DNA of 64,000 nucleotides from an uncultured delta proteobacterium (GTDB lineage: Bacteria > Desulfobacterota > Binatia > Binatales > Binataceae): positions 3,072,001 to 3,136,000 of the forward strand of contig CAWEEQ010000004.1 in NCBI GenBank assembly GCA_963808235.1. Reading direction: 5' to 3'. Below are positions 1 through 64,000 of the stretch, piece by piece. Numbering within the stretch: the stretch's first letter is position 1; each line of letters begins with the position of its first letter. The translations under genes and the position numbers were made by a program. The notes beneath the pieces were generated by a model that was not told the DNA's origin, searched no databases, and saw only the letters and a program-made list of their open reading frames with translations.

Positions 1-1428
1 CACCACTGCGTTCGTCAGCCGGGGCCGGATCGCGAGCACATCGGCGAGCAGCTTCGACTGCCGCGACGGCGCCGCAACCCAGCCAACCGTCTCGACCACA
101 ATCGCGCCGGCAAGAAGCACGTCCAGGGCAATCACCGCAAATCCCGCCCATCCCCTCTGCGGCCCTCGATTCACGCTGACCAGCCCATAGCCCGCCGCGG
201 CAAAAACGATAAACAACGCCGGCATCAGGTAGCGAGGATCCACATAGAAATAAAAGAAGTAAGTAAGTAACAGCGCGGCAAGAAAGCCGAGGCCCAAATA
301 CACCGCACGCATCGTCCTTGCGTTGCGCTTGCCCCGGATCGCGAAGAACACGCCCAGCCCGGCGCAGACCGCGACCGGAAACGGGTAAAAAGCGTAGCGC
401 GCGCGAATTAACGTTCGGAACTCCTCACCCAGAGTAAGCTGACCGAAGACGCCATCGAGACCAAGCATTGCGAGCGTATAAGAGACAAAATTTCCGTGCA
501 GATAGGACGAATCCGGGGGCACGACGAAGTAGCTCAACTTAAAAGACGTAGAGACTGAGCTGTAGAATTCCGGCAACCAGAACACGTAACCGCTTGAGAG
601 GATCGAACCGAGGTAGTGCAGATTTACCCAAGCCTGCAATCCTGGAAATGGAGCGAACCCGATCGCAAACGCCATCACTTGCGCGAACCGTAATCTGCGT
701 GGCCGAACGAGTAGAGCCGCCGCCAGCATTCCGGCCAATATTGCGCCGTTGGTGACGTGGACTATGACGGCCAGGCCCGCCAGCAGTCCGCACAGCGTGG
801 ATGCGACCAGGCTTTCTTTTTCCTCGGCATACAAAAATGCCAGTGCAGCAAGGACTACGACCGCAAGCGAAGGAACGTCACTCATCACGCAGGTGGAAAG
901 TCCGAGAAAATATGGCGACGTAGCCAGCAGTAACCCGGCCAAAATCGCGCTTGGCCGGTCGAACGCCCATAGCGTCAAGAGATAAAGCCCGGCTATCGCG
1001 ACCAATGCCGTCAGTGCTGTAACCAGGCAAAGCCGTTCGGGCCTATGCCCCACAAGTGGATACGCCGCAGCTAGAATGAGCGGATAACCGATCGTATAGC
1101 GAGGCGGATAAGAATTTCCCCCGAAATGGAGCACCGGGCCTAGGCCGCTATCAAGGTCTACCGCAATCGCCGCGTATTCAATCGCGTCGGGCGTCGGGTA
1201 TAGTTCCTGTCCGTTGGCAAATCCCGTGCGCACGATCAGGAGCATCGCAAAACCGAGCAGGAGCGCGAGCAGCGCCGCGTCGATCCCCTTGAAGCGAAAG
1301 ATCGACGCTTCCCCCGCTTCTCTGCCCGGCCGAGCGGGCTCTGATGAATCAGAGTCCGAAGAGTGTCGCGGCCTTTCCCGGCTCGATCCACTTCGGGATC
1401 GCGCCTTGGCGCGTGAACTTCGCGACAT
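1..1428 (-). CDS. Multi-pass membrane GT-C-fold glycosyltransferase (ArnT/PMT-like), 3' end beyond the window
   Basis: Not in the ORF track because it has no stop in the window. Hand translation from ATG 1428 is open to position 1: ...ELYPTPDAIEYAAIA...YPPRYTIGYPLILA...VMSDVPS...YVDPRYLMP, with many TM helices. Confidence 0.75.
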   Translation of the reverse strand, partial: MSRSSRAKARSRSGSSRERPRHSSDSDSSEPARPGREAGEASIFRFKGIDAALLALLLGFAMLLIVRTGFANGQELYPTPDAIEYAAIAVDLDSGLGPVLHFGGNSYPPRYTIGYPLILAAAYPLVGHRPERLCLVTALTALVAIAGLYLLTLWAFDRPSAILAGLLLATSPYFLGLSTCVMSDVPSLAVVVLAALAFLYAEEKESLVASTLCGLLAGLAVIVHVTNGAILAGMLAAALLVRPRRLRFAQVMAFAIGFAPFPGLQAWVNLHYLGSILSSGYVFWLPEFYSSVSTSFKLSYFVVPPDSSYLHGNFVSYTLAMLGLDGVFGQLTLGEEFRTLIRARYAFYPFPVAVCAGLGVFFAIRGKRNARTMRAVYLGLGFLAALLLTYFFYFYVDPRYLMPALFIVFAAAGYGLVSVNRGPQRGWAGFAVIALDVLLAGAIVVETVGWVAAPSRQSKLLADVLAIRPRLTNAVV

Positions 1429-1609
1429 TCAGTGTGCTCCGTCGATCCCCTGCATTACTAACAAAAACAAACGACTCGGTAGTCCAGCTTTTCGGCGAAC
1501 GGTTCCTCTCAATAGACACCGCCACATCGAAAAACAACAACAGCGGCCTGTCCGCGCTGACTCAGAGCAACGACTTCAGCTTCGGTCGCATCTCGACTAG
1601 TTTACGAGA

Positions 1610-2026
1610 ATGCTAAAAGGATCCTGCGCTTGCGGGCGCATACGCTATCAGATCAATGGAGAGCTCCTCGGGCCAATCACCTATTGCCATTGCTGGCGAT
1701 GCCGAAAACACTCCGGGTCAAGCTTCGGGACAACTGCCGGGGTGAACGCCGGCGAATTCTCGTTCGTCTCCGGGAACGAGCTCTTATCGAGTTGGGAATC
1801 CAGCCCGGGTGTTCATAGATTTTTTGCGAGCTGCTGCGGCTCACCCATCTACAAGCGTGATGACGCTGCTCCTCAAGTGCTCGGGTTCCGGCTCGGAACG
1901 CTCGACTCCGACCCTTTGCGGAGCGCCGACGTGCATTTCATGGTCGGCTCGAAAGCGCCATGGGTGAAAATCAGCGACACTCTTCCGCAGGAACCGGGCG
2001 GCGTCCCGTTCGGTGAGCGCGACTAG
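1610..2026 (+). CDS. GFA/CENP-V family Zn-binding protein
   Basis: GSCACG..., CHCWRCRK and CCGSP motifs. Confidence 0.9.
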   Translation: MLKGSCACGRIRYQINGELLGPITYCHCWRCRKHSGSSFGTTAGVNAGEFSFVSGNELLSSWESSPGVHRFFASCCGSPIYKRDDAAPQVLGFRLGTLDSDPLRSADVHFMVGSKAPWVKISDTLPQEPGGVPFGERD

Positions 2027-2029
2027 CGA

Positions 2030-2452
2030 ATGGAAAGTGCAAAACGACAACGCGTCGGCTATGTCGCACTCGTCGTTCGCGACTACGATGAGGCGATCGA
2101 CTACTACACGAATGTGATCGGGTTCGAGGTCGTCGAGGATACCCCGCTCGGCGGCGAAAAGCGGTGGGTGCTCCTCGCGCCGCCCGGCTCCACAGAAACG
2201 CGCCTGCTCCTCGCCAAAGCATCAACGCCGGAGCAGATGTCGCGAATCGGCAATCAGACCGGCGGACGGGTTTTCCTTTTTCTTCACACCGATGATTTCC
2301 GGCGCGATTACCACGCGATGTTCACTCGCGGCGTCAAGTTTTGCGAGGCTCCGCGCGACGAATCGTACGGCACCGTCGCGGTGTTCGAAGATTTCTACGG
2401 CAATCGATGGGATCTGCTGCAGCTGCGACCGTCGTCAAAGGCATCGGTATAG
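2030..2452 (+). CDS. VOC/glyoxalase family protein
   Basis: VVRDYDEAIDYY...GNQTGGRVFLFL...YGTVAVFEDFYGNRWDL. Confidence 0.9.
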   Translation: MESAKRQRVGYVALVVRDYDEAIDYYTNVIGFEVVEDTPLGGEKRWVLLAPPGSTETRLLLAKASTPEQMSRIGNQTGGRVFLFLHTDDFRRDYHAMFTRGVKFCEAPRDESYGTVAVFEDFYGNRWDLLQLRPSSKASV

Positions 2453-2680
2453 CGCATCGATCAGCGCCGCGGCGCGCACATCGACCAGATTGCCTGGGAG
2501 CATCTGATTCATGGCGTATCCGAAGCCAACAGAAGCATCGCTATGATCGCAGGATGGCACACCGGCGCGCCTCGCTTGCCACGGCCATGCTCACACGCGG
2601 ATAATAAGTCGTAAGGGGCACGGTTGGCCCATCCAGAAGCGAGGTAGTGGTCTAAGCAAAAAATCGAAATAAACGAGAGT

Positions 2681-2825
2681 AGCGCCAGAACTCATAATCC
2701 TATGAGTTGACGAGGTGGAAGCAGTATCGAAGATAATCGGCGGATGGCTTCCCGGCTCCACGGTCGATAGAGGCGAACAAACCGCGCGGGTGACCGCGCG
2801 ACAAATTCGAGTCCTCACGTGGCTG
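2681..2825 (+). ncRNA. glmS ribozyme: glmS glucosamine-6-phosphate-activated riboswitch-ribozyme
   Basis: Core AGCGCCAGAACT...AGTTGACGAGG...TATCGAA...TCGGCGGATG...TCCCGG. P1 is AACTCATA/TATGAGTT; a GGAAGC/GCTTCC stem; a CGCGCGG-GTGA-CCGCGCG hairpin; CCACG/CGTGG long-range pairing. About 160 nt upstream of glmS. Confidence 0.93.
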
Positions 2826-2986
2826 AGCATAAGGCTCTGATCAAGGTTTCCCTAAACTCTCCCGCTTTGACCATTTCGTCCACTCTCTGTGGTGGCTCAC
2901 GATCGCTCCCCCGAAGCGAGCACGAATGTTTAACGTTTTCGTGCTCATGCGGACAACTCCGTAACGGTTCGGAATAGGAGTGATTC

Positions 2987-4819
2987 ATGTGCGGAATAAT
3001 CGGATACGTTGGGCCGAGCGAGGCATACCCGATCCTGCTCGACGGACTTGGCCGCCTCGAGTATCGCGGCTACGACTCCGCCGGCGTCGCCACAATTGTC
3101 GATAGCGGCAAGCTCGAAGTTCGCCGAGCCAAGGGTAAGCTGCAGAACCTCCGGCTCCTGCTCGCGGACTCGCCGCTCGAGGGCCATATCGGGATGGGGC
3201 ACACACGATGGGCGACGCACGGCCGTCCCTCGGAGGAGAATGCGCATCCGCATCGCGCCGGCCCGGTCGCGGTCATCCACAATGGAATCGTCGAGAACTT
3301 TATCGAGCTGCGCACCGAGCTGCTCGCGCGCGGCCACAAGCTCCGCTCCGAGACCGACACCGAGTTGATCTCGCATCTGATCGAGGAAAAACTGAAAACG
3401 GGCCGCGGCTTGACCGAGGCAGTCCGCGAAGCGGTGATGCGTATCCGCGGTTCGTTCTCGATCGTGGTGCTGTCCGAGACCGAGCCCGACAAGCTGGTCG
3501 CCGCGAAGACCGCGACACCGCTGGTGCTGGGACTTGGCGAGGGCGAGAATTTTATCGCGTCGGACATTCCTGCGATCCTCCAACACACGCGCCGCGCGAT
3601 GGTTCTTGAAGACGGCGAACTCGCCGAAGTCACTGCGATCGGAATCCGCCTGATGAAATTCGACGGCACCGCGGTGACTCGCATTCCGCGCCAGATCGAA
3701 TGGGACGCAGCCGCGGCGACCAGGGGCGGCTTCCGCCACTACCTGCGCAAGGAAATCAACGATCAGCCGCAGGCGTGGATCGACACGATGGCGGGACGTG
3801 CTGCCGCGGGTTCATCGACAGTCCACTTCGAAAGCGACCTTCTCCCCGCAGGCGGTCCGTCGTCGATCGGGAGAATCGTGATCGTGGGCGCAGGAGCGTC
3901 GTGGATCACCGCGCAGATCGGCAAGTTCATGATCGAGGAGCTGGCCGGGATCCCGGTCGAAGTCGATTACGCATCGGAGTTCCGCTATCGGCGTCCGCCG
4001 ATCGACGAGCGGACGATGATCATCGCGGTGTCGCAGTCGGGTGAGACCGCGGACACGCTCGCCGCAATGGAAGAAGGCGGCGGGCGCGGCGCGCATCTGC
4101 TGGCGATCACAAATACGGTGGACTCATCGATCGCGCGCAAGGCCAACGCGCAGCTTTACACGCGATGCGGTCCCGAGACGAGCGTCACCACCACCAAGTG
4201 CTTTCTGACTCAGCTGGAGTCGTACTATCTGTTCGCGATTCATCTGGCGGCGCGGATGGGTCGTCTGTCAAATTCCGAGGCGGAGAAACTCCTCCAGCCC
4301 GCGTTCGCCATTCCCGCCGAGCTCAAAACGATCTTTGCGAACGAGCCGGCGATCGCGCAGATCGCACGCAAGTACGCTTCGGCGAGCGACTTCCTGTTCC
4401 TCGGGCGCGGAATAAATTATCCGGTCGCGCTCGAAGGAGCGTTGAAGCTGAAAGAAATTTCCTACATCCACGCCGAAGGCTATTCGGCCGGCGAGATGAA
4501 GCACGGGCCGATCGCGCTGATCGACGAGAAGATGCCGGTGGTCGTGATAATTCCCAACGACAACCTGTTCGAGAAATCGATGTCGAATCTAAAAGAAGTC
4601 GAATCGCGCAACGGGCGGATTATTGCTGTGACGAATCACGCGACCGATGAGTTGAAGCGGGTCGCCGCCGATGTGATCGAGGTGCCCGAGACAAACCGGA
4701 TGCTCACGCCGGTGCTGATGACCGTGCCGCTGCAATTGCTCGCGTACCATATCGCGGCCGAGCGTGGCACCGACGTTGATCAGCCGCGCAATCTCGCGAA
4801 GTCGGTCACAGTGGAATAG
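2987..4819 (+). CDS. glmS: Glutamine--fructose-6-phosphate aminotransferase (isomerizing)
   Basis: MCGIIG, LEYRGYDSAG, GHTRWATHG, SQSGETADT, ALKLKEISYIHAEG, PRNLAKSVTVE. Confidence 0.98.
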   Translation: MCGIIGYVGPSEAYPILLDGLGRLEYRGYDSAGVATIVDSGKLEVRRAKGKLQNLRLLLADSPLEGHIGMGHTRWATHGRPSEENAHPHRAGPVAVIHNGIVENFIELRTELLARGHKLRSETDTELISHLIEEKLKTGRGLTEAVREAVMRIRGSFSIVVLSETEPDKLVAAKTATPLVLGLGEGENFIASDIPAILQHTRRAMVLEDGELAEVTAIGIRLMKFDGTAVTRIPRQIEWDAAAATRGGFRHYLRKEINDQPQAWIDTMAGRAAAGSSTVHFESDLLPAGGPSSIGRIVIVGAGASWITAQIGKFMIEELAGIPVEVDYASEFRYRRPPIDERTMIIAVSQSGETADTLAAMEEGGGRGAHLLAITNTVDSSIARKANAQLYTRCGPETSVTTTKCFLTQLESYYLFAIHLAARMGRLSNSEAEKLLQPAFAIPAELKTIFANEPAIAQIARKYASASDFLFLGRGINYPVALEGALKLKEISYIHAEGYSAGEMKHGPIALIDEKMPVVVIIPNDNLFEKSMSNLKEVESRNGRIIAVTNHATDELKRVAADVIEVPETNRMLTPVLMTVPLQLLAYHIAAERGTDVDQPRNLAKSVTVE

Positions 4820-5056
4820 TGGATTAGCGAACGGCAGAAAAGTTGTCGGCGCAGAGTGACTCGTTGGACCTGCGAGGCACATCTGCGCCGACTTTGGACA
4901 CGGGACCTTATTTAAAGACCGCGTCTAATTCACGCGATACGTCGCGACCATAGTCCATGGCGTGCCAAATGTCCATGACGATTCGCGCGCCCTGTGGATA
5001 ACGCTATAACGCCCTGACCTATTCGCTGCCCTGACCTATCCGCCAGATCAGCCGGC

Positions 5057-5113
5057 TTGACATATTCTGGCGCCCGTTGTATTTAACCAACAGGTTATTT
5101 AACTGAATGGTTC
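5057..5113 (+). promoter_or_regulatory. Sigma70-type promoter with two tandem palindromic operators, probably ArsR autoregulatory sites
   Basis: TTGACA (5057-62), 17 nt, TATTTA (5080-85). TAACC-N4-GGTTA (5084-97) and TAACT-N4-GGTTC (5100-13) overlap the -10 and start region. Confidence 0.65.
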
Positions 5114-5123
5114 AGTAGTTTCC

Positions 5124-5471
5124 ATGGCGCCTGATCTCAACATCACCTTCGCCGCGCTGGCCGATCCCACTCGGCGAGCGATCCTTGCGCGGCTGGCCTC
5201 AGGTGAGGCCTCGGTGACCGAACTGGCCGAGCCGTTCGAGATGAGCCTGCCCGCCGTCTCCAAGCATCTGAAGGTGCTCGAGCGCGCCGGGCTCATCGCG
5301 CGCGGTCGCGATGCGCAGTGGCGACCGTGCCGGCTCGCCGCAGGTCCGCTCAGGGATGCTGCGGACTGGCTGGAACACTATCGCCGTTTCTGGGACGAGA
5401 GCTTCGACCGGCTGGAGAGCTATCTGCGCGAGTTGCAGGACAAGGAGAAGAACAATGGCGGCAAGAAATAG
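5124..5471 (+). CDS. ArsR/SmtB family transcriptional regulator
   Basis: FAALADPTRRAILARL...VSKHLKVLERAGLI. Confidence 0.93.
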   Translation: MAPDLNITFAALADPTRRAILARLASGEASVTELAEPFEMSLPAVSKHLKVLERAGLIARGRDAQWRPCRLAAGPLRDAADWLEHYRRFWDESFDRLESYLRELQDKEKNNGGKK

Positions 5472-5913
5472 CGCCGGCACCGAGTCGGCCCCGCGCGAAC
5501 TGGTCATCACGCGAATCTTCGATGCGCCGCGCGAGCTCGTATTCAAAGCGTGGACCGAGCCCAAACACCTGATGCGATGGTTCTCGCCCAAGGGCTTCAC
5601 GGTGCCGGTCTGCGAGATGGATTTCCGCGTGGGCGGGAGTTATCGGTTGTGCATGCGGTCATCCGAAGGCCGCGAGCATTGGGTGCACGGCGTTTATCGC
5701 GAAATCGTCGCGCCTGAGCGAATCGTATGGACCGGCATTTTGGAAGCCGAAGGCAACGAGACCGTGGCGACGATTACGTTTGCCGATCATCAAGGGAAGA
5801 CGCTGCTGACGGTGCATCAGACATACTCGTTCGAATCGGATTCAACACGCGGCGCGCAGCAGGGATGGACCGAAACCCTAGAGCGGCTTGCCGAATACGT
5901 GGCGAGCATTTGA
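5455..5913 (+). CDS. SRPBCC (AHSA1/START-like) domain protein
   Basis: ELVITRIFDAPRELVFKAWTEP; ATG 5455 overlaps the end of arsR. Confidence 0.9.
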   Translation: MAARNSAGTESAPRELVITRIFDAPRELVFKAWTEPKHLMRWFSPKGFTVPVCEMDFRVGGSYRLCMRSSEGREHWVHGVYREIVAPERIVWTGILEAEGNETVATITFADHQGKTLLTVHQTYSFESDSTRGAQQGWTETLERLAEYVASI

Positions 5914-6039
5914 CGCGAGGAACCCATGGCAGGGGAAAGAAAGGTTTCAATCGAGAGTTCCGCGAGCCGGGAGATAATTCCGAGTTTTGAGAACACGAAC
6001 GAAAATCTCTGAAAGGTAAATCAGGCGAAGGAGTGAATC

Positions 6040-6450
6040 ATGCAATTGAATCCTTATCTAACGTTCAACGGCCAGTGCGCGGCGGCGTTCAAGTTCTACG
6101 AGGAGTGCCTGGGCGGCAAGATCGAAATGATGATGACCCATGCGGAGGCGCCGATAGCAGACCAGGTTCCGGCCGGATGGCGCGACAAGATCATGCACGC
6201 GCGGCTGACCGTCGGCGACAAGACCTTGATGGGTTCAGACGCTCCGCCCGATCGTTACGAGGCCGCAAAAGGCTTCTCCGTGTCGCTCAGCGTTGACACG
6301 CCGGCGGACGCGGAACGGATCTTCAAATCGTTGTCATCGAAGGGAACGGTGCAGATGCCAATCCAGCAGACTTTCTGGGCTGTGCGTTTTGGCATGCTGG
6401 TCGATCAATTTGGAATTCCCTGGATGGTCAACTGCGAGCAGGCTGCCTGA
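6040..6450 (+). CDS. PhnB/YjdN-like VOC family protein
   Basis: LNPYLTFNG...IMHARL...TFWAVRFGMLVDQFGIPWMVN. Confidence 0.92.
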   Translation: MQLNPYLTFNGQCAAAFKFYEECLGGKIEMMMTHAEAPIADQVPAGWRDKIMHARLTVGDKTLMGSDAPPDRYEAAKGFSVSLSVDTPADAERIFKSLSSKGTVQMPIQQTFWAVRFGMLVDQFGIPWMVNCEQAA

Positions 6451-6470
6451 GCATCAGGCGTGGAGTGAGT

Positions 6471-7595
6471 ATGGAAAGGGCCGAGCAAATCACCCCGCAA
6501 AGCGGCGATGTCATCGTGATCGTCGGGACGGTCAAGGGCGCTTTCATTTTTCGCAGCGATCGCAAGCGCAGCCAGTTCCGCATCGCCGGACCCTACTTCA
6601 AAGGCCAGGCCGTTTATTCGGCGGCATATCTTACCGACAGGAAAGCGCCACGCATCCTGGTCGGAAACTTGAGTACCCATTGGGGCGCGCTAGTGAGTTG
6701 GTCGGATGACTTCGGCGCGAGCTGGAACGAGCCCGCCGACGGCAACGTGAAATTCCCAGCCGGCAGCGGACTCTCGCTGAACGCGGTGTGGGCGCTCGAA
6801 GCTGCGCCGCTCGTTGGTTCCGACGTGGTGTTCGCGGGCGCCGATCCCGCCGTGCTGTTTCGCTCCGACGATCGCGGCGAGACGTTTCATCCGGTCGAGT
6901 CGCTGCTCAATCATCCTGAGCGTCCGTACTGGCTGCCGGGATTCGGCGGGCTTTGTCTGCATACGATCCTGCCCGATCCTCGCGACGCAAAGCGCATCAT
7001 TGTCGGTATCTCGTCGGCTGGTGTTTATCGCAGCGACGATGGTGGAGAGTCGTGGACCCGCCGGAACAAAGGCGTGCGGATGGAGGGCGGGCCGCCGCAC
7101 GCGCCGCATTTTGGTCCTCAGTGCGCACACAAGCTGGGCCACGATGCGAAAAATCCGGCGCGCATATATTTGCAGAATCATCCCGGCGTTTACCGCAGCG
7201 ATGACGGCGGCGATACGTGGATCGATATCGCCAAGGGACTACCGTCGGAGTTTGGTTTTCCGATGGTCGCGCATCCGAGCCGTGGCGATACCGCGTACCT
7301 GATTCCGCTCGAGTCCGACAACTTTCGAGTGCCTATCGAGGGCGCTACCAAAGTCTGGCGCACTCGCGACGCGGGCGAGTCATGGGAGCCGCTCGGCAAC
7401 GGGCTCCCGCAGCGAGACAGTTACTTCTCGGTGCTTCGCGATGCGTTCACATCGGACAGCCTCGATCCTGCGGGACTTTATTTCGGGACGCGCGGAGGCC
7501 ATCTGTTCGCGTCCGCTGACGAAGGCGAGAGCTGGCGATCGATCGCGGATTGGCTGCCCGCGGTGCTATGCGTGAAAGCTGCGTTGGTCGCCTGA
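6471..7595 (+). CDS. BNR/Asp-box repeat beta-propeller (sialidase-like) protein
   Basis: Repeated SxDxGxxW Asp-boxes; PGFGGLCLH and QCAHK motifs; no signal peptide. Confidence 0.88.
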   Translation: MERAEQITPQSGDVIVIVGTVKGAFIFRSDRKRSQFRIAGPYFKGQAVYSAAYLTDRKAPRILVGNLSTHWGALVSWSDDFGASWNEPADGNVKFPAGSGLSLNAVWALEAAPLVGSDVVFAGADPAVLFRSDDRGETFHPVESLLNHPERPYWLPGFGGLCLHTILPDPRDAKRIIVGISSAGVYRSDDGGESWTRRNKGVRMEGGPPHAPHFGPQCAHKLGHDAKNPARIYLQNHPGVYRSDDGGDTWIDIAKGLPSEFGFPMVAHPSRGDTAYLIPLESDNFRVPIEGATKVWRTRDAGESWEPLGNGLPQRDSYFSVLRDAFTSDSLDPAGLYFGTRGGHLFASADEGESWRSIADWLPAVLCVKAALVA

Positions 7596-7603
7596 GTGCC
7601 ACG

Positions 7604-7888
7604 ATGCGTTTTCATCTGCCATCTGCTCTGCGTCGATGGGCCGCCGACAATGAAGTCGTCGAGATGCGGCTGCCGCTCGACCTGCGAATGACCGTTGGCG
7701 AAGCGTTCGTGATGTTGGGCCGCGACTATCCGGGTATCCGGCAGCGAGTGCTCGACGATCAGAACAACATCCGCGCCCACGTCAACGTATTCGTCAACTG
7801 CGAGAACGTGCGCTTTACGCAAGGCGGCGCAACCCAGGTCACGAACGATTCCGAAGTGTGGATTTACCCCGCGCTCTCGGGTGGATGA
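7604..7888 (+). CDS. MoaD/ThiS ubiquitin-like protein
   Basis: Beta-grasp-type sequence HVNVFVN..., ending PALSGG. Confidence 0.88.
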   Translation: MRFHLPSALRRWAADNEVVEMRLPLDLRMTVGEAFVMLGRDYPGIRQRVLDDQNNIRAHVNVFVNCENVRFTQGGATQVTNDSEVWIYPALSGG

Positions 7889-7943
7889 GAGTGCGTTTAT
7901 TTCGAGATTTCACGAAATGACGCCAGCTTGAAGGAGAAACAAG

Positions 7944-8414
7944 ATGAGCGAAGCAAATACTGCCGCTACAGAAATGGCCGAGCGGGAACTTGTTATCGAG
8001 CGGATCTTCGATGCGCCGCGAAGCCTCGTCTTCAAAGCGTGGACCGACCCCGATCATATGGTCCATTGGTTCGGCCCGCGCGGCTTCAAGAGCACGGTAC
8101 TCAAAAGCGAGTTGCGCCCGGGCGGCGCGTATCGAATCCATATGCTCGGTCCGGACGGCGATCATTGGAACCAGGGAGTTTTTCGCGAGATCAAGGAGCC
8201 GGAGCGACTCGTGATGGCCGGCGGCTGGGCCGATGCAGATGGAAATTTCACTCGTCCGCAAACGACTATGACGCTGACCTTCGAGGACCACGGCGGCAAG
8301 ACCAAGCTGACCCTGCGCCAGTCGATCTTCGAATCGGTCACAGCGCGCGACGAGCATCGCGGCGGATGGACCAGCAGTCTCGATCGTCTGGCCGAGTACC
8401 TGGCGGCTGCGTGA
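7944..8414 (+). CDS. SRPBCC domain protein
   Basis: ELVIERIFDAPRSLVFKAWTDP...GGWTSSLDRL; AAGGAG RBS. Confidence 0.9.
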   Translation: MSEANTAATEMAERELVIERIFDAPRSLVFKAWTDPDHMVHWFGPRGFKSTVLKSELRPGGAYRIHMLGPDGDHWNQGVFREIKEPERLVMAGGWADADGNFTRPQTTMTLTFEDHGGKTKLTLRQSIFESVTARDEHRGGWTSSLDRLAEYLAAA

Positions 8415-8454
8415 GTTTGGCGGCGCAGAACTCCGCCGAAAGGAGGTCCCAGAC

Positions 8455-8824
8455 ATGGAACAGCGCAGCAATGTATCGGATCTGGTTCGCAGGTGTTACG
8501 CCGCCTACGAATCGAAAGATCGGAAAGCAATCGAAGGGTTATTGAGCGATGACTTCACCTTCACCAGCCCGCTCGACGATCACATCGATAGAACAACTTA
8601 TTTCAAGCGGTGCTGGCCGAACAGCGAGAACATCCGGGCATTTCAGATCGAGAAGCTCTTCGAGAAAGGCAACGAGGCTTTCGTTCGTTATGAAGGGACC
8701 CGAAACGACGGCGGCAAATGGCGCTGCACGGAGTTCTTCAGGATCGAAGGCGACAAGATCCGAAGAGGTCGAGGTCTACTTCGCGTCGCTGGTCACGCCT
8801 GAAAATCTCGAGGGAAGGCAATGA
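8455..8824 (+). CDS. SnoaL/NTF2-like protein (+1 frameshift near 8760)
   Basis: DFTFTSPLDD...YFKRCWP...EFFRIEGDKI continues in another frame as EEVEVYF. Confidence 0.82.
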
Positions 8825-8950
8825 TGCAAATGGGCAAGATCAACGTCGGAAAATTGCGGCAGGCTTACAACCAGGATTAACGACTTTGTCGATTTCGGGA
8901 TCCCTTGAACGTCTATATAGCGAGACGTTGAAAAATTCCGCGGGTAGTGA

Positions 8951-9205
8951 ATGACAATGCGCAGCAGCAAAAATCACTTGGGGATCGCATTCGAGATATG
9001 GCGCTCTCAACAGACCTGGTTCTGGTTGGTCGCCAACCTCGAGCGCAACGGGAGCATCGGCGCCGCGGCTACGGAGTCGGAAGCGGAGCACGAGGCGCGA
9101 AGATCAATCGAGGAGATATCCAATTCGATTGCGCGGGAGGGCTGGGAGCGTTCGTTCCAGAATCTCGAGCGCTACCTTTCCTGCCAATGCCACGCTACGG
9201 CTTGA
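8951..9205 (+). CDS. Small hypothetical protein
   Basis: 84-aa ORF with natural-looking composition (WFWLV...GSIGAAATESEA...WERSFQNLERYL) filling a gap between co-oriented genes. Confidence 0.6.
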   Translation: MTMRSSKNHLGIAFEIWRSQQTWFWLVANLERNGSIGAAATESEAEHEARRSIEEISNSIAREGWERSFQNLERYLSCQCHATA

Positions 9206-9242
9206 GCACGCTGGCCGACCGGCTTTGCGCAGGAGACAACTC

Positions 9243-10085
9243 ATGGCGGTCGCATTGATCACGGGCACCAACTCCGGAATCGGGCAACTTTCCGCGCTCG
9301 AGCTGGCGCGGCGAGGGCATCGCGTATTCGCATCGATGCGCAATCTCAAAAACGCAAGCTATATACTCGCGAAGGCCGAGAAGGAGAATCTTTCCGTCGA
9401 AACTGTCGAGCTTGACGTGACCGATGCCGGCTCCGTCTCGGCTGCGGTCGCGCATATTACGAAGCACGCGGCGCGGCTCGATGTCATTGTGAACAATGCC
9501 GGGTTCGGCTCGTTCGGCCCGATCGAAGACTACAGCGACGAAGATTTGAAGCAGGTGTTCGAGACTAACTTCTTCGGCGCAATCCGGGTTACGCGCGCCG
9601 CGCTGCCCACGATGCGCGCGCAGCGCTCGGGAACGATCATCATGGTGAGTTCGATCTCGGGGTTGCGCACGTTTCCGTTTCTGTCGGTATATTCCGCGAG
9701 CAAATTCGCGCTCGAAGCGGCAAGCAACGGGCTGCGACATGAGCTTAGGGCGCTGGGAATCCGCGTCGTCCTGATTGAGCCGGGAAACTTCAACACTCGC
9801 GCCGGCGCCAACATGCATTATCCGAGTCGCTTGAAAGATGGCTTTGCGCGAGGCACCAGCGACCCGCAGTACGCGCGCGTATTGGAGCAGTACCGTACAG
9901 CCAGCGGAACTCGAAAGTTCGGTGACGCAAATGATGTTGCGCAGGTAATAGCGGATGCGGCAGAAGCGGAGAATCCGAAGGCGCGCTACCTCGTTGGCAA
10001 AGACGCCGAGGAATTTGCCGCGCTCAGTCCAGACGATTTTGAGCGGGCGATGATCAAAAGAACGACCCTGCCAAATCTGAAGTAG
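9243..10085 (+). CDS. SDR family oxidoreductase
   Basis: ITGTNSGIG, NNAG, YSASK; AGGAG RBS. Confidence 0.95.
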   Translation: MAVALITGTNSGIGQLSALELARRGHRVFASMRNLKNASYILAKAEKENLSVETVELDVTDAGSVSAAVAHITKHAARLDVIVNNAGFGSFGPIEDYSDEDLKQVFETNFFGAIRVTRAALPTMRAQRSGTIIMVSSISGLRTFPFLSVYSASKFALEAASNGLRHELRALGIRVVLIEPGNFNTRAGANMHYPSRLKDGFARGTSDPQYARVLEQYRTASGTRKFGDANDVAQVIADAAEAENPKARYLVGKDAEEFAALSPDDFERAMIKRTTLPNLK

Positions 10086-10095
10086 AGAAGACTCC

Positions 10096-10989
10096 ATGGA
10101 AAAACCGCAGGAATATTATCGAAACGATGGTCCGATGACGGCGGCGGGTGCGTATCGCGGGGAGCTGAGCGTGCTGCCAAACGATCTCGCATCGCTATGC
10201 GAAATCGTACAGGGCGTGCTGATACATCGCGATATGGCGCCGTTTTTGTACAATCTCAAACTATCCGAAGAGCAACGCGACGACGGGCACATCCGTAGGC
10301 TGGCGCGAATGCTGACGCGGATTCACGAGCTCGACTCGCGTCCACTGACGACGGCGCGCGAGCCGGCGCATCGCCTGCCCAGCGTATGCCGCCATTTTTC
10401 GCTGATGCTATCCGCCATGCTCAATGAGCATGGCGTTCCTGCGCGGCCGCGATGCGGTTTCGGCGCGTACTTCAACGCGGGCAAGTTCGAAGACCATTGG
10501 GTGTGCGAGTACTGGAACGATGCGGAGAGGCGCTGGGTATTGGTCGACGCTCAGCTCGATGCGGTGCAGAAGAAGCAATTCAGACCCGACTTCAATACCC
10601 TCGACGTGCCGCGCGATCGGTTTATCATCGCGGGCGACGCGTGGCAGATGTGCCGTTCCGGTCGCGCCGACGCAAGCAACTTCGGGCTCTCGATGGTACC
10701 CGGCTTGCGCGGGATGTGGTTTATCGCGGGCAACGTGGTGCGCGACCTCGCGTCGCTCAACGGGATGGCGATGCTGCCGTGGGACGTTTGGGGTTTGATG
10801 GAGATGACTGATGACGCACTGACCGAGGAGAAAAAGAAGTTGCTCGACCATGTCGCGGAGCTCACCCTTGGGGGAGACGAAGCATTCCCGGATATCCGCG
10901 AAATCTACGAGTCCGACGAGCGCCTGCGCGTGCCGCCGGTGGTTTTCAACGCGCTCCGCAACGCGCCCGAATCGATCGCGAACCCTTGA
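10096..10989 (+). CDS. Transglutaminase-like domain protein
   Basis: Candidate Cys-His-Asp triad in VCRHF, DHWVCEYW and LVDAQ; RCGFGAYF. Confidence 0.85.
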   Translation: MEKPQEYYRNDGPMTAAGAYRGELSVLPNDLASLCEIVQGVLIHRDMAPFLYNLKLSEEQRDDGHIRRLARMLTRIHELDSRPLTTAREPAHRLPSVCRHFSLMLSAMLNEHGVPARPRCGFGAYFNAGKFEDHWVCEYWNDAERRWVLVDAQLDAVQKKQFRPDFNTLDVPRDRFIIAGDAWQMCRSGRADASNFGLSMVPGLRGMWFIAGNVVRDLASLNGMAMLPWDVWGLMEMTDDALTEEKKKLLDHVAELTLGGDEAFPDIREIYESDERLRVPPVVFNALRNAPESIANP

Positions 10990-10995
10990 AAAACG

Positions 10996-11026
10996 ACTGG
11001 CGCGGAGCAGTTTGCTCCGCGCCAGT
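10996..11026. terminator. Intrinsic terminator between convergent genes, probably bidirectional
   Basis: Perfect 14-bp stem ACTGGCGCGGAGCA-GTT-TGCTCCGCGCCAGT, with an A-run before and T-rich sequence after. Confidence 0.8.
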
Positions 11027-11062
11027 TTCTAACCAGTTATAAGGCTTCTTTTGCCAGAGGGC

Positions 11063-12358
11063 TTAAGGAGCCGCGGCTACCATCGCCTTCACAGTGCAGA
11101 AGTCCTTGTCGACGGCGCCCATGTTGATGTACCAGCATTCGCGCTCGGGCGTGTGCTGACCGGGCAGATAGCACATCGTGGAGAAATTGCCCTGCGTGTC
11201 GATCGACGCCGCACCCACTACGAACTCCCGCTTGAACGGGTAGATCGCGACGCGCGCATCGGGAACCGGGCGGTCACGATACGCGAGCCAGTAGATATGC
11301 GTGCGCCACAGATGACCCTTCTGGTCGTAGGTGTCGATGTACGGTTCGAACCACACCTCGCCGTCCAGGTAGATCGTGGTGGACTTGTCGAGCGCGCTCG
11401 GATTGTTCGTATCGCGCCGGGGGGTCGCCTCGACGATGTACATATGGCGCATTTCCCATGCCTCGGGGCATGCGGTCGCACCGCCATCGTAGGGGCAAGT
11501 CACTTCGGGCGAATGCTGCGCATGAACGCTCGCGAGCATCTGCTTCTCGCCGAGGAACTTGTAGTTGTACTCCTCGGTCTTGGGGTTGAAGCCGGAATAA
11601 TGGTCGGGATCGTAGCTCTGCGCACCAGTGGCGCTGGAGAGAATCGCCTCGTTCAGGCGGCGGACGCGGCGGCTGCCGGGCGTCCAATCCCAGCTATCGT
11701 CGCCACGCTTCGGATCCGCGTAGCGATAACGGATGAGTCCGGTTCCACGGGCCTCCTGCGGCGAGAGCACGGGGTAGAGTGCGAACAGCCACAGCCGGCC
11801 GGACTGCTTGAAGTCCGGATCGACGGGAATCGGCTCGACCTCGGTGCGACCGACCAGGTTGTAACCGGCATAGTGACCGACCTGGATATCGTCGATCATC
11901 TTCTGTTCCTCACCCGAACGAACGTACTGGCTCTGGCAATCGTAGAAGCGCAGATCGTAGTCGTCACTTTGGATCGGACGGAACACGTTGTTCCAAACGA
12001 TTTTAGCCCCGACGTAGGGATCATTCGGATCGATTAACGGAAACGGTTGGCCGGCGACGTATCCGATCATGCTGCGATGATCGTTGGTGAGCCTGACCTG
12101 CGCCGAATATTTTTCCGTTGCGTCTTTGTATGGGGGCGGCCAATCGACCCGCTCGGTGGGGACGATATTCATCCGCATCCCATGAGTAATAGTGTAGAAA
12201 ACCCCTGGCGATACCAGGTCTTTTACCTGCGCCGAGTTCTCCGGTGTAATAACGTCACCTGGCTTCACAGTGGCATTTGCTGACGCCACAATGAGGCATA
12301 AGCCCATCGTCAACGCCCCCATGCCCAGCAACGTCTTCCCAAAAACCTGCCTGACCAT
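11063..12358 (-). CDS. DUF1329 family exported protein
   Basis: Signal peptide; VKPGDVIT, YVAGQPFP and PGSRRVRRL motifs; AGGAGG RBS before ATG 12358. Confidence 0.85.
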   Translation of the reverse strand: MVRQVFGKTLLGMGALTMGLCLIVASANATVKPGDVITPENSAQVKDLVSPGVFYTITHGMRMNIVPTERVDWPPPYKDATEKYSAQVRLTNDHRSMIGYVAGQPFPLIDPNDPYVGAKIVWNNVFRPIQSDDYDLRFYDCQSQYVRSGEEQKMIDDIQVGHYAGYNLVGRTEVEPIPVDPDFKQSGRLWLFALYPVLSPQEARGTGLIRYRYADPKRGDDSWDWTPGSRRVRRLNEAILSSATGAQSYDPDHYSGFNPKTEEYNYKFLGEKQMLASVHAQHSPEVTCPYDGGATACPEAWEMRHMYIVEATPRRDTNNPSALDKSTTIYLDGEVWFEPYIDTYDQKGHLWRTHIYWLAYRDRPVPDARVAIYPFKREFVVGAASIDTQGNFSTMCYLPGQHTPERECWYINMGAVDKDFCTVKAMVAAAP

Positions 12359-12532
12359 CCCTAGGACCTCCTGTCCATCATATGAACCATCATTGTGGGT
12401 CTCGAAATTGCTCGAAGTCAAGTAAGTAAATTTCATGTCGTCGTAATGTTCTTATAGCCTACATTTTGATGAATCAAGGGGTGAAAATGCGGCAGGACGC
12501 GTTTAGACGGCGGGCTTAAGGAAATTGCGGCA

Positions 12533-14668
12533 TTATTCGTAGCGGAGCGCGTCGATCGGATGGAGCATCGACGCCTTGCGCGCCGGATAATAGCCAAAAA
12601 ACACGCCGACCGCCGCCGAAAAGATGAACCCGCCGACCACCGCCACCGGCGACACCAGGGTGGGCCATTCCGCGAGAGCTGAAATCAGCTTCGAGATCAG
12701 GATGCCGAGCACGATCCCCGCGAACCCGCCCATCACCGAGAGCATCATCGCCTCGACCAGGAACTGGAGCATGATATGGATTCGGCGCGCGCCGATAGCC
12801 ATCCGGATACCGATTTCGCGGGTCCGCTCGGTCACCGAGACCAGCATGATATTCATGATTCCGATTCCACCCACCAGCAGGGAAATCGACGCCACCGACA
12901 GCAGCAGCAGGGTCATCACCTGGGTGGCGTTCTCGGAGGCGGCCGCAATTTCGCTCAAGTTGCGGACCGTGAAGTCGTCATCCTGTCTCGCCTGTATATG
13001 ATGGCGCTCGTGCAGCGTGTGCGTGATTTGCGCAACCGCGTTGTCAACCTGGTCGGAGCTGCTCGCCTTGATGTACACGGTGTTGACGACGCCGGTGATT
13101 TTCGGCGCACCGCCGAACGGGCTGGCCGCTTCGCTCGAGCTGTAAACCGAATTGGTGGTCGGCACTGTGGCGTAAGGATTGGACGCGCTGGCGGTGGCTA
13201 CTGCCGCGGGCGTGGGTGCCGCTGACGGCCCCGAGACGCCGAGCACCTTGCGTTCCGCGGTGTTGAACGGAACGATTACGACGTCGTCCTGATCCTGCCC
13301 GTAACTGGACTGTCCCTTGATCGAGAGCACGCCGATCACTTTCATGGGAAAGTTCTTGACCCTAATCGTCGCGCCGACCGGATTCTGTCCCTCGCCGAAC
13401 AGATTGTTCACCACTGTTTGTCCGAGCAGGCATACCGCCGCGCCGGCCTTTTCCTCGGAGTCGGTGAAGATGCGTCCGATCGACGGCGGCCAATCGCGGA
13501 TCGCAAAATAGTTTGACGTGGTGCCCTGGATGTTGGTGCTCCAGTTATGATTGCCGGAGACCACCTGCGCGACCTGCCGATCCATGTAGGTGACCAGCGC
13601 GATCGCGCCACCGCTGCGCCCAATCGCCTGCGCGTCGGCAACCGTCAGGGTGGAATTGCTACCGAGCCCTGCGCGGACGCCGTTGGAGGTCGTCGCACCG
13701 GGCACCACTACCAGCAGATTGGTGCCGAGGCTGTTGATTTGCGCCTCGACCGAAGATTTCGCACCGTCGCCCACCGCGACCATCGTGATTACCGCCGCGA
13801 CTCCGATAAAAATACCCAGCATCGTGAGCGCCGCGCGCAGTTTATTGCGCTTGATCGCGCGCGCCGCCGCGACCATCGCCATCCGGGCAAACGTCCACGC
13901 GGTGTCGGTTATCGAGGCAGCTTGCCCGGTCGCATCCATGGCCGGGGTATGAGCGGCGGATGCGGCCGCGTTGGCGGCGGCCCCCTCTTTTCGGGTGTCG
14001 GAGATGATCACGCCATCGCGGAAGGTCACCACCCGGTCCGCGTAGGCCGCGACGTCGGGATCGTGCGTGACCACGATCACCGTGATTCCCTGTTCGCGAT
14101 TGAGCTTGGTGAGCACGTCCATTATCTCGGCCGAGTTGGTCGAGTCGAGATTGCCGGTCGGCTCGTCGGCCAGCAGGATCGACGGCCGATTCACCAGCGC
14201 GCGCGCGATCGCGACGCGTTGCTGCTGCCCGCCCGAGAGTTGGTTCGGATGGCTTTGGTCGCGGCCCGCTAACCCGACCAGTTTCACCAGATCGGCGGCG
14301 CGATGCTCTCCGTCGGGAGTCCACGCGGAATAGAACAGCGGCAGCTCAACGTTCTCGAGCGCCGAGGTTCGCGACAGCAGGTTGAAATTCTGGAAGACGA
14401 ACCCGATTCGCCGGCTGCTGATCGCGGCGAGTTGCGACTCGTTGAGCAGGGAGACATCCTCGCCCTCGAGAAAATAATGGCCGCTGGTCGGCAGATCGAG
14501 GCATCCGAGCATGTTCATCAGGGTCGACTTGCCCGAGCCCGACGCGCCCATTATCGCCAGGAACTCGCCGCGCTCGATCTTCAGGCTCGCGCCGCGCAGC
14601 GCGTGAACCTCGACCTCGCCAAGCACATAGGTCTTGGTCAGATCGACCAGTTCAATCACGCTGCTCAT
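12533..14668 (-). CDS. macB: MacB-type ABC transporter (ATPase plus permease)
   Basis: [48 protein letters not shown]. Confidence 0.93.
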
Positions 14669-14684
14669 CGCAAAAACCCTGTCG

Positions 14685-15909
14685 CTAATGCGGCATGTGC
14701 CCCATCGAGGGCATCCCGCCGCCTCCGCCGCTATGCGACGACGATGATCCCGAGGGATGCGGTAGCGCGGTGCGAATTTCGTCGGTCACTACGCGATCGC
14801 CGGGCTGCACATCGCCCTCGGCGACTTCGACAAAGGTTCCGTCGCTGAGCCCGGTGGTAATCGTGACCGGCGATACTTTGCGACTCTTCTTGCACCCAGA
14901 CCCGAGTCTGCTGGCCCGGCGCTCCGTCAATCGCCGCGGAGTTCGCAGGCGGTTGTCCGACCGGCGCAAAGCGCAACGCGTCGATCGGGACGCGCACGAC
15001 ATTGCCTTTCGATGCCGTGACCACGTTTACGTTTGCCGTCATCCCCGGCTTCAGCATCAGCTCGGGATTTTCAACGCTCACGACCACATCGTAGGTGACC
15101 ACGTTCTGGACCGTGATCGGCGCCTGGCGAACCTGGCTTACCAGGCCCTCGAAGTCGCGGTCGGGAAACGCGTCGACCCGAAAGGTCGCTTTCTGCCCGT
15201 TCTTGACGTAGCCGATATCGGACTCGCTGACATTGGAGTCCACCTGCATCTTGGTGAGATCCTGCGCGATCAGAAAAAGCGTCGGGGTCTGAAAGCTCGC
15301 CGCGACGGTCTGTCCCACGTCGACGTTGCGCGAGACCACGGTGCCGTCCACCGGCGACACGATATTGGTGTAGTTCAGATTGATCTCGGCCGCCGCGACA
15401 TTGGCCGTCTGCTGCTGGATACTCGCGCGATCGAGATTCACCTGCGCGACATCCATCTGCCAGGCGCTGTACGCCGAATCCACGACGTCCTTCGAGACCG
15501 CGTCCGCCTTGAACAGCGCCAGGTTACGCTCGTAGGTGACTTTCTTGTAGGCGAGATCGGCCTGGTCCTTGCCGAGCTGCGCCTTGGAGTTCGCAAGCGT
15601 GGCATGCGCGATATCGACCGTCGTCTGGTACGGACGCGGATCGATTTTCGCGATCGGTTGGCCCTTCTTTACGGGCGCGTTGTAGTCGGCATAGATTGCG
15701 GTGATCGGTCCCGAGACGTAAGTGCCGACCTGCACCGTGATGACCGGATTGACCGTTCCAGTCGCCGTAACCGAGCGAACGATCGGCCCTTCGGTAACCT
15801 TGGCGGTAACGATTCTGGGCGCGGTCGAACTTCCGGCCAGAAAGTAGTAGCTGGCTAAGATGATGAGCGCACCAATCCCGAGCATCCATGCGGTACTTTT
15901 GAATCTCAT
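14685..15909 (-). CDS. macA: MacA-type efflux periplasmic adaptor (+1 frameshift near 14885)
   Basis: VQVGTYVSG, GQTVAASFQTPTLF, LKPGMTANV; the C-terminal ITTGLSDGTFVEV...GDRVV is in another frame. Confidence 0.88.
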
Positions 15910-16083
15910 CGACGGTGCTCAATTATTATCCGGCAAGGCATAGGTTTCCAGTGGACTATCAACTGTTAGACGGAAATCAGCAGCGCAAGTTTCGTCGCGT
16001 AAGGGGCTATACGGCGGTTGTCAAATTGCGTTTCGAGGGCAACAGATCGGAATCCATCGCCAATTCAAGAGGGACCGAACAAT

Positions 16084-17271
16084 ATGGACGAGCAGCAACC
16101 GCCGCTTAAGGGGATCAAGGCCGTCGATCTGACCCGCTATCTCGCGGGGCCCTTCTGCACCCAGATTCTTGGCGACTACGGCGCGGAGATTTTCAAGATC
16201 GAAGCGGTCGAGAATCCGCGCGGCGAGATGGGTGAGAACAAGGGCCGCGATAATTATTTCTTCCTGAGCGCGAATCGATCCAAGAAGAGTCTCCGCATCG
16301 CGATCAAAAAGCCTGAGGGCCGCGATATACTGATGCGGCTAATCGACGCCGCTGACATCGTGGTCGACAATTTCCGGCCGGGCGTGATGAAAGCGCTCGG
16401 GCTCGACTACGAGCAACTCTCGGCGCGCAATCCGCGCGTGATCACGTGCAGCATTTCAGGCTTCGGCTCGACTGGGCCGCTGCGCGACTTTCCAGGCTTC
16501 GATCAAATCGCACAAGGGATGTCGGGCCTGATGAGCGTGACCGGAACCGCGGAGAGCGGCCCGACGCGAGTCGGGATCGCGATTTGCGATCTGCTCGGCG
16601 GAATTTTTTCGGCGCAGGGAATCCTGCTGGCGCTCGAGGCGCGGCATCGCACCGGCCTCGGGCAGCGGGTCGAGACTTCGCTGCTCGAATCGATCGTGAG
16701 CATCCTGACCTGGTCGGCGGGAATTTACTTCGAGACCGGGCGGACGCCGGGGCCGGCGGGCAACAATCATCCGCTCTCGTCGCCGCATGGAGTCTTCAAG
16801 GCTTCGGACCGCCCGTTCAACATCGCATGCGGGAACGAGGCGATGTGGAAAAAGTTCGTCGTTGCGATCGGCCGGCCGGAACTCGGCGCCGACGAGCGAT
16901 TCAAGGGAAGCGGGCGGCGAATAAAGAATCGCGCCGCGCTGAGCGAAGAAATCAATCGCGCGCTCGCCGCGCATGCGGCGGATCACTGGATCGACTTGCT
17001 CAATCGCGAGGGAATCCCGACCGGACCGATTCTCACCGTCGAGGAAATGTTCAAGCATCCGCAAACCGCGGCGCGCGAGATGCTTTTGAAACTCCCGCAC
17101 CCGGAGCTCGGCGAATTTCTCACGACTGGGCTCGCAGCAAAGCTCGAGGCGACGCCCGGCGAGATCACGCGCCCACCACTGGTAGGAGAGCACACCGACG
17201 AAGTGCTCACCGCTCATGGATATTCAGCAGAGGATCTAACGCGCCTGCGCTCGAGTGGAGTGATCGCGTAA
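16084..17271 (+). CDS. CaiB/BaiF class III CoA-transferase
   Basis: DLTRYLAGPFCTQILGDYGA, NRSKKS, NFRPG, PGFDQIAQGMSG. Confidence 0.94.
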   Translation: MDEQQPPLKGIKAVDLTRYLAGPFCTQILGDYGAEIFKIEAVENPRGEMGENKGRDNYFFLSANRSKKSLRIAIKKPEGRDILMRLIDAADIVVDNFRPGVMKALGLDYEQLSARNPRVITCSISGFGSTGPLRDFPGFDQIAQGMSGLMSVTGTAESGPTRVGIAICDLLGGIFSAQGILLALEARHRTGLGQRVETSLLESIVSILTWSAGIYFETGRTPGPAGNNHPLSSPHGVFKASDRPFNIACGNEAMWKKFVVAIGRPELGADERFKGSGRRIKNRAALSEEINRALAAHAADHWIDLLNREGIPTGPILTVEEMFKHPQTAAREMLLKLPHPELGEFLTTGLAAKLEATPGEITRPPLVGEHTDEVLTAHGYSAEDLTRLRSSGVIA

Positions 17272-17276
17272 GAGAT

Positions 17277-17301
17277 TTACCTCTCCCCTCCGGAGAGGTA
17301 A
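17277..17301. repeat. Palindromic hairpin (CCTCTCC..GGAGAGG REP-like family), possible terminator
   Basis: TTACCTCTCC-N5-GGAGAGGTAA between convergent genes; related to the repeats at 45832/46248 and 48473. Confidence 0.6.
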
Positions 17302-17324
17302 GAACTTTCCGCCGACTTCACTAT

Positions 17325-18824
17325 TCACCTCACTTCAACGCGACCGGCTTCGAGGCGCCATTCAATCGCCGTGCACTTTCCCGCGAGTGCGTCGTCATGC
17401 GTCACGATTACCATCGCGCCGGGATACTCGATGAGTGCTTCCTCGAGGCGTTCGATCGCCGGCATATCGAGATGATTGGTCGGCTCGTCGAGGACCATCG
17501 CCCAAACCTGGCGGCCGAGACCGTAGGCCATCGCTAGCTTGCGCGCCTCGCCGGGCGAAGGCGACGCGGACTCGAGCAGGCGATCAGGATCGACGCCGAG
17601 CGCAGCGACGAGGCTGAGCACGCGACCACGCTCGCAAGGAGGCAGTTCGCGAACCGAGTTGAGCATTGCGGCGCCGTCATGCGCGGTAAGTTCCTGCGGC
17701 AGATACAAAATTCGCGAGGATGCGACGTGAGCGCCGCGCATCATCGCCGCGAGCAGCGTGCTCTTGCCAATTCCGTTGGGGCCGGCGACACGAATTTTCG
17801 CATCGCGGAGCACCGCCAGGTGCACGTCTTCCAACAGCGCCACACCGCCCGCCGATATCACTGCTTCGTCGAGCGTGAAGATCTTTGCGGCGGGCGCAGG
17901 CACGTAATCGACGAACACCGCCCGTCCTTTGTCTTTGCGGAACTTGTAATCGCCGAGCTTCACCGAGACTCGGTCCACGCTCGCACGGAGAACTCCCGCA
18001 TCGCGGGAGAGTCTGCGCGAGGCCATCTCGGCCTTTCCCTTCGCAAGCATGCTGGTGGCGTCGTGATCGCCGCGAAACTTCATCCGCTTTCGAGTGCCTG
18101 CGTTGGCCTCCCACTCGGCCGACATTGCGACGCGGCGCTTGTCGGCGAGTCGGCGCACCAACGTCGCGCGCTGATTCTTCAGCGCTTCGTATTTCGCATG
18201 ATGCTCCCGCTCTTCGGCTTCCCATGCGCACTTCGCGCCGCTGTAACTGCCACGCCAGATGCGCGCGCCGCCGTCGTGAACTCGCACTGTGTATCCCGTG
18301 ATACGGTCGAGCAGCGCGCGATCGTGAGAGACGACGATTCCGACTCCGCGAAAACGCTCGAGGCCGGCTATCAGCAACTCGCGCGCTTCAACGTCCAGGT
18401 GATCGGTCGGCTCGTCGAGCATCAGCACTGCGGGCTCTGCCGCGAGTGCGGCGCCAACTTGCCATCGCTTGCGCTCGCCGGGCGACAGAGTCGTCCATCG
18501 CGAGAGCATCACGGGGTCGAGGCGTAACTCGCCATGGATTCGTCGCGCGCTGCCGTCGAGCGCCTGGGCGAACGACGCAATCTCCATTGTCATCGTCTCG
18601 ACGGTCTGCGCGCAGACCTGAATCAGCGCGGCGGGCGGATCGAGATGAACATGACCCGCCGTCGGTTCGAGATCGCACGCGATAAGGCGAAGCAAGGTGG
18701 TCTTGCCGTTGCCGTTGGCGCCGACCACGCCGGTCCATCCGGGCGCGAGCGTGAGCGTCACGTCAGAGAGAATCGAAACCGAATCGGCGTACGAAAAAGA
18801 GAGACCTGATAGTCGCACGAACAT
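17325..18824 (-). CDS. ABC-F family ribosome-associated ATPase
   Basis: Two ABC domains ([18 protein letters not shown] and [18 protein letters not shown]), no TM segments, long basic inter-domain linker. Confidence 0.9.
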
Positions 18825-18930
18825 AGTAACTACTCCCAATAGATGCGCGCGCAGAAAAATGGCCGCGCGAGCGTTGTCCGAAGACACGAACTATGGAGTT
18901 AGTTACTTCCGCACACCCTTAGTCTCTCCT
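18825..18930 (-). promoter_or_regulatory. Putative translational attenuator: micro-uORF plus anti-SD helix
   Basis: On the mRNA: AGGAGA SD, then GTG-started uORF(s) MCGSN* (18916-18899) or MRK* (18914-18903). AGUAACUAACUCCAUAG pairs with CUAUUGGGAGUAGUUACU, which holds the ABC-F SD. Confidence 0.65.
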
Positions 18931-18984
18931 GTTAGGATATATCGAAACTATCCGCGATACCGATCCGGGTCAATCGCGGCTCAT

Positions 18985-19443
18985 TCACTCCTTCTCGAAG
19001 ATGCCCTGGAGGCCGGCCTGCCCCTGTGCGATCAGCGACTGAACGCTGACCCAGTCGCCGTGTTGCGGCAGCCCTTGTGACACGAATTTGATCTGCTTGT
19101 CGTTCTGAATCTGAAGGGAAAGCGCGCTCTCGGAAGAGGTGCCGTCTACAAGTGTGGTGATCAAGGATGCCGAGCCGGCACCGTCGGGCTCGATCTCATA
19201 GGTTCCTCGGATGGTGCCCTGTTGGCCCTGAAAGATCTGTCGGCCTGACAAATTTCCGCGCCCGTCGAAAACGACTTCGCCGCTACCGATTTTGGGACCG
19301 CCCGCAAATTTAACGTAAGGTTTGATTGTCGAGGTGATCCGATACTTACCGGCCACGCTTGCGTTGGAGTAAGCCGGAGACCGATCAGCCGCTGTTGCGC
19401 ATCCAGCAAGACACGCAAGCAAAGGTAAGGCCCATCGTGTCAT
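18985..19443 (-). CDS. Hypothetical lipoprotein
   Basis: Lipobox LAGC after a hydrophobic signal. Confidence 0.7.
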   Translation of the reverse strand: MTRWALPLLACLAGCATAADRSPAYSNASVAGKYRITSTIKPYVKFAGGPKIGSGEVVFDGRGNLSGRQIFQGQQGTIRGTYEIEPDGAGSASLITTLVDGTSSESALSLQIQNDKQIKFVSQGLPQHGDWVSVQSLIAQGQAGLQGIFEKE

Positions 19444-19470
19444 TCGTCGTGGGAGAACTCGCTCGGCCCT

Positions 19471-20430
19471 TTACAATCCCTTCAAGAACTCGATCAGGAT
19501 CTCATTGATCTCTTTCGGGCGCTCCTGCTGGATCCAATGGCCGGCGCCGGGAATGATCACTTTCTTTTTCAGATTCGGCGTGAATGCACCGACCGACTCG
19601 TAGCGACCGGGAATCATTTTGCCGACTATGTCGTGCTCACCGGCGGCGAAGATCGAGGGCTGGCGCAGCATCGCGCCGTCGAGAAAGGGCGTCAGCTCCC
19701 AGTTGCGATCGGAGTTGCGATACCAGTTCACTCCGCCGCGAAATCCCGCTCGCCTGAACTCGCCGGCAAAGAAATCCAGATCGGCTTCCGTGAGCCACGC
19801 CGGCAGCTTCTCCGGCACCATGCCGGTTTCGATAAACTTCTTCGTCTTGGGGAACAGGAAAGAGAATCGCCCGTCCTGCGGCGCATCGCCAGAGGCGGAA
19901 TAGAGCACCATCGCCATCGAGCGGCGCGGATCGGCGTCGAGTTCCTTTTCGACTCTACCGGGCTCCTGGAAATACAGCATATAAAAGTGCTGGTCGCCGG
20001 CGAGCATCTTCATCCCGTCCGTCGGACGCATCGGGCCACGCGGAGAATACGGGACGCTCAGCAGCGCGATCGCGCGAAAGATATCGGGACGCAGCAGCGC
20101 CGAGTTCCACGCTACCGGCGCGCCCCAATCGTGCCCGACGATCACCGCCGAATCCACGCCGAGACTGTTGACCAGCCCGACGATGTCACCGACCAGGTTC
20201 AGGATGTTGTACGACTCGATCGGCTCGGGCGCTTCGGTCTGCCCGTAGCCGCGTTGATCGGGTGCAACGACTCGAAATCCCGCCGCCGCGAGCGCGGGAA
20301 TCTGATGCCGGTACGAATACCAGGACTCGGGCCATCCATGGCAAAGCACGACGAGCGGGCCCGCGCCCTGCTCGACATAGTGCATCTTGATTCCGTTGGT
20401 GGTGACAAATTTATGCTGCAACTCGGGCAT
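19471..20430 (-). CDS. Alpha/beta hydrolase, epoxide hydrolase-like
   Basis: HGWPE, GHDWGA, GAGHWIQQE. Confidence 0.93.
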   Translation of the reverse strand: MPELQHKFVTTNGIKMHYVEQGAGPLVVLCHGWPESWYSYRHQIPALAAAGFRVVAPDQRGYGQTEAPEPIESYNILNLVGDIVGLVNSLGVDSAVIVGHDWGAPVAWNSALLRPDIFRAIALLSVPYSPRGPMRPTDGMKMLAGDQHFYMLYFQEPGRVEKELDADPRRSMAMVLYSASGDAPQDGRFSFLFPKTKKFIETGMVPEKLPAWLTEADLDFFAGEFRRAGFRGGVNWYRNSDRNWELTPFLDGAMLRQPSIFAAGEHDIVGKMIPGRYESVGAFTPNLKKKVIIPGAGHWIQQERPKEINEILIEFLKGL

Positions 20431-20453
20431 GCTGCGATCCTTCTCGGTCAGTT

Positions 20454-21197
20454 CTAATGCCGGCGCTCGGTCTGTTCGCTCGGCAGTGCCGCCTCAGCCA
20501 CGCGAGCGGGGATTAGAGGCTCCTCGGCACGAACGACTCCGTACAATGCCGACGCGATCGCCGCGCCGATTAGCGGCGCCACGATGAAGAGCCAAAGCTG
20601 GCTGAGCGCCCATCCTCCGACGAATACCGCCGGCCCAATACTCCGCGCCGGATTGACCGAAGTGTTGGTCACAGGAATTCCGACCAGGTGGATCAGCACG
20701 AGAACTATCCCGATAGGAATTCCCGCGAAGCCGACCGGCGCCTTAAGGTCGGTCGAGCCAAGCACCGTGAAGACAAGGAAAAACGTCAGCACCACCTCGG
20801 CGACGAATGCCGCCGTCACACCGTATCCGCCAGGCGAATGCGCTCCGAATCCGTTCGCTGCGAACCCTCCGACTGCGGGGTCATAGCCGGCGGCGGTGTC
20901 TTTGACGACGATCAGCAAAACCGCCGACGCGATCACGGCGCCGACGATCTGTGCGATTACATAGCCGGGCACGTCCTTTGATTCGAATTTGCCGCTGAGC
21001 AGCAGGCCGAAGGTAACCGCCGGATTTATGTGGCATCCGGAAATCGGTCCGATCGCATACGCCATCGCGAGCAGTGAGAATCCGAAGGCGAGCGCCACTC
21101 CACCGAAGCCAATCTTGCCGCCGGCCAGAACCGCGGCGCCGCATCCGCCAAAGACCAGCACGAAAGTCCCGATCGACTCGGCAATGTACCTCTTCAT
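20454..21197 (-). CDS. aqpZ: Aquaporin Z
   Basis: SGCHINPAVT and TSVNPARS NPA motifs. Confidence 0.95.
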   Translation of the reverse strand: MKRYIAESIGTFVLVFGGCGAAVLAGGKIGFGGVALAFGFSLLAMAYAIGPISGCHINPAVTFGLLLSGKFESKDVPGYVIAQIVGAVIASAVLLIVVKDTAAGYDPAVGGFAANGFGAHSPGGYGVTAAFVAEVVLTFFLVFTVLGSTDLKAPVGFAGIPIGIVLVLIHLVGIPVTNTSVNPARSIGPAVFVGGWALSQLWLFIVAPLIGAAIASALYGVVRAEEPLIPARVAEAALPSEQTERRH

Positions 21198-21249
21198 GAC
21201 GGCCCCTCCCCTGGCTAGTCGAAAAATTGTTTTCGGAAAACTTCAGCGC

Positions 21250-22224
21250 TCACGAATGCTTGAGCTTTTTGATCTCCTCAGCCATCTCGGGCACCGCCTT
21301 GAACAGGTCAGCGACGAGTCCATAGTCGGCGACCGCGAAAATCGGCGCCTCTTCGTCCTTGTTGATCGCGCAGATCACCTTCGAGTCTTTCATCCCCGCC
21401 AGATGCTGAATCGCGCCCGAGATTCCGACCGCGATATAGAGTTCCGGCGCAACCACCTTGCCGGTCTGTCCGACCTGCAAATCGTTGGGCACGAAGCCCG
21501 CATCCACGGCCGCGCGCGACGCCCCCATCGCAGCGCCCATCTCGTCGACCAGCGGCTCGAGCACGGTCTTGAAGTTCTCGCCGGATTTCAGGCCGCGTCC
21601 GCCGGAGACGATAATCCGCGCCTCGGTGAGTTGCGGGCGATCGCTCTTGGTCGCGTTGAACGAAACGAATTCCATCTTGAGCGCGGCCGCGTCGATTTCG
21701 GCATCCTGCTTTTCGACCGGAGCGGCAGCGGCCCCTGGCTTGGCGGCATCAAATGCGGTCCCGCGCACGGTGAGCACCTTGACAGGGCCATCGAGTTCGA
21801 CGGTCGCCATCGCATTGCCGGCGTACATCGGACGCACAAAGGTATGGTCGTCGTTGATTGACGTGATCTCGGAAGCCATCGGAGCGCCGAGTCGCGCGGC
21901 GAGCCGCGGAAACAGATCCTTGCCCATCGCGGTCGCAGTCGCGACTATGAATTCCGCATTTTCCTTCTTCGCGAGAGCGGCGAGCGCCTGCGCGTGCGCG
22001 TCGGCGAGATAATTCTTCAACCCGGGATGCGCCAGCGCGATCACTTTGGCCACTCCATACTTGGCGATCTCGGCCGCGGCAGCCTCGGGCGCATCGCTCG
22101 TAACAACCGCGATCGCGCTCGCACCACGCTTCTTCGCGAGGTCGAGCCCCGCGTGGATCGCGGTCAGCGTGGTCTTGGGGAAATGTCCCCCCTGATGCTC
22201 CGCGAAAATCAGAACGTTACCCAT
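21250..22224 (-). CDS. etfA: Electron transfer flavoprotein alpha subunit
   Basis: SGGRG, SRAAVDAG, QVGQTGK, GISGAIQH. Confidence 0.96.
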   Translation of the reverse strand: MGNVLIFAEHQGGHFPKTTLTAIHAGLDLAKKRGASAIAVVTSDAPEAAAAEIAKYGVAKVIALAHPGLKNYLADAHAQALAALAKKENAEFIVATATAMGKDLFPRLAARLGAPMASEITSINDDHTFVRPMYAGNAMATVELDGPVKVLTVRGTAFDAAKPGAAAAPVEKQDAEIDAAALKMEFVSFNATKSDRPQLTEARIIVSGGRGLKSGENFKTVLEPLVDEMGAAMGASRAAVDAGFVPNDLQVGQTGKVVAPELYIAVGISGAIQHLAGMKDSKVICAINKDEEAPIFAVADYGLVADLFKAVPEMAEEIKKLKHS

Positions 22225-22257
22225 TGCATTCACTCCAGCTGAAGACAGCTCCTACCA

Positions 22258-23004
22258 TCAGATGACCTTCGCTTCCGTATGCAGCACCGCGACCAGCTCC
22301 TGCACCGACGCGACCTTGCGGCCGGCCTGGCGCTTGGGCGGTGCGGCGAGAGTTTTTATCTTCAACTTCGGTGCGAGATCGATTCCGAGGCTGTCGGCCG
22401 CGATCTCCTTCAGCTCTTTCTTGCGCGCCTTCATGATTCCCGGCAACGACGCGTAGCGCGGCTCGTTCAGTCGCAAGTCGGTGGTGATCACGGCGGGCAG
22501 CTTGAATGCGATCGTCTCCAGGCCGCCATCGATCTCGCGGGTGACCGAGGTCTTGTCGGCGCCGATTTCGACCTTCGACGCGAACGTCGCCTGCGGCCAT
22601 CCGAGCATCTCGGCGAGCATCTGTCCGACCTGGTTGGAGTCGTCGTCGATCGCCTGCTTGCCGAGGATGATCAGTTCGGGCTTTTCGTCGCCGGCTATTT
22701 TGGCCAAAATGCGCGCGATCGCGAGCGAGTCGAGCGCCGCGTCTGTCTTGATCAGGATTGCGCGGTCGGCACCCATCGCAAGGCCGGTGCGCAGTTGCTC
22801 CTGCCATGTGGACTGGCCGACCGTGACCAGCACAACTTCGCCGGTCTGCTTTTCCTTGATCCTGAGCGCTTCCTCGATCGCGATTTCGCAAAACGGGTTG
22901 ATTACCCACTTCACATTGTCGGTTGCGATACCCGAGCCGTCGGACATCACGCGGATAGTAGTCGCCGGGTCGGGGACACGTTTGATAGGTACTAGAATCT
23001 TCAA
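22258..23004 (-). CDS. etfB: Electron transfer flavoprotein beta subunit
   Basis: KRVPD, GKQAIDDD, LNEPRYASLPGIMKA; TTG start. Confidence 0.96.
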   Translation of the reverse strand: MKILVPIKRVPDPATTIRVMSDGSGIATDNVKWVINPFCEIAIEEALRIKEKQTGEVVLVTVGQSTWQEQLRTGLAMGADRAILIKTDAALDSLAIARILAKIAGDEKPELIILGKQAIDDDSNQVGQMLAEMLGWPQATFASKVEIGADKTSVTREIDGGLETIAFKLPAVITTDLRLNEPRYASLPGIMKARKKELKEIAADSLGIDLAPKLKIKTLAAPPKRQAGRKVASVQELVAVLHTEAKVI

Positions 23005-23179
23005 AGCCTTAAACTCCGCGCATTTGGTTCATATGTCGATGCGACGCGAATCTGATAACAGCGTAGTTGCTCGGGAATCGGGGCCGACAAACGCAAATTT
23101 ACTAACAACGGTCCGGCAACCAGTCAAACCTTACTAATGCCGATGCCGCCGCGCAAAGCCTCGCGCATCGCGGGTCGAT

Positions 23180-23962
23180 CTATTCGTTGTAGCCGAGGCG
23201 ATGAGAGAGTTCGCGGCCGGCGTCGAGCAGGGTTGGTGCGATCTCGGCGCTGATTCGTTCCGGGCCGATTCGGTAAGTCGGTCCCGCTACCGCTACCGAG
23301 CCGACCACCGAGCGGGTGTAGTCGCGAATCGGGACTGCGACCGAAGACACTTCTTCCATAAACTCGCCCGAATCCGACGCATACCCTTCCCGCGCGATTG
23401 CCTCGAGCTGCGCGAGCAAAGCGGCGCGATCGACGATCGTCCGATCGGTAAACCGGCGCAGTGTCTCAGGAATCGCCGACTTGAGCTGCTCCTCGGCGTC
23501 GAACGCGAGATGCGCCTTGCCGGCGGCGGTACAATGAAGCGGCAGCATGATTCCAATCGGCGGCGTGATTCGGACCGCGCGATCCTCGGCCTCCGCGGCC
23601 TCCAGCGGTACCACCCCGTCGCGCCGCACGATCGCGACATACGCACTCTCGCGGCATTTGCGCGCAAGATCGGCCAGGATCGGACGCGCTTGCCTCACCA
23701 GTCCCATATGATGAATGTATCTGCGTCCGAGATGCAGGCACTTGATGCCGAGCCGGTAGTTCTCGGTCGTTTTGTTTTGTTCGATATATCCGCGCGCTTC
23801 GAGCGTGGCGAGCAGGCGAAAGACGTTGTTCTTGTGTAGCTTGAGCCGTTTGGAAAGTTCGGTTACGCCGAGTTCATCGGTCTCGCCGAAGAATTGTTCG
23901 AGCACGTCGAGCGCATGCGCGACCGATTGGATGACGTAGTTTGTTTTGTCTCGTCGGACCAT
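23180..23962 (-). CDS. IclR family transcriptional regulator
   Basis: N-terminal HTH; LPLHCTAAGKA; VAVPIRD. Confidence 0.94.
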   Translation of the reverse strand: MVRRDKTNYVIQSVAHALDVLEQFFGETDELGVTELSKRLKLHKNNVFRLLATLEARGYIEQNKTTENYRLGIKCLHLGRRYIHHMGLVRQARPILADLARKCRESAYVAIVRRDGVVPLEAAEAEDRAVRITPPIGIMLPLHCTAAGKAHLAFDAEEQLKSAIPETLRRFTDRTIVDRAALLAQLEAIAREGYASDSGEFMEEVSSVAVPIRDYTRSVVGSVAVAGPTYRIGPERISAEIAPTLLDAGRELSHRLGYNE

Positions 23963-24114
23963 TGGTGATGCACTTTGGAAAACTGTTTTACTTTAAACGG
24001 CCCGCCCAAAGAGTGTCAACGCCGAGTCGAGATTTATCCAAAAATTATGCTAAGTGATTGAAAATAAAGAAGAAACCCGAGCCGTCGCCAAGGCCCCGGA
24101 AACACCGTTAAATC

Positions 24115-24756
24115 ATGAACAAGCAACTCCCCGCCGAGTTTTTCAGACGCGTCGATGACGCCGATGATGAGGTATTCTACTCGACCCCACGCCTCGTCGT
24201 TCATATCGATGACGGCGCGATAGCGAAAGTCGGCGAGATCTATGCCCGCTTCCTTCCGCAAGGGGGCGCGATTCTCGACTTGATGAGCAGCTGGCGGTCG
24301 CATCTCCCCGCGCATCTACGTCCGGCGCGAGTCGTCGGACTTGGGATGAATCGCACCGAGATGGAAGACAATCCGGCGCTGACCGAGATCGTTATCCACA
24401 ACCTCAACCGGATTCCGCGGCTTCCGCTCGCCGACGCCGACTTCGACGGCGCGGTGGTCACGGTTTCGGTTCAGTACATGACCGGGCCGATCGAAACGTT
24501 CGCGGAAGTCGCGCGGGTGCTGAAGCCAGGCGCGCCGTTTATCGTAACGTTCTCGAACCGGATGTTCCCGACCAAGGCGGTGGCGATCTGGCAAAACCTC
24601 GACGATTACGATCACGTAAAGCTGGTCGCGCGCTACTTTATGGAGAGCCAGCGGTTTGAGAATATAGAGTTTGTCGATAAGAGCGCGCCGACTACGCCGC
24701 CGTCGGATCCAATCTGGGCGGTGGTCGGGTACCGAACGCGCGAGGCAAGCAGTTGA
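24115..24756 (+). CDS. SAM-dependent methyltransferase
   Basis: FYSTPRLVVHID, LDLMSSW, TFSNRMFPTKA. Confidence 0.9.
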   Translation: MNKQLPAEFFRRVDDADDEVFYSTPRLVVHIDDGAIAKVGEIYARFLPQGGAILDLMSSWRSHLPAHLRPARVVGLGMNRTEMEDNPALTEIVIHNLNRIPRLPLADADFDGAVVTVSVQYMTGPIETFAEVARVLKPGAPFIVTFSNRMFPTKAVAIWQNLDDYDHVKLVARYFMESQRFENIEFVDKSAPTTPPSDPIWAVVGYRTREASS

Positions 24757-25151
24757 TCAAGAATCGCGGGATGCGTCATCTGGCGCTGAAAGTTTCCGAC
24801 CTCGAACGCGCACGCGACTTTTACGTCCGCGTATTCGGGATGAAGATCGTTTGGCAGCCCGACGCCGACAACGCGTATCTGAGCTCGGGCTCGGACAATC
24901 TGGCGTTGCATCGCGCACCCACGGCCGCAAATGAACCCGGGCAGCGGATCGACCACTTGGGATTCATCGTGGCGACGATCGCGGACGTAGAAGCATCATA
25001 TGAATGGGCGAAAAGCGCGGGGCTCGAGATCGTGCACGAGCTGAAGCATCATCGCGACGGTTCGGTGTCGTTCTACATTCGCGATCCCGACGGCAACATA
25101 ATCCAGGCGCTCTACGAACCGACAATCAGTCCGCTGACATTTGTTCGATAA
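24753..25151 (+). CDS. VOC family protein
   Basis: RHLALKV, DHLGF, FYIRDPDGN. Confidence 0.9.
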   Translation: MIKNRGMRHLALKVSDLERARDFYVRVFGMKIVWQPDADNAYLSSGSDNLALHRAPTAANEPGQRIDHLGFIVATIADVEASYEWAKSAGLEIVHELKHHRDGSVSFYIRDPDGNIIQALYEPTISPLTFVR

Positions 25152-25193
25152 ACTACACAACCAATCACGCCCGATCTTGGATAGGAGAAAGCG

Positions 25194-26306
25194 ATGCTTA
25201 AAGGGCGCGCGACCGCTGAAGCCACCGCCAACTACGCAAAAAAGTTCCCCGCGCTGCCAGGGAATTTCCGTCCGGCGCTCGGAGTATCGGTGTCATCGAT
25301 TGGAATCGGCACCTACCTGGGCGATCCCAATGACAAAACCGATCGCGCCTACGAAGCTGCGATCAAGGCGGCGATCCGCGGCGGAATCAACCTGATCGAT
25401 ACCGCGGTGAATTATCGGTTTCAGCGCAGCGAGCGGAATATCGGCAAGGCAATCGGCGAGATGGTCGCGGCGGGCGAGTTGCGCCGCGAAGAAGTGATCG
25501 TCGCGACCAAGGGCGGCTACGTCACCTTCGACGGCACGGTACCTGCAGATCCGCGGGCGTGGTTCGCCGAGCATTTCATCAAAACCGGAATCGTCGCGCC
25601 CGGCGATCTCGTGGACGGATCGCATTGCATGACCCCGAAATACATCGGCGCGATGCTGGAATTGTCGCGCGCGAACCTCGGCCTCGAGACCATCGACATC
25701 TACTACGTTCACAATCCCGAGACCCAGCTCGAAGTCCTCGAGCGCAAGGAGTTTCTGGCGAGAATCTCGACGATTTTCGAGTTCCTCGAAAGCGCCGTCG
25801 CCGACAACAAGATTGGCGTGTATGGAACCGCCACGTGGAATGGTCTTCGTGCCGCCGACACCGAGCGCGGATGGCTGTCGCTCGACGAGTTGATCCGCGT
25901 GGCGCGCGAGGTCGGCGGCGACGGGCATCATTTTCGCGCGATACAGCTGCCCTACAACCTTGCGATGCCCGAGGCGGTGACGCGCTCGAATCAAATCGTG
26001 CAGGGCGGCAAGGCGACCGCTCTAAACGCGGCAAAACTGCTGGGACTTGCAGTTTCGGCCAGCGCGTCGCTATTGCAGGGACAGCTATCGCGCGGACTGC
26101 CGCCGATAGTCGCCAACGCGTTCGGGGGATTCGCAACCGATGCGCAACGATCGATTCAGTTCGTGCGCTCGACTCCGGGCGTGGACGTAGCGCTGGTCGG
26201 CATGAAGTCCGTCGAGCATGTGCGCGACACGCTCGAGACCGCGTCGAAGCCACCGGCCACCCTCGAAGAGTTGATGCGCCTGTTCAAGCAGGGCAACGAA
26301 CCTTAG
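25194..26306 (+). CDS. Aldo/keto reductase
   Basis: GIGTYLG, IDTAVNY, ATKGG, YVHNPE. Confidence 0.92.
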   Translation: MLKGRATAEATANYAKKFPALPGNFRPALGVSVSSIGIGTYLGDPNDKTDRAYEAAIKAAIRGGINLIDTAVNYRFQRSERNIGKAIGEMVAAGELRREEVIVATKGGYVTFDGTVPADPRAWFAEHFIKTGIVAPGDLVDGSHCMTPKYIGAMLELSRANLGLETIDIYYVHNPETQLEVLERKEFLARISTIFEFLESAVADNKIGVYGTATWNGLRAADTERGWLSLDELIRVAREVGGDGHHFRAIQLPYNLAMPEAVTRSNQIVQGGKATALNAAKLLGLAVSASASLLQGQLSRGLPPIVANAFGGFATDAQRSIQFVRSTPGVDVALVGMKSVEHVRDTLETASKPPATLEELMRLFKQGNEP

Positions 26307-26309
26307 CGA

Positions 26310-27122
26310 CTAGGGTTGAGCGCCGCGTCGTCCAAACAATCCGTCGATGCGAAACGAATATCCGATGCCGACGAAGTGATCGACTGAGCTGCTGTTGAGT
26401 CCGAAGCCCGCCTGAAAATCGACTTGTTGCGTGTTCGAGAACCGCCACTGGCCAGCTGTATCGAGCAGTTGAGTCGGCCTCTGATGATCGTAGGTTCCGC
26501 CGTAATCGATCGACATATTGGCGCTCTCACCCAAGTCCCTCACGACCGAAAAGGCGGTTCCCAGAGTGGGATTTCTTGTCGATTCGCTTGGAAACCAGCT
26601 CAGCGTAAACATCCCACCTACGTTCCAGCCCCTCCCAAGTTCGTAAGACCACGGACTCTGTATGTAAGGTTGGTAGCCGCGGCCCGAGACCTTGCTGGAA
26701 CCGCTCGGAAAACCAAGGCCCGCCGTCGCCGACATATCGATCCCGAACGGCACCGGAAGCTGACGCTTGAACGATACGACGACGTCGGTAAATCCCGACG
26801 CCTGAGGGCCGTTGATCGAGCCCGTGTAGCTGGGCACGTCGATCAGAAATTCGGTGCAGTGCGCGATGCCGAGGCGGAGCCTTGTGCTGCTCCCGCCGAG
26901 AAGATTCGACCCACTGTTAACCGCCCAGTCGATGCCGTTCTCGGCCTGGAAACTTCCGTAGGGGACAACAACGCTGGAATTTGTAGTGCCTGGGCGATCA
27001 GTGCTGATTGAGTCGGCGCTGGTCGGACAGGCCTCGTCCGCCAGAGCCCGTGCGGCACCGGTTAGTATTGCAAGACCAACAAGCGCGGCGACGCAAACAA
27101 ATGCTGGGGTTCTGAATATCAA
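26310..27122 (-). CDS. Putative outer-membrane beta-barrel (MetA-pathway/transporter family)
   Basis: Signal peptide, ISTDRPG motif, alternating beta strands, C-terminal GIGYSFR. Confidence 0.75.
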   Translation of the reverse strand: MIFRTPAFVCVAALVGLAILTGAARALADEACPTSADSISTDRPGTTNSSVVVPYGSFQAENGIDWAVNSGSNLLGGSSTRLRLGIAHCTEFLIDVPSYTGSINGPQASGFTDVVVSFKRQLPVPFGIDMSATAGLGFPSGSSKVSGRGYQPYIQSPWSYELGRGWNVGGMFTLSWFPSESTRNPTLGTAFSVVRDLGESANMSIDYGGTYDHQRPTQLLDTAGQWRFSNTQQVDFQAGFGLNSSSVDHFVGIGYSFRIDGLFGRRGAQP

Positions 27123-27571
27123 GGAGCGTCAGCGTACCACACATAGTAGGTCAAGACTCCCGTGACTATAACCACCCACCACAATACCAGTTCGATGCGC
27201 ATCCACAGCTTCCAGCGGCTGATGCGTATCCGATGTGGCAAGATATCTGTTCCGGCCGCCAGCACGATGTAGAGCCCGAGCAGCTCGGCCACGGCGCCGA
27301 GAGCACCGTGGGCGGTTGCTGCGCCGTAGTAGCGGTCCTTCAGGTGCTTCGGGAGCGCCGGCATCACCTGACCATAAAAGGACGGCCACATCACAAAGGC
27401 GATCGTTATCAAATTCAGAAGCAACACCGCGGCCTGACAGATACCGTGCTCGGTATATCGCTTTGCGCGTGCCAGTGAGGCACCGGCGATCAGCGCGACT
27501 CCCATGGCCAATTGGGACGCGAGATTCAGATTCGCCTTGAACCCAGCCCCCGTGCCGAGAGCCTCGCTCAT
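27119..27571 (-). CDS. DUF420-like 4-TM membrane protein
   Basis: Four hydrophobic helices with intramembrane His residues. Confidence 0.7.
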   Translation of the reverse strand: MSEALGTGAGFKANLNLASQLAMGVALIAGASLARAKRYTEHGICQAAVLLLNLITIAFVMWPSFYGQVMPALPKHLKDRYYGAATAHGALGAVAELLGLYIVLAAGTDILPHRIRISRWKLWMRIELVLWWVVIVTGVLTYYVWYADAP

Positions 27572-28116
27572 GACGGTCCGGGGACATGCGAAGAAACGGT
27601 TGCGCTCGGCATTCCTACGCCATGTTCGTAGACGAGTTCGCCGCCGGTCTTGCCCTGGTAAAGAAGCGCGCCCGCCGCGACGATCGCCACAATCAGGAAA
27701 GCGATTCGGGTGCGTTCAACGCGCCTGGATAACTCAAGCCCAACTCGCCACGCGGCAAGAATCAGAAACGCGTACATGAGGTACTGTCCGAGAACCGCGT
27801 GCGACAGATAATCATGAGCGCCGTTCGACGAAGCGAGTATCTGCTGCGCGGCAGGCGACATGGTGTCCCAGAGCCGATCGGCTTCCGCATCGCCGGTGAG
27901 GTATGAGAGGGCGCTGGCGACCGCTCCGCCGATCATCAAGAGTAGCGAAGTGCTCCGTAACTTCTGGCTCCAAACCGTTATGAAAGCCGCATGATTACGA
28001 AAGAGCAGGATCGCCGCGGCAAGGATTTCCGCGGCGATCCCGACAGTCAGCAACGCGATCGTGAAGTGATCGACGATTGGATGCAGATGATACGCGCTGA
28101 CCAGGTGAGCAAACAT
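27568..28116 (-). CDS. DUF2231-like membrane protein
   Basis: LHPIVDHF..., GGELVYEHGVG. Confidence 0.8.
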   Translation of the reverse strand: MFAHLVSAYHLHPIVDHFTIALLTVGIAAEILAAAILLFRNHAAFITVWSQKLRSTSLLLMIGGAVASALSYLTGDAEADRLWDTMSPAAQQILASSNGAHDYLSHAVLGQYLMYAFLILAAWRVGLELSRRVERTRIAFLIVAIVAAGALLYQGKTGGELVYEHGVGMPSATVSSHVPGPS

Positions 28117-28121
28117 CCAAC

Positions 28122-28514
28122 TTACTCGACGACGGAAACCTTCATCTTCATGTTGCCGTGGCCGGTGCCGCAGTAATGGTCGCAGATGACCGTGAAGTCG
28201 CCGGCAGTGTCCGGCGTCACCGCGACGTCGGTGGTCTTGCCGTCAGCGATATCGGTATCGATCTTGAGCGGTTTCGACATGAAGCCGTGCACGCGATCGG
28301 CGCTCGTCAGCCGCAAGATTACGGGCTCGCCCTTCTTGAGCGTGATCTCGCTCGGCGAGAACTCGAATTTCTTCGCGGAGATCTCGATCACTTTCGGATT
28401 GACGTCGGCGCGAGCTGTACTGGTCCTCGATCCGACCGCGGCAATCGCGATTCCGCACGCGCCCGCGAAAAGCATCGAAATGACAATCTTGTTTTTGAAC
28501 ATTGTGGTTTTCAT
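28122..28514 (-). CDS. Exported CuA-type cupredoxin (cytochrome c oxidase subunit II-like domain)
   Basis: Signal peptide; DRVHGF...CDHYCGTGHGNM CuA ligand set. Confidence 0.9.
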   Translation of the reverse strand: MKTTMFKNKIVISMLFAGACGIAIAAVGSRTSTARADVNPKVIEISAKKFEFSPSEITLKKGEPVILRLTSADRVHGFMSKPLKIDTDIADGKTTDVAVTPDTAGDFTVICDHYCGTGHGNMKMKVSVVE

Positions 28515-28545
28515 TGATGGGTTCCGTCTCCGATTCCGTGTTTGA

Positions 28546-29547
28546 TTACTCGTCCTTTGCGTCTGAGCTTCCGTGTTTGAGCATCTGATCCATTCCGACC
28601 GTGCCCGAGAATTCGGCCGTCGCGAGTTCCACTTCCTCGATCTGCAAATCGCTGCCGTCGGCCTGGCCGTTGATGCGCCTGAGGCCCAGGTTCTTGAACG
28701 GCTGCGCCTTGTCGAATGGCGCCGGCTTCTTCACTGGCGTCGCCGCGGGGTCGGGAAAAGCGAAAATCAGCGACCGCGCCGCGTACATTTTCGTGGTGCC
28801 GGCCTGGTGAAAATTCTCGCGATGGATATGGCCGTAGAGCACGGTCACGTTTTCATACGGGGCGAGCGCGTTCATCACGTCGTCGCCGTCGCTGGTGAAC
28901 CATTCCCATTCCGGCTTGAGGTCGAACAGCGGACGATGCGTGAACACGATGATCGGCGCGGTCTTCGGAAAGCGCGCGAGATCGTTCTTCATCCAGGCGA
29001 GCTGCTCCGCACCAACCTCGGGTCGTCCGCGAGAAACGTTGTCGAGCGCGACGAAATGAACGCCACGATGATCGAACGAATAGTGCGTCGGACCCATGTG
29101 CTCGCGGAACATGACCCCGCCGTCGAGCGCGGCGTCATTTTCGCCGGGCACAACTTTGATCTGCGCGCCGCCAATCCTGCTCGAGATCGCTTTGAAGAGC
29201 TTGAAGCGCTTGGCGTGCTCGTCGGGCGAGTCCGCGTCATGCGTGAGGTCGCCGGTAACAATCACCAGGTCCGGCCGCTTCTTGAGCCCGTTGATCGTCG
29301 CCACGGCGCTCTCGAACGCCTTGGTGCCGAGCGGATCAGGCGGCCCGTTGAATCCGACATGGGTGTCGCTCAATTGAATGAAAGAGAATGGAGCGGGAGC
29401 CTCGCCGTTGAGCTCGGCCAGCGTGCGCACGATGCCTTCGGCGCCGGCGCTGCGTGTCAGCGCGGGGAAAACACTGTAGAGTGCTCCGATACTGAGCGAC
29501 CTGCCCGCCACGCGCAGGAACGATCGACGATCAAATTGGGGTTTCAT
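28546..29547 (-). CDS. Tat-exported calcineurin-like metallophosphoesterase
   Basis: DRRSFLR Tat motif; SDTH, TGDL, PGEND, THRP, GHIH. Confidence 0.9.
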   Translation of the reverse strand: MKPQFDRRSFLRVAGRSLSIGALYSVFPALTRSAGAEGIVRTLAELNGEAPAPFSFIQLSDTHVGFNGPPDPLGTKAFESAVATINGLKKRPDLVIVTGDLTHDADSPDEHAKRFKLFKAISSRIGGAQIKVVPGENDAALDGGVMFREHMGPTHYSFDHRGVHFVALDNVSRGRPEVGAEQLAWMKNDLARFPKTAPIIVFTHRPLFDLKPEWEWFTSDGDDVMNALAPYENVTVLYGHIHRENFHQAGTTKMYAARSLIFAFPDPAATPVKKPAPFDKAQPFKNLGLRRINGQADGSDLQIEEVELATAEFSGTVGMDQMLKHGSSDAKDE

Positions 29548-29585
29548 CAAAATCACCTCGCGCTGATGAGCGCTTTCACGGGGGT

Positions 29586-29612
29586 AGACTCCGTACTGAG
29601 ATGGAAATTCCC
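29586..29612 (-). promoter_or_regulatory. Putative ECF-sigma promoter for the phosphoesterase/cupredoxin operon
   Basis: Minus strand GGGAAT-N17-GTCT. Confidence 0.6.
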
Positions 29613-29635
29613 CCGATTGAGACGATTTGGCTGTA

Positions 29636-29663
29636 GGGAATAAAATCAACCGGCTCGCAGTCT
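29636..29663 (+). promoter_or_regulatory. Putative ECF-sigma autoregulatory promoter
   Basis: Plus strand GGGAAT-N18-GTCT, the same motif as the divergent promoter. Confidence 0.6.
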
Positions 29664-29699
29664 GGAACTAAACGAGGAAAGCGAGCGAAAGAGACGCGA

Positions 29700-30227
29700 T
29701 TGCCGGACTCATCTAAAGACGTCGATTTCGAGCAGAAATTCCTCCCCCATATGGACGCTGCGTATAACCTCGCGCGATGGCTGGTGCGTGACGACCACGA
29801 CGCCCAAGACGTCGTGCAGGAGGCCTACGTCCGCGCGTTCAGGTTCGCGAGCGGATTCCGCGGCGGCGATCCACGCGCGTGGATCCTCGCGATCGTGCGC
29901 AACTCCGCTTTCACCTGGCTGAAGCGAAATCGCGGTGCCAATGCACCCGTCGAATTTGACGAGAGCCAGCATCGCGGTGAGATCGAGGACGCCGGCCTCG
30001 AGTCCGACGCGGTCCGCAAGGCCGACGGCGCGATGATTCGCGAATGCCTGAACGAGCTCAGCGAGGAGTTTCGCGAGGTAATCGTGATGCGGGATATAGA
30101 AGGTCTCTCCTACAAGGAAATCGCCGCCGCCGCCGACATGCCCATTGGCACCGTGATGTCGCGGCTCGCGCGCGCCCGCAGCAAGCTCGCGCGATCGCTC
30201 AAAGAGCGCATCGCCAAGGAGTCCTGA
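29700..30227 (+). CDS. ECF RNA polymerase sigma factor
   Basis: DAQDVVQEAY, AWILAIVRN, PIGTVMSRLARAR. Confidence 0.95.
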   Translation: MPDSSKDVDFEQKFLPHMDAAYNLARWLVRDDHDAQDVVQEAYVRAFRFASGFRGGDPRAWILAIVRNSAFTWLKRNRGANAPVEFDESQHRGEIEDAGLESDAVRKADGAMIRECLNELSEEFREVIVMRDIEGLSYKEIAAAADMPIGTVMSRLARARSKLARSLKERIAKES

Positions 30228-30228
30228 G

Positions 30229-30999
30229 GTGAACTGCGACGACGCAAGGCTTTTGCTGCACGGCCATATCGACGGCGAACTCGATCTCGCACACGACCTC
30301 GAACTCGAGCGGCATCTCGAGGAGTGCCCGCGATGCGCGCGCGAGTTCGCGTCTCTGCGCGCGATGCGCTCGCGGCTCAGGGACGAGGCCTTTCACTTCG
30401 AGGCGCCCGCCGAACTGAAGGAAAAGATTCTCCGCGCGCTTCCCTCGGCTCCGCGTCGGGCAAGCGGCTATCCTTCGCGACGCAGCGCCTTTATTCCGCG
30501 TGCGATCCGGTTCGCAATCCCGGTCGCGATTGGCGCCGTTCTGACCCTGTTCATCGTGCCGCGCTCGATTCGTCCCGCTGGAAACGAAATCGTCGCGCGC
30601 GAAGTTGTCGCGAGCCACGTGCGCTCAATGATGGGCGCGCATCTGATGGATGTCGTCTCGACCGATCAGCACACCGTCAAGCCGTGGTTCAACGGCAAGC
30701 TCGATTTCTCGCCACCCGTGACGGATTTCGCGAAGCAGGGTTTCCCGCTCGTCGGCGGACGTCTCGACTATATCGACAGTCGGCCCGTTGCGGCCCTCGT
30801 GTACCAGCACGGCAAGCATGTGATCAACGTCTTCATGTGGCCGAGTACACGCGCCACGACCAGTGCCGAGAGAATCGAGCCCGAGCAGGGTTATAACGTA
30901 GAGCAGATGATGGTCGCGGGAATGAATTGCTGGGTCGTGTCGGATTTGAATGCGGCGGAACTGAAAGCATTCGCCGAACTGATCCGCGCGCACGGATGA
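30229..30999 (+). CDS. Zinc-finger (ZAS) transmembrane anti-sigma factor
   Basis: HLEECPRC, one TM helix, DQHTVKPWF...GGRLDY. Confidence 0.92.
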   Translation: MNCDDARLLLHGHIDGELDLAHDLELERHLEECPRCAREFASLRAMRSRLRDEAFHFEAPAELKEKILRALPSAPRRASGYPSRRSAFIPRAIRFAIPVAIGAVLTLFIVPRSIRPAGNEIVAREVVASHVRSMMGAHLMDVVSTDQHTVKPWFNGKLDFSPPVTDFAKQGFPLVGGRLDYIDSRPVAALVYQHGKHVINVFMWPSTRATTSAERIEPEQGYNVEQMMVAGMNCWVVSDLNAAELKAFAELIRAHG

Positions 31000-31003
31000 A
31001 GAA

Positions 31004-31625
31004 TCAGAAATCCCGCGCGCGCAACAAGCGCACGCCGAACATCAGGCGCTGCCCGCCAGTCGCGACCTCCAGCGCTGCCATCGCATAGCAGAGTAGCGGT
31101 CCGAGCGGTCGCGTAATCGCGCCGGCCTCGACAATCGCGAGCACGGCGAAGAAGATGATCGCCTCGGTTCGTTCCAGAATTCCCGGCGGATAGTCGATGA
31201 GCTTCGGCCCGCGGCGCTCGAGCGCGGCGCCAACCGCAAGAAAGACGGTAATGTTCACGTACCAACTCGCGACCAGCAGCAGAGCCGGAAAGTATAGCGC
31301 TGGGTCGCGCCATGCGATGCCGACGATCACAAATGCCTCGACTACGCGATCGGCGCTCAGGTCGAGCACTCCGCCCAAGGCGCTCGGCGCCGCGCATTCG
31401 CGCGCGATCGTGCCGTCAAGCGCGTCGAGTCCGGCGCTCAACAGGAGAGCAGTCAGCCCGAGCATCACGTCGGAGCGCGCGAACGCAACGCCCGCGACGA
31501 CACCCGCAAGCATCGCGCACACGGTTGCGACGTTCGCGCCGATCCCATAGCCGAAACAGCGCACGCGCGCATCGCGACTGTAAGCGAAGAATATCCGGGT
31601 TCGCGCCTAGGATCGAATCAAGCAT
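31004..31625 (-). CDS. CDP-alcohol phosphatidyltransferase (+1 frameshift near 31555)
   Basis: DALDGTIAR...GGVLDLSADR motif; N-terminus MLDSILGANP is in an adjacent frame. Confidence 0.85.
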
Positions 31626-31771
31626 CCGTCCTCTATTCGATCCGAGGAAAAGGTAACGGAAATGACAGATCGGGGTTGTGTTGCTCCATCTGTAATTGGA
31701 CAATCTTCATAAGCGGACCAACGTTTCCAAACATCAGCCGCAATCGCAAGCACGTCCGGTCCGGTCAGATC

Positions 31772-32569
31772 TTGGCTAATCGAATCCTTCGCAAACAAAT
31801 CGCCGTGGCTTTCGTGATCTTGATCGCCGCCGCCGCGCGCACCGCGCTTGCAGCCTCGATCAGCTTTCCGCCGACCAATTTCAAAATCGTGGCCCCCGAC
31901 ACCGGTCTGACGATCGGGCAAAGCCGCTACAGTATCGAAGGCGTCGCCGACGGGGCGATACTGCACGGAACATCGCACTTTAACGACGGCCAGTCAGACG
32001 TCGAGACCGGTAGGCTGCTCGGTGTCGGCGAAGGGTTGCCGAAGCTGGTGGAATTCGATCATACATTCTTCAGCGCCGACGGCTCGGTACTCGAACGCGC
32101 GCATGTCGATCTGAGAACGGGCGCGTCGACCTGCACTCACACCAATGCCGGCGTCAGAAGCGACGCGTCGGCCGTGCTGCAATTCCCCGAAGACACCTGG
32201 GCAGGCGCCAGCGTGGTGATCCCGATTCAGCACTTTCTCCGCAGCAGCGACAAGTCACTGCCGTCACTGCATGTCTTCAATTGTGCGCCGGAGCCAAAAA
32301 TATTTGCGATCAGCCTGCAGACCGATCCCGGCCCCGCGGTATGGACGCCCTACGGCGGCAACGCGCTCCGGGTCGAGGCGCGGCCGGATTTCGGATGGCT
32401 TAATTTGGTCGTTACCGCGTTCGTGCCCAGGCTGCACATCTGGTTCGATCCGGGCAATGAATGGACGTTTGTCGGCGATGAAGCGGCGCGATTCTACCAG
32501 GGCACCAAGATCATGCTGGTGAAGTCGACTGTCGACGCGGCCGCTCCTCAGCTCAGCACCACTCGGTAG
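31772..32569 (+). CDS. Hypothetical exported protein (start uncertain)
   Basis: Long ORF with a signal-like segment (RILRKQIAVAFVILIAAAARTALA) and a beta-rich body. Confidence 0.7.
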   Translation: MANRILRKQIAVAFVILIAAAARTALAASISFPPTNFKIVAPDTGLTIGQSRYSIEGVADGAILHGTSHFNDGQSDVETGRLLGVGEGLPKLVEFDHTFFSADGSVLERAHVDLRTGASTCTHTNAGVRSDASAVLQFPEDTWAGASVVIPIQHFLRSSDKSLPSLHVFNCAPEPKIFAISLQTDPGPAVWTPYGGNALRVEARPDFGWLNLVVTAFVPRLHIWFDPGNEWTFVGDEAARFYQGTKIMLVKSTVDAAAPQLSTTR

Positions 32570-32643
32570 AGACGTCTGCCACGACGCGCTCGAATCGGAT
32601 TCGCGCGCAGCCGCCGCTCTTCAAAACAAAATCGATGTGTTTT

Positions 32644-32889
32644 CTAAAAGTGGACGATGCCCTCGCCCTCGGGATGCCGCACGTTTGAGGGCTTGGGCTT
32701 TCGATACTGAAAGGAAGTGTTGCATTGATGGCAGGTGCCTTCGGGCTGCTGTCCGCTGCGCCGCACCAGCTTGACGTAGCGCACCGATCCGTCGCTGCAC
32801 AGATGTCCCGCGACCGGGAAATCGTACACCGTCCGGACCGATACCCGCGCGGTTGACTGATCGCGCGCCACAGAAGTCTTCTCACTCAT
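32644..32889 (-). CDS. Small hypothetical protein, possible Zn ribbon
   Basis: HLC...CHQC; purine-rich upstream sequence. Confidence 0.6.
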   Translation of the reverse strand: MSEKTSVARDQSTARVSVRTVYDFPVAGHLCSDGSVRYVKLVRRSGQQPEGTCHQCNTSFQYRKPKPSNVRHPEGEGIVHF

Positions 32890-33007
32890 TCTTCCGCTAG
32901 AGCTCCCTCATTTGAAATTTTCGCATTCCTTTCCTTGTACGTGTGGCGCCCCGTTTCGTTTCGGCCGCCGGTTCGAATGAAACAAGATAATGAAATTTCG
33001 TTTTCGA

Positions 33008-35827
33008 TCAATCCTTTTGATGCTCGAAAGATGAATTTATTTTCGCTGCCCGCCTCGGCCGAACCTCGAAGGTCAAAATCTGGAACGGCTTAAGCTCGAG
33101 CGCGAGTGCACCGTCGCGCGAGCGCTTTGCCGCGATGCTCTTCACCGCGCGTCCGGCAAGATCGACAATGCGCGCGCGGCTGCGGCTTCCAAATGTCAAT
33201 TTCGCACGCTCCGGATTCGGCGACGCGCTGTAAACGCGCACTTTGTACGCATTCGCGAGCGCTTGCGGACGCGCGGTGGAAAAAACGATCCGCGGATTGT
33301 CGCATCGGATCAGCGCGCCGAACTCGCCCAACGCGCCGACGTTGCAGCCCTGAAACAAGCGCGGCGCGGAAGTGTAGGCTTCGACCCGCTGGATCAGGTC
33401 GCCGTCAAGATAGCTGCCCCGAAAAGTCGTGACTGCAAATTCAAATCGATGTGCTCCCAGCTCCTGCGCATCAGGCGTCTCCAACTCCGGACCCGCCCCG
33501 CCCCGCCGCGTCGCGAGGTCGGATCGCGAGAGCCATCCAATGCATCGAAGCAACGTCAGCAGAATTGTCGAGCCCGCGGGCTCGGGGCGTGCTTCAACTT
33601 CAAGAATACCCCTGCTCATCAGAGCGGCGGAAAAATCCGCGCCCTCGACGGCGGTGAACGTCCGATGCGGCCCGGTTGGATATATAGCTTCGGCGCCGCG
33701 CGCCTCCGACGGCGTCAGACTACGGCGCAGCACGCCGAAGCTGGTGTCGTGAACCGCGTCGGATGCGCTGACGGGCGTGCGAAGCGCGGCGCGCAATCGA
33801 TGGTCTCGCGCGCGATTCGTGACTTCCGCGATAAAATCGATTCGTTCAAGGCCCGAATGAAGCGTGGCGCAGAGGTCGATTGACATTTTCTCGCGTTCCT
33901 GCGAGCGCGAGCGTCGATCGCCGGCAAGTCCGGCCGGCACATCGAATACCATCGCAACATTGATCCGCCTGCGATAACGACCATCGTCGAGTACGCGCGC
34001 CGATATCGACGCCGGCTCCACGATCGCGGCAGTCTCGGGCACCGGATCGAAGTTGTACTCGTCGCCGCGGTCGCCGTCGTCTTCGAAATACAATTCCATC
34101 GAGGAATTGTGTTTGAGATCGCGAATCTCCAGGCCGCGCGACGTCGGAGTCAGGCGGAAAAACTCATTTTCAATTGAACTGGCCGATTGCGGCCCAGCGA
34201 TCGCCTCGCTCGCGCGAGAATCGTCGCGAACCAGCCGATATGAGCTGAAGCCCGCTTGCGCAAGGTCGTCCGCGACGAAACTGAGTTTGCATCGCGGAGC
34301 ATTGAGCGCGTGAATCCGCACCGTTCCCGAATCCGGAATTTCGGCGCGGACGGCGTGCCTGAATCCTTCCAGATCCAGATCGCTGAAAGCGGCCCGGCTC
34401 ATAAAAAGGTTCACTTGCGCGCGCCCGTCGGACGCCTTCACGATCTCGTAGCGATTCACGGTGCGGCCGAAAATAGCCGGCTGGCTGAGCCCGCCCACGA
34501 TCGATTTGAATTCCGCAGCCGGCATCGTTGTGTCGAACGCTCGCTCGGCGCGAGCAACGTCAAGCGTGACGGGAATGTGTCGCCCGTCGGAAGTTTGCAC
34601 CGCGTAATGGGCATTCGGCTCGTCGATTTCGGCTTCGCCGCTCACCAGCGCGCGCCGCGCGAACGAAGGATTGAATACCGCAAACTCCGCGGCGCCCGCG
34701 GTCGACTCGGCGAGGCACGCGCGCGCCGCGCGGCGCGTCACCGTCTCCGCGAGCATCTGGGCCTGGTCGAAGCGATAGCGCATGTCGGTATGCACCTGGT
34801 CGACCGAGCATCCGCAGATCGAATCGTGCGGATGGTTCTGAATCTCCGTCCGCCATGCCATCTCGAGGTATGCGTCGAGTCCTTCGCTGCGTCCGAGCGC
34901 GTTCGCAAGCGCCGCCAGCGGGTCTGCATAACGCTCGAGCGCGCGGCAATTTTCAAAATCGCGCTGCTTGATCCAAGTGCGCGCGGAAGTTACCCCGGGC
35001 AGAAGATACGAGCGATACGGCGAGCGAAGTTCGCCGCGATGGCTTGGGGTGCCATCGAGAGCAAGCTCGGCAATTCGGCGGACATACGTTTCCAGCGGAC
35101 CTACTTCGAACGTCATCGCGGAAGTCTCACGCGCTTCGTTGACTCGGGTCATCAGGCGCGGGTCGGGGTCGGCGTGATCGGTCCCATTCATCACCAGGAT
35201 CGGCGCGCCGTTTGCGAACTCGCGCTCACGCTCCGCGATTTGTTCCGCGCGCGCAACGAAACTGTCGACCGATTCCAGCGGCAGGTTGGCGCCGTTCGCA
35301 TAGCTGTTGGGCAAATAAACAGTCAGCACCGACGAGCCGTCGAGCGCAGTCCAGGTAAAGCGATTCCGATCCACGTCGGCGCCGACTCCGCGCCACAGAA
35401 CCGCGGTCGTGAATCCGAACCCGGCGAGAATCTGCGGCATCTGCGCGATATGCCCAAACTGGTCGGGCAGGTACCCAACTTCTAGGTGCCGCCCGAAGCG
35501 GCGCGCAATCGCCATCCCGATCTCGAGATTGCGAATCAGCGACTCGCCGCTCACCAGGAAGCTGTCCGCGAGGACGTACCACGGACCGATTTGTATTTTG
35601 CCGGCCGCGACGAGCGCGCGAAGCCGCCGCTCGGCCTGCGGCCGCACTTCCAGATAATCCTCGAGCACGATCGTCTGCCCATCAAAATGAAAAAACGGAA
35701 TCGTGCCGCGCTCGACCAACGGGATCATTCGATCGGCCATGGCAACCAGCCGCGCGCGCATCTGCTGAAACGGCTGGTACCATTCGCGATCCCAATGGGT
35801 GTGAACGACGAAGTATAAACTATCCAT
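33008..35827 (-). CDS. GH38 alpha-mannosidase / mannosylglycerate hydrolase-like
   Basis: HTHWDREWY, FDGQ, YLPDQFGH, NGTDH, HPHDSICGCS. Confidence 0.93.
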   Translation of the reverse strand: MDSLYFVVHTHWDREWYQPFQQMRARLVAMADRMIPLVERGTIPFFHFDGQTIVLEDYLEVRPQAERRLRALVAAGKIQIGPWYVLADSFLVSGESLIRNLEIGMAIARRFGRHLEVGYLPDQFGHIAQMPQILAGFGFTTAVLWRGVGADVDRNRFTWTALDGSSVLTVYLPNSYANGANLPLESVDSFVARAEQIAEREREFANGAPILVMNGTDHADPDPRLMTRVNEARETSAMTFEVGPLETYVRRIAELALDGTPSHRGELRSPYRSYLLPGVTSARTWIKQRDFENCRALERYADPLAALANALGRSEGLDAYLEMAWRTEIQNHPHDSICGCSVDQVHTDMRYRFDQAQMLAETVTRRAARACLAESTAGAAEFAVFNPSFARRALVSGEAEIDEPNAHYAVQTSDGRHIPVTLDVARAERAFDTTMPAAEFKSIVGGLSQPAIFGRTVNRYEIVKASDGRAQVNLFMSRAAFSDLDLEGFRHAVRAEIPDSGTVRIHALNAPRCKLSFVADDLAQAGFSSYRLVRDDSRASEAIAGPQSASSIENEFFRLTPTSRGLEIRDLKHNSSMELYFEDDGDRGDEYNFDPVPETAAIVEPASISARVLDDGRYRRRINVAMVFDVPAGLAGDRRSRSQEREKMSIDLCATLHSGLERIDFIAEVTNRARDHRLRAALRTPVSASDAVHDTSFGVLRRSLTPSEARGAEAIYPTGPHRTFTAVEGADFSAALMSRGILEVEARPEPAGSTILLTLLRCIGWLSRSDLATRRGGAGPELETPDAQELGAHRFEFAVTTFRGSYLDGDLIQRVEAYTSAPRLFQGCNVGALGEFGALIRCDNPRIVFSTARPQALANAYKVRVYSASPNPERAKLTFGSRSRARIVDLAGRAVKSIAAKRSRDGALALELKPFQILTFEVRPRRAAKINSSFEHQKD

Positions 35828-35842
35828 GTGTCTCGATGCGGC

Positions 35843-36289
35843 TTAAGCGGGCCGCCGCGGAAGCAGAATTTTGCGCCGCAGAATCATGATCTCCTCGCCG
35901 CGCTGATTCAGCCCGCGCGTTTCGACATAGATCACGCCGCGATCGGGTTTCGATTTCGACGCCGTCGTCTCGAGCACCGTCGTCTCCGAGTAAAGCGTGT
36001 CGCCCGCAAATGTCGGCCCGCTGTGGCGCACCGATTCGTATTCAAGATTTGCGATCGCATTCTCGCTCACGTCCTTGACGCTCATGCCGACTACTGTCGC
36101 CATCACCAGCAAGCCGTTGACCAGCGGCCGCCCATGCTGCGTCGTCGCGGCGTAGGCTGCGTCGAAGTGAACGGGGTTGGTGTTCATGGTCATCAGGGTG
36201 AACCAGGTGTTGTCGAACTCGGTAATCGTGCGCCCAGGCCAATGCTTGAAAAGCTGGCCGGCGCTGAAATCCTCGAAGTAGCGTGTCAT
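35843..36289 (-). CDS. MaoC family dehydratase
   Basis: YFEDF...GRTITEFD...NPVHFD. Confidence 0.9.
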   Translation of the reverse strand: MTRYFEDFSAGQLFKHWPGRTITEFDNTWFTLMTMNTNPVHFDAAYAATTQHGRPLVNGLLVMATVVGMSVKDVSENAIANLEYESVRHSGPTFAGDTLYSETTVLETTASKSKPDRGVIYVETRGLNQRGEEIMILRRKILLPRRPA

Positions 36290-36414
36290 TCGAATCGGTT
36301 GCGGCATCCGCACGCGCCGCAGTTAGCGGAATTATAAGAACCGCGCCCCGGTTGCAATTCACGCGACGCACCGTATGTCAGTTTCGATTAATCATGGTAG
36401 CTTCGTCGCAATCA

Positions 36415-37917
36415 ATGAACCGCAAGCTCACCAAATTGCTCATCGCGAATCGCGGCGAAATCGCGCTCCGGATCATCCGCAGTGCGCGCCTCTTCGGTTT
36501 GCGGACGGTCGCGGTTTTTTCGGAGGCCGACGCGATGAGCACGCACGTCGCCGCCGCCGACGAAGCAATATTGATCGGCCCGGCGGAAGCGTCGAAGAGC
36601 TACCTGGACATCGCGAAAATAATCGCCGCCGCGAGACAATCCGGCGCCGATGCGATCCATCCCGGCTACGGATTTCTGTCCGAGCGTGCCGAATTTGCGC
36701 GCGCATCCGCCGATGCCGGAATCGTATTCGTGGGACCGCGACCCGAAGTGATGGCGGCGCTCGGCGACAAGGTCGCGGCGCGGAGAATCGCGTCCGCCGC
36801 CGGTGTGCCGGTCGTGCCCGGAATCGAAACCGCGGAAATTTCCGCGGCCCGCGAGTTCGCGCAGCAGGTCGATTATCCAATCCTGGTGAAAGCCGCGGCG
36901 GGCGGAGGCGGACGCGGGATGCGCGTGGTCGCGCAAGCCGCGCAGCTCGAAAGCGCGCTCGAAGCGGCTTCACATGAAGCGGCTGCTGCGTTCGGCGACG
37001 GCAGAATCTTCATCGAGAAATATCTCGCGCGCCCCCGCCACATAGAGGTGCAGATTCTCGGCGATGAAGCAGGCGGCGCAGTCGCCTTCGGCGAGCGCGA
37101 GTGCTCGATCCAGCGCCGACATCAGAAAATTATCGAAGAGTCGCCGGCCCCGGGACTCTCAGCGCCGATGCGCGCGAAGATAATCGATGCCGCGCTGAAT
37201 CTCGTTCGCGCTGCGAAATACAGCAACGCAGGTACGGTCGAGTTCCTGGTCGAGGGTGACAATTTCTATTTCCTCGAAGTGAATGCGCGCCTTCAGGTCG
37301 AGCATCCGGTAACCGAGATGCGTTTTGGATGCGACCTCGTGTGCGAGCAGTTGCGAATCGCGTCGGGCGGCAAGGTGCCGGAGGTCTTGCCGCCGCGCGG
37401 CGCCGCGATCGAGTGCCGAATCAACGCCGAAGATCCCGAGCACAACTTCCACCCGGCGACGGGGACCGTCCTTCATCTCAATGTCCCCGCCGGCCCCGGA
37501 GTGCGCTTTGACTCGCACCTTGCACTCGGCGCGGAAGTGACGCCGTGGTACGACGGCCTCCTCGGCAAGCTCGTTTGCTACGGCGCCGATCGCGAGGAAG
37601 CACGCCGCCGGATCGTCAACGCGCTCGACGAGTTCGCGCTGCTGGGCGTGACGAACAACGCCTCCTACTTGCGGGACATCGTTGCCGGCGATCAGTTTCG
37701 AGACGCGAAACTATCGACCCGGTTCATCGAGGAGTTTTTCTCGGAGTGGCATCCCGCCGAAGCGCAGATCGCGTCGGCGCTTGTTGCCGCTGCGATGACT
37801 GCCGACGGAGCGTTCGGCGATGCGCGACAATCCGCTGGCGCTGTATCGCCGAACGGCGCAAGTACATCGCCATGGGAGAGCCTCAGAAATTTTGAGCTCT
37901 GGGGATCGCGGCGATGA
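36415..37917 (+). CDS. Biotin carboxylase subunit (acyl-CoA carboxylase alpha)
   Basis: LIANRGEIA, HPGYGFLSE, GGGGRGMR, ECSIQRRHQK, EVNARLQVEH. Confidence 0.95.
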   Translation: MNRKLTKLLIANRGEIALRIIRSARLFGLRTVAVFSEADAMSTHVAAADEAILIGPAEASKSYLDIAKIIAAARQSGADAIHPGYGFLSERAEFARASADAGIVFVGPRPEVMAALGDKVAARRIASAAGVPVVPGIETAEISAAREFAQQVDYPILVKAAAGGGGRGMRVVAQAAQLESALEAASHEAAAAFGDGRIFIEKYLARPRHIEVQILGDEAGGAVAFGERECSIQRRHQKIIEESPAPGLSAPMRAKIIDAALNLVRAAKYSNAGTVEFLVEGDNFYFLEVNARLQVEHPVTEMRFGCDLVCEQLRIASGGKVPEVLPPRGAAIECRINAEDPEHNFHPATGTVLHLNVPAGPGVRFDSHLALGAEVTPWYDGLLGKLVCYGADREEARRRIVNALDEFALLGVTNNASYLRDIVAGDQFRDAKLSTRFIEEFFSEWHPAEAQIASALVAAAMTADGAFGDARQSAGAVSPNGASTSPWESLRNFELWGSRR

Positions 37918-38444
37918 AACTGAAACGCGCGGGCGACGCCCGTGAATTCGACGTCGAGTTGATCTCGCGCGGAGCCGCGCTTCGAATACGCGTCGGCGAA
38001 AAGGAAATCACCGCGCAGTTCGCAGCGAACGCCGGACGCGGCGGCACTCTTACGATCGACGGACGTCGCTACCCAATTTTCGGCGTGCGGCGAAAAGATT
38101 CGATCCTTGTTTCCGTCGGCCCGGCATCCTTCGAATTCAAACCGGCTGAGGAATCTTCACGCCGCCGCCGCGCCCGCGGCCTCGCCGCGCCCGAGATAAC
38201 CGCGCCGATGCCGGGCAAGGTCCTGAGAGTCCTGGTGCGCGACGGCGATTTGGTCAAAGCCGGCCAGCCCCTGGTAGTAATCGAAGCAATGAAAATGGAG
38301 ACCACGCTCGCCGCCGAGAGCGACGCCCTCATCAGACGCGTTCGCGTCGGCGTCGGCCAGTCGGTCGATCACGGCGCGGTGCTGATCGATCTCAGTCCGC
38401 CTCCGGGTTCATCAACCGGCGAATCTGCTCCTCGAGCGTCGTGA
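37914..38444 (+). CDS. Biotin carboxyl carrier protein
   Basis: APMPGKV...EAMKME biotinylation motif. Confidence 0.93.
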   Translation: MKLKRAGDAREFDVELISRGAALRIRVGEKEITAQFAANAGRGGTLTIDGRRYPIFGVRRKDSILVSVGPASFEFKPAEESSRRRRARGLAAPEITAPMPGKVLRVLVRDGDLVKAGQPLVVIEAMKMETTLAAESDALIRRVRVGVGQSVDHGAVLIDLSPPPGSSTGESAPRAS

Positions 38445-38625
38445 TCCACTCGTCGAATTCTGCGTCACGCTCGACCACGATCTCGAGCTTCCCGTCTTTC
38501 ATAATCGAGACGCGCCCCGGATGTTCCGTGCGCAGTGGAATCACCACTGCCTCGCGCGAGATGTTCATCGGATCGATGACCGCGAAAATTCTTTCGATTT
38601 CCTTGAGCGTAACCGCCTTCAGCAT
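38392..38625 (-). CDS. Small hypothetical protein
   Basis: 77-aa ORF with globular composition; 53-bp convergent overlap with the BCCP gene tail. Confidence 0.65.
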   Translation of the reverse strand: MLKAVTLKEIERIFAVIDPMNISREAVVIPLRTEHPGRVSIMKDGKLEIVVERDAEFDEWITTLEEQIRRLMNPEAD

Positions 38626-38694
38626 GCTCTTTACTTAAGCCGCACAGGTCGTAAGCTCAAGGCGTTGAACGCGATCGGCGGAGGAGGCTATCGA

Positions 38695-38898
38695 GTGTTT
38701 GGCACAATCAAGAAGGTGGTCAAGGACAAGGGCTTCGGTTTCATAACTCCCGATGACGGCGGCGATGAAGTTTTTTTTCATCGCTCGCGCCTGTCGCCCA
38801 AGGTTTATTTCGACGACCTGCGCGAGGGCACCGACGTTCAGTTCGAGATAAAGCCGGGCGAGAAAGGACGCCAAGCATTCAACTTGCGCTTAAGATAA
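38695..38898 (+). CDS. Cold-shock domain protein
   Basis: KGFGFI (RNP1), VFFH (RNP2); GGAGG RBS before GTG. Confidence 0.93.
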   Translation: MFGTIKKVVKDKGFGFITPDDGGDEVFFHRSRLSPKVYFDDLREGTDVQFEIKPGEKGRQAFNLRLR

Positions 38899-38934
38899 TT
38901 CGCATGAAGTCGATGAGTCACTGAAAAAAGCTGC

Positions 38935-40458
38935 TCATCGCGTTAACGCAAACCATCGCTTCATCAGTCCGGCAACGAACGGCGTGAGCCGGGTGCGCGT
39001 GTAGAGTCCGGCGGCGCGTCGGATTGCGTCGGCCTGGGTCGGGTACGGATGTATCACGTCGCCAAGCTTGCCGAGTCCGACGCCCGCGGCGATCGCCGTC
39101 GTCAGTTCCGAGATCATTTCGCCGGCGTGGCTCGCGACGATCGTAGCGCCGACTATCTGGTCGCTGCCCTTCCGAACGTGCACCTTGACGAATCCGTCCG
39201 TCTCCCCGTCCAGCACGGCGCGATCCACCTCCGACAGTTCCTGCGTGTAGGTACTGACTTCGATTCCGCGTTGTTTTGCTTCGGCTTCATATAGTCCGAC
39301 GTGCGCGATTTCAGGATCGGTGTACGTGCACCATGGAATAGTAAGTTGGCTGACGCGTTGACGGCCGAAGAATAGTGCGTTGCGGATAAGTATTCGCGCG
39401 TGCGCGTCTGACAGATGGGTGAACTTGTATGGCGACGCTACATCGCCGGCCGCGTACACCAATGGATTCGTGGTGCGCAGATAGTCGTCGACCTTGACGC
39501 CGTTTTGCTTGTCGTATTCGATCATCGCGGCTTCCAGGTTCAGGCCTTCGACGGCGGGGACGCGCCCGACCCCGATTAGGATTTCGTCGGCTGCGATCTC
39601 GCGGCGGACGCCTTCGTGCTCGGTAGCGATCACTTTCTCGGCACCGCGGCGCTCGACGCCGGTGATTTTGCATCCGGTGACGATATTCACGCCGTCGCGG
39701 ACGATCGCGCGCTCGACGCGCTCAGCCGCGTCACGATCTTCGCGGATCAGAATTTGCGGAGCGACTTCGAGCAAAGTTACTTCGGCTCCAAAGCGCTCGA
39801 ACACTTGCGCGAGTTCGCATCCGATTGGACCGGCGCCGATCACCGCGATTCGGCGCGGCAGCTCGGTCAGCGAAAAGACCGTCTCGTTGGTGAGGTAGCC
39901 GGCCTCCGCCAGGCCGGGAATCGGAAGCCCCGCGGCGCGAGCGCCGGTTGCGATCGCCGCTTTCTTGTAACGCAATTTTTTCCCGTCAACCTCGACACAG
40001 TCGGGCGCTATGAAACGGCCGTCGCCGATGAAGACGTCCACACCGAGACCGCGGAATCGATTGGCGGAGTCAATCGGACTCAGCCCCGCGCGCAGCTTGC
40101 GCATCCGTTCCATCACCGCCGGAAAATTGACCCGGGTGCCGGCAGGGACTTCGACGCCGAATCGACCAGCGTCGCGAACTTCCGCGGCGGCTCGCGCGGA
40201 GCGGATCAACGCTTTCGATGGAACGCATCCGAAGTTCAGGCAATCTCCGCCCATAAGATCGCGCTCGACCAGCGCAACCTTCGCGCCGAGTATCGCGGCG
40301 CCCGCCGCCGTCACGAGGCCGGCGGTGCCCGCGCCAATCACGACGATGTTGTAGCGCCGCGCCGGTTCCGGATTGACCCATCCCGCGGGATGCAGATTTT
40401 CGGTGAGGGTCTGGTTGTAGGTGTCGAGCGGCTCGTGTTTGAGCGCGTGCGATGCCAT
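38935..40458 (-). CDS. Class I pyridine nucleotide-disulfide oxidoreductase (Lpd/MerA-like)
   Basis: GGDCLNFGCVPSK, GAGPIG, HPYPT; no C-terminal Cys pair. Confidence 0.9.
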   Translation of the reverse strand: MASHALKHEPLDTYNQTLTENLHPAGWVNPEPARRYNIVVIGAGTAGLVTAAGAAILGAKVALVERDLMGGDCLNFGCVPSKALIRSARAAAEVRDAGRFGVEVPAGTRVNFPAVMERMRKLRAGLSPIDSANRFRGLGVDVFIGDGRFIAPDCVEVDGKKLRYKKAAIATGARAAGLPIPGLAEAGYLTNETVFSLTELPRRIAVIGAGPIGCELAQVFERFGAEVTLLEVAPQILIREDRDAAERVERAIVRDGVNIVTGCKITGVERRGAEKVIATEHEGVRREIAADEILIGVGRVPAVEGLNLEAAMIEYDKQNGVKVDDYLRTTNPLVYAAGDVASPYKFTHLSDAHARILIRNALFFGRQRVSQLTIPWCTYTDPEIAHVGLYEAEAKQRGIEVSTYTQELSEVDRAVLDGETDGFVKVHVRKGSDQIVGATIVASHAGEMISELTTAIAAGVGLGKLGDVIHPYPTQADAIRRAAGLYTRTRLTPFVAGLMKRWFALTR

Positions 40459-40484
40459 CGGAATGCCTCTCTCGGTTCAGGTTT

Positions 40485-41195
40485 TCAGGTCTTTTCGCGC
40501 AGCGCCCGTGCGCCGATTCGCGTCGCGTACACGACGACTGCGACCGTCGCGATAAATCCGACCGCGTCGAGCGCCCATCCCGCGGGAGTTCGCGTCGCGC
40601 TGCCCGCTCCGGCGCCGGCGAGGTCGCCACTCAGCGAGCCGATATAAACATAGAGAATGGTGCCGGGAATCATCCCGACCCACGACGCGAAAAAGTAGTC
40701 GCGCAATGTCACGCGGGTCAGCCCGTACGCATAGTTGAGCAGGTTGAACGGGAACACCGGCGAGAGCCGCGTCAGGATGACGATTTTCCATCCCTCCCTG
40801 CCCACTGCTTCGTCAATCGCTTTGAACTTCGCGTTGCCTTCGAGTTTTTTTGCGATCCAGTCGCGCGCGAAATAGCGCCCGACGATAAATGCCGCCGTCG
40901 CACCGAGCGTCGCCGCGATCGAAACGTAAATCGAGCCGCGCACCACGCCGAAAATCACCCCCGCGCCGATCGTGAGAATCGAGCCGGGAAGAAACAGCAC
41001 GCAGGCCGCGATGTAGATTGCGATAAAAGCAACCGGCGCGAGCGCACCGAGCCCGCGAATCCAGTCGAGCGCATTCTTCAGGATCGGTCCCGCGCCCAGC
41101 CGATGGGCTCCGTACAGAATCGCGATCGCGATCAGAACGATCAGAATGACTTTCGGACGAAGCAATCCGGCAACTCGGCTGACGACAGTGGGCAT
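40485..41195 (-). CDS. TVP38/TMEM64 (DedA/VTT) membrane protein
   Basis: FLPGSILT, RLSPVFPFNLLNY. Confidence 0.92.
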   Translation of the reverse strand: MPTVVSRVAGLLRPKVILIVLIAIAILYGAHRLGAGPILKNALDWIRGLGALAPVAFIAIYIAACVLFLPGSILTIGAGVIFGVVRGSIYVSIAATLGATAAFIVGRYFARDWIAKKLEGNAKFKAIDEAVGREGWKIVILTRLSPVFPFNLLNYAYGLTRVTLRDYFFASWVGMIPGTILYVYIGSLSGDLAGAGAGSATRTPAGWALDAVGFIATVAVVVYATRIGARALREKT

Positions 41196-41320
41196 CGTGG
41201 AAGCTCCGGTATCCGAAATCCGCGAGCCGCGAAACGTTAAAAGTTAAAAGCGTTTCCGCATAAGCATCGCGGCCGCGGACTGCTTATAATGCCATCGAGG
41301 AATATGTAATCCTAACTCGC

Positions 41321-41818
41321 ATGTCCGTCCACGAGCACAAGCGCCACGCGCACACCAATCTCAAGGTCGGCGTGATTACCGCCAGCGATACGCGGACGCC
41401 GGAGACTGACGAGAGTGGCAAACTCATCCGGATGCTCTTCGAGGGCGCCGGCCATCAGGTGAGTTACTACGAAGTTCTGCCGGATGAGGGCGAGAAGATC
41501 TCAGCGGCGATCGTGAACAACCTGCCCGATCTCGATGCGATCGTGATCAACGGCGGCACTGGAATCAGCGCGCGCGACGGCGGCACCGAAGTTGTGAAGT
41601 CGCTGATAGACAAGGAGCTCGAGGGATTCGGCGAGATCTTCAGGATGCTCTCGTTCAACGAGATTGGCTCGGCGGCGATCATGAGCCGCGCGATCGCGGG
41701 CGTGCGCAGTGGCAAGTTCATCGCCGTTCTCCCCGGCTCGCCCGATGCGTGCCGCCTCGCGATGGAAAAACTTATCATCCCGGAAATTGGACACATAGTT
41801 TCTCTGCTCGGAAAATGA
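41321..41818 (+). CDS. moaB: Molybdenum cofactor biosynthesis protein MoaB/Mog
   Basis: ITASDTR...DESG, GGTGIS.RD, LPGSP. Confidence 0.92.
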   Translation: MSVHEHKRHAHTNLKVGVITASDTRTPETDESGKLIRMLFEGAGHQVSYYEVLPDEGEKISAAIVNNLPDLDAIVINGGTGISARDGGTEVVKSLIDKELEGFGEIFRMLSFNEIGSAAIMSRAIAGVRSGKFIAVLPGSPDACRLAMEKLIIPEIGHIVSLLGK

Positions 41819-42513
41819 ATCGATTCACGCTCAAACTGTTCGCGACTCTTCGCGAGCGCGCCCACGCCGCCGAGCTGGTCCGCGAATTCCCCGACGGCAC
41901 GACGGTCGCGCAAATCTGGAAGCATCTGGTCGCCGAGTTTCCTGCGCTCGGCGGGCATCACGATTCGGTCGGCTTCGCCGTCAACCAGGAATACGTCGAG
42001 GGCGATTTCAAGCCGCGCCAGGGCGACGAGATCGCATTCATCCCGCCCGTGAGCGGTGGCACCGAGACATCGCGAGTCGGCACAATCACGATCGGCCGCA
42101 AACGTATCGACGTTGCCGCCCTTGAGCGCGAGGTCGCCGACCCTGCCGCAGGCGCGATCGTATCGTTCACCGGCACAACTCGCCGCGACAACGCAGGCCG
42201 CAAGGTGCTCCGCCTCGAGTACGAGGCTTACGAGCCGATGGCTCTCGCCGAGATGCGCAAGCTGGCGAGCGAGGCTGCCGAGCGATGGAAGCTCGTGCGC
42301 ATCGCGATCGCCCATCGCATCGGCGTCGTGGAAATCGGCGAGACGTCAGTAGCGATAGCGGTTTCCGCGGCGCATCGCGGAGAAGCATTCGAAGCCTGCC
42401 GATTCGCAATCGATCGGTTGAAGGAGATCGTACCGATCTGGAAGAAGGAATATTTCGAGGGTGGCGAAGTGTGGATCGGCTGCCAAACGTCGCATCCGCC
42501 AGCGGTCGAATGA
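41815..42513 (+). CDS. moaDE: Fused MoaD-MoaE molybdopterin synthase (MoaX-type)
   Basis: MoaD domain ending PPVSGG (residue 82), read in frame into MoaE (LEYEAY, HRIG, PIWKKE). Confidence 0.93.
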   Translation: MNRFTLKLFATLRERAHAAELVREFPDGTTVAQIWKHLVAEFPALGGHHDSVGFAVNQEYVEGDFKPRQGDEIAFIPPVSGGTETSRVGTITIGRKRIDVAALEREVADPAAGAIVSFTGTTRRDNAGRKVLRLEYEAYEPMALAEMRKLASEAAERWKLVRIAIAHRIGVVEIGETSVAIAVSAAHRGEAFEACRFAIDRLKEIVPIWKKEYFEGGEVWIGCQTSHPPAVE

Positions 42514-42606
42514 TGGCCGTAGATGCTTGCAAAAAATTCGGGCGTGCTGCACATCATCTGAAAAGAAAGATTGACCGGGCGGACAGCAACCAGTTACCTT
42601 GATAAG

Positions 42607-43547
42607 ATGGCGTTGAGCGTAACATTTGTCGAAAAGATCATCCTTGCCGAGCCGCGCGGCTTTTGCGCCGGCGTCGATCGCGCCGTCGAGGCCGTTCGCG
42701 GCGCGCTGCGTTCCTACGGCCGCCCGCTCTACGTGCGACATCAGATCGTGCATAACCGGTTTGTGCTCGAAGCCCTCGAGAAAGAAGGCGCGATTTTCGT
42801 CGAGAGCCTCGACGAGGTCCCCGAGGGCCAGCGCGTGATCTTCAGCGCCCACGGCGTCGCGCCCAGCGAATGGGACCGCGCCAAGGATCGCAAGCTCCGC
42901 GTTATCGACGCCACCTGCCCGCTGGTGACCAAGGTCCATCTCGAAGTCGAAAAGTATGACAACGAAGGCCGCACCGTGATCCTGATCGGCCATGCCGGCC
43001 ACGAGGAAGTGAAAGGCACTCTGGGAGTCGCGCCCGGCAAGGTCGTGCTGGTCGGCAGTGTCGACGAAGCGCGCACCGTGGAGGTCGAAAATCCCGAACG
43101 CATCGCCGCGGTCACACAGACCACGCTCAGCGTCGACGATACTCGCGACATCATGGATACGCTGAAGGAACGCTTCCCCGCGATGATCGCGCCCAAGACC
43201 GACGACATTTGCTACGCGACCCAGAATCGGCAGAACGCGGTCAAGGAACTCGTGCAGGTCACCGATGCGGTCCTCGTCGTCGGCTCGAAGCAGAGCTCCA
43301 ATGCGAACCGCCTGGTCGAAGTCGCCCGGATGCGCGGTGCGCGCGCGTTCCTGGTCGATTCGATTGCCGACGTCGAGCCCTCGATGCTCGACGGTGTGCG
43401 CGCGCTCGGACTCACCGCGAGCGCCTCTTCCCCGAATGGCTGGTCGAAGAAATTATCGGCGCGTTCGCCCGCTCCGGCGCGCAAGTCGAACTCCTGAGCG
43501 TCGCCAAGGAGCGCGTACATTTCCCACTCCCGATGCCGTCCGACTAG
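42607..43547 (+). CDS. ispH: 4-hydroxy-3-methylbut-2-enyl diphosphate reductase (-1 frameshift near 43431)
   Basis: RGFCAGV, SAHG, DATCPLV, ICYATQNRQ, SSN; TASASS continues as PEWLV in another frame. Confidence 0.95.
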
Positions 43548-43562
43548 CGTCTAAATGTTTGC

Positions 43563-43598
43563 TCCCCTTCCCTCAAGGGAAGGGCCGGGGGTTAGGTT
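43563..43598 (+). repeat. REP-like hairpin with G-rich tail (family B)
   Basis: CCCTTCCC-N4-GGGAAGGG..GGGGGTTAGG; further copies at 46045 and 48789. Confidence 0.75.
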
Positions 43599-43710
43599 GC
43601 CCGGCTCCCGTACGCTCGCATCGCATCGCCTTGACAATTTCGCGCTATTGCCTAAAGGTTCATCCGGATTTCCCGCGGCCTGCGGCGAAACCATAAAAAG
43701 GAAGATACTG

Positions 43711-44571
43711 ATGCGAACAGCTATCGCGCGCGCGCTGCCAATGCTCCTCCTGCTGGCTATACCGGTGGTCAGCGGATGCCAGACCGAGGCGAAGAAGCAT
43801 CTCTACAAAGCCGAAGATCTGTTCGAAAAGCGCGACCTCGACGGCGCCAAAAAAGAATTGGAACTCTCGATCAAGGCTGATCCTAACAGTCTGGACGCGC
43901 ACAAGTCGCTCGCAAATATCGACGACGCGCTGGGTGATCAGGAAGGCGCCGCCCGCGAGTACGCGGCCGCATCGGCGCTCGATCCCACCGATCAGAAGCT
44001 CCTCGACAAGACCCGTCTCTACAAGCAGCTACAGGATCTCGCCAACTCTTCGGGCAAAGCGCTCGACGATATCAAGGCCGGAAAGGATGAGCAGGGAGTC
44101 GGCGAGCTGAAGGACGTGCTGGTTCAGACCAGGTTCGCCTCTGCCCGGGAAAAGGCGGTCGCCGCGCTCGCCGACGCGATCCCGATTATCGAGAAACAGG
44201 GCGACGATCAGATGCAGGCCAAGAAGTACTCGGACGCCGCCAACACTTATGAGCAGGGAGTGCGGGCCGCGATGCTGCTGTCGCGGGCGCGCAAGCTGGA
44301 TACACTGGGACCTGAGGCCGGGCCGCTGATGCATAAGGTCAACGAGGCGGCGAAAGCGGCGGGCACGCCGGACGCGACCTTCAAGCTGCTCAACGACGTG
44401 ATTGGCACCTATCCCGACGACAAGACCGCCAACCTCGAACTCGCGCAGGTCTATCTGCGCAAGTCGCCGCCTGATTACGACACCGCGGCGGATTTGGAAG
44501 AGCGCGGCGGCGCTCCTGACGACGAAGTTCGCAAACTTCGCGACGAAGCGAAGAAGCATCGCAAAAAGTGA
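43711..44571 (+). CDS. TPR-like lipoprotein
   Basis: Lipobox VSGC; helical repeats. Confidence 0.8.
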   Translation: MRTAIARALPMLLLLAIPVVSGCQTEAKKHLYKAEDLFEKRDLDGAKKELELSIKADPNSLDAHKSLANIDDALGDQEGAAREYAAASALDPTDQKLLDKTRLYKQLQDLANSSGKALDDIKAGKDEQGVGELKDVLVQTRFASAREKAVAALADAIPIIEKQGDDQMQAKKYSDAANTYEQGVRAAMLLSRARKLDTLGPEAGPLMHKVNEAAKAAGTPDATFKLLNDVIGTYPDDKTANLELAQVYLRKSPPDYDTAADLEERGGAPDDEVRKLRDEAKKHRKK

Positions 44572-44644
44572 TCGCCGCCGAGTCCCGCGCGCATCGACCG
44601 CCGCAAGCTGCGCGCTCGCGACACGGATGAAGTAGGGTCAGCCG

Positions 44645-45283
44645 ATGCGCCGGCGCGGCTATATCGCGGTCGAAGGGCCAATCGGAGTTGGCAAGACCAC
44701 TCTCGCACAGGCGCTCGCGCGCGAGCTCGGCGCCCGCCTCATGCTCGAGGACGCCGACAACAATCCCTTCCTGCCGCGCTTCTACCAGGACCCCGACAAG
44801 TACGCGTTTCCCGCCCAGCTCTACTTTCTGCTCACTCGGCACAGCCAGCAGCGCGAACTCAAGCAGCAGGATCTCTTCACGCAGGCGACCGTCGCCGATT
44901 ATTTGTTCGCCAAAGACAAAATTTTCGCCGCGATGAATCTTGCCCCCGACGAGCTCAAGCTCTACGACGGCGTCTACAAATTGCTCGACGCCGAGATGGC
45001 GAAGCCCGACCTGGTGGTCTACGTGCGCGCGACGATCGAGGTGCTCGCGGAGCGGCTGCGCAAACGCAACCGCAACTTCGAGCGCCATATCAGTTTCGAC
45101 TATCTCGAGCGCGTCTCCTCGGCGTATCGCGATTTCTTTTTCTACTACGACGAGGCGCCGCTGCTCGTCGTCGATACTTCGGAGATCGACTTCGTCGCAA
45201 ATCCTGAGGACCTCGGCGACCTGATTCGCGAGATCGATCGCGCCGGAACTGGCACCCAATATTTCGTCCCGCGCAAAAGCTGA
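44645..45283 (+). CDS. Deoxynucleoside kinase
   Basis: IAVEGPIGVGKTT, NPFLPRFY, PDLVVY. Confidence 0.93.
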   Translation: MRRRGYIAVEGPIGVGKTTLAQALARELGARLMLEDADNNPFLPRFYQDPDKYAFPAQLYFLLTRHSQQRELKQQDLFTQATVADYLFAKDKIFAAMNLAPDELKLYDGVYKLLDAEMAKPDLVVYVRATIEVLAERLRKRNRNFERHISFDYLERVSSAYRDFFFYYDEAPLLVVDTSEIDFVANPEDLGDLIREIDRAGTGTQYFVPRKS

Positions 45284-45363
45284 AGCCCTTGACATAGAAG
45301 CGAAGAAATAGCGAAGATAGCTCCGCTCAAACTCCGCGTATCGAACAAGGAGGGTTAAATGCG

Positions 45364-45822
45364 ATGGTTAGTTGGAGCGTTTTCGAAAATGACGCGCCCG
45401 ATCTCGCCGAGGCGGGAAAAAAACTCCTCTACCAGTACGGCGTCGGCCTCGGCTTCCTGGCGACGCTCAGAAAGGACGGCGCCCCGCGCCTGCATCCGAT
45501 CTGCCCCACGGTCGTGGACGGCTGCCTTTATGCGCTCATCGGCCCGACTCCAAAACTCGCCGATTTAAAGCGCGACGGCCGCTACGCGCTCCACACTCTT
45601 CCGGGCGCCGAGGTTGACGACGAATTTCTCGTGATGGGCTGCGCGAAGTTCATCGACGATCCCGCCGTTGCCGACAAGGTGCGCAAGGACCTGGTCGCGC
45701 GAGGGATGACCAGCACCAACGATGAATGTCCGTTCGAGTTCGAAATCGAACGCGTGATGCACGCGAAATATCCGGGCGGTCACGGAACCTTGGCCCCGAA
45801 GTACTCAATCTGGAAAGGCTGA
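45364..45822 (+). CDS. Pyridoxamine 5'-phosphate oxidase-like (split-barrel) protein
   Basis: LATLRKDGAPRLHP, KLADLKRDGRYALH; AAGGAGG RBS. Confidence 0.85.
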   Translation: MVSWSVFENDAPDLAEAGKKLLYQYGVGLGFLATLRKDGAPRLHPICPTVVDGCLYALIGPTPKLADLKRDGRYALHTLPGAEVDDEFLVMGCAKFIDDPAVADKVRKDLVARGMTSTNDECPFEFEIERVMHAKYPGGHGTLAPKYSIWKG

Positions 45823-45845
45823 TCCTAATAGCCTCTCCCTGACAG

Positions 45846-46240
45846 GAGACCTTTGCATAGCCGGTCGTAGTCGCCGCGTCCAATTTTGTCATTCTGAGCG
45901 CAGCGAAGAATCCCGGATCTTTCTCGGCGCGAAACACCTCGACGTTGCTTAGGGAATGCGAATATGCGCGGGCGCTCTCTCTGAGTTTTTCAGTTCTTAA
46001 CCGACTCCGAGCCCTCTCGTCGATTCGGGGCAACCCCACTCCGGTTCCCCTTCCACTAGAAGGGGTTAGGGGTTAGGTTTGCACGCATCGTTCGCAACGC
46101 ACGCACGCGATCTTTTTTTGTGTCATCCCGAGCGTAGCCGAGGGACCCCGGATCTTTCTCGGCGCGAAACACCTCGACTTCGCTTGGGGCACGCGTAGCC
46201 GAGCTGCTCCGAATCCAATTTGCAGTTATGCAAAGCTCTC
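45846..46240. mobile_element. MITE-like non-autonomous element (395 bp) with a 7-bp target duplication, inserted in a REP
   Basis: TIRs GAGACCTTTGCATAG / TTATGCAAAGCTCTC (13 of 15 match), flanked by CTGACAG at 45839-45 and 46241-47. Confidence 0.65.
45888..46218 (+). repeat. Composite REP cluster A-B-A
   Basis: GTCATTCTGAGCGCAGCGAAGAATCCCGGATCTTTCTC (45888), family B (46045-46080), GTCATCCCGAGCGTAGCCGAGGGACCCCGGATCTTTCTC plus tail (46122-46218). Confidence 0.85.
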
Positions 46241-46304
46241 CTGACAGGTAGAGGTCGCGCCGCGTCTTCGCGGCGCGGGTGAGAATCCGCATTCCAAATT
46301 CTGC

Positions 46305-46598
46305 CTACTCGTCGCGATCCCTAAACGCGATCTCGATATTATCCGCCAGCTTGAAGTCCTTGTCGGTCACGCCGCCCGCATCGTGCGTCGAGCAGGTGAA
46401 CGTGACACGCGTATAGTTGATCAGAATATCGGGATGATGGTCGGCGCCCTCGGCGATCTCGGCGACCTTCTGCACAAACTCGATCCCATGCAGGAATTCT
46501 TCGAACTTGAACGTTTTGCTGATGGCGTTGTCCTTGTACTTCCAGCCCGGCAACGTCTCCATCTTTTCCGCGATCTTCTCCGCACTGAGCTTCGCCAT
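46305..46598 (-). CDS. phhB: Pterin-4-alpha-carbinolamine dehydratase
   Basis: AEGADHHPDI, STHDAGGVTDKD. Confidence 0.92.
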   Translation of the reverse strand: MAKLSAEKIAEKMETLPGWKYKDNAISKTFKFEEFLHGIEFVQKVAEIAEGADHHPDILINYTRVTFTCSTHDAGGVTDKDFKLADNIEIAFRDRDE

Positions 46599-46713
46599 TT
46601 TGGAATCCTCGGCTCCATCATAGTCCGGCGCGAGCGACACCCAAACTGTCGCGGGGTTATCTCCGGCACGCATAGCTGTGGTAAAAGATGCCCAGCCAGA
46701 CGTCGTTGAAAAA

Positions 46714-46783
46714 GATGCAGGTCATCCGAAAAACGCGAGGAGTGATGCACGTCATCTGAAAAAGATGCACATCATCTGAAAAA
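46714..46783 (+). repeat. Three 20-bp direct repeats GATGCASRTCATCYGAAAAA
   Basis: Copies start at 46714, 46744 and 46764; a 17-nt match lies at 42548. Confidence 0.75.
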
Positions 46784-47232
46784 TGGCGAACAAATACGTT
46801 ACCGAGGAAGCGAAGAAACAAATCGGCAAAGTTTCCGAACCGCGCACCTATGAAGTCGAGCGCGGCGCGATCCGCCGGTTTGCCGAGGCGATCGGCGATC
46901 CGAATCCGCTCTTCAACAGCGAGCGCGAGGCGCGCAAGTCCCGCTTCGGCAGCATGATCGCGACTCCGACCTTCTGCCGTTCGATGGGCTCGCCGATCCC
47001 GGATATCAAGCTCGACATGAAGACCTTTCGCGGTCTCGACGGCGGCTCCGACTGGGAGTACCTGGTGCCGATTCGCCCCGGCGATCGAATTACGGTGCAA
47101 TCGAAGCTGGTGGACTTGCGCGAAGCCGCCGGCCGGCTCGGCCCGATGGTCTTCACAACCGTCGAAACCACGTACACCAACCAGTTCGGCGAAGTCTGCG
47201 TAATCCAGCGCTCAACTGGAATCCGCTACTAG
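46783..47232 (+). CDS. MaoC-like dehydratase, N-terminal (HadA-type) subunit
   Basis: VERGAIRRFAEAIGDPNP, ATPTF, PIRPGD. Confidence 0.88.
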   Translation: MANKYVTEEAKKQIGKVSEPRTYEVERGAIRRFAEAIGDPNPLFNSEREARKSRFGSMIATPTFCRSMGSPIPDIKLDMKTFRGLDGGSDWEYLVPIRPGDRITVQSKLVDLREAAGRLGPMVFTTVETTYTNQFGEVCVIQRSTGIRY

Positions 47233-47252
47233 AAAAAACAAGGGCACTCACA

Positions 47253-47690
47253 ATGGCAAAGCAAACTTATTTCGAAGATGTAGAAGTTGGCACCGAAATC
47301 GGGCCTCTGGAAAAAGACCCAACAACTCAGCAACTGGTAAAATACGCGGGCGCGTCGGGCGATTTCTATCAGATCCACTACGACAAGGATTTCGCGCTCG
47401 GCAACGGACTTCCCGGCGTGATCCTGCACGGCGCGTTGAAGAACGGATTCCTCGGCCACTTGATGACCGACTTCGCCGGCGAGCATGGATGGCTCCGCAA
47501 ACTCGGCGTCCAATATCGCGGGATGGATCAGCCGGGAACTAAAGTGATCGCTCGCGGCAAGGTCTCAAAGAAATATACCGAAGGCAGCGATCACATGGTC
47601 GATTGCGAAATCTGGCTCGAAAACCATAAGGGCGAGAAGACCACTCCCGGCTCCGCCACGGTAATTCTACCCTCGCGCGGCGCGCGATAG
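47253..47690 (+). CDS. MaoC family dehydratase (HadB-type) subunit
   Basis: YAGASGDFYQIHYD, ILHG. Confidence 0.9.
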   Translation: MAKQTYFEDVEVGTEIGPLEKDPTTQQLVKYAGASGDFYQIHYDKDFALGNGLPGVILHGALKNGFLGHLMTDFAGEHGWLRKLGVQYRGMDQPGTKVIARGKVSKKYTEGSDHMVDCEIWLENHKGEKTTPGSATVILPSRGAR

Positions 47691-47697
47691 GGCGACG

Positions 47698-48462
47698 ATG
47701 CCGATCCGGCGCGAGTTTCTGCCGCGATCGTTGGACGCGTCCGCAATCCAGGAGGGCCGTGTCGATCAGCACTACGTCAAGGTGCTGATGCGGCTCCTCG
47801 CGGCGCACGCGATGGCGGAAAAGCTCACCGCGATCGGCTACCAGCGCGCGCTATCGACTATAGATAATCCGGCGCTCGCGCCGATCCTGGAAAAAAATTT
47901 CGTCGAAGAAAAAAAACATGCGCGGCTAGTCTACGACGCACTCGAAGAGATCGGGATGAGCCAGCAGGCGGCAGACCGCTCGATGATCATGGTGCTCAAG
48001 TCACCTTCCTTCGATGCGCCCAGCTACTTCGCGGGTAAAGCCACCGGCGAGCTCGACCTGTTGATGGCGTCGCTCAGTCTCGACACCACCGGACTAATCA
48101 TGATCGGCGTCAACTACAAGGATTCCAGCTACGCCCCGCACGCGCGCGCCGCCGATATAATTCTCGAAGAAGAGGCCGACCACGAAGTCTTCGCCTCGCG
48201 CCAACTAGGCGACGCGGTAGAACGTTTCGGCATCGACGCAGTGAACGCGGCCTTGCGAAACTGGATCCCGCGAGCAGTAAACTTCTTCGGCCCGCCGGGC
48301 ACCGGCTTCACCTACGACTGCATCCGCTACGGCCTGAAGACCCGCGACAACGAAGAACTGGCCGAACTATACACGACGATGATCGCCCGCCGCTGCGACC
48401 AACTAGGCCTCACGATGCCGCCGCTCACATCCGGATATCCCCACCACCTCGCCTTAACCTGA
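47698..48462 (+). CDS. PaaA/PaaC-like ferritin-fold diiron protein
   Basis: AEKL, EEKKH and EEEADH motifs; SSYAPHAR. Confidence 0.75.
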   Translation: MPIRREFLPRSLDASAIQEGRVDQHYVKVLMRLLAAHAMAEKLTAIGYQRALSTIDNPALAPILEKNFVEEKKHARLVYDALEEIGMSQQAADRSMIMVLKSPSFDAPSYFAGKATGELDLLMASLSLDTTGLIMIGVNYKDSSYAPHARAADIILEEEADHEVFASRQLGDAVERFGIDAVNAALRNWIPRAVNFFGPPGTGFTYDCIRYGLKTRDNEELAELYTTMIARRCDQLGLTMPPLTSGYPHHLALT

Positions 48463-48472
48463 CTGTCCCCCA

Positions 48473-48520
48473 CATCTCCTTCGGGAGAGGTCGCCGCGCT
48501 ATTCGCGCAACGGGTGAGGG
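48473..48520 (+). repeat. REP-like family C, uninterrupted copy
   Basis: TCTCC-TTCG-GGAGAGGTCGCCGCG...CGGGTGAGGG. Confidence 0.65.
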
Positions 48521-48670
48521 CGCACGACGCAAGCTCTCACTCAAACTCATAGTCCGCCCTCTCCGCCCAAGTTAGATCGTCCCGCAAGAAGTCCGTCGCC
48601 CCAGCGCCCGGTAAGCCGCAACCACGTCACTAACGATTTGGAATCCGCTCCCGTTGCGTACTTTTGTTTC

Positions 48671-48975
48671 CGTCATCTCAAGTTTTTGTGTTATCCCGAG
48701 CGAAGCCGAGGGACCCCGGATCTTTCTCAACGCCAACAACACCACGCCATCTCACTCACCAACCAATCATCCGACCCCCGCGCGATTGTTCCCCTTCCCA
48801 CATGGGAAGGGGTTAGGGGTTAGGTTTGCCGAGACTCGAGCACATTTCTCTCTTATTTTTTGGTTACCTCATTTTTGTGTCATTCTGAGCGCAGCGAAGA
48901 ACCCCGGATCTTTCTCGGCGTAAAACACCTGGACTTCGCTTGGGGCGCGCGTAGCCAAGCCGCTCCGAATCCAAT
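48671..48975 (+). repeat. Second composite REP cluster A-B-A
   Basis: A at 48690, B at 48789-48827, A plus about 60-bp tail at 48879-48975 matching 46122-46218. Confidence 0.85.
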
Positions 48976-48983
48976 GCTGATCC

Positions 48984-49815
48984 TCAGCGCGATCCCTTCA
49001 CTCGTCCCCACTCGATTCGCGTCTGCACCGCGAAAGTGAGCATCCCCTTCCGCGCGTATGCCTGTTAGCAGCGCCGTCATCGCTGCGTCGAATTCAGCGC
49101 ACGCCTTCTCGCCAAGAACATCCTCCGACCACGTCGCGCGCGAATGCTGACAGCGCAGGTAATCCTCGATGCTCTGCGAGAACATGACCGGCGCGGAAAT
49201 CCGATGCTCAATTCGCTCGAACGCCGGATGCACCAGTATCGGCTCGGCAAATCGTTCGCTCACGGTCTTCCACCACTTCGGACGCCGTCCCTCGCGCGCG
49301 GCGACAAAGTCGATCATGAACGCGGTTTCTTCGCGCTCCCATGGCGCATCGACGGGAGCGTCTCCATCGAGCACCGCCAACATCGCGCCGTCGGCCAACG
49401 CATCGCCAAAGCGCGGCAGCACGCGATCGAGATCCATCCAATGGATACTCGATGCGGCCACGATCAACCCATAAGGCGGATCGAGCGAAGCATTCTCCAT
49501 CGTGGAGTGAATCCATCGGATTTTAAGGCTGTTCGCGCCCGCAAGAGAGCGCGCCACCCCTAGCATCGCCTCCGACGGATCCACCGCGTCAGCGCGATCG
49601 ACGTGATCGATCATGCCAAGCGTGATCTTCCCCGTGCCGCATCCCGCGTCAAGCAAAATCCGCGGACGCCCGCTCATCAGCTCCAGGAGCTTGTCATACA
49701 CCTCCGCCGGATAAGGAGGCCGAAACAAATAATTCTCCGCCATCCGCGCGGCAGAAAACCGCCGCCCCCGCGCCCGAAACGCCGCAACCTCGTCACTCAC
49801 GATTTCGGCATCCAT
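48984..49815 (-). CDS. Class I SAM-dependent methyltransferase (+1 frameshift near 49061)
   Basis: RPPYP, LDAGCGTG, VDPSEAM, SIHWMD; the restored C-terminus ends ...TRIEWGRVKGSR*. Confidence 0.85.
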
Positions 49816-49838
49816 TTCCTTGCGTCGATAGTTTTCGC

Positions 49839-49999
49839 GTCATCTCAAGTTTTCCCGTCATCTCAAGTTTTCCAGTCATCTCAAGTTTTCCGTCATCTCA
49901 AGTTTTTTCCGTCATCTCAAGTTTTTCCGTCATCTCAAGTTTTCCAGTCATTTCAAGTTTTTCCGTCATCTCAAGTTTTCCGTCATCTCAAGTCTTTGT
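49839..49999 (+). repeat. Tandem array of nine 17-19-bp units GTCATCTCAAGTTTT(T)CC
   Basis: Unit starts at 49839, 49857, 49875, 49892, 49911, 49929, 49947, 49965 and 49982. Confidence 0.95.
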
Positions 50000-50038
50000 G
50001 TCATCCCGAGCGAAGCCGAGGGACCCCGGATCTTTCTC
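50000..50038 (+). repeat. REP-like family A copy
   Basis: GTCATCCCGAGCGAAGCCGAGGGACCCCGGATCTTTCTC. Confidence 0.85.
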
Positions 50039-50108
50039 AGTGCTTACCTCACCACGCCCTGCAGAGTCATCTCTATGTGCCAACACGATCTCCTCGCTCC
50101 CTCCGCCC

Positions 50109-51420
50109 TCACTCCTCCCCATCCATCGCCCGTACCGCCAACCCTCTCGCGACCGACGTAAACTCATCACCCATCCGAATTCTCTCCGCTCCGAATCTCT
50201 CCATAAAAATCCGCCGCACCGCCGGCACAAACGACGATCCTCCCGTCAAAAACACGCTGTCGATTCTCATCCGCCCCGATCGCAACCGCCTTCATCAACC
50301 GATCGACGCACTCCGCGATATGCCCCAAATAAGCGCGGATCCATCCCTCAAAATCCACCCGCGCCACAATCTCCTCGATCCGCACCGGCGGATCCGAAAA
50401 ATCGAACACTGTCGACTCAACGCCTGATAAATCGAGCTTGGTCTTTTCCACCGAACGAAACAAAAAATACCCGAGATCGTTCTCCACGATATGAATCAGC
50501 GCGCCGATCTTTTCCGGCTCGAACGATTCGCGCTTCAATTCTTCGAAACGGAGCATCGTGGCGCGCGCCTTCAGGAACGACAGGTAATGCCATCGTTCCA
50601 GCTTGGTGTACGGCCAGGTCGGCGCCGGCAACACCATCCCGTACGGCGAGCGGTATCGCGTGCCGCGGCCCAGCGCGGGCGCCACCAGATGACGCATCAC
50701 GCGGCCGTCGAACGCGTCGCCGGCGATTGCGACCCCGTCGTTGCCGAGGATTTCGTAGCGCGCCGCACCGTGCTTGGTCGCGGTGCGCGGTCGAAGGCGA
50801 AGCACCGAGAAGTCACTGGTCCCGCCGCCAAAGTCGGCAATCAGAACCGTCTCATCGCGCGCGATCCGCAGTGCGTAGTCATACGCCGCCGCAACCGGCT
50901 CGTACTCGAACGCCACGTCGCTCCATCCGGCGCGGCGAACTGCGATATCGAGACGGCTGCGCGCCAACGCCTCGTCGGGATTTCCGGCGGCCGCAAAATG
51001 CACCGGGCGGCCGACTACGATTCGCGGCGGCAACTCGCCGAATTGTGCGATCGCCGCGTCGCGCAGCGCCGAGATAATCGGCGCGATCAAGTCGCCGAGC
51101 GAATACATCTCGCCCATGATTTCGGTCGATTGAAACGATTTGTCCGCGAGAAACGACTTGAGCGATTGCACCAGACGCCCGTTGCCCCCGGCCGCCAGGT
51201 AGCGCCGAATTGCGTCGTTCCCGACCGCGACCGAAGCTTCCGTGCCGCCGGTTTCCTCCGGCGCCTCGAAGAACAGGATCGATCGGAATGTTTCCGTAAG
51301 CGCGCCACGCTCGGCATCGGGAAATTGCGCCAGGCGCGGCGCGCCCGCTTCGCCGACGATCGCGATCGCGCTGTTGGTGGTGCCGAAATCCAGACCGACC
51401 GCCCTTACTTTTTCGCTCAT
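50109..51420 (-). CDS. yegD: YegD-like Hsp70 family protein (+1 frameshift near 50265)
   Basis: GLDFGTTNS, GRPVHF, EPVAAA, DFGGGTSD; IDSVFLTGGSS...GDEFTSVARGL is in an adjacent frame. Confidence 0.9.
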
Positions 51421-51581
51421 CGGATCACTTTCCTCATGCGTTCACGATCGAGGGGATAGTGATCCTTGTCAACGTTGCGGGAACGGCATATGCTTGCCAA
51501 ACCCTCAGGATGACAACCGTCATCGATTCTGAAACTCGTCTCTAAGAAAAATTAACTCGCGGCGTCGTCAGCGGCGCGCGA

Positions 51582-51860
51582 TCAATACGCTTCGAAATTG
51601 TCCGAGTGGATCCGCGGATCGTCAGCGGCGATGCACTTCCCCGCCAACACGCGACTCTGCATCACAGAGTGGGTAACGTTCCCAGCAACGAGCACCGTCA
51701 GTTTATCAAGTTCCTTGCTGCACGCAGCGGCTGTGTCATAGGTACCAATAGTCTCCCACCGTGCAAGTGGAGCATTCTTCTCGACCAACTGGTGGTTTTG
51801 GGAAAGTGGCGGCATTATCAAGCACCAGCCCACAAGCGCCGCAAGGTGCCTTACATTCAT
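51582..51860 (-). CDS. Small secreted hypothetical protein
   Basis: HLAALVGWCLIMPP N-terminus; APLARW...C...CIAADDPR with a potential disulfide. Confidence 0.7.
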   Translation of the reverse strand: MNVRHLAALVGWCLIMPPLSQNHQLVEKNAPLARWETIGTYDTAAACSKELDKLTVLVAGNVTHSVMQSRVLAGKCIAADDPRIHSDNFEAY

Positions 51861-51989
51861 CTCATCTGGCTCAAACGATTGCGATATTCGCAAAATCCAT
51901 GTTCAGGTGGTTGCGTCCGGGAATTTTAGCAGATAACGACACTGATTACGGAGCACTCGATTTCGTGATGAACAAAATGAGATCGCAAA

Positions 51990-52409
51990 ATGAGATCGAT
52001 AGTTAAGCTGGTTGGCGGCGGCGTCGGACTCGCTTGCCTGCTGATCCTTGCTGCGGGATGCGGCGTGGAGGGCGAGGCCTATCAGCCGCGGCCGGTTTCG
52101 GCTGAGAAGAGCGTCATCTACATCTACCGGCCGTACAACGTTTTAGGTTCGAGCGCGGCTCCGATGATCACTTGCGGCCACGACAGTATCGAGATGGAAC
52201 CGGGCGGCTACTATTCCTTCGATCAGGAAACCGGAACCGTTAGCTGCGCGGTGGCGGACGATCCGAAGGCTGGCCTGAAGTTCGAGGCGCGTCCCGGCGA
52301 GCAGTACTTCATCAAGGAAGACGTCGATGGAGGCACGCACTTCATTATGATGGACGCCGCTGTCGGGTCGGAGGAAATCAAGGATTGCCGCCGGCAAGGA
52401 ATTAAATAG
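51990..52409 (+). CDS. DUF2846-like lipoprotein
   Basis: Lipobox AAGC; SVIYIYRP. Confidence 0.75.
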   Translation: MRSIVKLVGGGVGLACLLILAAGCGVEGEAYQPRPVSAEKSVIYIYRPYNVLGSSAAPMITCGHDSIEMEPGGYYSFDQETGTVSCAVADDPKAGLKFEARPGEQYFIKEDVDGGTHFIMMDAAVGSEEIKDCRRQGIK

Positions 52410-52439
52410 AGATTGCGCCGCCGGCAAGGAATTAAGTAG
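52383..52439 (+). repeat. Tandem duplication of a gene's 3' end
   Basis: GATTGCCGCCGGCAAGGAATTAAATAG followed by GATTGCGCCGCCGGCAAGGAATTAAGTAG. Confidence 0.85.
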
Positions 52440-52441
52440 TG

Positions 52442-53356
52442 ATGCCACGAATCGTCACCCTGCTCCCGAGCGCAACCGAGATAGTGTGCGCGCTCGGCTT
52501 CGAAGCGCAGTTGATCGGGCGTTCGCATGAGTGCGATTTCCCACCGTCTGTCGCCCGCCTGCCCGCATTGACCGAGGCGAAGTTCAATCCCGAAGGCAGC
52601 AGCGCGGAAATCGATAAGCGGGTGAAAAAGATCGTCGCCGATGCGCTCTCGGTCTATCGCGTCGATGCGACGAAGCTCCGCGAACTGCGCCCCGACGTGA
52701 TCGTCACGCAATCGCAATGCGAAGTCTGCGCGGTCAGCGAGCGCGACGTCGAAGCCGCGGTCGCTGAGTGGCTGGGCGCGCAACCGCGAATCGTTTCGCT
52801 CGCACCATATTCACTCGAGGACGTCTTCACCGATATGCAGCGCGTGGCGGACGCGCTCGACGCATCGGCGCGCGGCCTCGAACTCGTCGCGAGTTTGCGC
52901 GCTCGTCTGTCGGCAATCGCGGAAAAAGCGCACAACGCCGCGTCACGACCAGGGGTCGCGACTATCGAGTGGATCGATCCGTTGATGGCGGCGGGAAACT
53001 GGATGCCCACGCTGGTCGAGATGGCCGGCGGCTCGAATCTGTTCGGAAGAGCCGGTGAGCATTCACCTTGGATGAAATTCGAAGAACTGGCCGCGAAAGA
53101 CCCTGACCTAATCCTGATCTCGCCATGCGGGTTCAACATGGATCGTGCGGCGAAAGATCTGCCGACGCTGACCAATCGCCCCGAATGGCCGCGCCTCAAA
53201 GCAGTGCGCAATCGACGCGTCTTCATGGCCGATGGCAATCAATACTTCAATCGTCCGGGTCCGCGAATCGCAGAGTCGATCGAAATTCTCGCCGAGATCG
53301 TGCATCCCGACTTGTTCCACTTCGGGCACGAAGGCTCCGGCTGGCGCCGATTGTAA
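52442..53356 (+). CDS. BtuF/TroA-like binding protein without a signal peptide
   Basis: RIVTLLPSATE, RSHECDFP, QCEVCA, FNRPGPR. Confidence 0.88.
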   Translation: MPRIVTLLPSATEIVCALGFEAQLIGRSHECDFPPSVARLPALTEAKFNPEGSSAEIDKRVKKIVADALSVYRVDATKLRELRPDVIVTQSQCEVCAVSERDVEAAVAEWLGAQPRIVSLAPYSLEDVFTDMQRVADALDASARGLELVASLRARLSAIAEKAHNAASRPGVATIEWIDPLMAAGNWMPTLVEMAGGSNLFGRAGEHSPWMKFEELAAKDPDLILISPCGFNMDRAAKDLPTLTNRPEWPRLKAVRNRRVFMADGNQYFNRPGPRIAESIEILAEIVHPDLFHFGHEGSGWRRL

Positions 53357-53362
53357 CCCCAC

Positions 53363-54277
53363 CTACTTTTTCGAGAGATACGCCATCCCGACGCGCGCAG
53401 GCGTCAGTTTGATCCCGAACTCCTTCAACAGCAGTTGGTTGTCGCAGGCGTTGTCGGCGGTGACGAATGTAACCGCGTCGCGAGACAGCAACGGCTTGGG
53501 CAGCCTTTCCAAAAGCCCGCCGACCGCACGCATAACAGTTTCCGGAATATGAAACAGCAGCCGGCGATGACCGCTCGCGTCCATGATGACTTCCATCATC
53601 TGGTCGAAGGTCATCAGATCGGGACCGCCAATATCATAAGTCTCATTGCGGCCGCGCCCCGACAGCGCCAGCGCGACGCACGCCGCGAGATCATCGACCA
53701 GCACCGGCTGCACCCATTGCTGCCCAGTGCCTGGCACGCCAAACACCGGCGCATAGCGCAGCGCGCGCGCCAATCCATTGACGACCTTGTCCTCGGGGCC
53801 GTAGACGAGTGACGGGCGGAAGATCGTGAAAGTCAGACCCGACCCGCGAATCACGCGCTCGGCGCGTCCCTTGGCGCAAAAGCCGGGATGAGGGCTGTTC
53901 TCGTCCGCTGCGGCGCCGCTGATGTAGATGAACTGATCGACGCCGGCTTGTTTGGCCGCAGCGACCAGCGCGACCGTGCCGCCGTAGTCGATTCGCTCGA
54001 AGGTGAGGCCTCGGCGCGGATTTTCGATCGGGTAACCGTCGAACTGGATCGCATCGACGATCGCGCTCGCACCGGCGAGCGAGTCCTTGAGCGTCGATCT
54101 GTCAACAATATCGCCGCGAACGAACTCAAGGCCCGGCAAGTCAAGTCGCGCTCGCGCCGCGTCGGGATTTCGCGTGAGCACGCGTACTTTTATCTCACCC
54201 GTGGCGGCGAGCCGGCGCGCGATCGCACGTCCGATAAATCCTGAGCCACCAGCTATGACAACGGTTTTTGCTGGCAT
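53363..54277 (-). CDS. NAD(P)-dependent atypical SDR (NDUFA9-like)
   Basis: GGSGFIG, RPSLVYG. Confidence 0.88.
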   Translation of the reverse strand: MPAKTVVIAGGSGFIGRAIARRLAATGEIKVRVLTRNPDAARARLDLPGLEFVRGDIVDRSTLKDSLAGASAIVDAIQFDGYPIENPRRGLTFERIDYGGTVALVAAAKQAGVDQFIYISGAAADENSPHPGFCAKGRAERVIRGSGLTFTIFRPSLVYGPEDKVVNGLARALRYAPVFGVPGTGQQWVQPVLVDDLAACVALALSGRGRNETYDIGGPDLMTFDQMMEVIMDASGHRRLLFHIPETVMRAVGGLLERLPKPLLSRDAVTFVTADNACDNQLLLKEFGIKLTPARVGMAYLSKK

Positions 54278-54290
54278 CAGATTTCCCCGG

Positions 54291-55673
54291 CTACTGGCTT
54301 CGCCAATCTGGCGAGAACCGGGCGCGCGCGATGAATTCGCCGCGGCCGCGGGTCGCATCGACCTTGCGATCAGCAGCTATCGCAACGCCGCGCGAGATTG
54401 TCAGCCTTGGCCAACCATTAACTTCGAATCCTTCGAAGGGATCGTAGTCTGACCGGGAGTGCATCTCGCGGCTCTTGATCACGACGGTTCGCTTCGGATC
54501 GAAAACCACCAGGTCGGCGTCGGCGCCTTCGACGATCGCGCCCTTTTTCGGATACATGCCGAAAATTTTCGCCGCATTGGTTGCGATCAGTTCGACCCAT
54601 CGCGAGATCGAAAGCCGTCCTTTCGCGACGCCTTCGGAATAGAGCATCGGCACCAGGGTTTCGAGATTCGACATCCCCGGCATCATGCGCGTGAAACGAT
54701 CCGCGGACAGCTTGTTCGCGAGCGACCAGCTGCAATGATCGGTCGCGACCACGTCGATGGTGCCGTCGGAGAGCGCTTCCCAGATTGCGTCGCGATGCTC
54801 CGCGCTGCGCAGCGGCGGATAGCCGACATACTTTGCGCCGTCCTTTTCGAGAAACCGTTCTTCAGTCAAGTAGAGATAGATCGGCCGCGTTTCCGCAAGT
54901 ACAGCGCGGCCGGATGCGCGTGCGCGCCGAATTTCAGCGATCGCGTCGCGACTCGACAGATGAACGAAGTAGGCGGGCGCTCCGGACAACTCGGTCATCG
55001 CAAGTGCGCGCCTGACCGCGGCGGCTTCCGAGAGCGGCGGGCGACTGGCGGCGAAATGAGTGACATCGGCCTTGCCGGCGGCGAGCAGGCGTTCGGTGCA
55101 GAACCCAATCAGGTGCTCGTCCTCGGCGTGAATCGTGAGCATCGCACCACTTTCGGCGGCGACTTTGAACGCGCGGAGGTAATCGCGCGCACGATTTTCG
55201 AAACCCAACATCATAAAGATTTTGAAACTCGTGACGCCGCGATCGACGACGCGCGGAATTTCCGCGATCGCTTCCTGGGTTGGATCGAGCAGCGCGACAT
55301 GAAATCCGTAGTCGATCATCGCGTGGTCGTGCGCCTTCGCATTCCATTTTTCGATCGCGCCGGCAAGCGATCCGCCTTGCGCCTGAAATGCGTAATCGAC
55401 AATCGTCGTGACGCCTCCGGCGGCGGCCGCGACCGTGCCCGATTCAAAGTCATCGATCGTGTGCAGCGAAAACATTTCCGCATCGAGATGCGTATGCGGA
55501 TCGACCGCGCCTGGAATCAGCAGCATGTCGTGCGCGTCGATCGTGCGATGCGCTGATTCGAGCGTGCCGGGCGGCGCGACTCTTGCGATTTTTTCTCCGC
55601 TTACGCCGACATCGCCAAGTGCCACGCCCGAGGGCGTTACGATTGTTGCGCCGACGATCGCGAGATCGAGCAT
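54291..55673 (-). CDS. hydA: Dihydropyrimidinase / D-hydantoinase
   Basis: PGAVDPHTH, GGVTT, SFKIF, IHAED, VHLS, ATDH. Confidence 0.9.
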   Translation of the reverse strand: MLDLAIVGATIVTPSGVALGDVGVSGEKIARVAPPGTLESAHRTIDAHDMLLIPGAVDPHTHLDAEMFSLHTIDDFESGTVAAAAGGVTTIVDYAFQAQGGSLAGAIEKWNAKAHDHAMIDYGFHVALLDPTQEAIAEIPRVVDRGVTSFKIFMMLGFENRARDYLRAFKVAAESGAMLTIHAEDEHLIGFCTERLLAAGKADVTHFAASRPPLSEAAAVRRALAMTELSGAPAYFVHLSSRDAIAEIRRARASGRAVLAETRPIYLYLTEERFLEKDGAKYVGYPPLRSAEHRDAIWEALSDGTIDVVATDHCSWSLANKLSADRFTRMMPGMSNLETLVPMLYSEGVAKGRLSISRWVELIATNAAKIFGMYPKKGAIVEGADADLVVFDPKRTVVIKSREMHSRSDYDPFEGFEVNGWPRLTISRGVAIAADRKVDATRGRGEFIARARFSPDWRSQ

Positions 55674-55691
55674 CGCGGCGGACCTCCGCGA

Positions 55692-56699
55692 CTAGACGTG
55701 CTTGCGATGCGGCCGGGGAGAGACTGGCCGCGGTGTTCGGCGGCGACGGACGCGTTTCGGCGGCCGCGATTTCCCGATCGGCGCAGCCTTGGCGCCATGA
55801 ACGCTTTCCACGAAAGGTGTCAGCGTGAAGCGCGATACTTCGGGCGGACAATTGATGCGGATGCGGAGCCAGAACGTGCCGAGACCGCGATTCGTATAGA
55901 TGTAGAAATCTTCGTAGCGGTTCAGGCCCGAGTAAAACTGTTTTCCGATTCTCAAAATCGACTTGAGCGGCGAACCGTAGAACGGAATCCGCACGACGCC
56001 GCCATGAGTGTGTCCGGAGAGCATCACGCCGGGTTTCAGATGCCGCGCGTACAGAGCGGTGTCGGGATTGTGCGCGAGAACGATTGTGCAGTCGGTGCTC
56101 TTTACGTCGGCGAACGCGCGTGCGGGCTCGGCGCGCCGCGACCACAGGTCGTCGATGCCGACCACCATCAACTCTTCGTTGCGAAGGGTGAGTCGACGGC
56201 TCTCATTGGCGAGCACATCGGCGCCGGCGCGCTTGAGCGCATCGGTGATTCGATCGGCCGACGACCAATGATCGTGATTGCCGAGAATCGCGATGACTCC
56301 GGACTGCGGCCGCAAATTCCTGAGCGCATCGCGAAACGCGCCGAGATAGCGATTCATTGTGTCGGGACCGGAAAAATAATCGCCGGTAAGAAACACGAGA
56401 TCGGGATGCTGCTGATTGATGGTCTCGACTGCGAGCGCCAATCGCTCGAGGTCCTCGTCGCGATCGACATGAAAGTCACTGATCTGACACGCGACGAGAC
56501 CGCGAAGCGCGCTCGGCAGATCGCGCACCGGCAGATCTACCGGCGACACTTGAATATCGTCGATCGTTCTCCGCCACATCCGATGCAACGGACGCAGCGC
56601 GAGCGGAGGCTTCACTCGCGCCGGCGCGACATGCTTGGCGGGCTTGTCGCGAACCGGCTTGTCGTGCGGCGAGTGGTCTATGAGTTCAGCGGTCGACAT
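55692..56699 (-). CDS. YkuE-like metallophosphoesterase
   Basis: SDFH, TGD, GNHD, AHNPD, SGHTHGG. Confidence 0.9.
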   Translation of the reverse strand: MSTAELIDHSPHDKPVRDKPAKHVAPARVKPPLALRPLHRMWRRTIDDIQVSPVDLPVRDLPSALRGLVACQISDFHVDRDEDLERLALAVETINQQHPDLVFLTGDYFSGPDTMNRYLGAFRDALRNLRPQSGVIAILGNHDHWSSADRITDALKRAGADVLANESRRLTLRNEELMVVGIDDLWSRRAEPARAFADVKSTDCTIVLAHNPDTALYARHLKPGVMLSGHTHGGVVRIPFYGSPLKSILRIGKQFYSGLNRYEDFYIYTNRGLGTFWLRIRINCPPEVSRFTLTPFVESVHGAKAAPIGKSRPPKRVRRRRTPRPVSPRPHRKHV

Positions 56700-56712
56700 C
56701 GAAACAGCAATA

Positions 56713-57414
56713 CTAGAATACTTCGACCAGCCTGCGAAAGGACGTGAGTTCGATAATCATCCCGTCAGCCTCCGCGATTTCCTCGTGCTCGAGTTCCCAG
56801 GTGTGCGGATGCGGTATATAAACGGCACGCAATCCCGCTCGCACCGCGGGATTGATATCCGACTTGGGGCTGTTGCCGATCATAAAAGTCGTGGACGGAT
56901 TCAGATCCGCATCGCGAACGAGTTGCCGGTACGCGTCGACGTCCTTCTCCCGCGGCGTCTCGACGCGATCGAACAGCGGCGCGAGTCCCGACCGCGCGAG
57001 CTTTTGCAATTGCTCGTCGCGCTGTCCCTTGGTGAACATCAGAAGCCGATGCCGCTGCGAGAGTTCGCGCAATGTCGGTTCGACGTCCGGCAGCAATGCG
57101 CAATCGCGATCGATCAGACACGCGCCGATTCGTTCGATCTCGTCGCGCAAGTTACTGTCCGACGGCGCAAGCTCCTGGGCCGCATGATGCAGCGCCATCA
57201 CGTAAGGCCGGCGTCCGTAGCCGAGCGATTTGATCAAGTGAATTTCAGCGCGGCGGACTGCGTCCTGAATTTTCACGCGAGAGAGGCCAAGGCCCGAGTT
57301 CTCGACCGCCGCAGCGAAGGAATCGAACGCCTCGAGAAAATGGATGTTCGAATCCCAGAGCGTATCGTCAGCGTCGAAAATCAGATTGAGAGAATCAGTC
57401 GCAGAAGAAGACAT
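56713..57414 (-). CDS. HAD-superfamily hydrolase
   Basis: FDADDTLW, TKG, IGNSPKSD. Confidence 0.92.
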   Translation of the reverse strand: MSSSATDSLNLIFDADDTLWDSNIHFLEAFDSFAAAVENSGLGLSRVKIQDAVRRAEIHLIKSLGYGRRPYVMALHHAAQELAPSDSNLRDEIERIGACLIDRDCALLPDVEPTLRELSQRHRLLMFTKGQRDEQLQKLARSGLAPLFDRVETPREKDVDAYRQLVRDADLNPSTTFMIGNSPKSDINPAVRAGLRAVYIPHPHTWELEHEEIAEADGMIIELTSFRRLVEVF

Positions 57415-57464
57415 CTATCTATAGGGTAGCTGCCCGCGACGAAGCGGGCAAATGAGTATCGAAA

Positions 57465-59330
57465 TTATCCGCGCGCAGCGGACGGAGGGGCCGGTAGAAT
57501 CATCAAGCCACCAGTCGACGGATTGCGTCCTACATACACGCCGGTTTCGTAAACACGCTCGAGATTTTCCGCGGTCAGCACCTCGTCCGGCGTTCCGTAC
57601 GCGACCGAGTTGCCGTCGCTCAGCAGCAGCACGCGATCGGCATAGAGCGCGGCGGCGTTGAGATCGTGAAGGGTCGCAATCACGGTCATCCCGCGCTCGG
57701 TGGAGAGTTCGCGAAAGCGCGCGAAAATTTCGGCGACGTGCTTCAAGTCGAGAAATGCGGTCGGCTCGTCGAGCAGCGCAATCTTCGGCTCCTGCGCCAG
57801 CGCGCGCGCAAGGAATACGCGCTTGCGTTCGCCGCCGCTTAGCTCCTGCACGTGGCGTCCCGCAAGATGGGTCAGGTCGAAGCGCTCGAGCGCCGCGAAT
57901 GCAATTTCGAGATCGTGGCGACTCTCGAATCTGAATGCTCCAAGATGCGGCGCGCGTCCCATCAACACGATCTCGAGCACGGTGAAGCGAAATGCAACCG
58001 CGTTTTCCTGGCCGACCGACGCAACCGTGCGCGCAAGATCGCGGCGCTCGATTGAATCAAGCGGGCGGCCGAAAAGTTCGACGCTTCCGGCGGTCGCCTT
58101 CATCGAACCGCCCAGCACCTTGAGCAGCGTGGATTTGCCGGCGCCGTTCGGACCTACGATCGCCAGCATCTCGCCCGCCGCCACTTCGAGCGAGACGCCG
58201 TGAAGCACCGGCACGCCGGGGTATCCAGCGCGAATGGCACTCGCACGAATCGCGGTCTGAGAATTGGCGACCGTCATATCTAACGAGAGCGGCCTCCTTC
58301 CTTCGCGGCGCAGCATATAGATGAAGAACGGACCGCCGCAGAGCGCGGTGATCGCGCCGACCGGAATCTCGGCGGGAGCAATCGCGACTCGCGCGACCAG
58401 ATCCGCAGCGACCATGAACGCGGCGCCGCCGATCAGCGAAGCGGGAAGCAGCAGCCGATGATCGGCGCCGAAGACCAATCTCAGCGTGTGAGGAACGATT
58501 AGTCCGACGAAAGAAATTATTCCGCTGACCGATACTGCCGCGCCGATCATCACCGAAGTCGCGACGAAGATTGTCCGCCGCAGCGCGTCTACATCGACGC
58601 CGAGTTCCGCCGCCGACTCGTCGCCCAGGCTCAGAAGGTTCATATCTCGCGCGCGAAACATCAGGACGGCAAAGCCGCCGACCCCGAATACTGCGACGAT
58701 CGCCACTTCGCGATAGGTGGGAGCTTCGAGACTTCCCATCAGCCAGAACAGGATGCTGTGCGCGAAGTAAAAGTTCACCGCGCTGTTCACGAGCATGATC
58801 GCCGCCCCCCAGAACGCGTTGAAGATCACGCCGACTAACAGCAGCGTGAACGGCTCAAGCTGTCCGTCGACCATCGCGAGCCGATAAACGGCTACCGTCG
58901 AAAGCAGCGAGGCGGCAAACGCGCAGAGCGGAACCGCCGCTTCGCCGCCGCCGAGTCTCGCGAACATCACCAGCGCGATTATCGCGCCGAGTGCGCCGCC
59001 GCCCGAGATTCCCAGGATGCCTCCCTCGGCCAGCGGATTTCTGACCAATGCTTGCAGAGCGGCTCCCACTGCGGCCAGGACCGCGCCGACGACGATGCCC
59101 ATCAGCACGCGCGGCAGTCGCGCGCCAAAGAAAATTGCGTGGTCGGCACTCAGCGGATCGGTGAACGCGCGCGAGAAGCTGATATGCGCGCTGCCGAACG
59201 ACGCCGCCACGCCGGCGCATACGATCAACACGACGAACAGCGCGCCAAGGATCGAGAGCATTCGCGCGCGCGTCAGATGCGCCGCCGCGACCCGCTCCGC
59301 ATGCGCCGGATTGTCGGCGGTCGCACTCAC
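57465..59330 (-). CDS. BtuC/FecCD permease read in frame into a BtuD/HmuV-type ATPase (fusion may be an artefact)
   Basis: RLPR...NPLAE...SFVGLIVPH permease, then GPNGAGKST, LSGGERKR, LDEPT; internal ATG at 58277. Confidence 0.88.
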   Translation of the reverse strand: MSATADNPAHAERVAAAHLTRARMLSILGALFVVLIVCAGVAASFGSAHISFSRAFTDPLSADHAIFFGARLPRVLMGIVVGAVLAAVGAALQALVRNPLAEGGILGISGGGALGAIIALVMFARLGGGEAAVPLCAFAASLLSTVAVYRLAMVDGQLEPFTLLLVGVIFNAFWGAAIMLVNSAVNFYFAHSILFWLMGSLEAPTYREVAIVAVFGVGGFAVLMFRARDMNLLSLGDESAAELGVDVDALRRTIFVATSVMIGAAVSVSGIISFVGLIVPHTLRLVFGADHRLLLPASLIGGAAFMVAADLVARVAIAPAEIPVGAITALCGGPFFIYMLRREGRRPLSLDMTVANSQTAIRASAIRAGYPGVPVLHGVSLEVAAGEMLAIVGPNGAGKSTLLKVLGGSMKATAGSVELFGRPLDSIERRDLARTVASVGQENAVAFRFTVLEIVLMGRAPHLGAFRFESRHDLEIAFAALERFDLTHLAGRHVQELSGGERKRVFLARALAQEPKIALLDEPTAFLDLKHVAEIFARFRELSTERGMTVIATLHDLNAAALYADRVLLLSDGNSVAYGTPDEVLTAENLERVYETGVYVGRNPSTGGLMILPAPPSAARG

Positions 59331-60194
59331 TTAACGCCACCCGGTGCATCGCGCCACGCCTCCGGATGGATCATCCGCGCGATCATCTCGAGTGAGTCGC
59401 CCACTCGCGGGCCGGAATGAAGAATCGGACTTTCCGGGTAACCGAAAATTCGATGCTCCCGAACGGCCGGGATCGCGGGATACATATCCCAGAAGCCGCT
59501 CGACAACGTCGTGTCATTGCCCATCGAACCGTCGAGGATCACCTCGGGACGCATCGCGATAATGTACTCCATGCTGAGATGCGGCCACTCCTCGTTCGCC
59601 GGCGCAGCGATATTTTCGGCGTGCGCGATTTGCAACAGCTCGTCGAGATAGGTGCCGCGCCCGACCGCGACGATAGGCTGATGACCCACCAGCATCAGCG
59701 CGCGCTCGGATTTTACCGTAGATAGACGCGCGCGCACCGAGTCGATCTGCGCGCTGATTTGCGCTACCAGGCGGCGCGCTTCAGCCTCGCGGCCGATTCG
59801 CGCACCGACTGCTTCGATACTCGCATCGATTTCCTCTAGCGAGCCGTCACGGACCAGCAGCACCGGATAGCCCATCGATTTGAGCGCTCGTATCTGCCGC
59901 ACGTCCGACGATAGTCCAAGCCCAATCACTAGGGTGGGACGAAGCGCGATTATCGCTTCGAGATTTGGCGTCAGGAACGAACCGACTCGCGGCAGAGCTC
60001 GCACCGCGGGAGGATAGTCGCAGTAATCCGACACGCCGGCCACGCTCGGCCCGGCGCCCAGCGCAAACAGAGTCTCAGTCACCGACGGCGCCAGCGAAAC
60101 GATTCGCATCGGCGGGGCCGCATACGACCGGCGACACGACCGCAAGTGCGAAGAGCAAGAACGCGGCGACGGCCGCGAGGCGATGCGAAATCAC
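59327..60194 (-). CDS. BtuF-like periplasmic binding protein (+1 frameshift near 60128)
   Basis: RIVSLAPSVTE, YCDYP; signal peptide MISHRLAAVAAFLLFALAVVSP is in an adjacent frame. Confidence 0.85.
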
Positions 60195-60323
60195 ATCCGC
60201 GAAACTACCTGATCGTGCCCGCGTCCGTAAGCCGTAAAAAAGGCAACCTTGTTTGTTGCATCGGGTCTTTGTTGCATCCAGTCACGGCGCTCAACTAGCC
60301 TCGACCCGACAAGGAGTGTCGCA

Positions 60324-62148
60324 GTGCTCAAGATTGCCGTTTGCATCAAGCAGATCCCGCTCGTCGAAGAGGCCAACTTCGACGCCACCACCAGGACCAT
60401 CAAGCGTGACGGGCCTAACGTTATCAGCGCGTACGATCTGCGCGCCGTGTCGCTTGCGATCGAGCTGAAAAATCGCCATGGCGCGACAACGACCGTGGTG
60501 ACGATGGGACCGCCGCAGGCGCGCGCGCGCGCTCGTCGACGCGCTCGCGATGGGCATGGACCGCGCGGTGCATCTCGAAGATCGCGCGTTCGCCGGCGCG
60601 GATACACTCGCCACGGCGCGCGCGCTCGCGATTTGGCTGGCGCGCGAAAACTTCGATCTGATCCTGCTCGGCAAATACTCGCTCGACGCGGAGACCGGAC
60701 AGGTCGGTCCCGAAATCGCGGAGTTGATCGGCGCAGCACAGATAACCGGGGCTCGAAAGCTCGAGCTCGACGGAACGATGCTTCGTGCCGAGCGAGAGAG
60801 TGATGAAGGATTCGAGGAAGTCGAGGCTGCGATGCCCGCGGTGATCACCTGCGCCGAACGGATCGCGCAGCCGATCAAAGTCAAGCCGGGCGCTTCAGAC
60901 GAGGCGAAGACCAAGGCTGTCGAATCGGTGCGAGCATCGGAGCTCAGCACCAATCCCAGAGATTTCGGGCTTGCGGGATCGCCGACCTGGGTGCAGGAGG
61001 TTCGCGTTGTCGAGACGCCGAAGACGGAATGCAAATTTATCGACGCAAAGGATCCTGAACGCGCCGCGGCGGAGGTAGTTTCGCAGCTCGAAGAACTGGG
61101 CGCACTCGACCCACGCGTCCACCAGCGCCGGCCGATTCAGGAAGTCCGCCGCGCGAGCAAGCGCAGTCGCGACGTTTGGATAATTTGCGAGACGAATCTC
61201 GAGGGCCACATCACGCGCGGTACCCTGGAACTGCTCTCGCGCGGAGATGAACTCGCGACGCGGCTCGGCGGCGCGCTGGTCGCGGTTGGGTTTGGCGGCA
61301 CGATGACGCATCACGCCGGCCTCCTTGCGAGTTTCGGCGCCGACCAGGTGCTGCAAGTAGATCATCGTGCGCTCGAGTCGTACACACCCGAGGCTGCGGC
61401 TGAAGCCGTGGCGCAACTCGTTTCATCGCACGCGCCGTGGGGAATTTTGCTCGGCGCGACCGAGCACGGACGCGACTGGGGACCACGCCTCGCCGCGCGC
61501 ATGGGGCTCGGGCTCACCGGCGACGCGATCGACATCGAGCTGGACTCGGAAGATCGGATGGTCGCGCTCAAGCCGGCGTTTGGCGGAAATATCGTCGCGC
61601 CTATCTACTCCAAAACCTTCCCGCAGATGGCGACCGTGCGTCCGGGCGTGCTCGAACTCGCGGCACCGTCGGAAAGTAAACAGGCGGAGATCAAGACTGT
61701 GCGGCCCGAGATCGGTGCGCCGAAGAGCCGCCTTATCAAAACGCATTCACTGCTCGACACCACGATCGCGCCGCTCGAAGGCGCTGAAGTCGTGGTGGGT
61801 CTAGGCACGGGAGTGGGCGGGCCCGACGGCGTCACGAAGGCGGCGGAGTTCGCGCGGATGCTCGGCGCTGCGATCTGCGCGACGCGCCGCGTGACGGATC
61901 TCGGATGGGTGCCGCGTCAGTTGCAGGTCGGCTTGACCGGCAAGTCGATCGATCCGCGTCTGTATATCGCGATCGGAGTGCGCGGCGCGCCCAACCACAC
62001 CTGCGGCCTCAAGCGCGCGCAGACGATCGTTGCCATCAACAACGACGCCGACGCACTCATCTTCGAGCGCGCAAATATTGGGCTCGTCGCCGATTGGCAG
62101 GCTATCCTGCCGGCACTTCAAGACAGTTTTCTGCGTCGCCTCGCGTAG
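60324..62148 (+). CDS. Fused ETF beta-alpha protein (frameshift in a GC dinucleotide run, about 60519-60531)
   Basis: Beta motifs (CIKQIP, TMGPP, GADTLAT, GKYSLDAETGQVG) and alpha motifs (KPAFGG, QVGLTGK, VAINND). Confidence 0.88.
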
Positions 62149-62169
62149 CCCGTTAGCAAGTTAGCCGCA

Positions 62170-63247
62170 TTACGCTTGAATTTCGTACAGCGCGGAGAAC
62201 AAATCTTCGATCGGCAGCCGGCGAAAGTGCTTGAAGCCCGCTGCTGCAACGAGTTCGCGAGCTTTCGCTTCGCCCATGCATGCGCCGATTCCGGCTCCGC
62301 CGTGCGCAAGCGAGGTCGTCATGCAGTAAAGCGTGCTCATCGAATACATCAGCCGTCCCATCGGGTTGATGTTGTCCTCGAGATTCGACGAGACGTTCAC
62401 CTCGACCATCAGGTAGGTGCCGCCGGGCCTAAGCGCGTTGCGAATCGACTTGAGGAGTGCGTCGGGATCGACCGAGTCATGCACCACGTCAAAGGTGGAA
62501 ATGAAGTCAAACTCGGCAGTCGGCAGCTTCGTGCAGTCGACAACGTCGAATTTGATTCGATCGCCCAAGCCGGCCTCCCTGGCATTCGCGCGTGCGCGCT
62601 CGAGCGATCCGGCATGCGCATCGAAGCCGAAGACCCTCGGCTTTGGGAAACGCAGTCGCAATCGCGATCGCCGCACGTCCGCTCCCACAGCCAACGTCGA
62701 GCGACGATCCACCCTCGCTCAACTTCGCCACCACCTGCGGCATTGTGGGCAGCCACTTGCGAATCAACTGATGCCGGTACATCGAGGCCGACGAACGCTC
62801 CATCGCCTCCCAAGTCTCGGGTGGATACTCGCTCTGCGCCACGCCGCGCCCGTCCTTGAACGACTGCATGACTCTGGGTGCGATCGACATTTGCGGGACG
62901 ATCATTTCGATAAACCCGCCGGCGAAAAACGGCGAGTCGTCGCGCGCGAGGACCATCGCGTGCTCGGCCGGCATCGCATAAGTCTTTGCCGCGGGATCGT
63001 AGTTTACGTATCCAGCCGCCGTCATCGCGCCGAGCCATTCGCGCAGATACCGCTCACTTAACCCCGTCCGCTCTGCAAGATTCGCGCTGGTGACGGAACC
63101 TGCTTCGGCAAGCGCGCGGAAGATTCCCAGCCGATCGCCGATATAACTCAGCGCTCCCAACATCGCCGCGCCGATATCAGTCGAAACTTGCTTCGAGAAA
63201 TTTTTAATTTTGTTCCAGTCGAGTTGCGATTTGTCGTCTGCCATCAT
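62170..63247 (-). CDS. HTH-fused class I SAM methyltransferase (Rv2258c-like; +1 frameshift near 62635)
   Basis: IGDRLGIF, ERYLREWL, LDVGCGSG; FDVVHD and YCMTTSLA are in the second frame. Confidence 0.9.
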
Positions 63248-63292
63248 TTTCCTCCGCGCAAGTGCAGTATCGATCAATTCAGGCTTCCGCGG

Positions 63293-63742
63293 CTAGGCTT
63301 TCCAGACCTGCGGCTTTTGACCCTCCCACATCGCGGGCTGAGTACCAAGTTCAACTCGCAGCGGATCTATATGAATTAGAGACAAGTCTTTCGAATCCGG
63401 TCCCGAAGGCCAAAACTCTCTGAGGTCGTATCCGAAGATCCGCAGATTCCACACGCGGATCTTTTCCTCAAGATCATCGACGAGTCGCGCTTTTCCAGTA
63501 ACCGTAAGATGAGTTATCGGGCGCTTGCTCCCGACTTCATAGAAAAGTTCGACTCTGGAATCGCGCGCGATCTGGAGCGCTTTCGGGGAGGTCGGCTTGG
63601 TCGCAATCCAGACAGCGCGGCCCTCGAACCCCGGAAACACCACTCGGACCTTGGGTTGGCCGTTGTCGGTCGTGGCCAGGTAAGCACGGTTCGAGTTCCG
63701 TGCCACCGCATGAACTCTCTCCCAGAATTCTGAATCGGCCAT
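63293..63742 (-). CDS. Pyridoxamine 5'-phosphate oxidase / general stress protein 26-like
   Basis: AYLATTDNGQPKVR, SPKALQI. Confidence 0.82.
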   Translation of the reverse strand: MADSEFWERVHAVARNSNRAYLATTDNGQPKVRVVFPGFEGRAVWIATKPTSPKALQIARDSRVELFYEVGSKRPITHLTVTGKARLVDDLEEKIRVWNLRIFGYDLREFWPSGPDSKDLSLIHIDPLRVELGTQPAMWEGQKPQVWKA

Positions 63743-63746
63743 CGCG

Positions 63747-64000
63747 CTACTCTTCCGGCTCGACCGCCGGCTCCTCTGATTTGGTTTGCGGCGTATCGAA
63801 CATGGAAAGCTGAACCGGTTTGCCTTCGTCCTCATCGGCCGGCACGAACAGGCCGGGCTTATCGACAAAGATGCGAAATTTTTCGTACAGCTCGGCAAGC
63901 TTGGCCTGGTAGTAGTAAACATTTTCATCGGGATCGGCCGGATCGTACTCCGACGCCATCTTTGCGGCGGTATTCACGGTCGCGCTCGCTCTGCGCCCGG
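63747..64000 (-). CDS. C-terminal fragment, probably of a family-B (PolII-like) DNA polymerase
   Basis: ...EYDPADPDENVYYYQAKL... and a C-terminal QLSMF beta-clamp-binding motif; 5' end beyond the window. Confidence 0.55.
   Translation of the reverse strand, partial: GRRASATVNTAAKMASEYDPADPDENVYYYQAKLAELYEKFRIFVDKPGLFVPADEDEGKPVQLSMFDTPQTKSEEPAVEPEE

What the first reader, a model, noticed from the sequence alone, without database searches (positions are those of the whole stretch)
2681..2825. Complete glmS riboswitch-ribozyme in an apparently diderm, Binatota-like bacterium
Seen: the conserved core (A^GCGCCAGAAC, GUUGACGAGG, UAUCGAA, UCGGCGGAUG, CCCGG), a perfect P1, the GGAAGC/GCUUCC stem, CCACG/CGUGG pairing and a GUGA-capped P4.1, in the glmS leader. 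Known: this GlcN6P-dependent self-cleaving RNA is mostly described in Firmicutes, where RNase J1 degrades the cleaved mRNA; enterobacteria use GlmY/GlmZ instead. Inference: this genome has outer-membrane-type genes (beta-barrel, MacAB), so the ribozyme may extend the known range and may use a different decay pathway. Predicted cleavage is between 2681 and 2682.
Basis: partly seen in the sequence, partly recalled or inferred. Interest (0 to 1): 0.72.

Follow-up and report, generated by a model that had tools for sequence, protein, structure and literature searches.

The report
glmS ribozyme in a Binatus bacterium
This is a genuine, ordinary-cored glucosamine-6-phosphate-sensing self-cleaving RNA in front of the cell-wall gene glmS of an uncultured Gram-negative soil bacterium; it extends the known host range modestly and carries some conserved extra parts whose role is unknown.

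Summary
Rfam RF00234 matches window 2670-2824 (+) full length at 83.4 bits (cut-off 37); predicted cleavage is A2681/G2682, and glmS starts at 2987.

The host is a Candidatus Binatus genome (Binatota) with BamA and LpxC, so an LPS diderm.

The "different decay pathway" idea is not needed. RNase J with its full domain set, RNase Y and RNase E/G are all encoded, and RNase J is near-universal in the class.

Diderm hosts are not new: 19 of 20 named Negativicutes/Bacillota loci and the Deinococcus control carry the ribozyme.

New points:
- The ribozyme occurs in 67 of 150 Binataceae genomes (12 of 30 genera) and in 0 of 133 genomes of the other families.
- GlmS is inherited vertically. The ribozyme and its promoter lie inside the ancestral glmU-glmS spacer.
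- Binataceae copies add a covarying hairpin (P5), an invariant AAACUCUCC box, and an invariant leader GAGAGU that pairs with the box.
- A test of this box as a ribosome-site mask was mostly negative.

The scan had noted glmS ribozymes on other DNA, but none on relatives of this stretch.

The parts
2576..2605 (+). Promoter-like site: -35 TTGCCA (2576-2581), 18-nt spacer, -10 GATAAT (2600-2605). The inferred transcript start is near 2612, about 70 nt before the cleavage site.
   Evidence: Consensus scan finds 1 site against 0.5 expected. The same CTTGAAC-17-AATAAT pattern lines up across the family in the alignment of upstream regions. No 5' end was mapped.
2675..2680 (+). Leader strand of helix P0: GAGAGU at -7 to -2, directly 5' of the scissile bond.
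   Evidence: Near-invariant in 48 of 48 aligned Binataceae copies and in 17 further loci. The two copies that changed here are both compensated in the box.
2681..2682 (+). Predicted self-cleavage site, A2681^G2682.
   Evidence: Alignment to the RF00234 consensus A^GCGCC. Cleavage itself was not tested.
2670..2824 (+). glmS ribozyme core (Rfam RF00234). P1: 2689-2696 with 2701-2708. P2: 2717-2722 with 2747-2752. Inner helix UCGA/UCGG: 2727-2730 with 2737-2740. P3: 2753-2757 with 2762-2766. P3.1 pseudoknot: CCAC 2758-2761 with GUGG 2819-2822. P4: 2770-2777 with 2806-2816, with an AGU bulge. P4.1: 2783-2789 with 2794-2800, loop GUGA.
   Evidence: 83.4 bits, full model. Pair counts and covariation come from 40 relatives. 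Helix names are recalled from the ribozyme literature.
2823..2839 (+). Extra hairpin 'P5' just 3' of the Rfam model: C.GAGC, loop AUAAG, GCUC.G.
   Evidence: Present in all 48 aligned copies. Four of 6 pairs show compensatory changes and 89.6% of cells are paired, even with some MAFFT misalignment.
2854..2862 (+). Conserved box AAACUCUCC. Its ACUCUC (2856-2861) is the 3' strand of P0 and pairs with 2675-2680.
   Evidence: The 6-bp core is paired in 48 of 48 sequences. The three copies with a changed box keep the pairing: GC to AU twice and GU once. Seventeen more loci are identical.
2863..2975 (+). Variable structured spacer. It includes a 9-bp hairpin (2918-2926 with 2938-2946) and a stretch at 2901-2909 predicted to pair with the ribosome-binding site.
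   Evidence: RNAfold of the spacer. Length and sequence vary among relatives; the distance from the cleavage site to the ATG is 269-431 nt within the genus.
2976..2980 (+). Shine-Dalgarno AGGAG, 6 nt before the start codon.
   Evidence: Read from the sequence. Its predicted unpaired probability is 0.0 in the folded spacer.
2987..4819 (+). glmS (glutamine--fructose-6-phosphate aminotransferase), 610 aa. It is the only copy in the genome.
   Evidence: ORF. Pfam: GATase_6, GATase_7 and two SIS domains. One match at E<=1e-100 in the genome.

Best explanation
Window 2670-2824 is a working glmS ribozyme-riboswitch in the 5' untranslated leader of the single glmS gene of a Candidatus Binatus (Binatota) bacterium. 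Transcription most likely starts about 70 nt upstream, from a promoter at 2576-2605. When glucosamine-6-phosphate accumulates, it binds the preformed core and acts as cofactor for cleavage between A2681 and G2682. The downstream fragment, which carries glmS, is left with a 5'-hydroxyl and is then degraded, most likely by the genome's own RNase J as in Bacillus. GlmS synthesis falls as a result, giving negative feedback. The promoter and ribozyme lie inside what is the short glmU-glmS spacer in other members of the class. Cleavage would therefore also uncouple glmS from any glmU read-through transcript. The glmS gene itself is inherited vertically. The roughly 0.5-kb leader module was gained in a subgroup of the family Binataceae and lost again in a few lines, or it was exchanged by recombination between the conserved flanking genes. 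Binataceae copies carry three extra conserved elements outside the Rfam model: a hairpin (P5), an invariant AAACUCUCC box, and an invariant GAGAGU leader that pairs with the box (P0). I read these as a clamp that closes the ribozyme domain within a long, G+C-rich leader. Shown here: family membership, structure conservation, context, distribution, presence of the RNases, synteny, and the existence of P5 and P0. Inferred: ligand dependence, the cleavage itself, the decay route, the transcript start, and the role of P0, P5 and the box.
For: - Family membership: RF00234 at 83.4 bits against a cut-off of 37, full length, and the only copy in the genome.
- Core and structure: the core is invariant and 17 of 42 pairs are compensated across 40 relatives. 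Of all cells, 98.1% are paired, 0 of 500 shuffles reach that, and slid controls give 31-41%.
- Position: in all 39 published Binataceae loci parsed, the ribozyme lies 269-431 nt upstream of the glmS start. Three further loci were not parsed by my pattern.
- Gene: glmS is single-copy and carries the expected domains.
- RNases: RNase J scores 457 bits (cut-off 400) with its full domain set. RNase Y scores 700 bits and RNase E/G 500 bits. RNase J is over the cut-off in 138 of 151 genomes of the class.
- Promoter: the pattern is conserved across the family.
- Distribution: 67 of 150 Binataceae genomes and 12 of 30 genera, consistent within genera. None in 133 genomes of the 18 other families of the class.
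- GlmS tree: Binataceae form one clade (support 100) inside Binatia. They lie far from the ribozyme-bearing Bacillota and from the two other ribozyme-bearing outgroup rows (records titled Ca. Aquicultor and Anaerolineae). Twenty of the 21 ribozyme-bearing Binataceae rows fall in one clade of 24 rows (support 95).
- Synteny: glmU lies directly upstream of glmS in 25 of 26 ribozyme-less Binataceae loci. It lies on the same strand, 118-1119 nt upstream of the ribozyme, in 29 of 39 ribozyme-bearing loci.
- P0 and P5.
- RNA libraries: contigs from 4 soil metatranscriptome runs, each of a different study, hold ribozymes 85-95% like this one, covering 2672-2877.
Against: - No cleavage, ligand or decay experiment exists for any Binatota ribozyme.
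- This copy scores in the lower part of its genus range. Genus scores ran from 76 to 98 bits (the top one from unpublished genome G018), and this copy scores 83. Its P1 is short (8 bp), and its P4 needs a 3-nt bulge, which cmscan marked as non-canonical pairs.
- The RNA-library contigs are from relatives (none is 99% or more alike). They may include DNA carry-over and cannot show RNA ends. Several bridge the cleavage site, so they show no cleavage.
- RNase J presence does not show that it acts here. RNase J is equally present in the ribozyme-less families, so there is no co-occurrence signal.
- Gain versus loss is not settled. Four ribozyme-less rows sit inside the ribozyme clade and one ribozyme-bearing row sits outside it. 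The tree came from the quick method and is a gene tree, not a species tree.
- P0 rests on near-invariant columns with only three informative substitutions.
Confidence: 0.8

Rival explanations
1. One reading: the ribozyme is functional, but the cleaved glmS mRNA is removed by a route other than RNase J, for example RNase E/G or RNase Y, because the host is a Gram-negative type of cell.
For: RNase E/G (500 bits) and RNase Y (700 bits) are both encoded. RNase J occurs across the class whether or not a ribozyme is present, so nothing ties it specifically to the ribozyme.
Against: A complete RNase J is present, so the canonical route is available. Recognition of the 5'-OH product by RNase J1 is the only route shown for this ribozyme class; this is Collins et al. 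2007 as I recall it, cited in the passages read. No feature of the sequence calls for another route.
Confidence: 0.12
2. A cleavage-released switch. Before cleavage, the leader GAGAGU holds the CU-rich box (P0). After cleavage, the short 5' fragment falls away. The freed AAACUCUCC box then pairs with the GGAG ribosome-binding site, or recruits a factor, so translation is blocked in addition to decay.
For: Both P0 strands are almost invariant, while neighbouring helices (P1, P4, P5) drift freely with compensation. That fits strands that each have two partners. The box is complementary to GGAG(AG). Box-SD pairing dominates the predicted ensemble in 6 of 44 spacers. Ribosome-site regions of ribozyme-bearing glmS genes match the box slightly better than those of ribozyme-less relatives: mean longest complement 5.6 (n=20) against 4.6 (n=26). 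A second, unrelated class also has a purine-rich leader (AAUAGGGGAU) and a pyrimidine box (AUCCCCUAUU).
Against: In 38 of 44 spacers, including the window's (probability 0.0), the predicted ensemble does not pair the box with the ribosome site. Blocking the box hardly changes the site's accessibility: median unpaired probability 0.09 against 0.12. In most of the genus the complement is only 4-5 bp. The comparison is not phylogenetically independent. Folding predictions on leaders of 150-480 nt are weak evidence either way.
Confidence: 0.1
3. The element is a decaying relic, or an assembly or binning artefact such as a Bacillota contig inside the genome bin, with no role in this organism.
For: Within the class, the ribozyme is confined to part of one family. 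Four ribozyme-less rows sit inside the ribozyme clade. One genome holds a degenerate second copy at 52 bits (L210).
Against: The window lies on a contig of over 3 Mb (its place in the contig). The downstream GlmS groups with Binataceae, not Bacillota. The core is invariant and the helices are compensated in 40 relatives. The element is present in 31 of 32 genomes of the genus, and the one miss has its glmS cut off by a contig end. A lax Rfam search finds no remnants in ribozyme-less relatives, so copies are either intact or absent.
Confidence: 0.02

Closest known systems
Canonical glmS ribozyme-riboswitch of Bacillota (Bacillus subtilis, B. anthracis, Thermoanaerobacter tengcongensis; Rfam RF00234)
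   Same: The match is full-length with the same conserved core and the same A^G cleavage context. The helices are the same, including the CCAC/GUGG pseudoknot and the GNRA-capped P4.1. It sits in the glmS 5' leader, and an RNase J gene is present.
   Different: The host is a Binatota LPS diderm. The leader is long: 306 nt from the cleavage site to the ATG, against spacers of mostly 16-108 nt after the ribozyme in 19 named Bacillota loci. It has the extra P5 hairpin, the invariant AAACUCUCC box and the P0 leader pairing. None of these were seen in those 19 loci or in the 7 Bacillota-titled loci among the 8 listed.
Structural variants of glmS ribozymes in Deinococcus-Thermus (McCown, Roth and Breaker 2011, RNA 17:728; the paper is not held, so this is recalled from its abstract)
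   Same: These are non-Bacillota hosts with an outer membrane, and the canonical core carries lineage-specific additions. The Deinococcus radiodurans control genome rings for RF00234.
   Different: As I recall it, those variants carry extra stems inside the catalytic core. Here the core is standard and the additions lie outside it, 5' and 3' of the model. I could not check whether that paper or its supplement describes a leader-to-downstream pairing.
glmS ribozymes of one class that holds both the Candidatus Aquicultor record (Actinomycetota by its title) and a record titled Anaerolineae (loci L177-L190)
   Same: The layout is the same: ribozyme, then a hairpin, then a pyrimidine box (AAUCCCCUAUU, once CUAAAUUCCCCUG). 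A purine-rich leader (AAUAGGGGAU) complementary to the box over 7-10 bp is seen in 10 of the 12 leaders that could be read.
   Different: The helix sequence differs (AGGGGAU/AUCCCCU against GAGAGU/ACUCUC). The leader strand lies 5-12 nt from the cleavage site rather than abutting it. Whether the two are homologous or convergent is open. blastn finds no similarity to the window's ribozyme beyond the core.
Enterobacterial glmUS operon control by RNase E processing and the small RNAs GlmZ/GlmY with RapZ (recalled knowledge)
   Same: The regulatory RNA event happens in the glmU-glmS intergenic region, and it uncouples glmS expression from glmU in response to GlcN6P.
   Different: The mechanism is wholly different: trans-acting small RNAs and an adaptor protein against a cis-acting self-cleaving RNA. 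I did not search this genome for GlmZ, GlmY or RapZ.

Membership tests
glmS ribozyme (Rfam RF00234) | Covariance-model score at or above the curated gathering score, over the full model | tested here: met
   83.4 bits against 37, model positions 1-167 of 167, E 1.1e-17.
glmS ribozyme (Rfam RF00234) | Conserved catalytic-core sequence and an A^G cleavage context (A^GCGCC, GACGAGG, AUCGA, UCGGCGGAUG) | tested here: met
   All are present at 2681-2746. These columns are invariant in 40 relatives.
glmS ribozyme (Rfam RF00234) | Helices P1, P2, P3, P4 and P4.1 maintained by compensatory change | tested here: met
   Seventeen of 42 pairs carry double changes and 98.1% of cells are paired. None of 500 shuffles reach this, and slid controls give 31-41%. 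RNAalifold recovers the same nested helices on its own, except the inner UCGA/UCGG helix, for which it proposes another pairing.
glmS ribozyme (Rfam RF00234) | P3.1 pseudoknot between the P3 loop and the 3' tail | tested here: inconclusive
   CCAC (2758-2761) and GUGG (2819-2822) are complementary, and 99.4% of cells are paired. However, 3 of the 4 pairs never vary, so there is no covariation. RNAalifold proposes an alternative pairing for the same 3' tail.
glmS ribozyme (Rfam RF00234) | Location in the 5' untranslated region of glmS | tested here: met
   The ribozyme ends 162 nt before the glmS start codon at 2987. The arrangement is the same in the 39 published relatives parsed.
glmS ribozyme (Rfam RF00234) | GlcN6P-dependent self-cleavage giving 2',3'-cyclic phosphate and 5'-OH ends | not testable with these tools
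   This needs an in-vitro cleavage assay. The RNA-library contigs cannot show ends.
glmS ribozyme (Rfam RF00234) | Down-regulation through decay of the 5'-OH product by RNase J (as shown in Bacillus subtilis; recalled) | tested here: inconclusive
   The enzyme is encoded: TIGR00649 at 457 bits against 400, with MBL, beta-CASP, RMMBL and RNase_J_C domains. Its action on this mRNA is untested.

The most novel reading that the evidence does not exclude
Binataceae glmS ribozymes, and in parallel those of an Aquicultor-like class, form an extended subtype. A near-invariant purine leader next to the scissile bond pairs with a near-invariant pyrimidine box downstream of the ribozyme. In this reading, strand scission does more than expose a 5'-OH. 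It frees the box, which then acts as a second regulatory element by masking the ribosome-binding site or binding a factor. The whole promoter, ribozyme and box module would have spread as a leader-only cassette into resident glmU-glmS operons, by recombination between the conserved flanking genes.
Probability: 0.12. Interest if true: 0.7.

Novelty: new member of a known kind. Interest (0 to 1): 0.4.

Why it matters
The ribozyme itself is textbook, so most of the value is correction. The host range reaches a further, LPS-bearing, uncultured soil phylum. This does not call for a new decay pathway, because RNase J is there.

Three things would interest specialists:
- A clean natural case in which a riboswitch leader, not the gene it controls, was gained or lost. 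It sits inside a conserved glmU-glmS operon and is confined to part of one family. That bears on how riboswitches spread.
- A conserved extension (P5 hairpin, invariant box, leader-box helix) that the Rfam model does not cover. It could be added to the family description and tested for a role in folding or expression.
- For annotators of Binatia genomes, a ready marker of how glmS is controlled in about half of the Binataceae.

Tried and rejected
- Anti-SD release model. I folded 44 spacers with the box free or blocked. Box-SD pairing reached P>0.5 in only 6 of 44, and in the window it was 0.0. I do not adopt this as the main reading.
- Generic duplex-energy and longest-stem tests of leader against downstream sequence. 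They had no power for a 6-bp helix. For the window, the best stem found was a different, G-U-rich one, with a shuffle fraction of 0.37.
- Search for a donor lineage. blastn of the window's ribozyme, P5 and box against 113 non-Binataceae loci gave only core-level hits of 44 bits or less. No donor was identified.
- Remnants in ribozyme-less relatives. A lax Rfam search (E<=1) on 7 glmS loci found no RF00234 match. The one hit, RF02820 at 31.8 bits, is below its cut-off and I take it as chance.
- Upstream gene synteny with the window's own neighbours (PMT_2, GFA, glyoxalase). It is not conserved even within the genus. The conserved neighbour is glmU.
- RNA evidence. The index found only small shares (0.05-0.06 of the words) in 6 RNA runs. 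The 4 I laid are contigs of relatives at 85-95% likeness. They show no ends, no cleavage and not this organism.
- Papers. McCown et al. 2011 (PMC3062183) and McCown, Winkler and Breaker 2012 (PMC5315370) are not held. Their phylum lists and any description of leader pairing remain unseen, as does Rfam's species list.
- Anaerolineae. In 30 loci, purine-rich leaders (GGGGAAGAYA^G) are common, but I could not define a matching box by eye.
- One search repeated, because the two centre genomes proved to belong to one class.
- The phylum level of this genome's own lineage was not searched. The class draw of 151 was the widest.
Full report
THE OBSERVATION

The window was read at 2400-3100 and scanned whole against Rfam 15. 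One family reaches its gathering score in the 64 kb. This is RF00234 glmS at 2670-2824 (+), with 83.4 bits against a cut-off of 37, E 1.1e-17, and all 167 model positions matched.

The 610-aa ORF at 2987-4819 has the glutamine amidotransferase domain and two SIS domains of GlmS. It is the only glmS-like gene in the genome at E<=1e-100. The ribozyme is likewise the only RF00234 hit in the 4.59-Mb, 4-contig genome, which is 93% complete.

IS IT MORE THAN CHANCE, AND IS IT MAINTAINED?

I aligned 40 ribozymes from the same family of bacteria (alignment A1). These were 40 of the 43 loci then held; the three from unpublished genomes were left out. The core is invariant. On the helices P1, P2, the inner UCGA/UCGG helix, P3, the P3.1 pseudoknot, P4 and P4.1, the counts are as follows:
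- 98.1% of 1668 cells form standard pairs.
- 17 of 42 pairs show compensatory double changes.
- None of 500 shuffles reach the observed values.
- Sliding the 3' partners by 1-3 columns drops pairing to 31-41%.

RNAalifold finds the same nested helices on its own, apart from the inner UCGA/UCGG helix, where it pairs UAUC with GAUG instead. P3.1 (CCAC with GUGG) is complementary but almost invariant, so covariation neither supports nor contradicts it.

The window's own copy has a short P1 (8 bp, loop AUCC) and a P4 that needs a 3-nt bulge. Its score is in the lower part of the genus range, which ran from 76 to 98 bits; the top score is from the unpublished genome G018.

WHOSE GENOME?

The closest GlmS loci in named public records are 86-89% identical. 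They are titled Candidatus Binatus sp., Candidatus Binataceae bacterium, or "uncultured delta proteobacterium" MAGs. NCBI places Binatus in Candidatus Binatota, Binatia, Binatales, Binataceae.

The genome encodes BamA (597 bits, cut-off 297) and LpxC (234 bits, cut-off 187).

THE DECAY-PATHWAY INFERENCE

The genome encodes the following RNases:
- RNase J: TIGR00649 at 457 bits against 400, with metallo-beta-lactamase, beta-CASP, RMMBL and RNase_J_C domains.
- RNase Y: 700 bits.
- RNase E/G: 500 bits.

RNase J is over its cut-off in 138 of 151 genomes drawn from the class, including families with no ribozyme. The canonical route is therefore available, and it predates the ribozyme in this lineage. 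As I recall it from Collins et al. 2007, that route is RNase J acting on the 5'-OH product; the paper is cited in the passages read. Nothing requires a different pathway, but its use here is still an inference.

IS A DIDERM HOST NEW?

No. [quoted passage not shown] In my own data:
- The Deinococcus radiodurans control genome rings for RF00234.
- Nineteen of 20 named loci have a full ribozyme. Most are Negativicutes, which are LPS-diderm Bacillota: Sporomusa, Selenomonas, Phascolarctobacterium, Pelosinus and Mitsuokella. One is an Alicyclobacillaceae record. Only L093 has none.

For Binatota I found nothing in print. Zero papers hold 'Binatota' with 'riboswitch', and zero hold 'Binatia' with 'glmS'. 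The two papers that list the phyla (McCown et al. 2011 and 2012) are not held. Rfam's species list is not visible here, so "first record" cannot be claimed firmly.

DISTRIBUTION

- Relatives draw: 22 of 24 genomes of the genus have the ribozyme, and 0 of 16 genomes from ten other families.
- Class draw: 9 of 151 including this genome. All nine are in the family Binataceae (8 of 17 without this genome). None occur in 133 genomes of the 18 other families.
- Family draw: 67 of 150 genomes and 12 of 30 genera. The pattern is nearly all-or-none per genus. Ribozyme-bearing genera: g1 31/32, g20 11/11, g94 9/10, g88 5/6, g84 3/3. Genera without it: g24 0/17, g18 0/13, g80 0/7, g21 0/7.

The single miss in the genus (G019) has its glmS cut off by a contig start. 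These counts include the unpublished genomes G018, G023 and G205.

Outside the class, 20 named GlmS loci were scanned. The ribozyme was found in four:
- One further Binataceae-like MAG.
- Two loci titled Anaerolineae.
- The Candidatus Aquicultor locus.

It was absent from the Binatia, Bdellovibrionota, Myxococcota, Thermodesulfobacteriota, Terriglobia, Gemmatimonadota, Armatimonadota, Aquificota, Limnocylindria and Woesearchaeota records, and from the three records titled only as Deltaproteobacteria or bacterium.

GENE VERTICAL, LEADER MOBILE

I built a GlmS tree of 68 rows (IQ-TREE, quick method). All 47 Binataceae rows form one clade (support 100), nested in Binatia (99). They are separate from the ribozyme-bearing Bacillota rows and from the two other ribozyme-bearing outgroup rows, titled Ca. 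Aquicultor and Anaerolineae. The glmS gene therefore did not arrive with the ribozyme from those phyla.

Inside Binataceae:
- Twenty of the 21 ribozyme-bearing rows fall in one clade of 24 (support 95).
- Four ribozyme-less rows sit inside that clade (two of g81, one of g85, one of g89).
- One ribozyme-bearing row (g79) sits just outside it.
- The basal lines (g95, g23, g78, g80, g74) lack the ribozyme.

Synteny explains the pattern. In 25 of 26 ribozyme-less Binataceae loci, glmU lies directly upstream of glmS. The gaps are about 50-155 nt in 19 of the 20 such loci fetched with 700-nt flanks. Four of the five loci from other families tested also have glmU upstream.

In 29 of 39 ribozyme-bearing loci, the 3' end of glmU lies on the same strand, 118-1119 nt upstream of the ribozyme. 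In nine of these the gap is only 118-144 nt, just enough for the promoter and leader. In this genome, glmU (486 bits) lies 5.5 kb upstream on the same strand. A glycosyltransferase, a GFA-family gene and a glyoxalase-family gene sit in between.

So the promoter and ribozyme leader is a module of roughly 0.5 kb sitting inside an ancestral glmU-glmS spacer. It was either gained within Binataceae and lost a few times, or passed among relatives by recombination between the two conserved genes. A lax Rfam search finds no remnants in ribozyme-less relatives. I could not identify a donor. Gain versus ancient retention is not proven. Retention would need losses in every other family sampled.

PROMOTER AND RNA

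A promoter-like site lies at TTGCCA (2576-2581), 18 nt, GATAAT (2600-2605). It lines up with a CTTGAAC-17-AATAAT pattern conserved across the family. This places the transcript start about 70 nt before the cleavage site.

Contigs from four soil metatranscriptome runs, each of a different study, hold ribozymes 85-95% like this one. They cover 2672-2877, some with 14-65 nt further upstream. They are from relatives, may include DNA, and cannot show RNA ends. They are compatible with expression but show no more than that.

EXTRA CONSERVED PARTS

Beyond the 3' end of the Rfam model, every Binataceae copy has a hairpin (here 2823-2839), which I call P5. Four of its 6 pairs carry compensatory changes. 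About 15-25 nt further on lies an invariant box, AAACUCUCC (here 2854-2862).

On the 5' side, the six bases just before A-1 are an invariant GAGAGU (2675-2680). The Rfam consensus is not conserved at that place.

GAGAGU and the ACUCUC of the box are perfectly complementary. I call this helix P0.
- The 6 pairs are formed in 48 of 48 aligned sequences (alignment A2).
- Seventeen further loci have the same two strands.
- Only three copies changed, and all three keep the pairing: AAGAGU/ACUCUU, GAAAGU/ACUUUC, and GAGAGU/ACUUUC (a G-U pair).
- A seventh pair exists in 7 of 48 copies (G-C or A-U).

Three informative events are few, so P0 is well supported but not proven.

A separate class holds both the Candidatus Aquicultor record and a record titled Anaerolineae; 13 of its 48 genomes carry the ribozyme. 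It shows the same layout with different letters. The leader is AAUAGGGGAU, followed by a hairpin and then an AUCCCCUAUU box. The two are complementary over 7-10 bp in 10 of the 12 leaders that could be read.

Nineteen named Bacillota loci have A/U-rich leaders, short spacers (16-231 nt, mostly about 30) and no such elements. In 30 Anaerolineae loci the leaders are purine-rich, but I could not define a matching box.

WHAT THE EXTRA PARTS MIGHT DO

The attractive idea is that cleavage releases the CU-rich box to mask the GGAG ribosome site. I tested it by folding 44 spacers with the box free or blocked. Box-site pairing dominates in only 6 of 44, and in the window it is 0.0. The ribosome site is predicted to be held by other local partners regardless: the median unpaired probability is 0.09 with the box free against 0.12 with it blocked.

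Ribosome-site regions of ribozyme-bearing genes match the box only slightly better than those of ribozyme-less relatives (5.6 against 4.6).

I therefore prefer the plainer reading, that P0 and P5 close and insulate the ribozyme domain within a long, G+C-rich leader. I keep the switch as a minority rival. The near-invariance of both P0 strands, next to freely drifting helices, remains unexplained by a pure clamp.

COMPARISON AND VERDICT

This is a member of the glmS ribozyme family by every feature that can be tested in silico. It works, as far as can be inferred, like the Bacillus prototype. It differs in four ways:
- Its host phylum.
- Its position inside a glmU-glmS operon.
- Its long leader.
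- The extension formed by P0, P5 and the box.

The taxonomic guess and the "diderm" call are right. The novelty of a diderm host and the need for another decay pathway are not supported.

The scan had already noted glmS ribozymes on other DNA (38 notes), including lineage-specific structural variants. It had noted none on relatives of this stretch. I rate it a new member of a known kind, of moderate interest.

Noticed in passing
L177-L190 (class holding G291/L044 and G292/L084): Thirteen of 48 genomes of this class carry glmS ribozymes. Ten of the 12 leaders that could be read have AAUAGGGGAU 5-12 nt before the cleavage site, and a complementary AUCCCCUAUU box after a downstream hairpin. This is the same layout as in Binataceae, with different sequence.
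   Followed up: partly
L044/L177 (G291) and L084/L178 (G292): The record titled 'Anaerolineae bacterium' (L044) falls in the same class of the genome collection as Candidatus Aquicultor secundus; the two class searches returned identical genome sets. The NCBI title of L044 is probably a mislabel.
   Followed up: no
L179, L211-L239 (class of G293, Anaerolineae): In this class, 71 of 121 genomes match RF00234, but only 42 are over the cut-off. The matches are 165-312 nt long, so they are expanded variants. Most have a purine-rich leader, GGGGAAGAYA, directly before the cleavage site.
   Followed up: partly
L210 (G255:C14:277-934): One Binataceae genome has a second, degenerate ribozyme copy at 52 bits. 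It has AGGGCC instead of AGCGCC, leader GAGACU and an altered P4.1, with the box retained but no glmS start within 450 nt, on a 5-kb contig. It may be a relic, a strain variant or a contaminant.
   Followed up: no
window 2645-2668 and the family alignment: A conserved block, GAGGUGAYGGUCGARGCGAUAGAA, lies near the inferred 5' end of the transcript; here it reads GAGGTAGTGGTCTAAGCAAAAAAT. Its start is a perfect Shine-Dalgarno-like heptamer with no start codon behind it. In much of the genus the block also contains GAGGCG, a copy of the P4 5' strand. Its role is unknown.
   Followed up: no
window 1-2452 and G000:C4:3067818-3069185 (just upstream of the window): In this genome, glmU and the ribozyme-glmS unit are separated by 5.5 kb. 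This stretch carries a PMT_2 glycosyltransferase (minus strand), a GFA-family gene (1610-2026) and a glyoxalase-family gene (2030-2452). In nine relatives the gap is only 118-144 nt.
   Followed up: partly
window 2901-2909 with 2977-2985; 2918-2946: The spacer is predicted to sequester the glmS ribosome-binding site in a 9-bp helix (GAUCGCUCC with GGAGUGAUU) that encloses a 9-bp hairpin. Analogous local helices that pair the region around the start codon are predicted in most relatives, with different sequences.
   Followed up: partly
G181:C18:95944-97785: One Binataceae genome has a glmS-like frame only 56% identical to the window's GlmS, with 6 TGA and 1 TAA stops inside. It may be a pseudogene, a contaminant, or DNA read with another genetic code.
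   Followed up: no
L208 and L209 (G267): The two 52-bit ribozyme hits in this genome are the two halves of a single ribozyme, split over overlapping contig ends. They are not two copies.
   Followed up: yes
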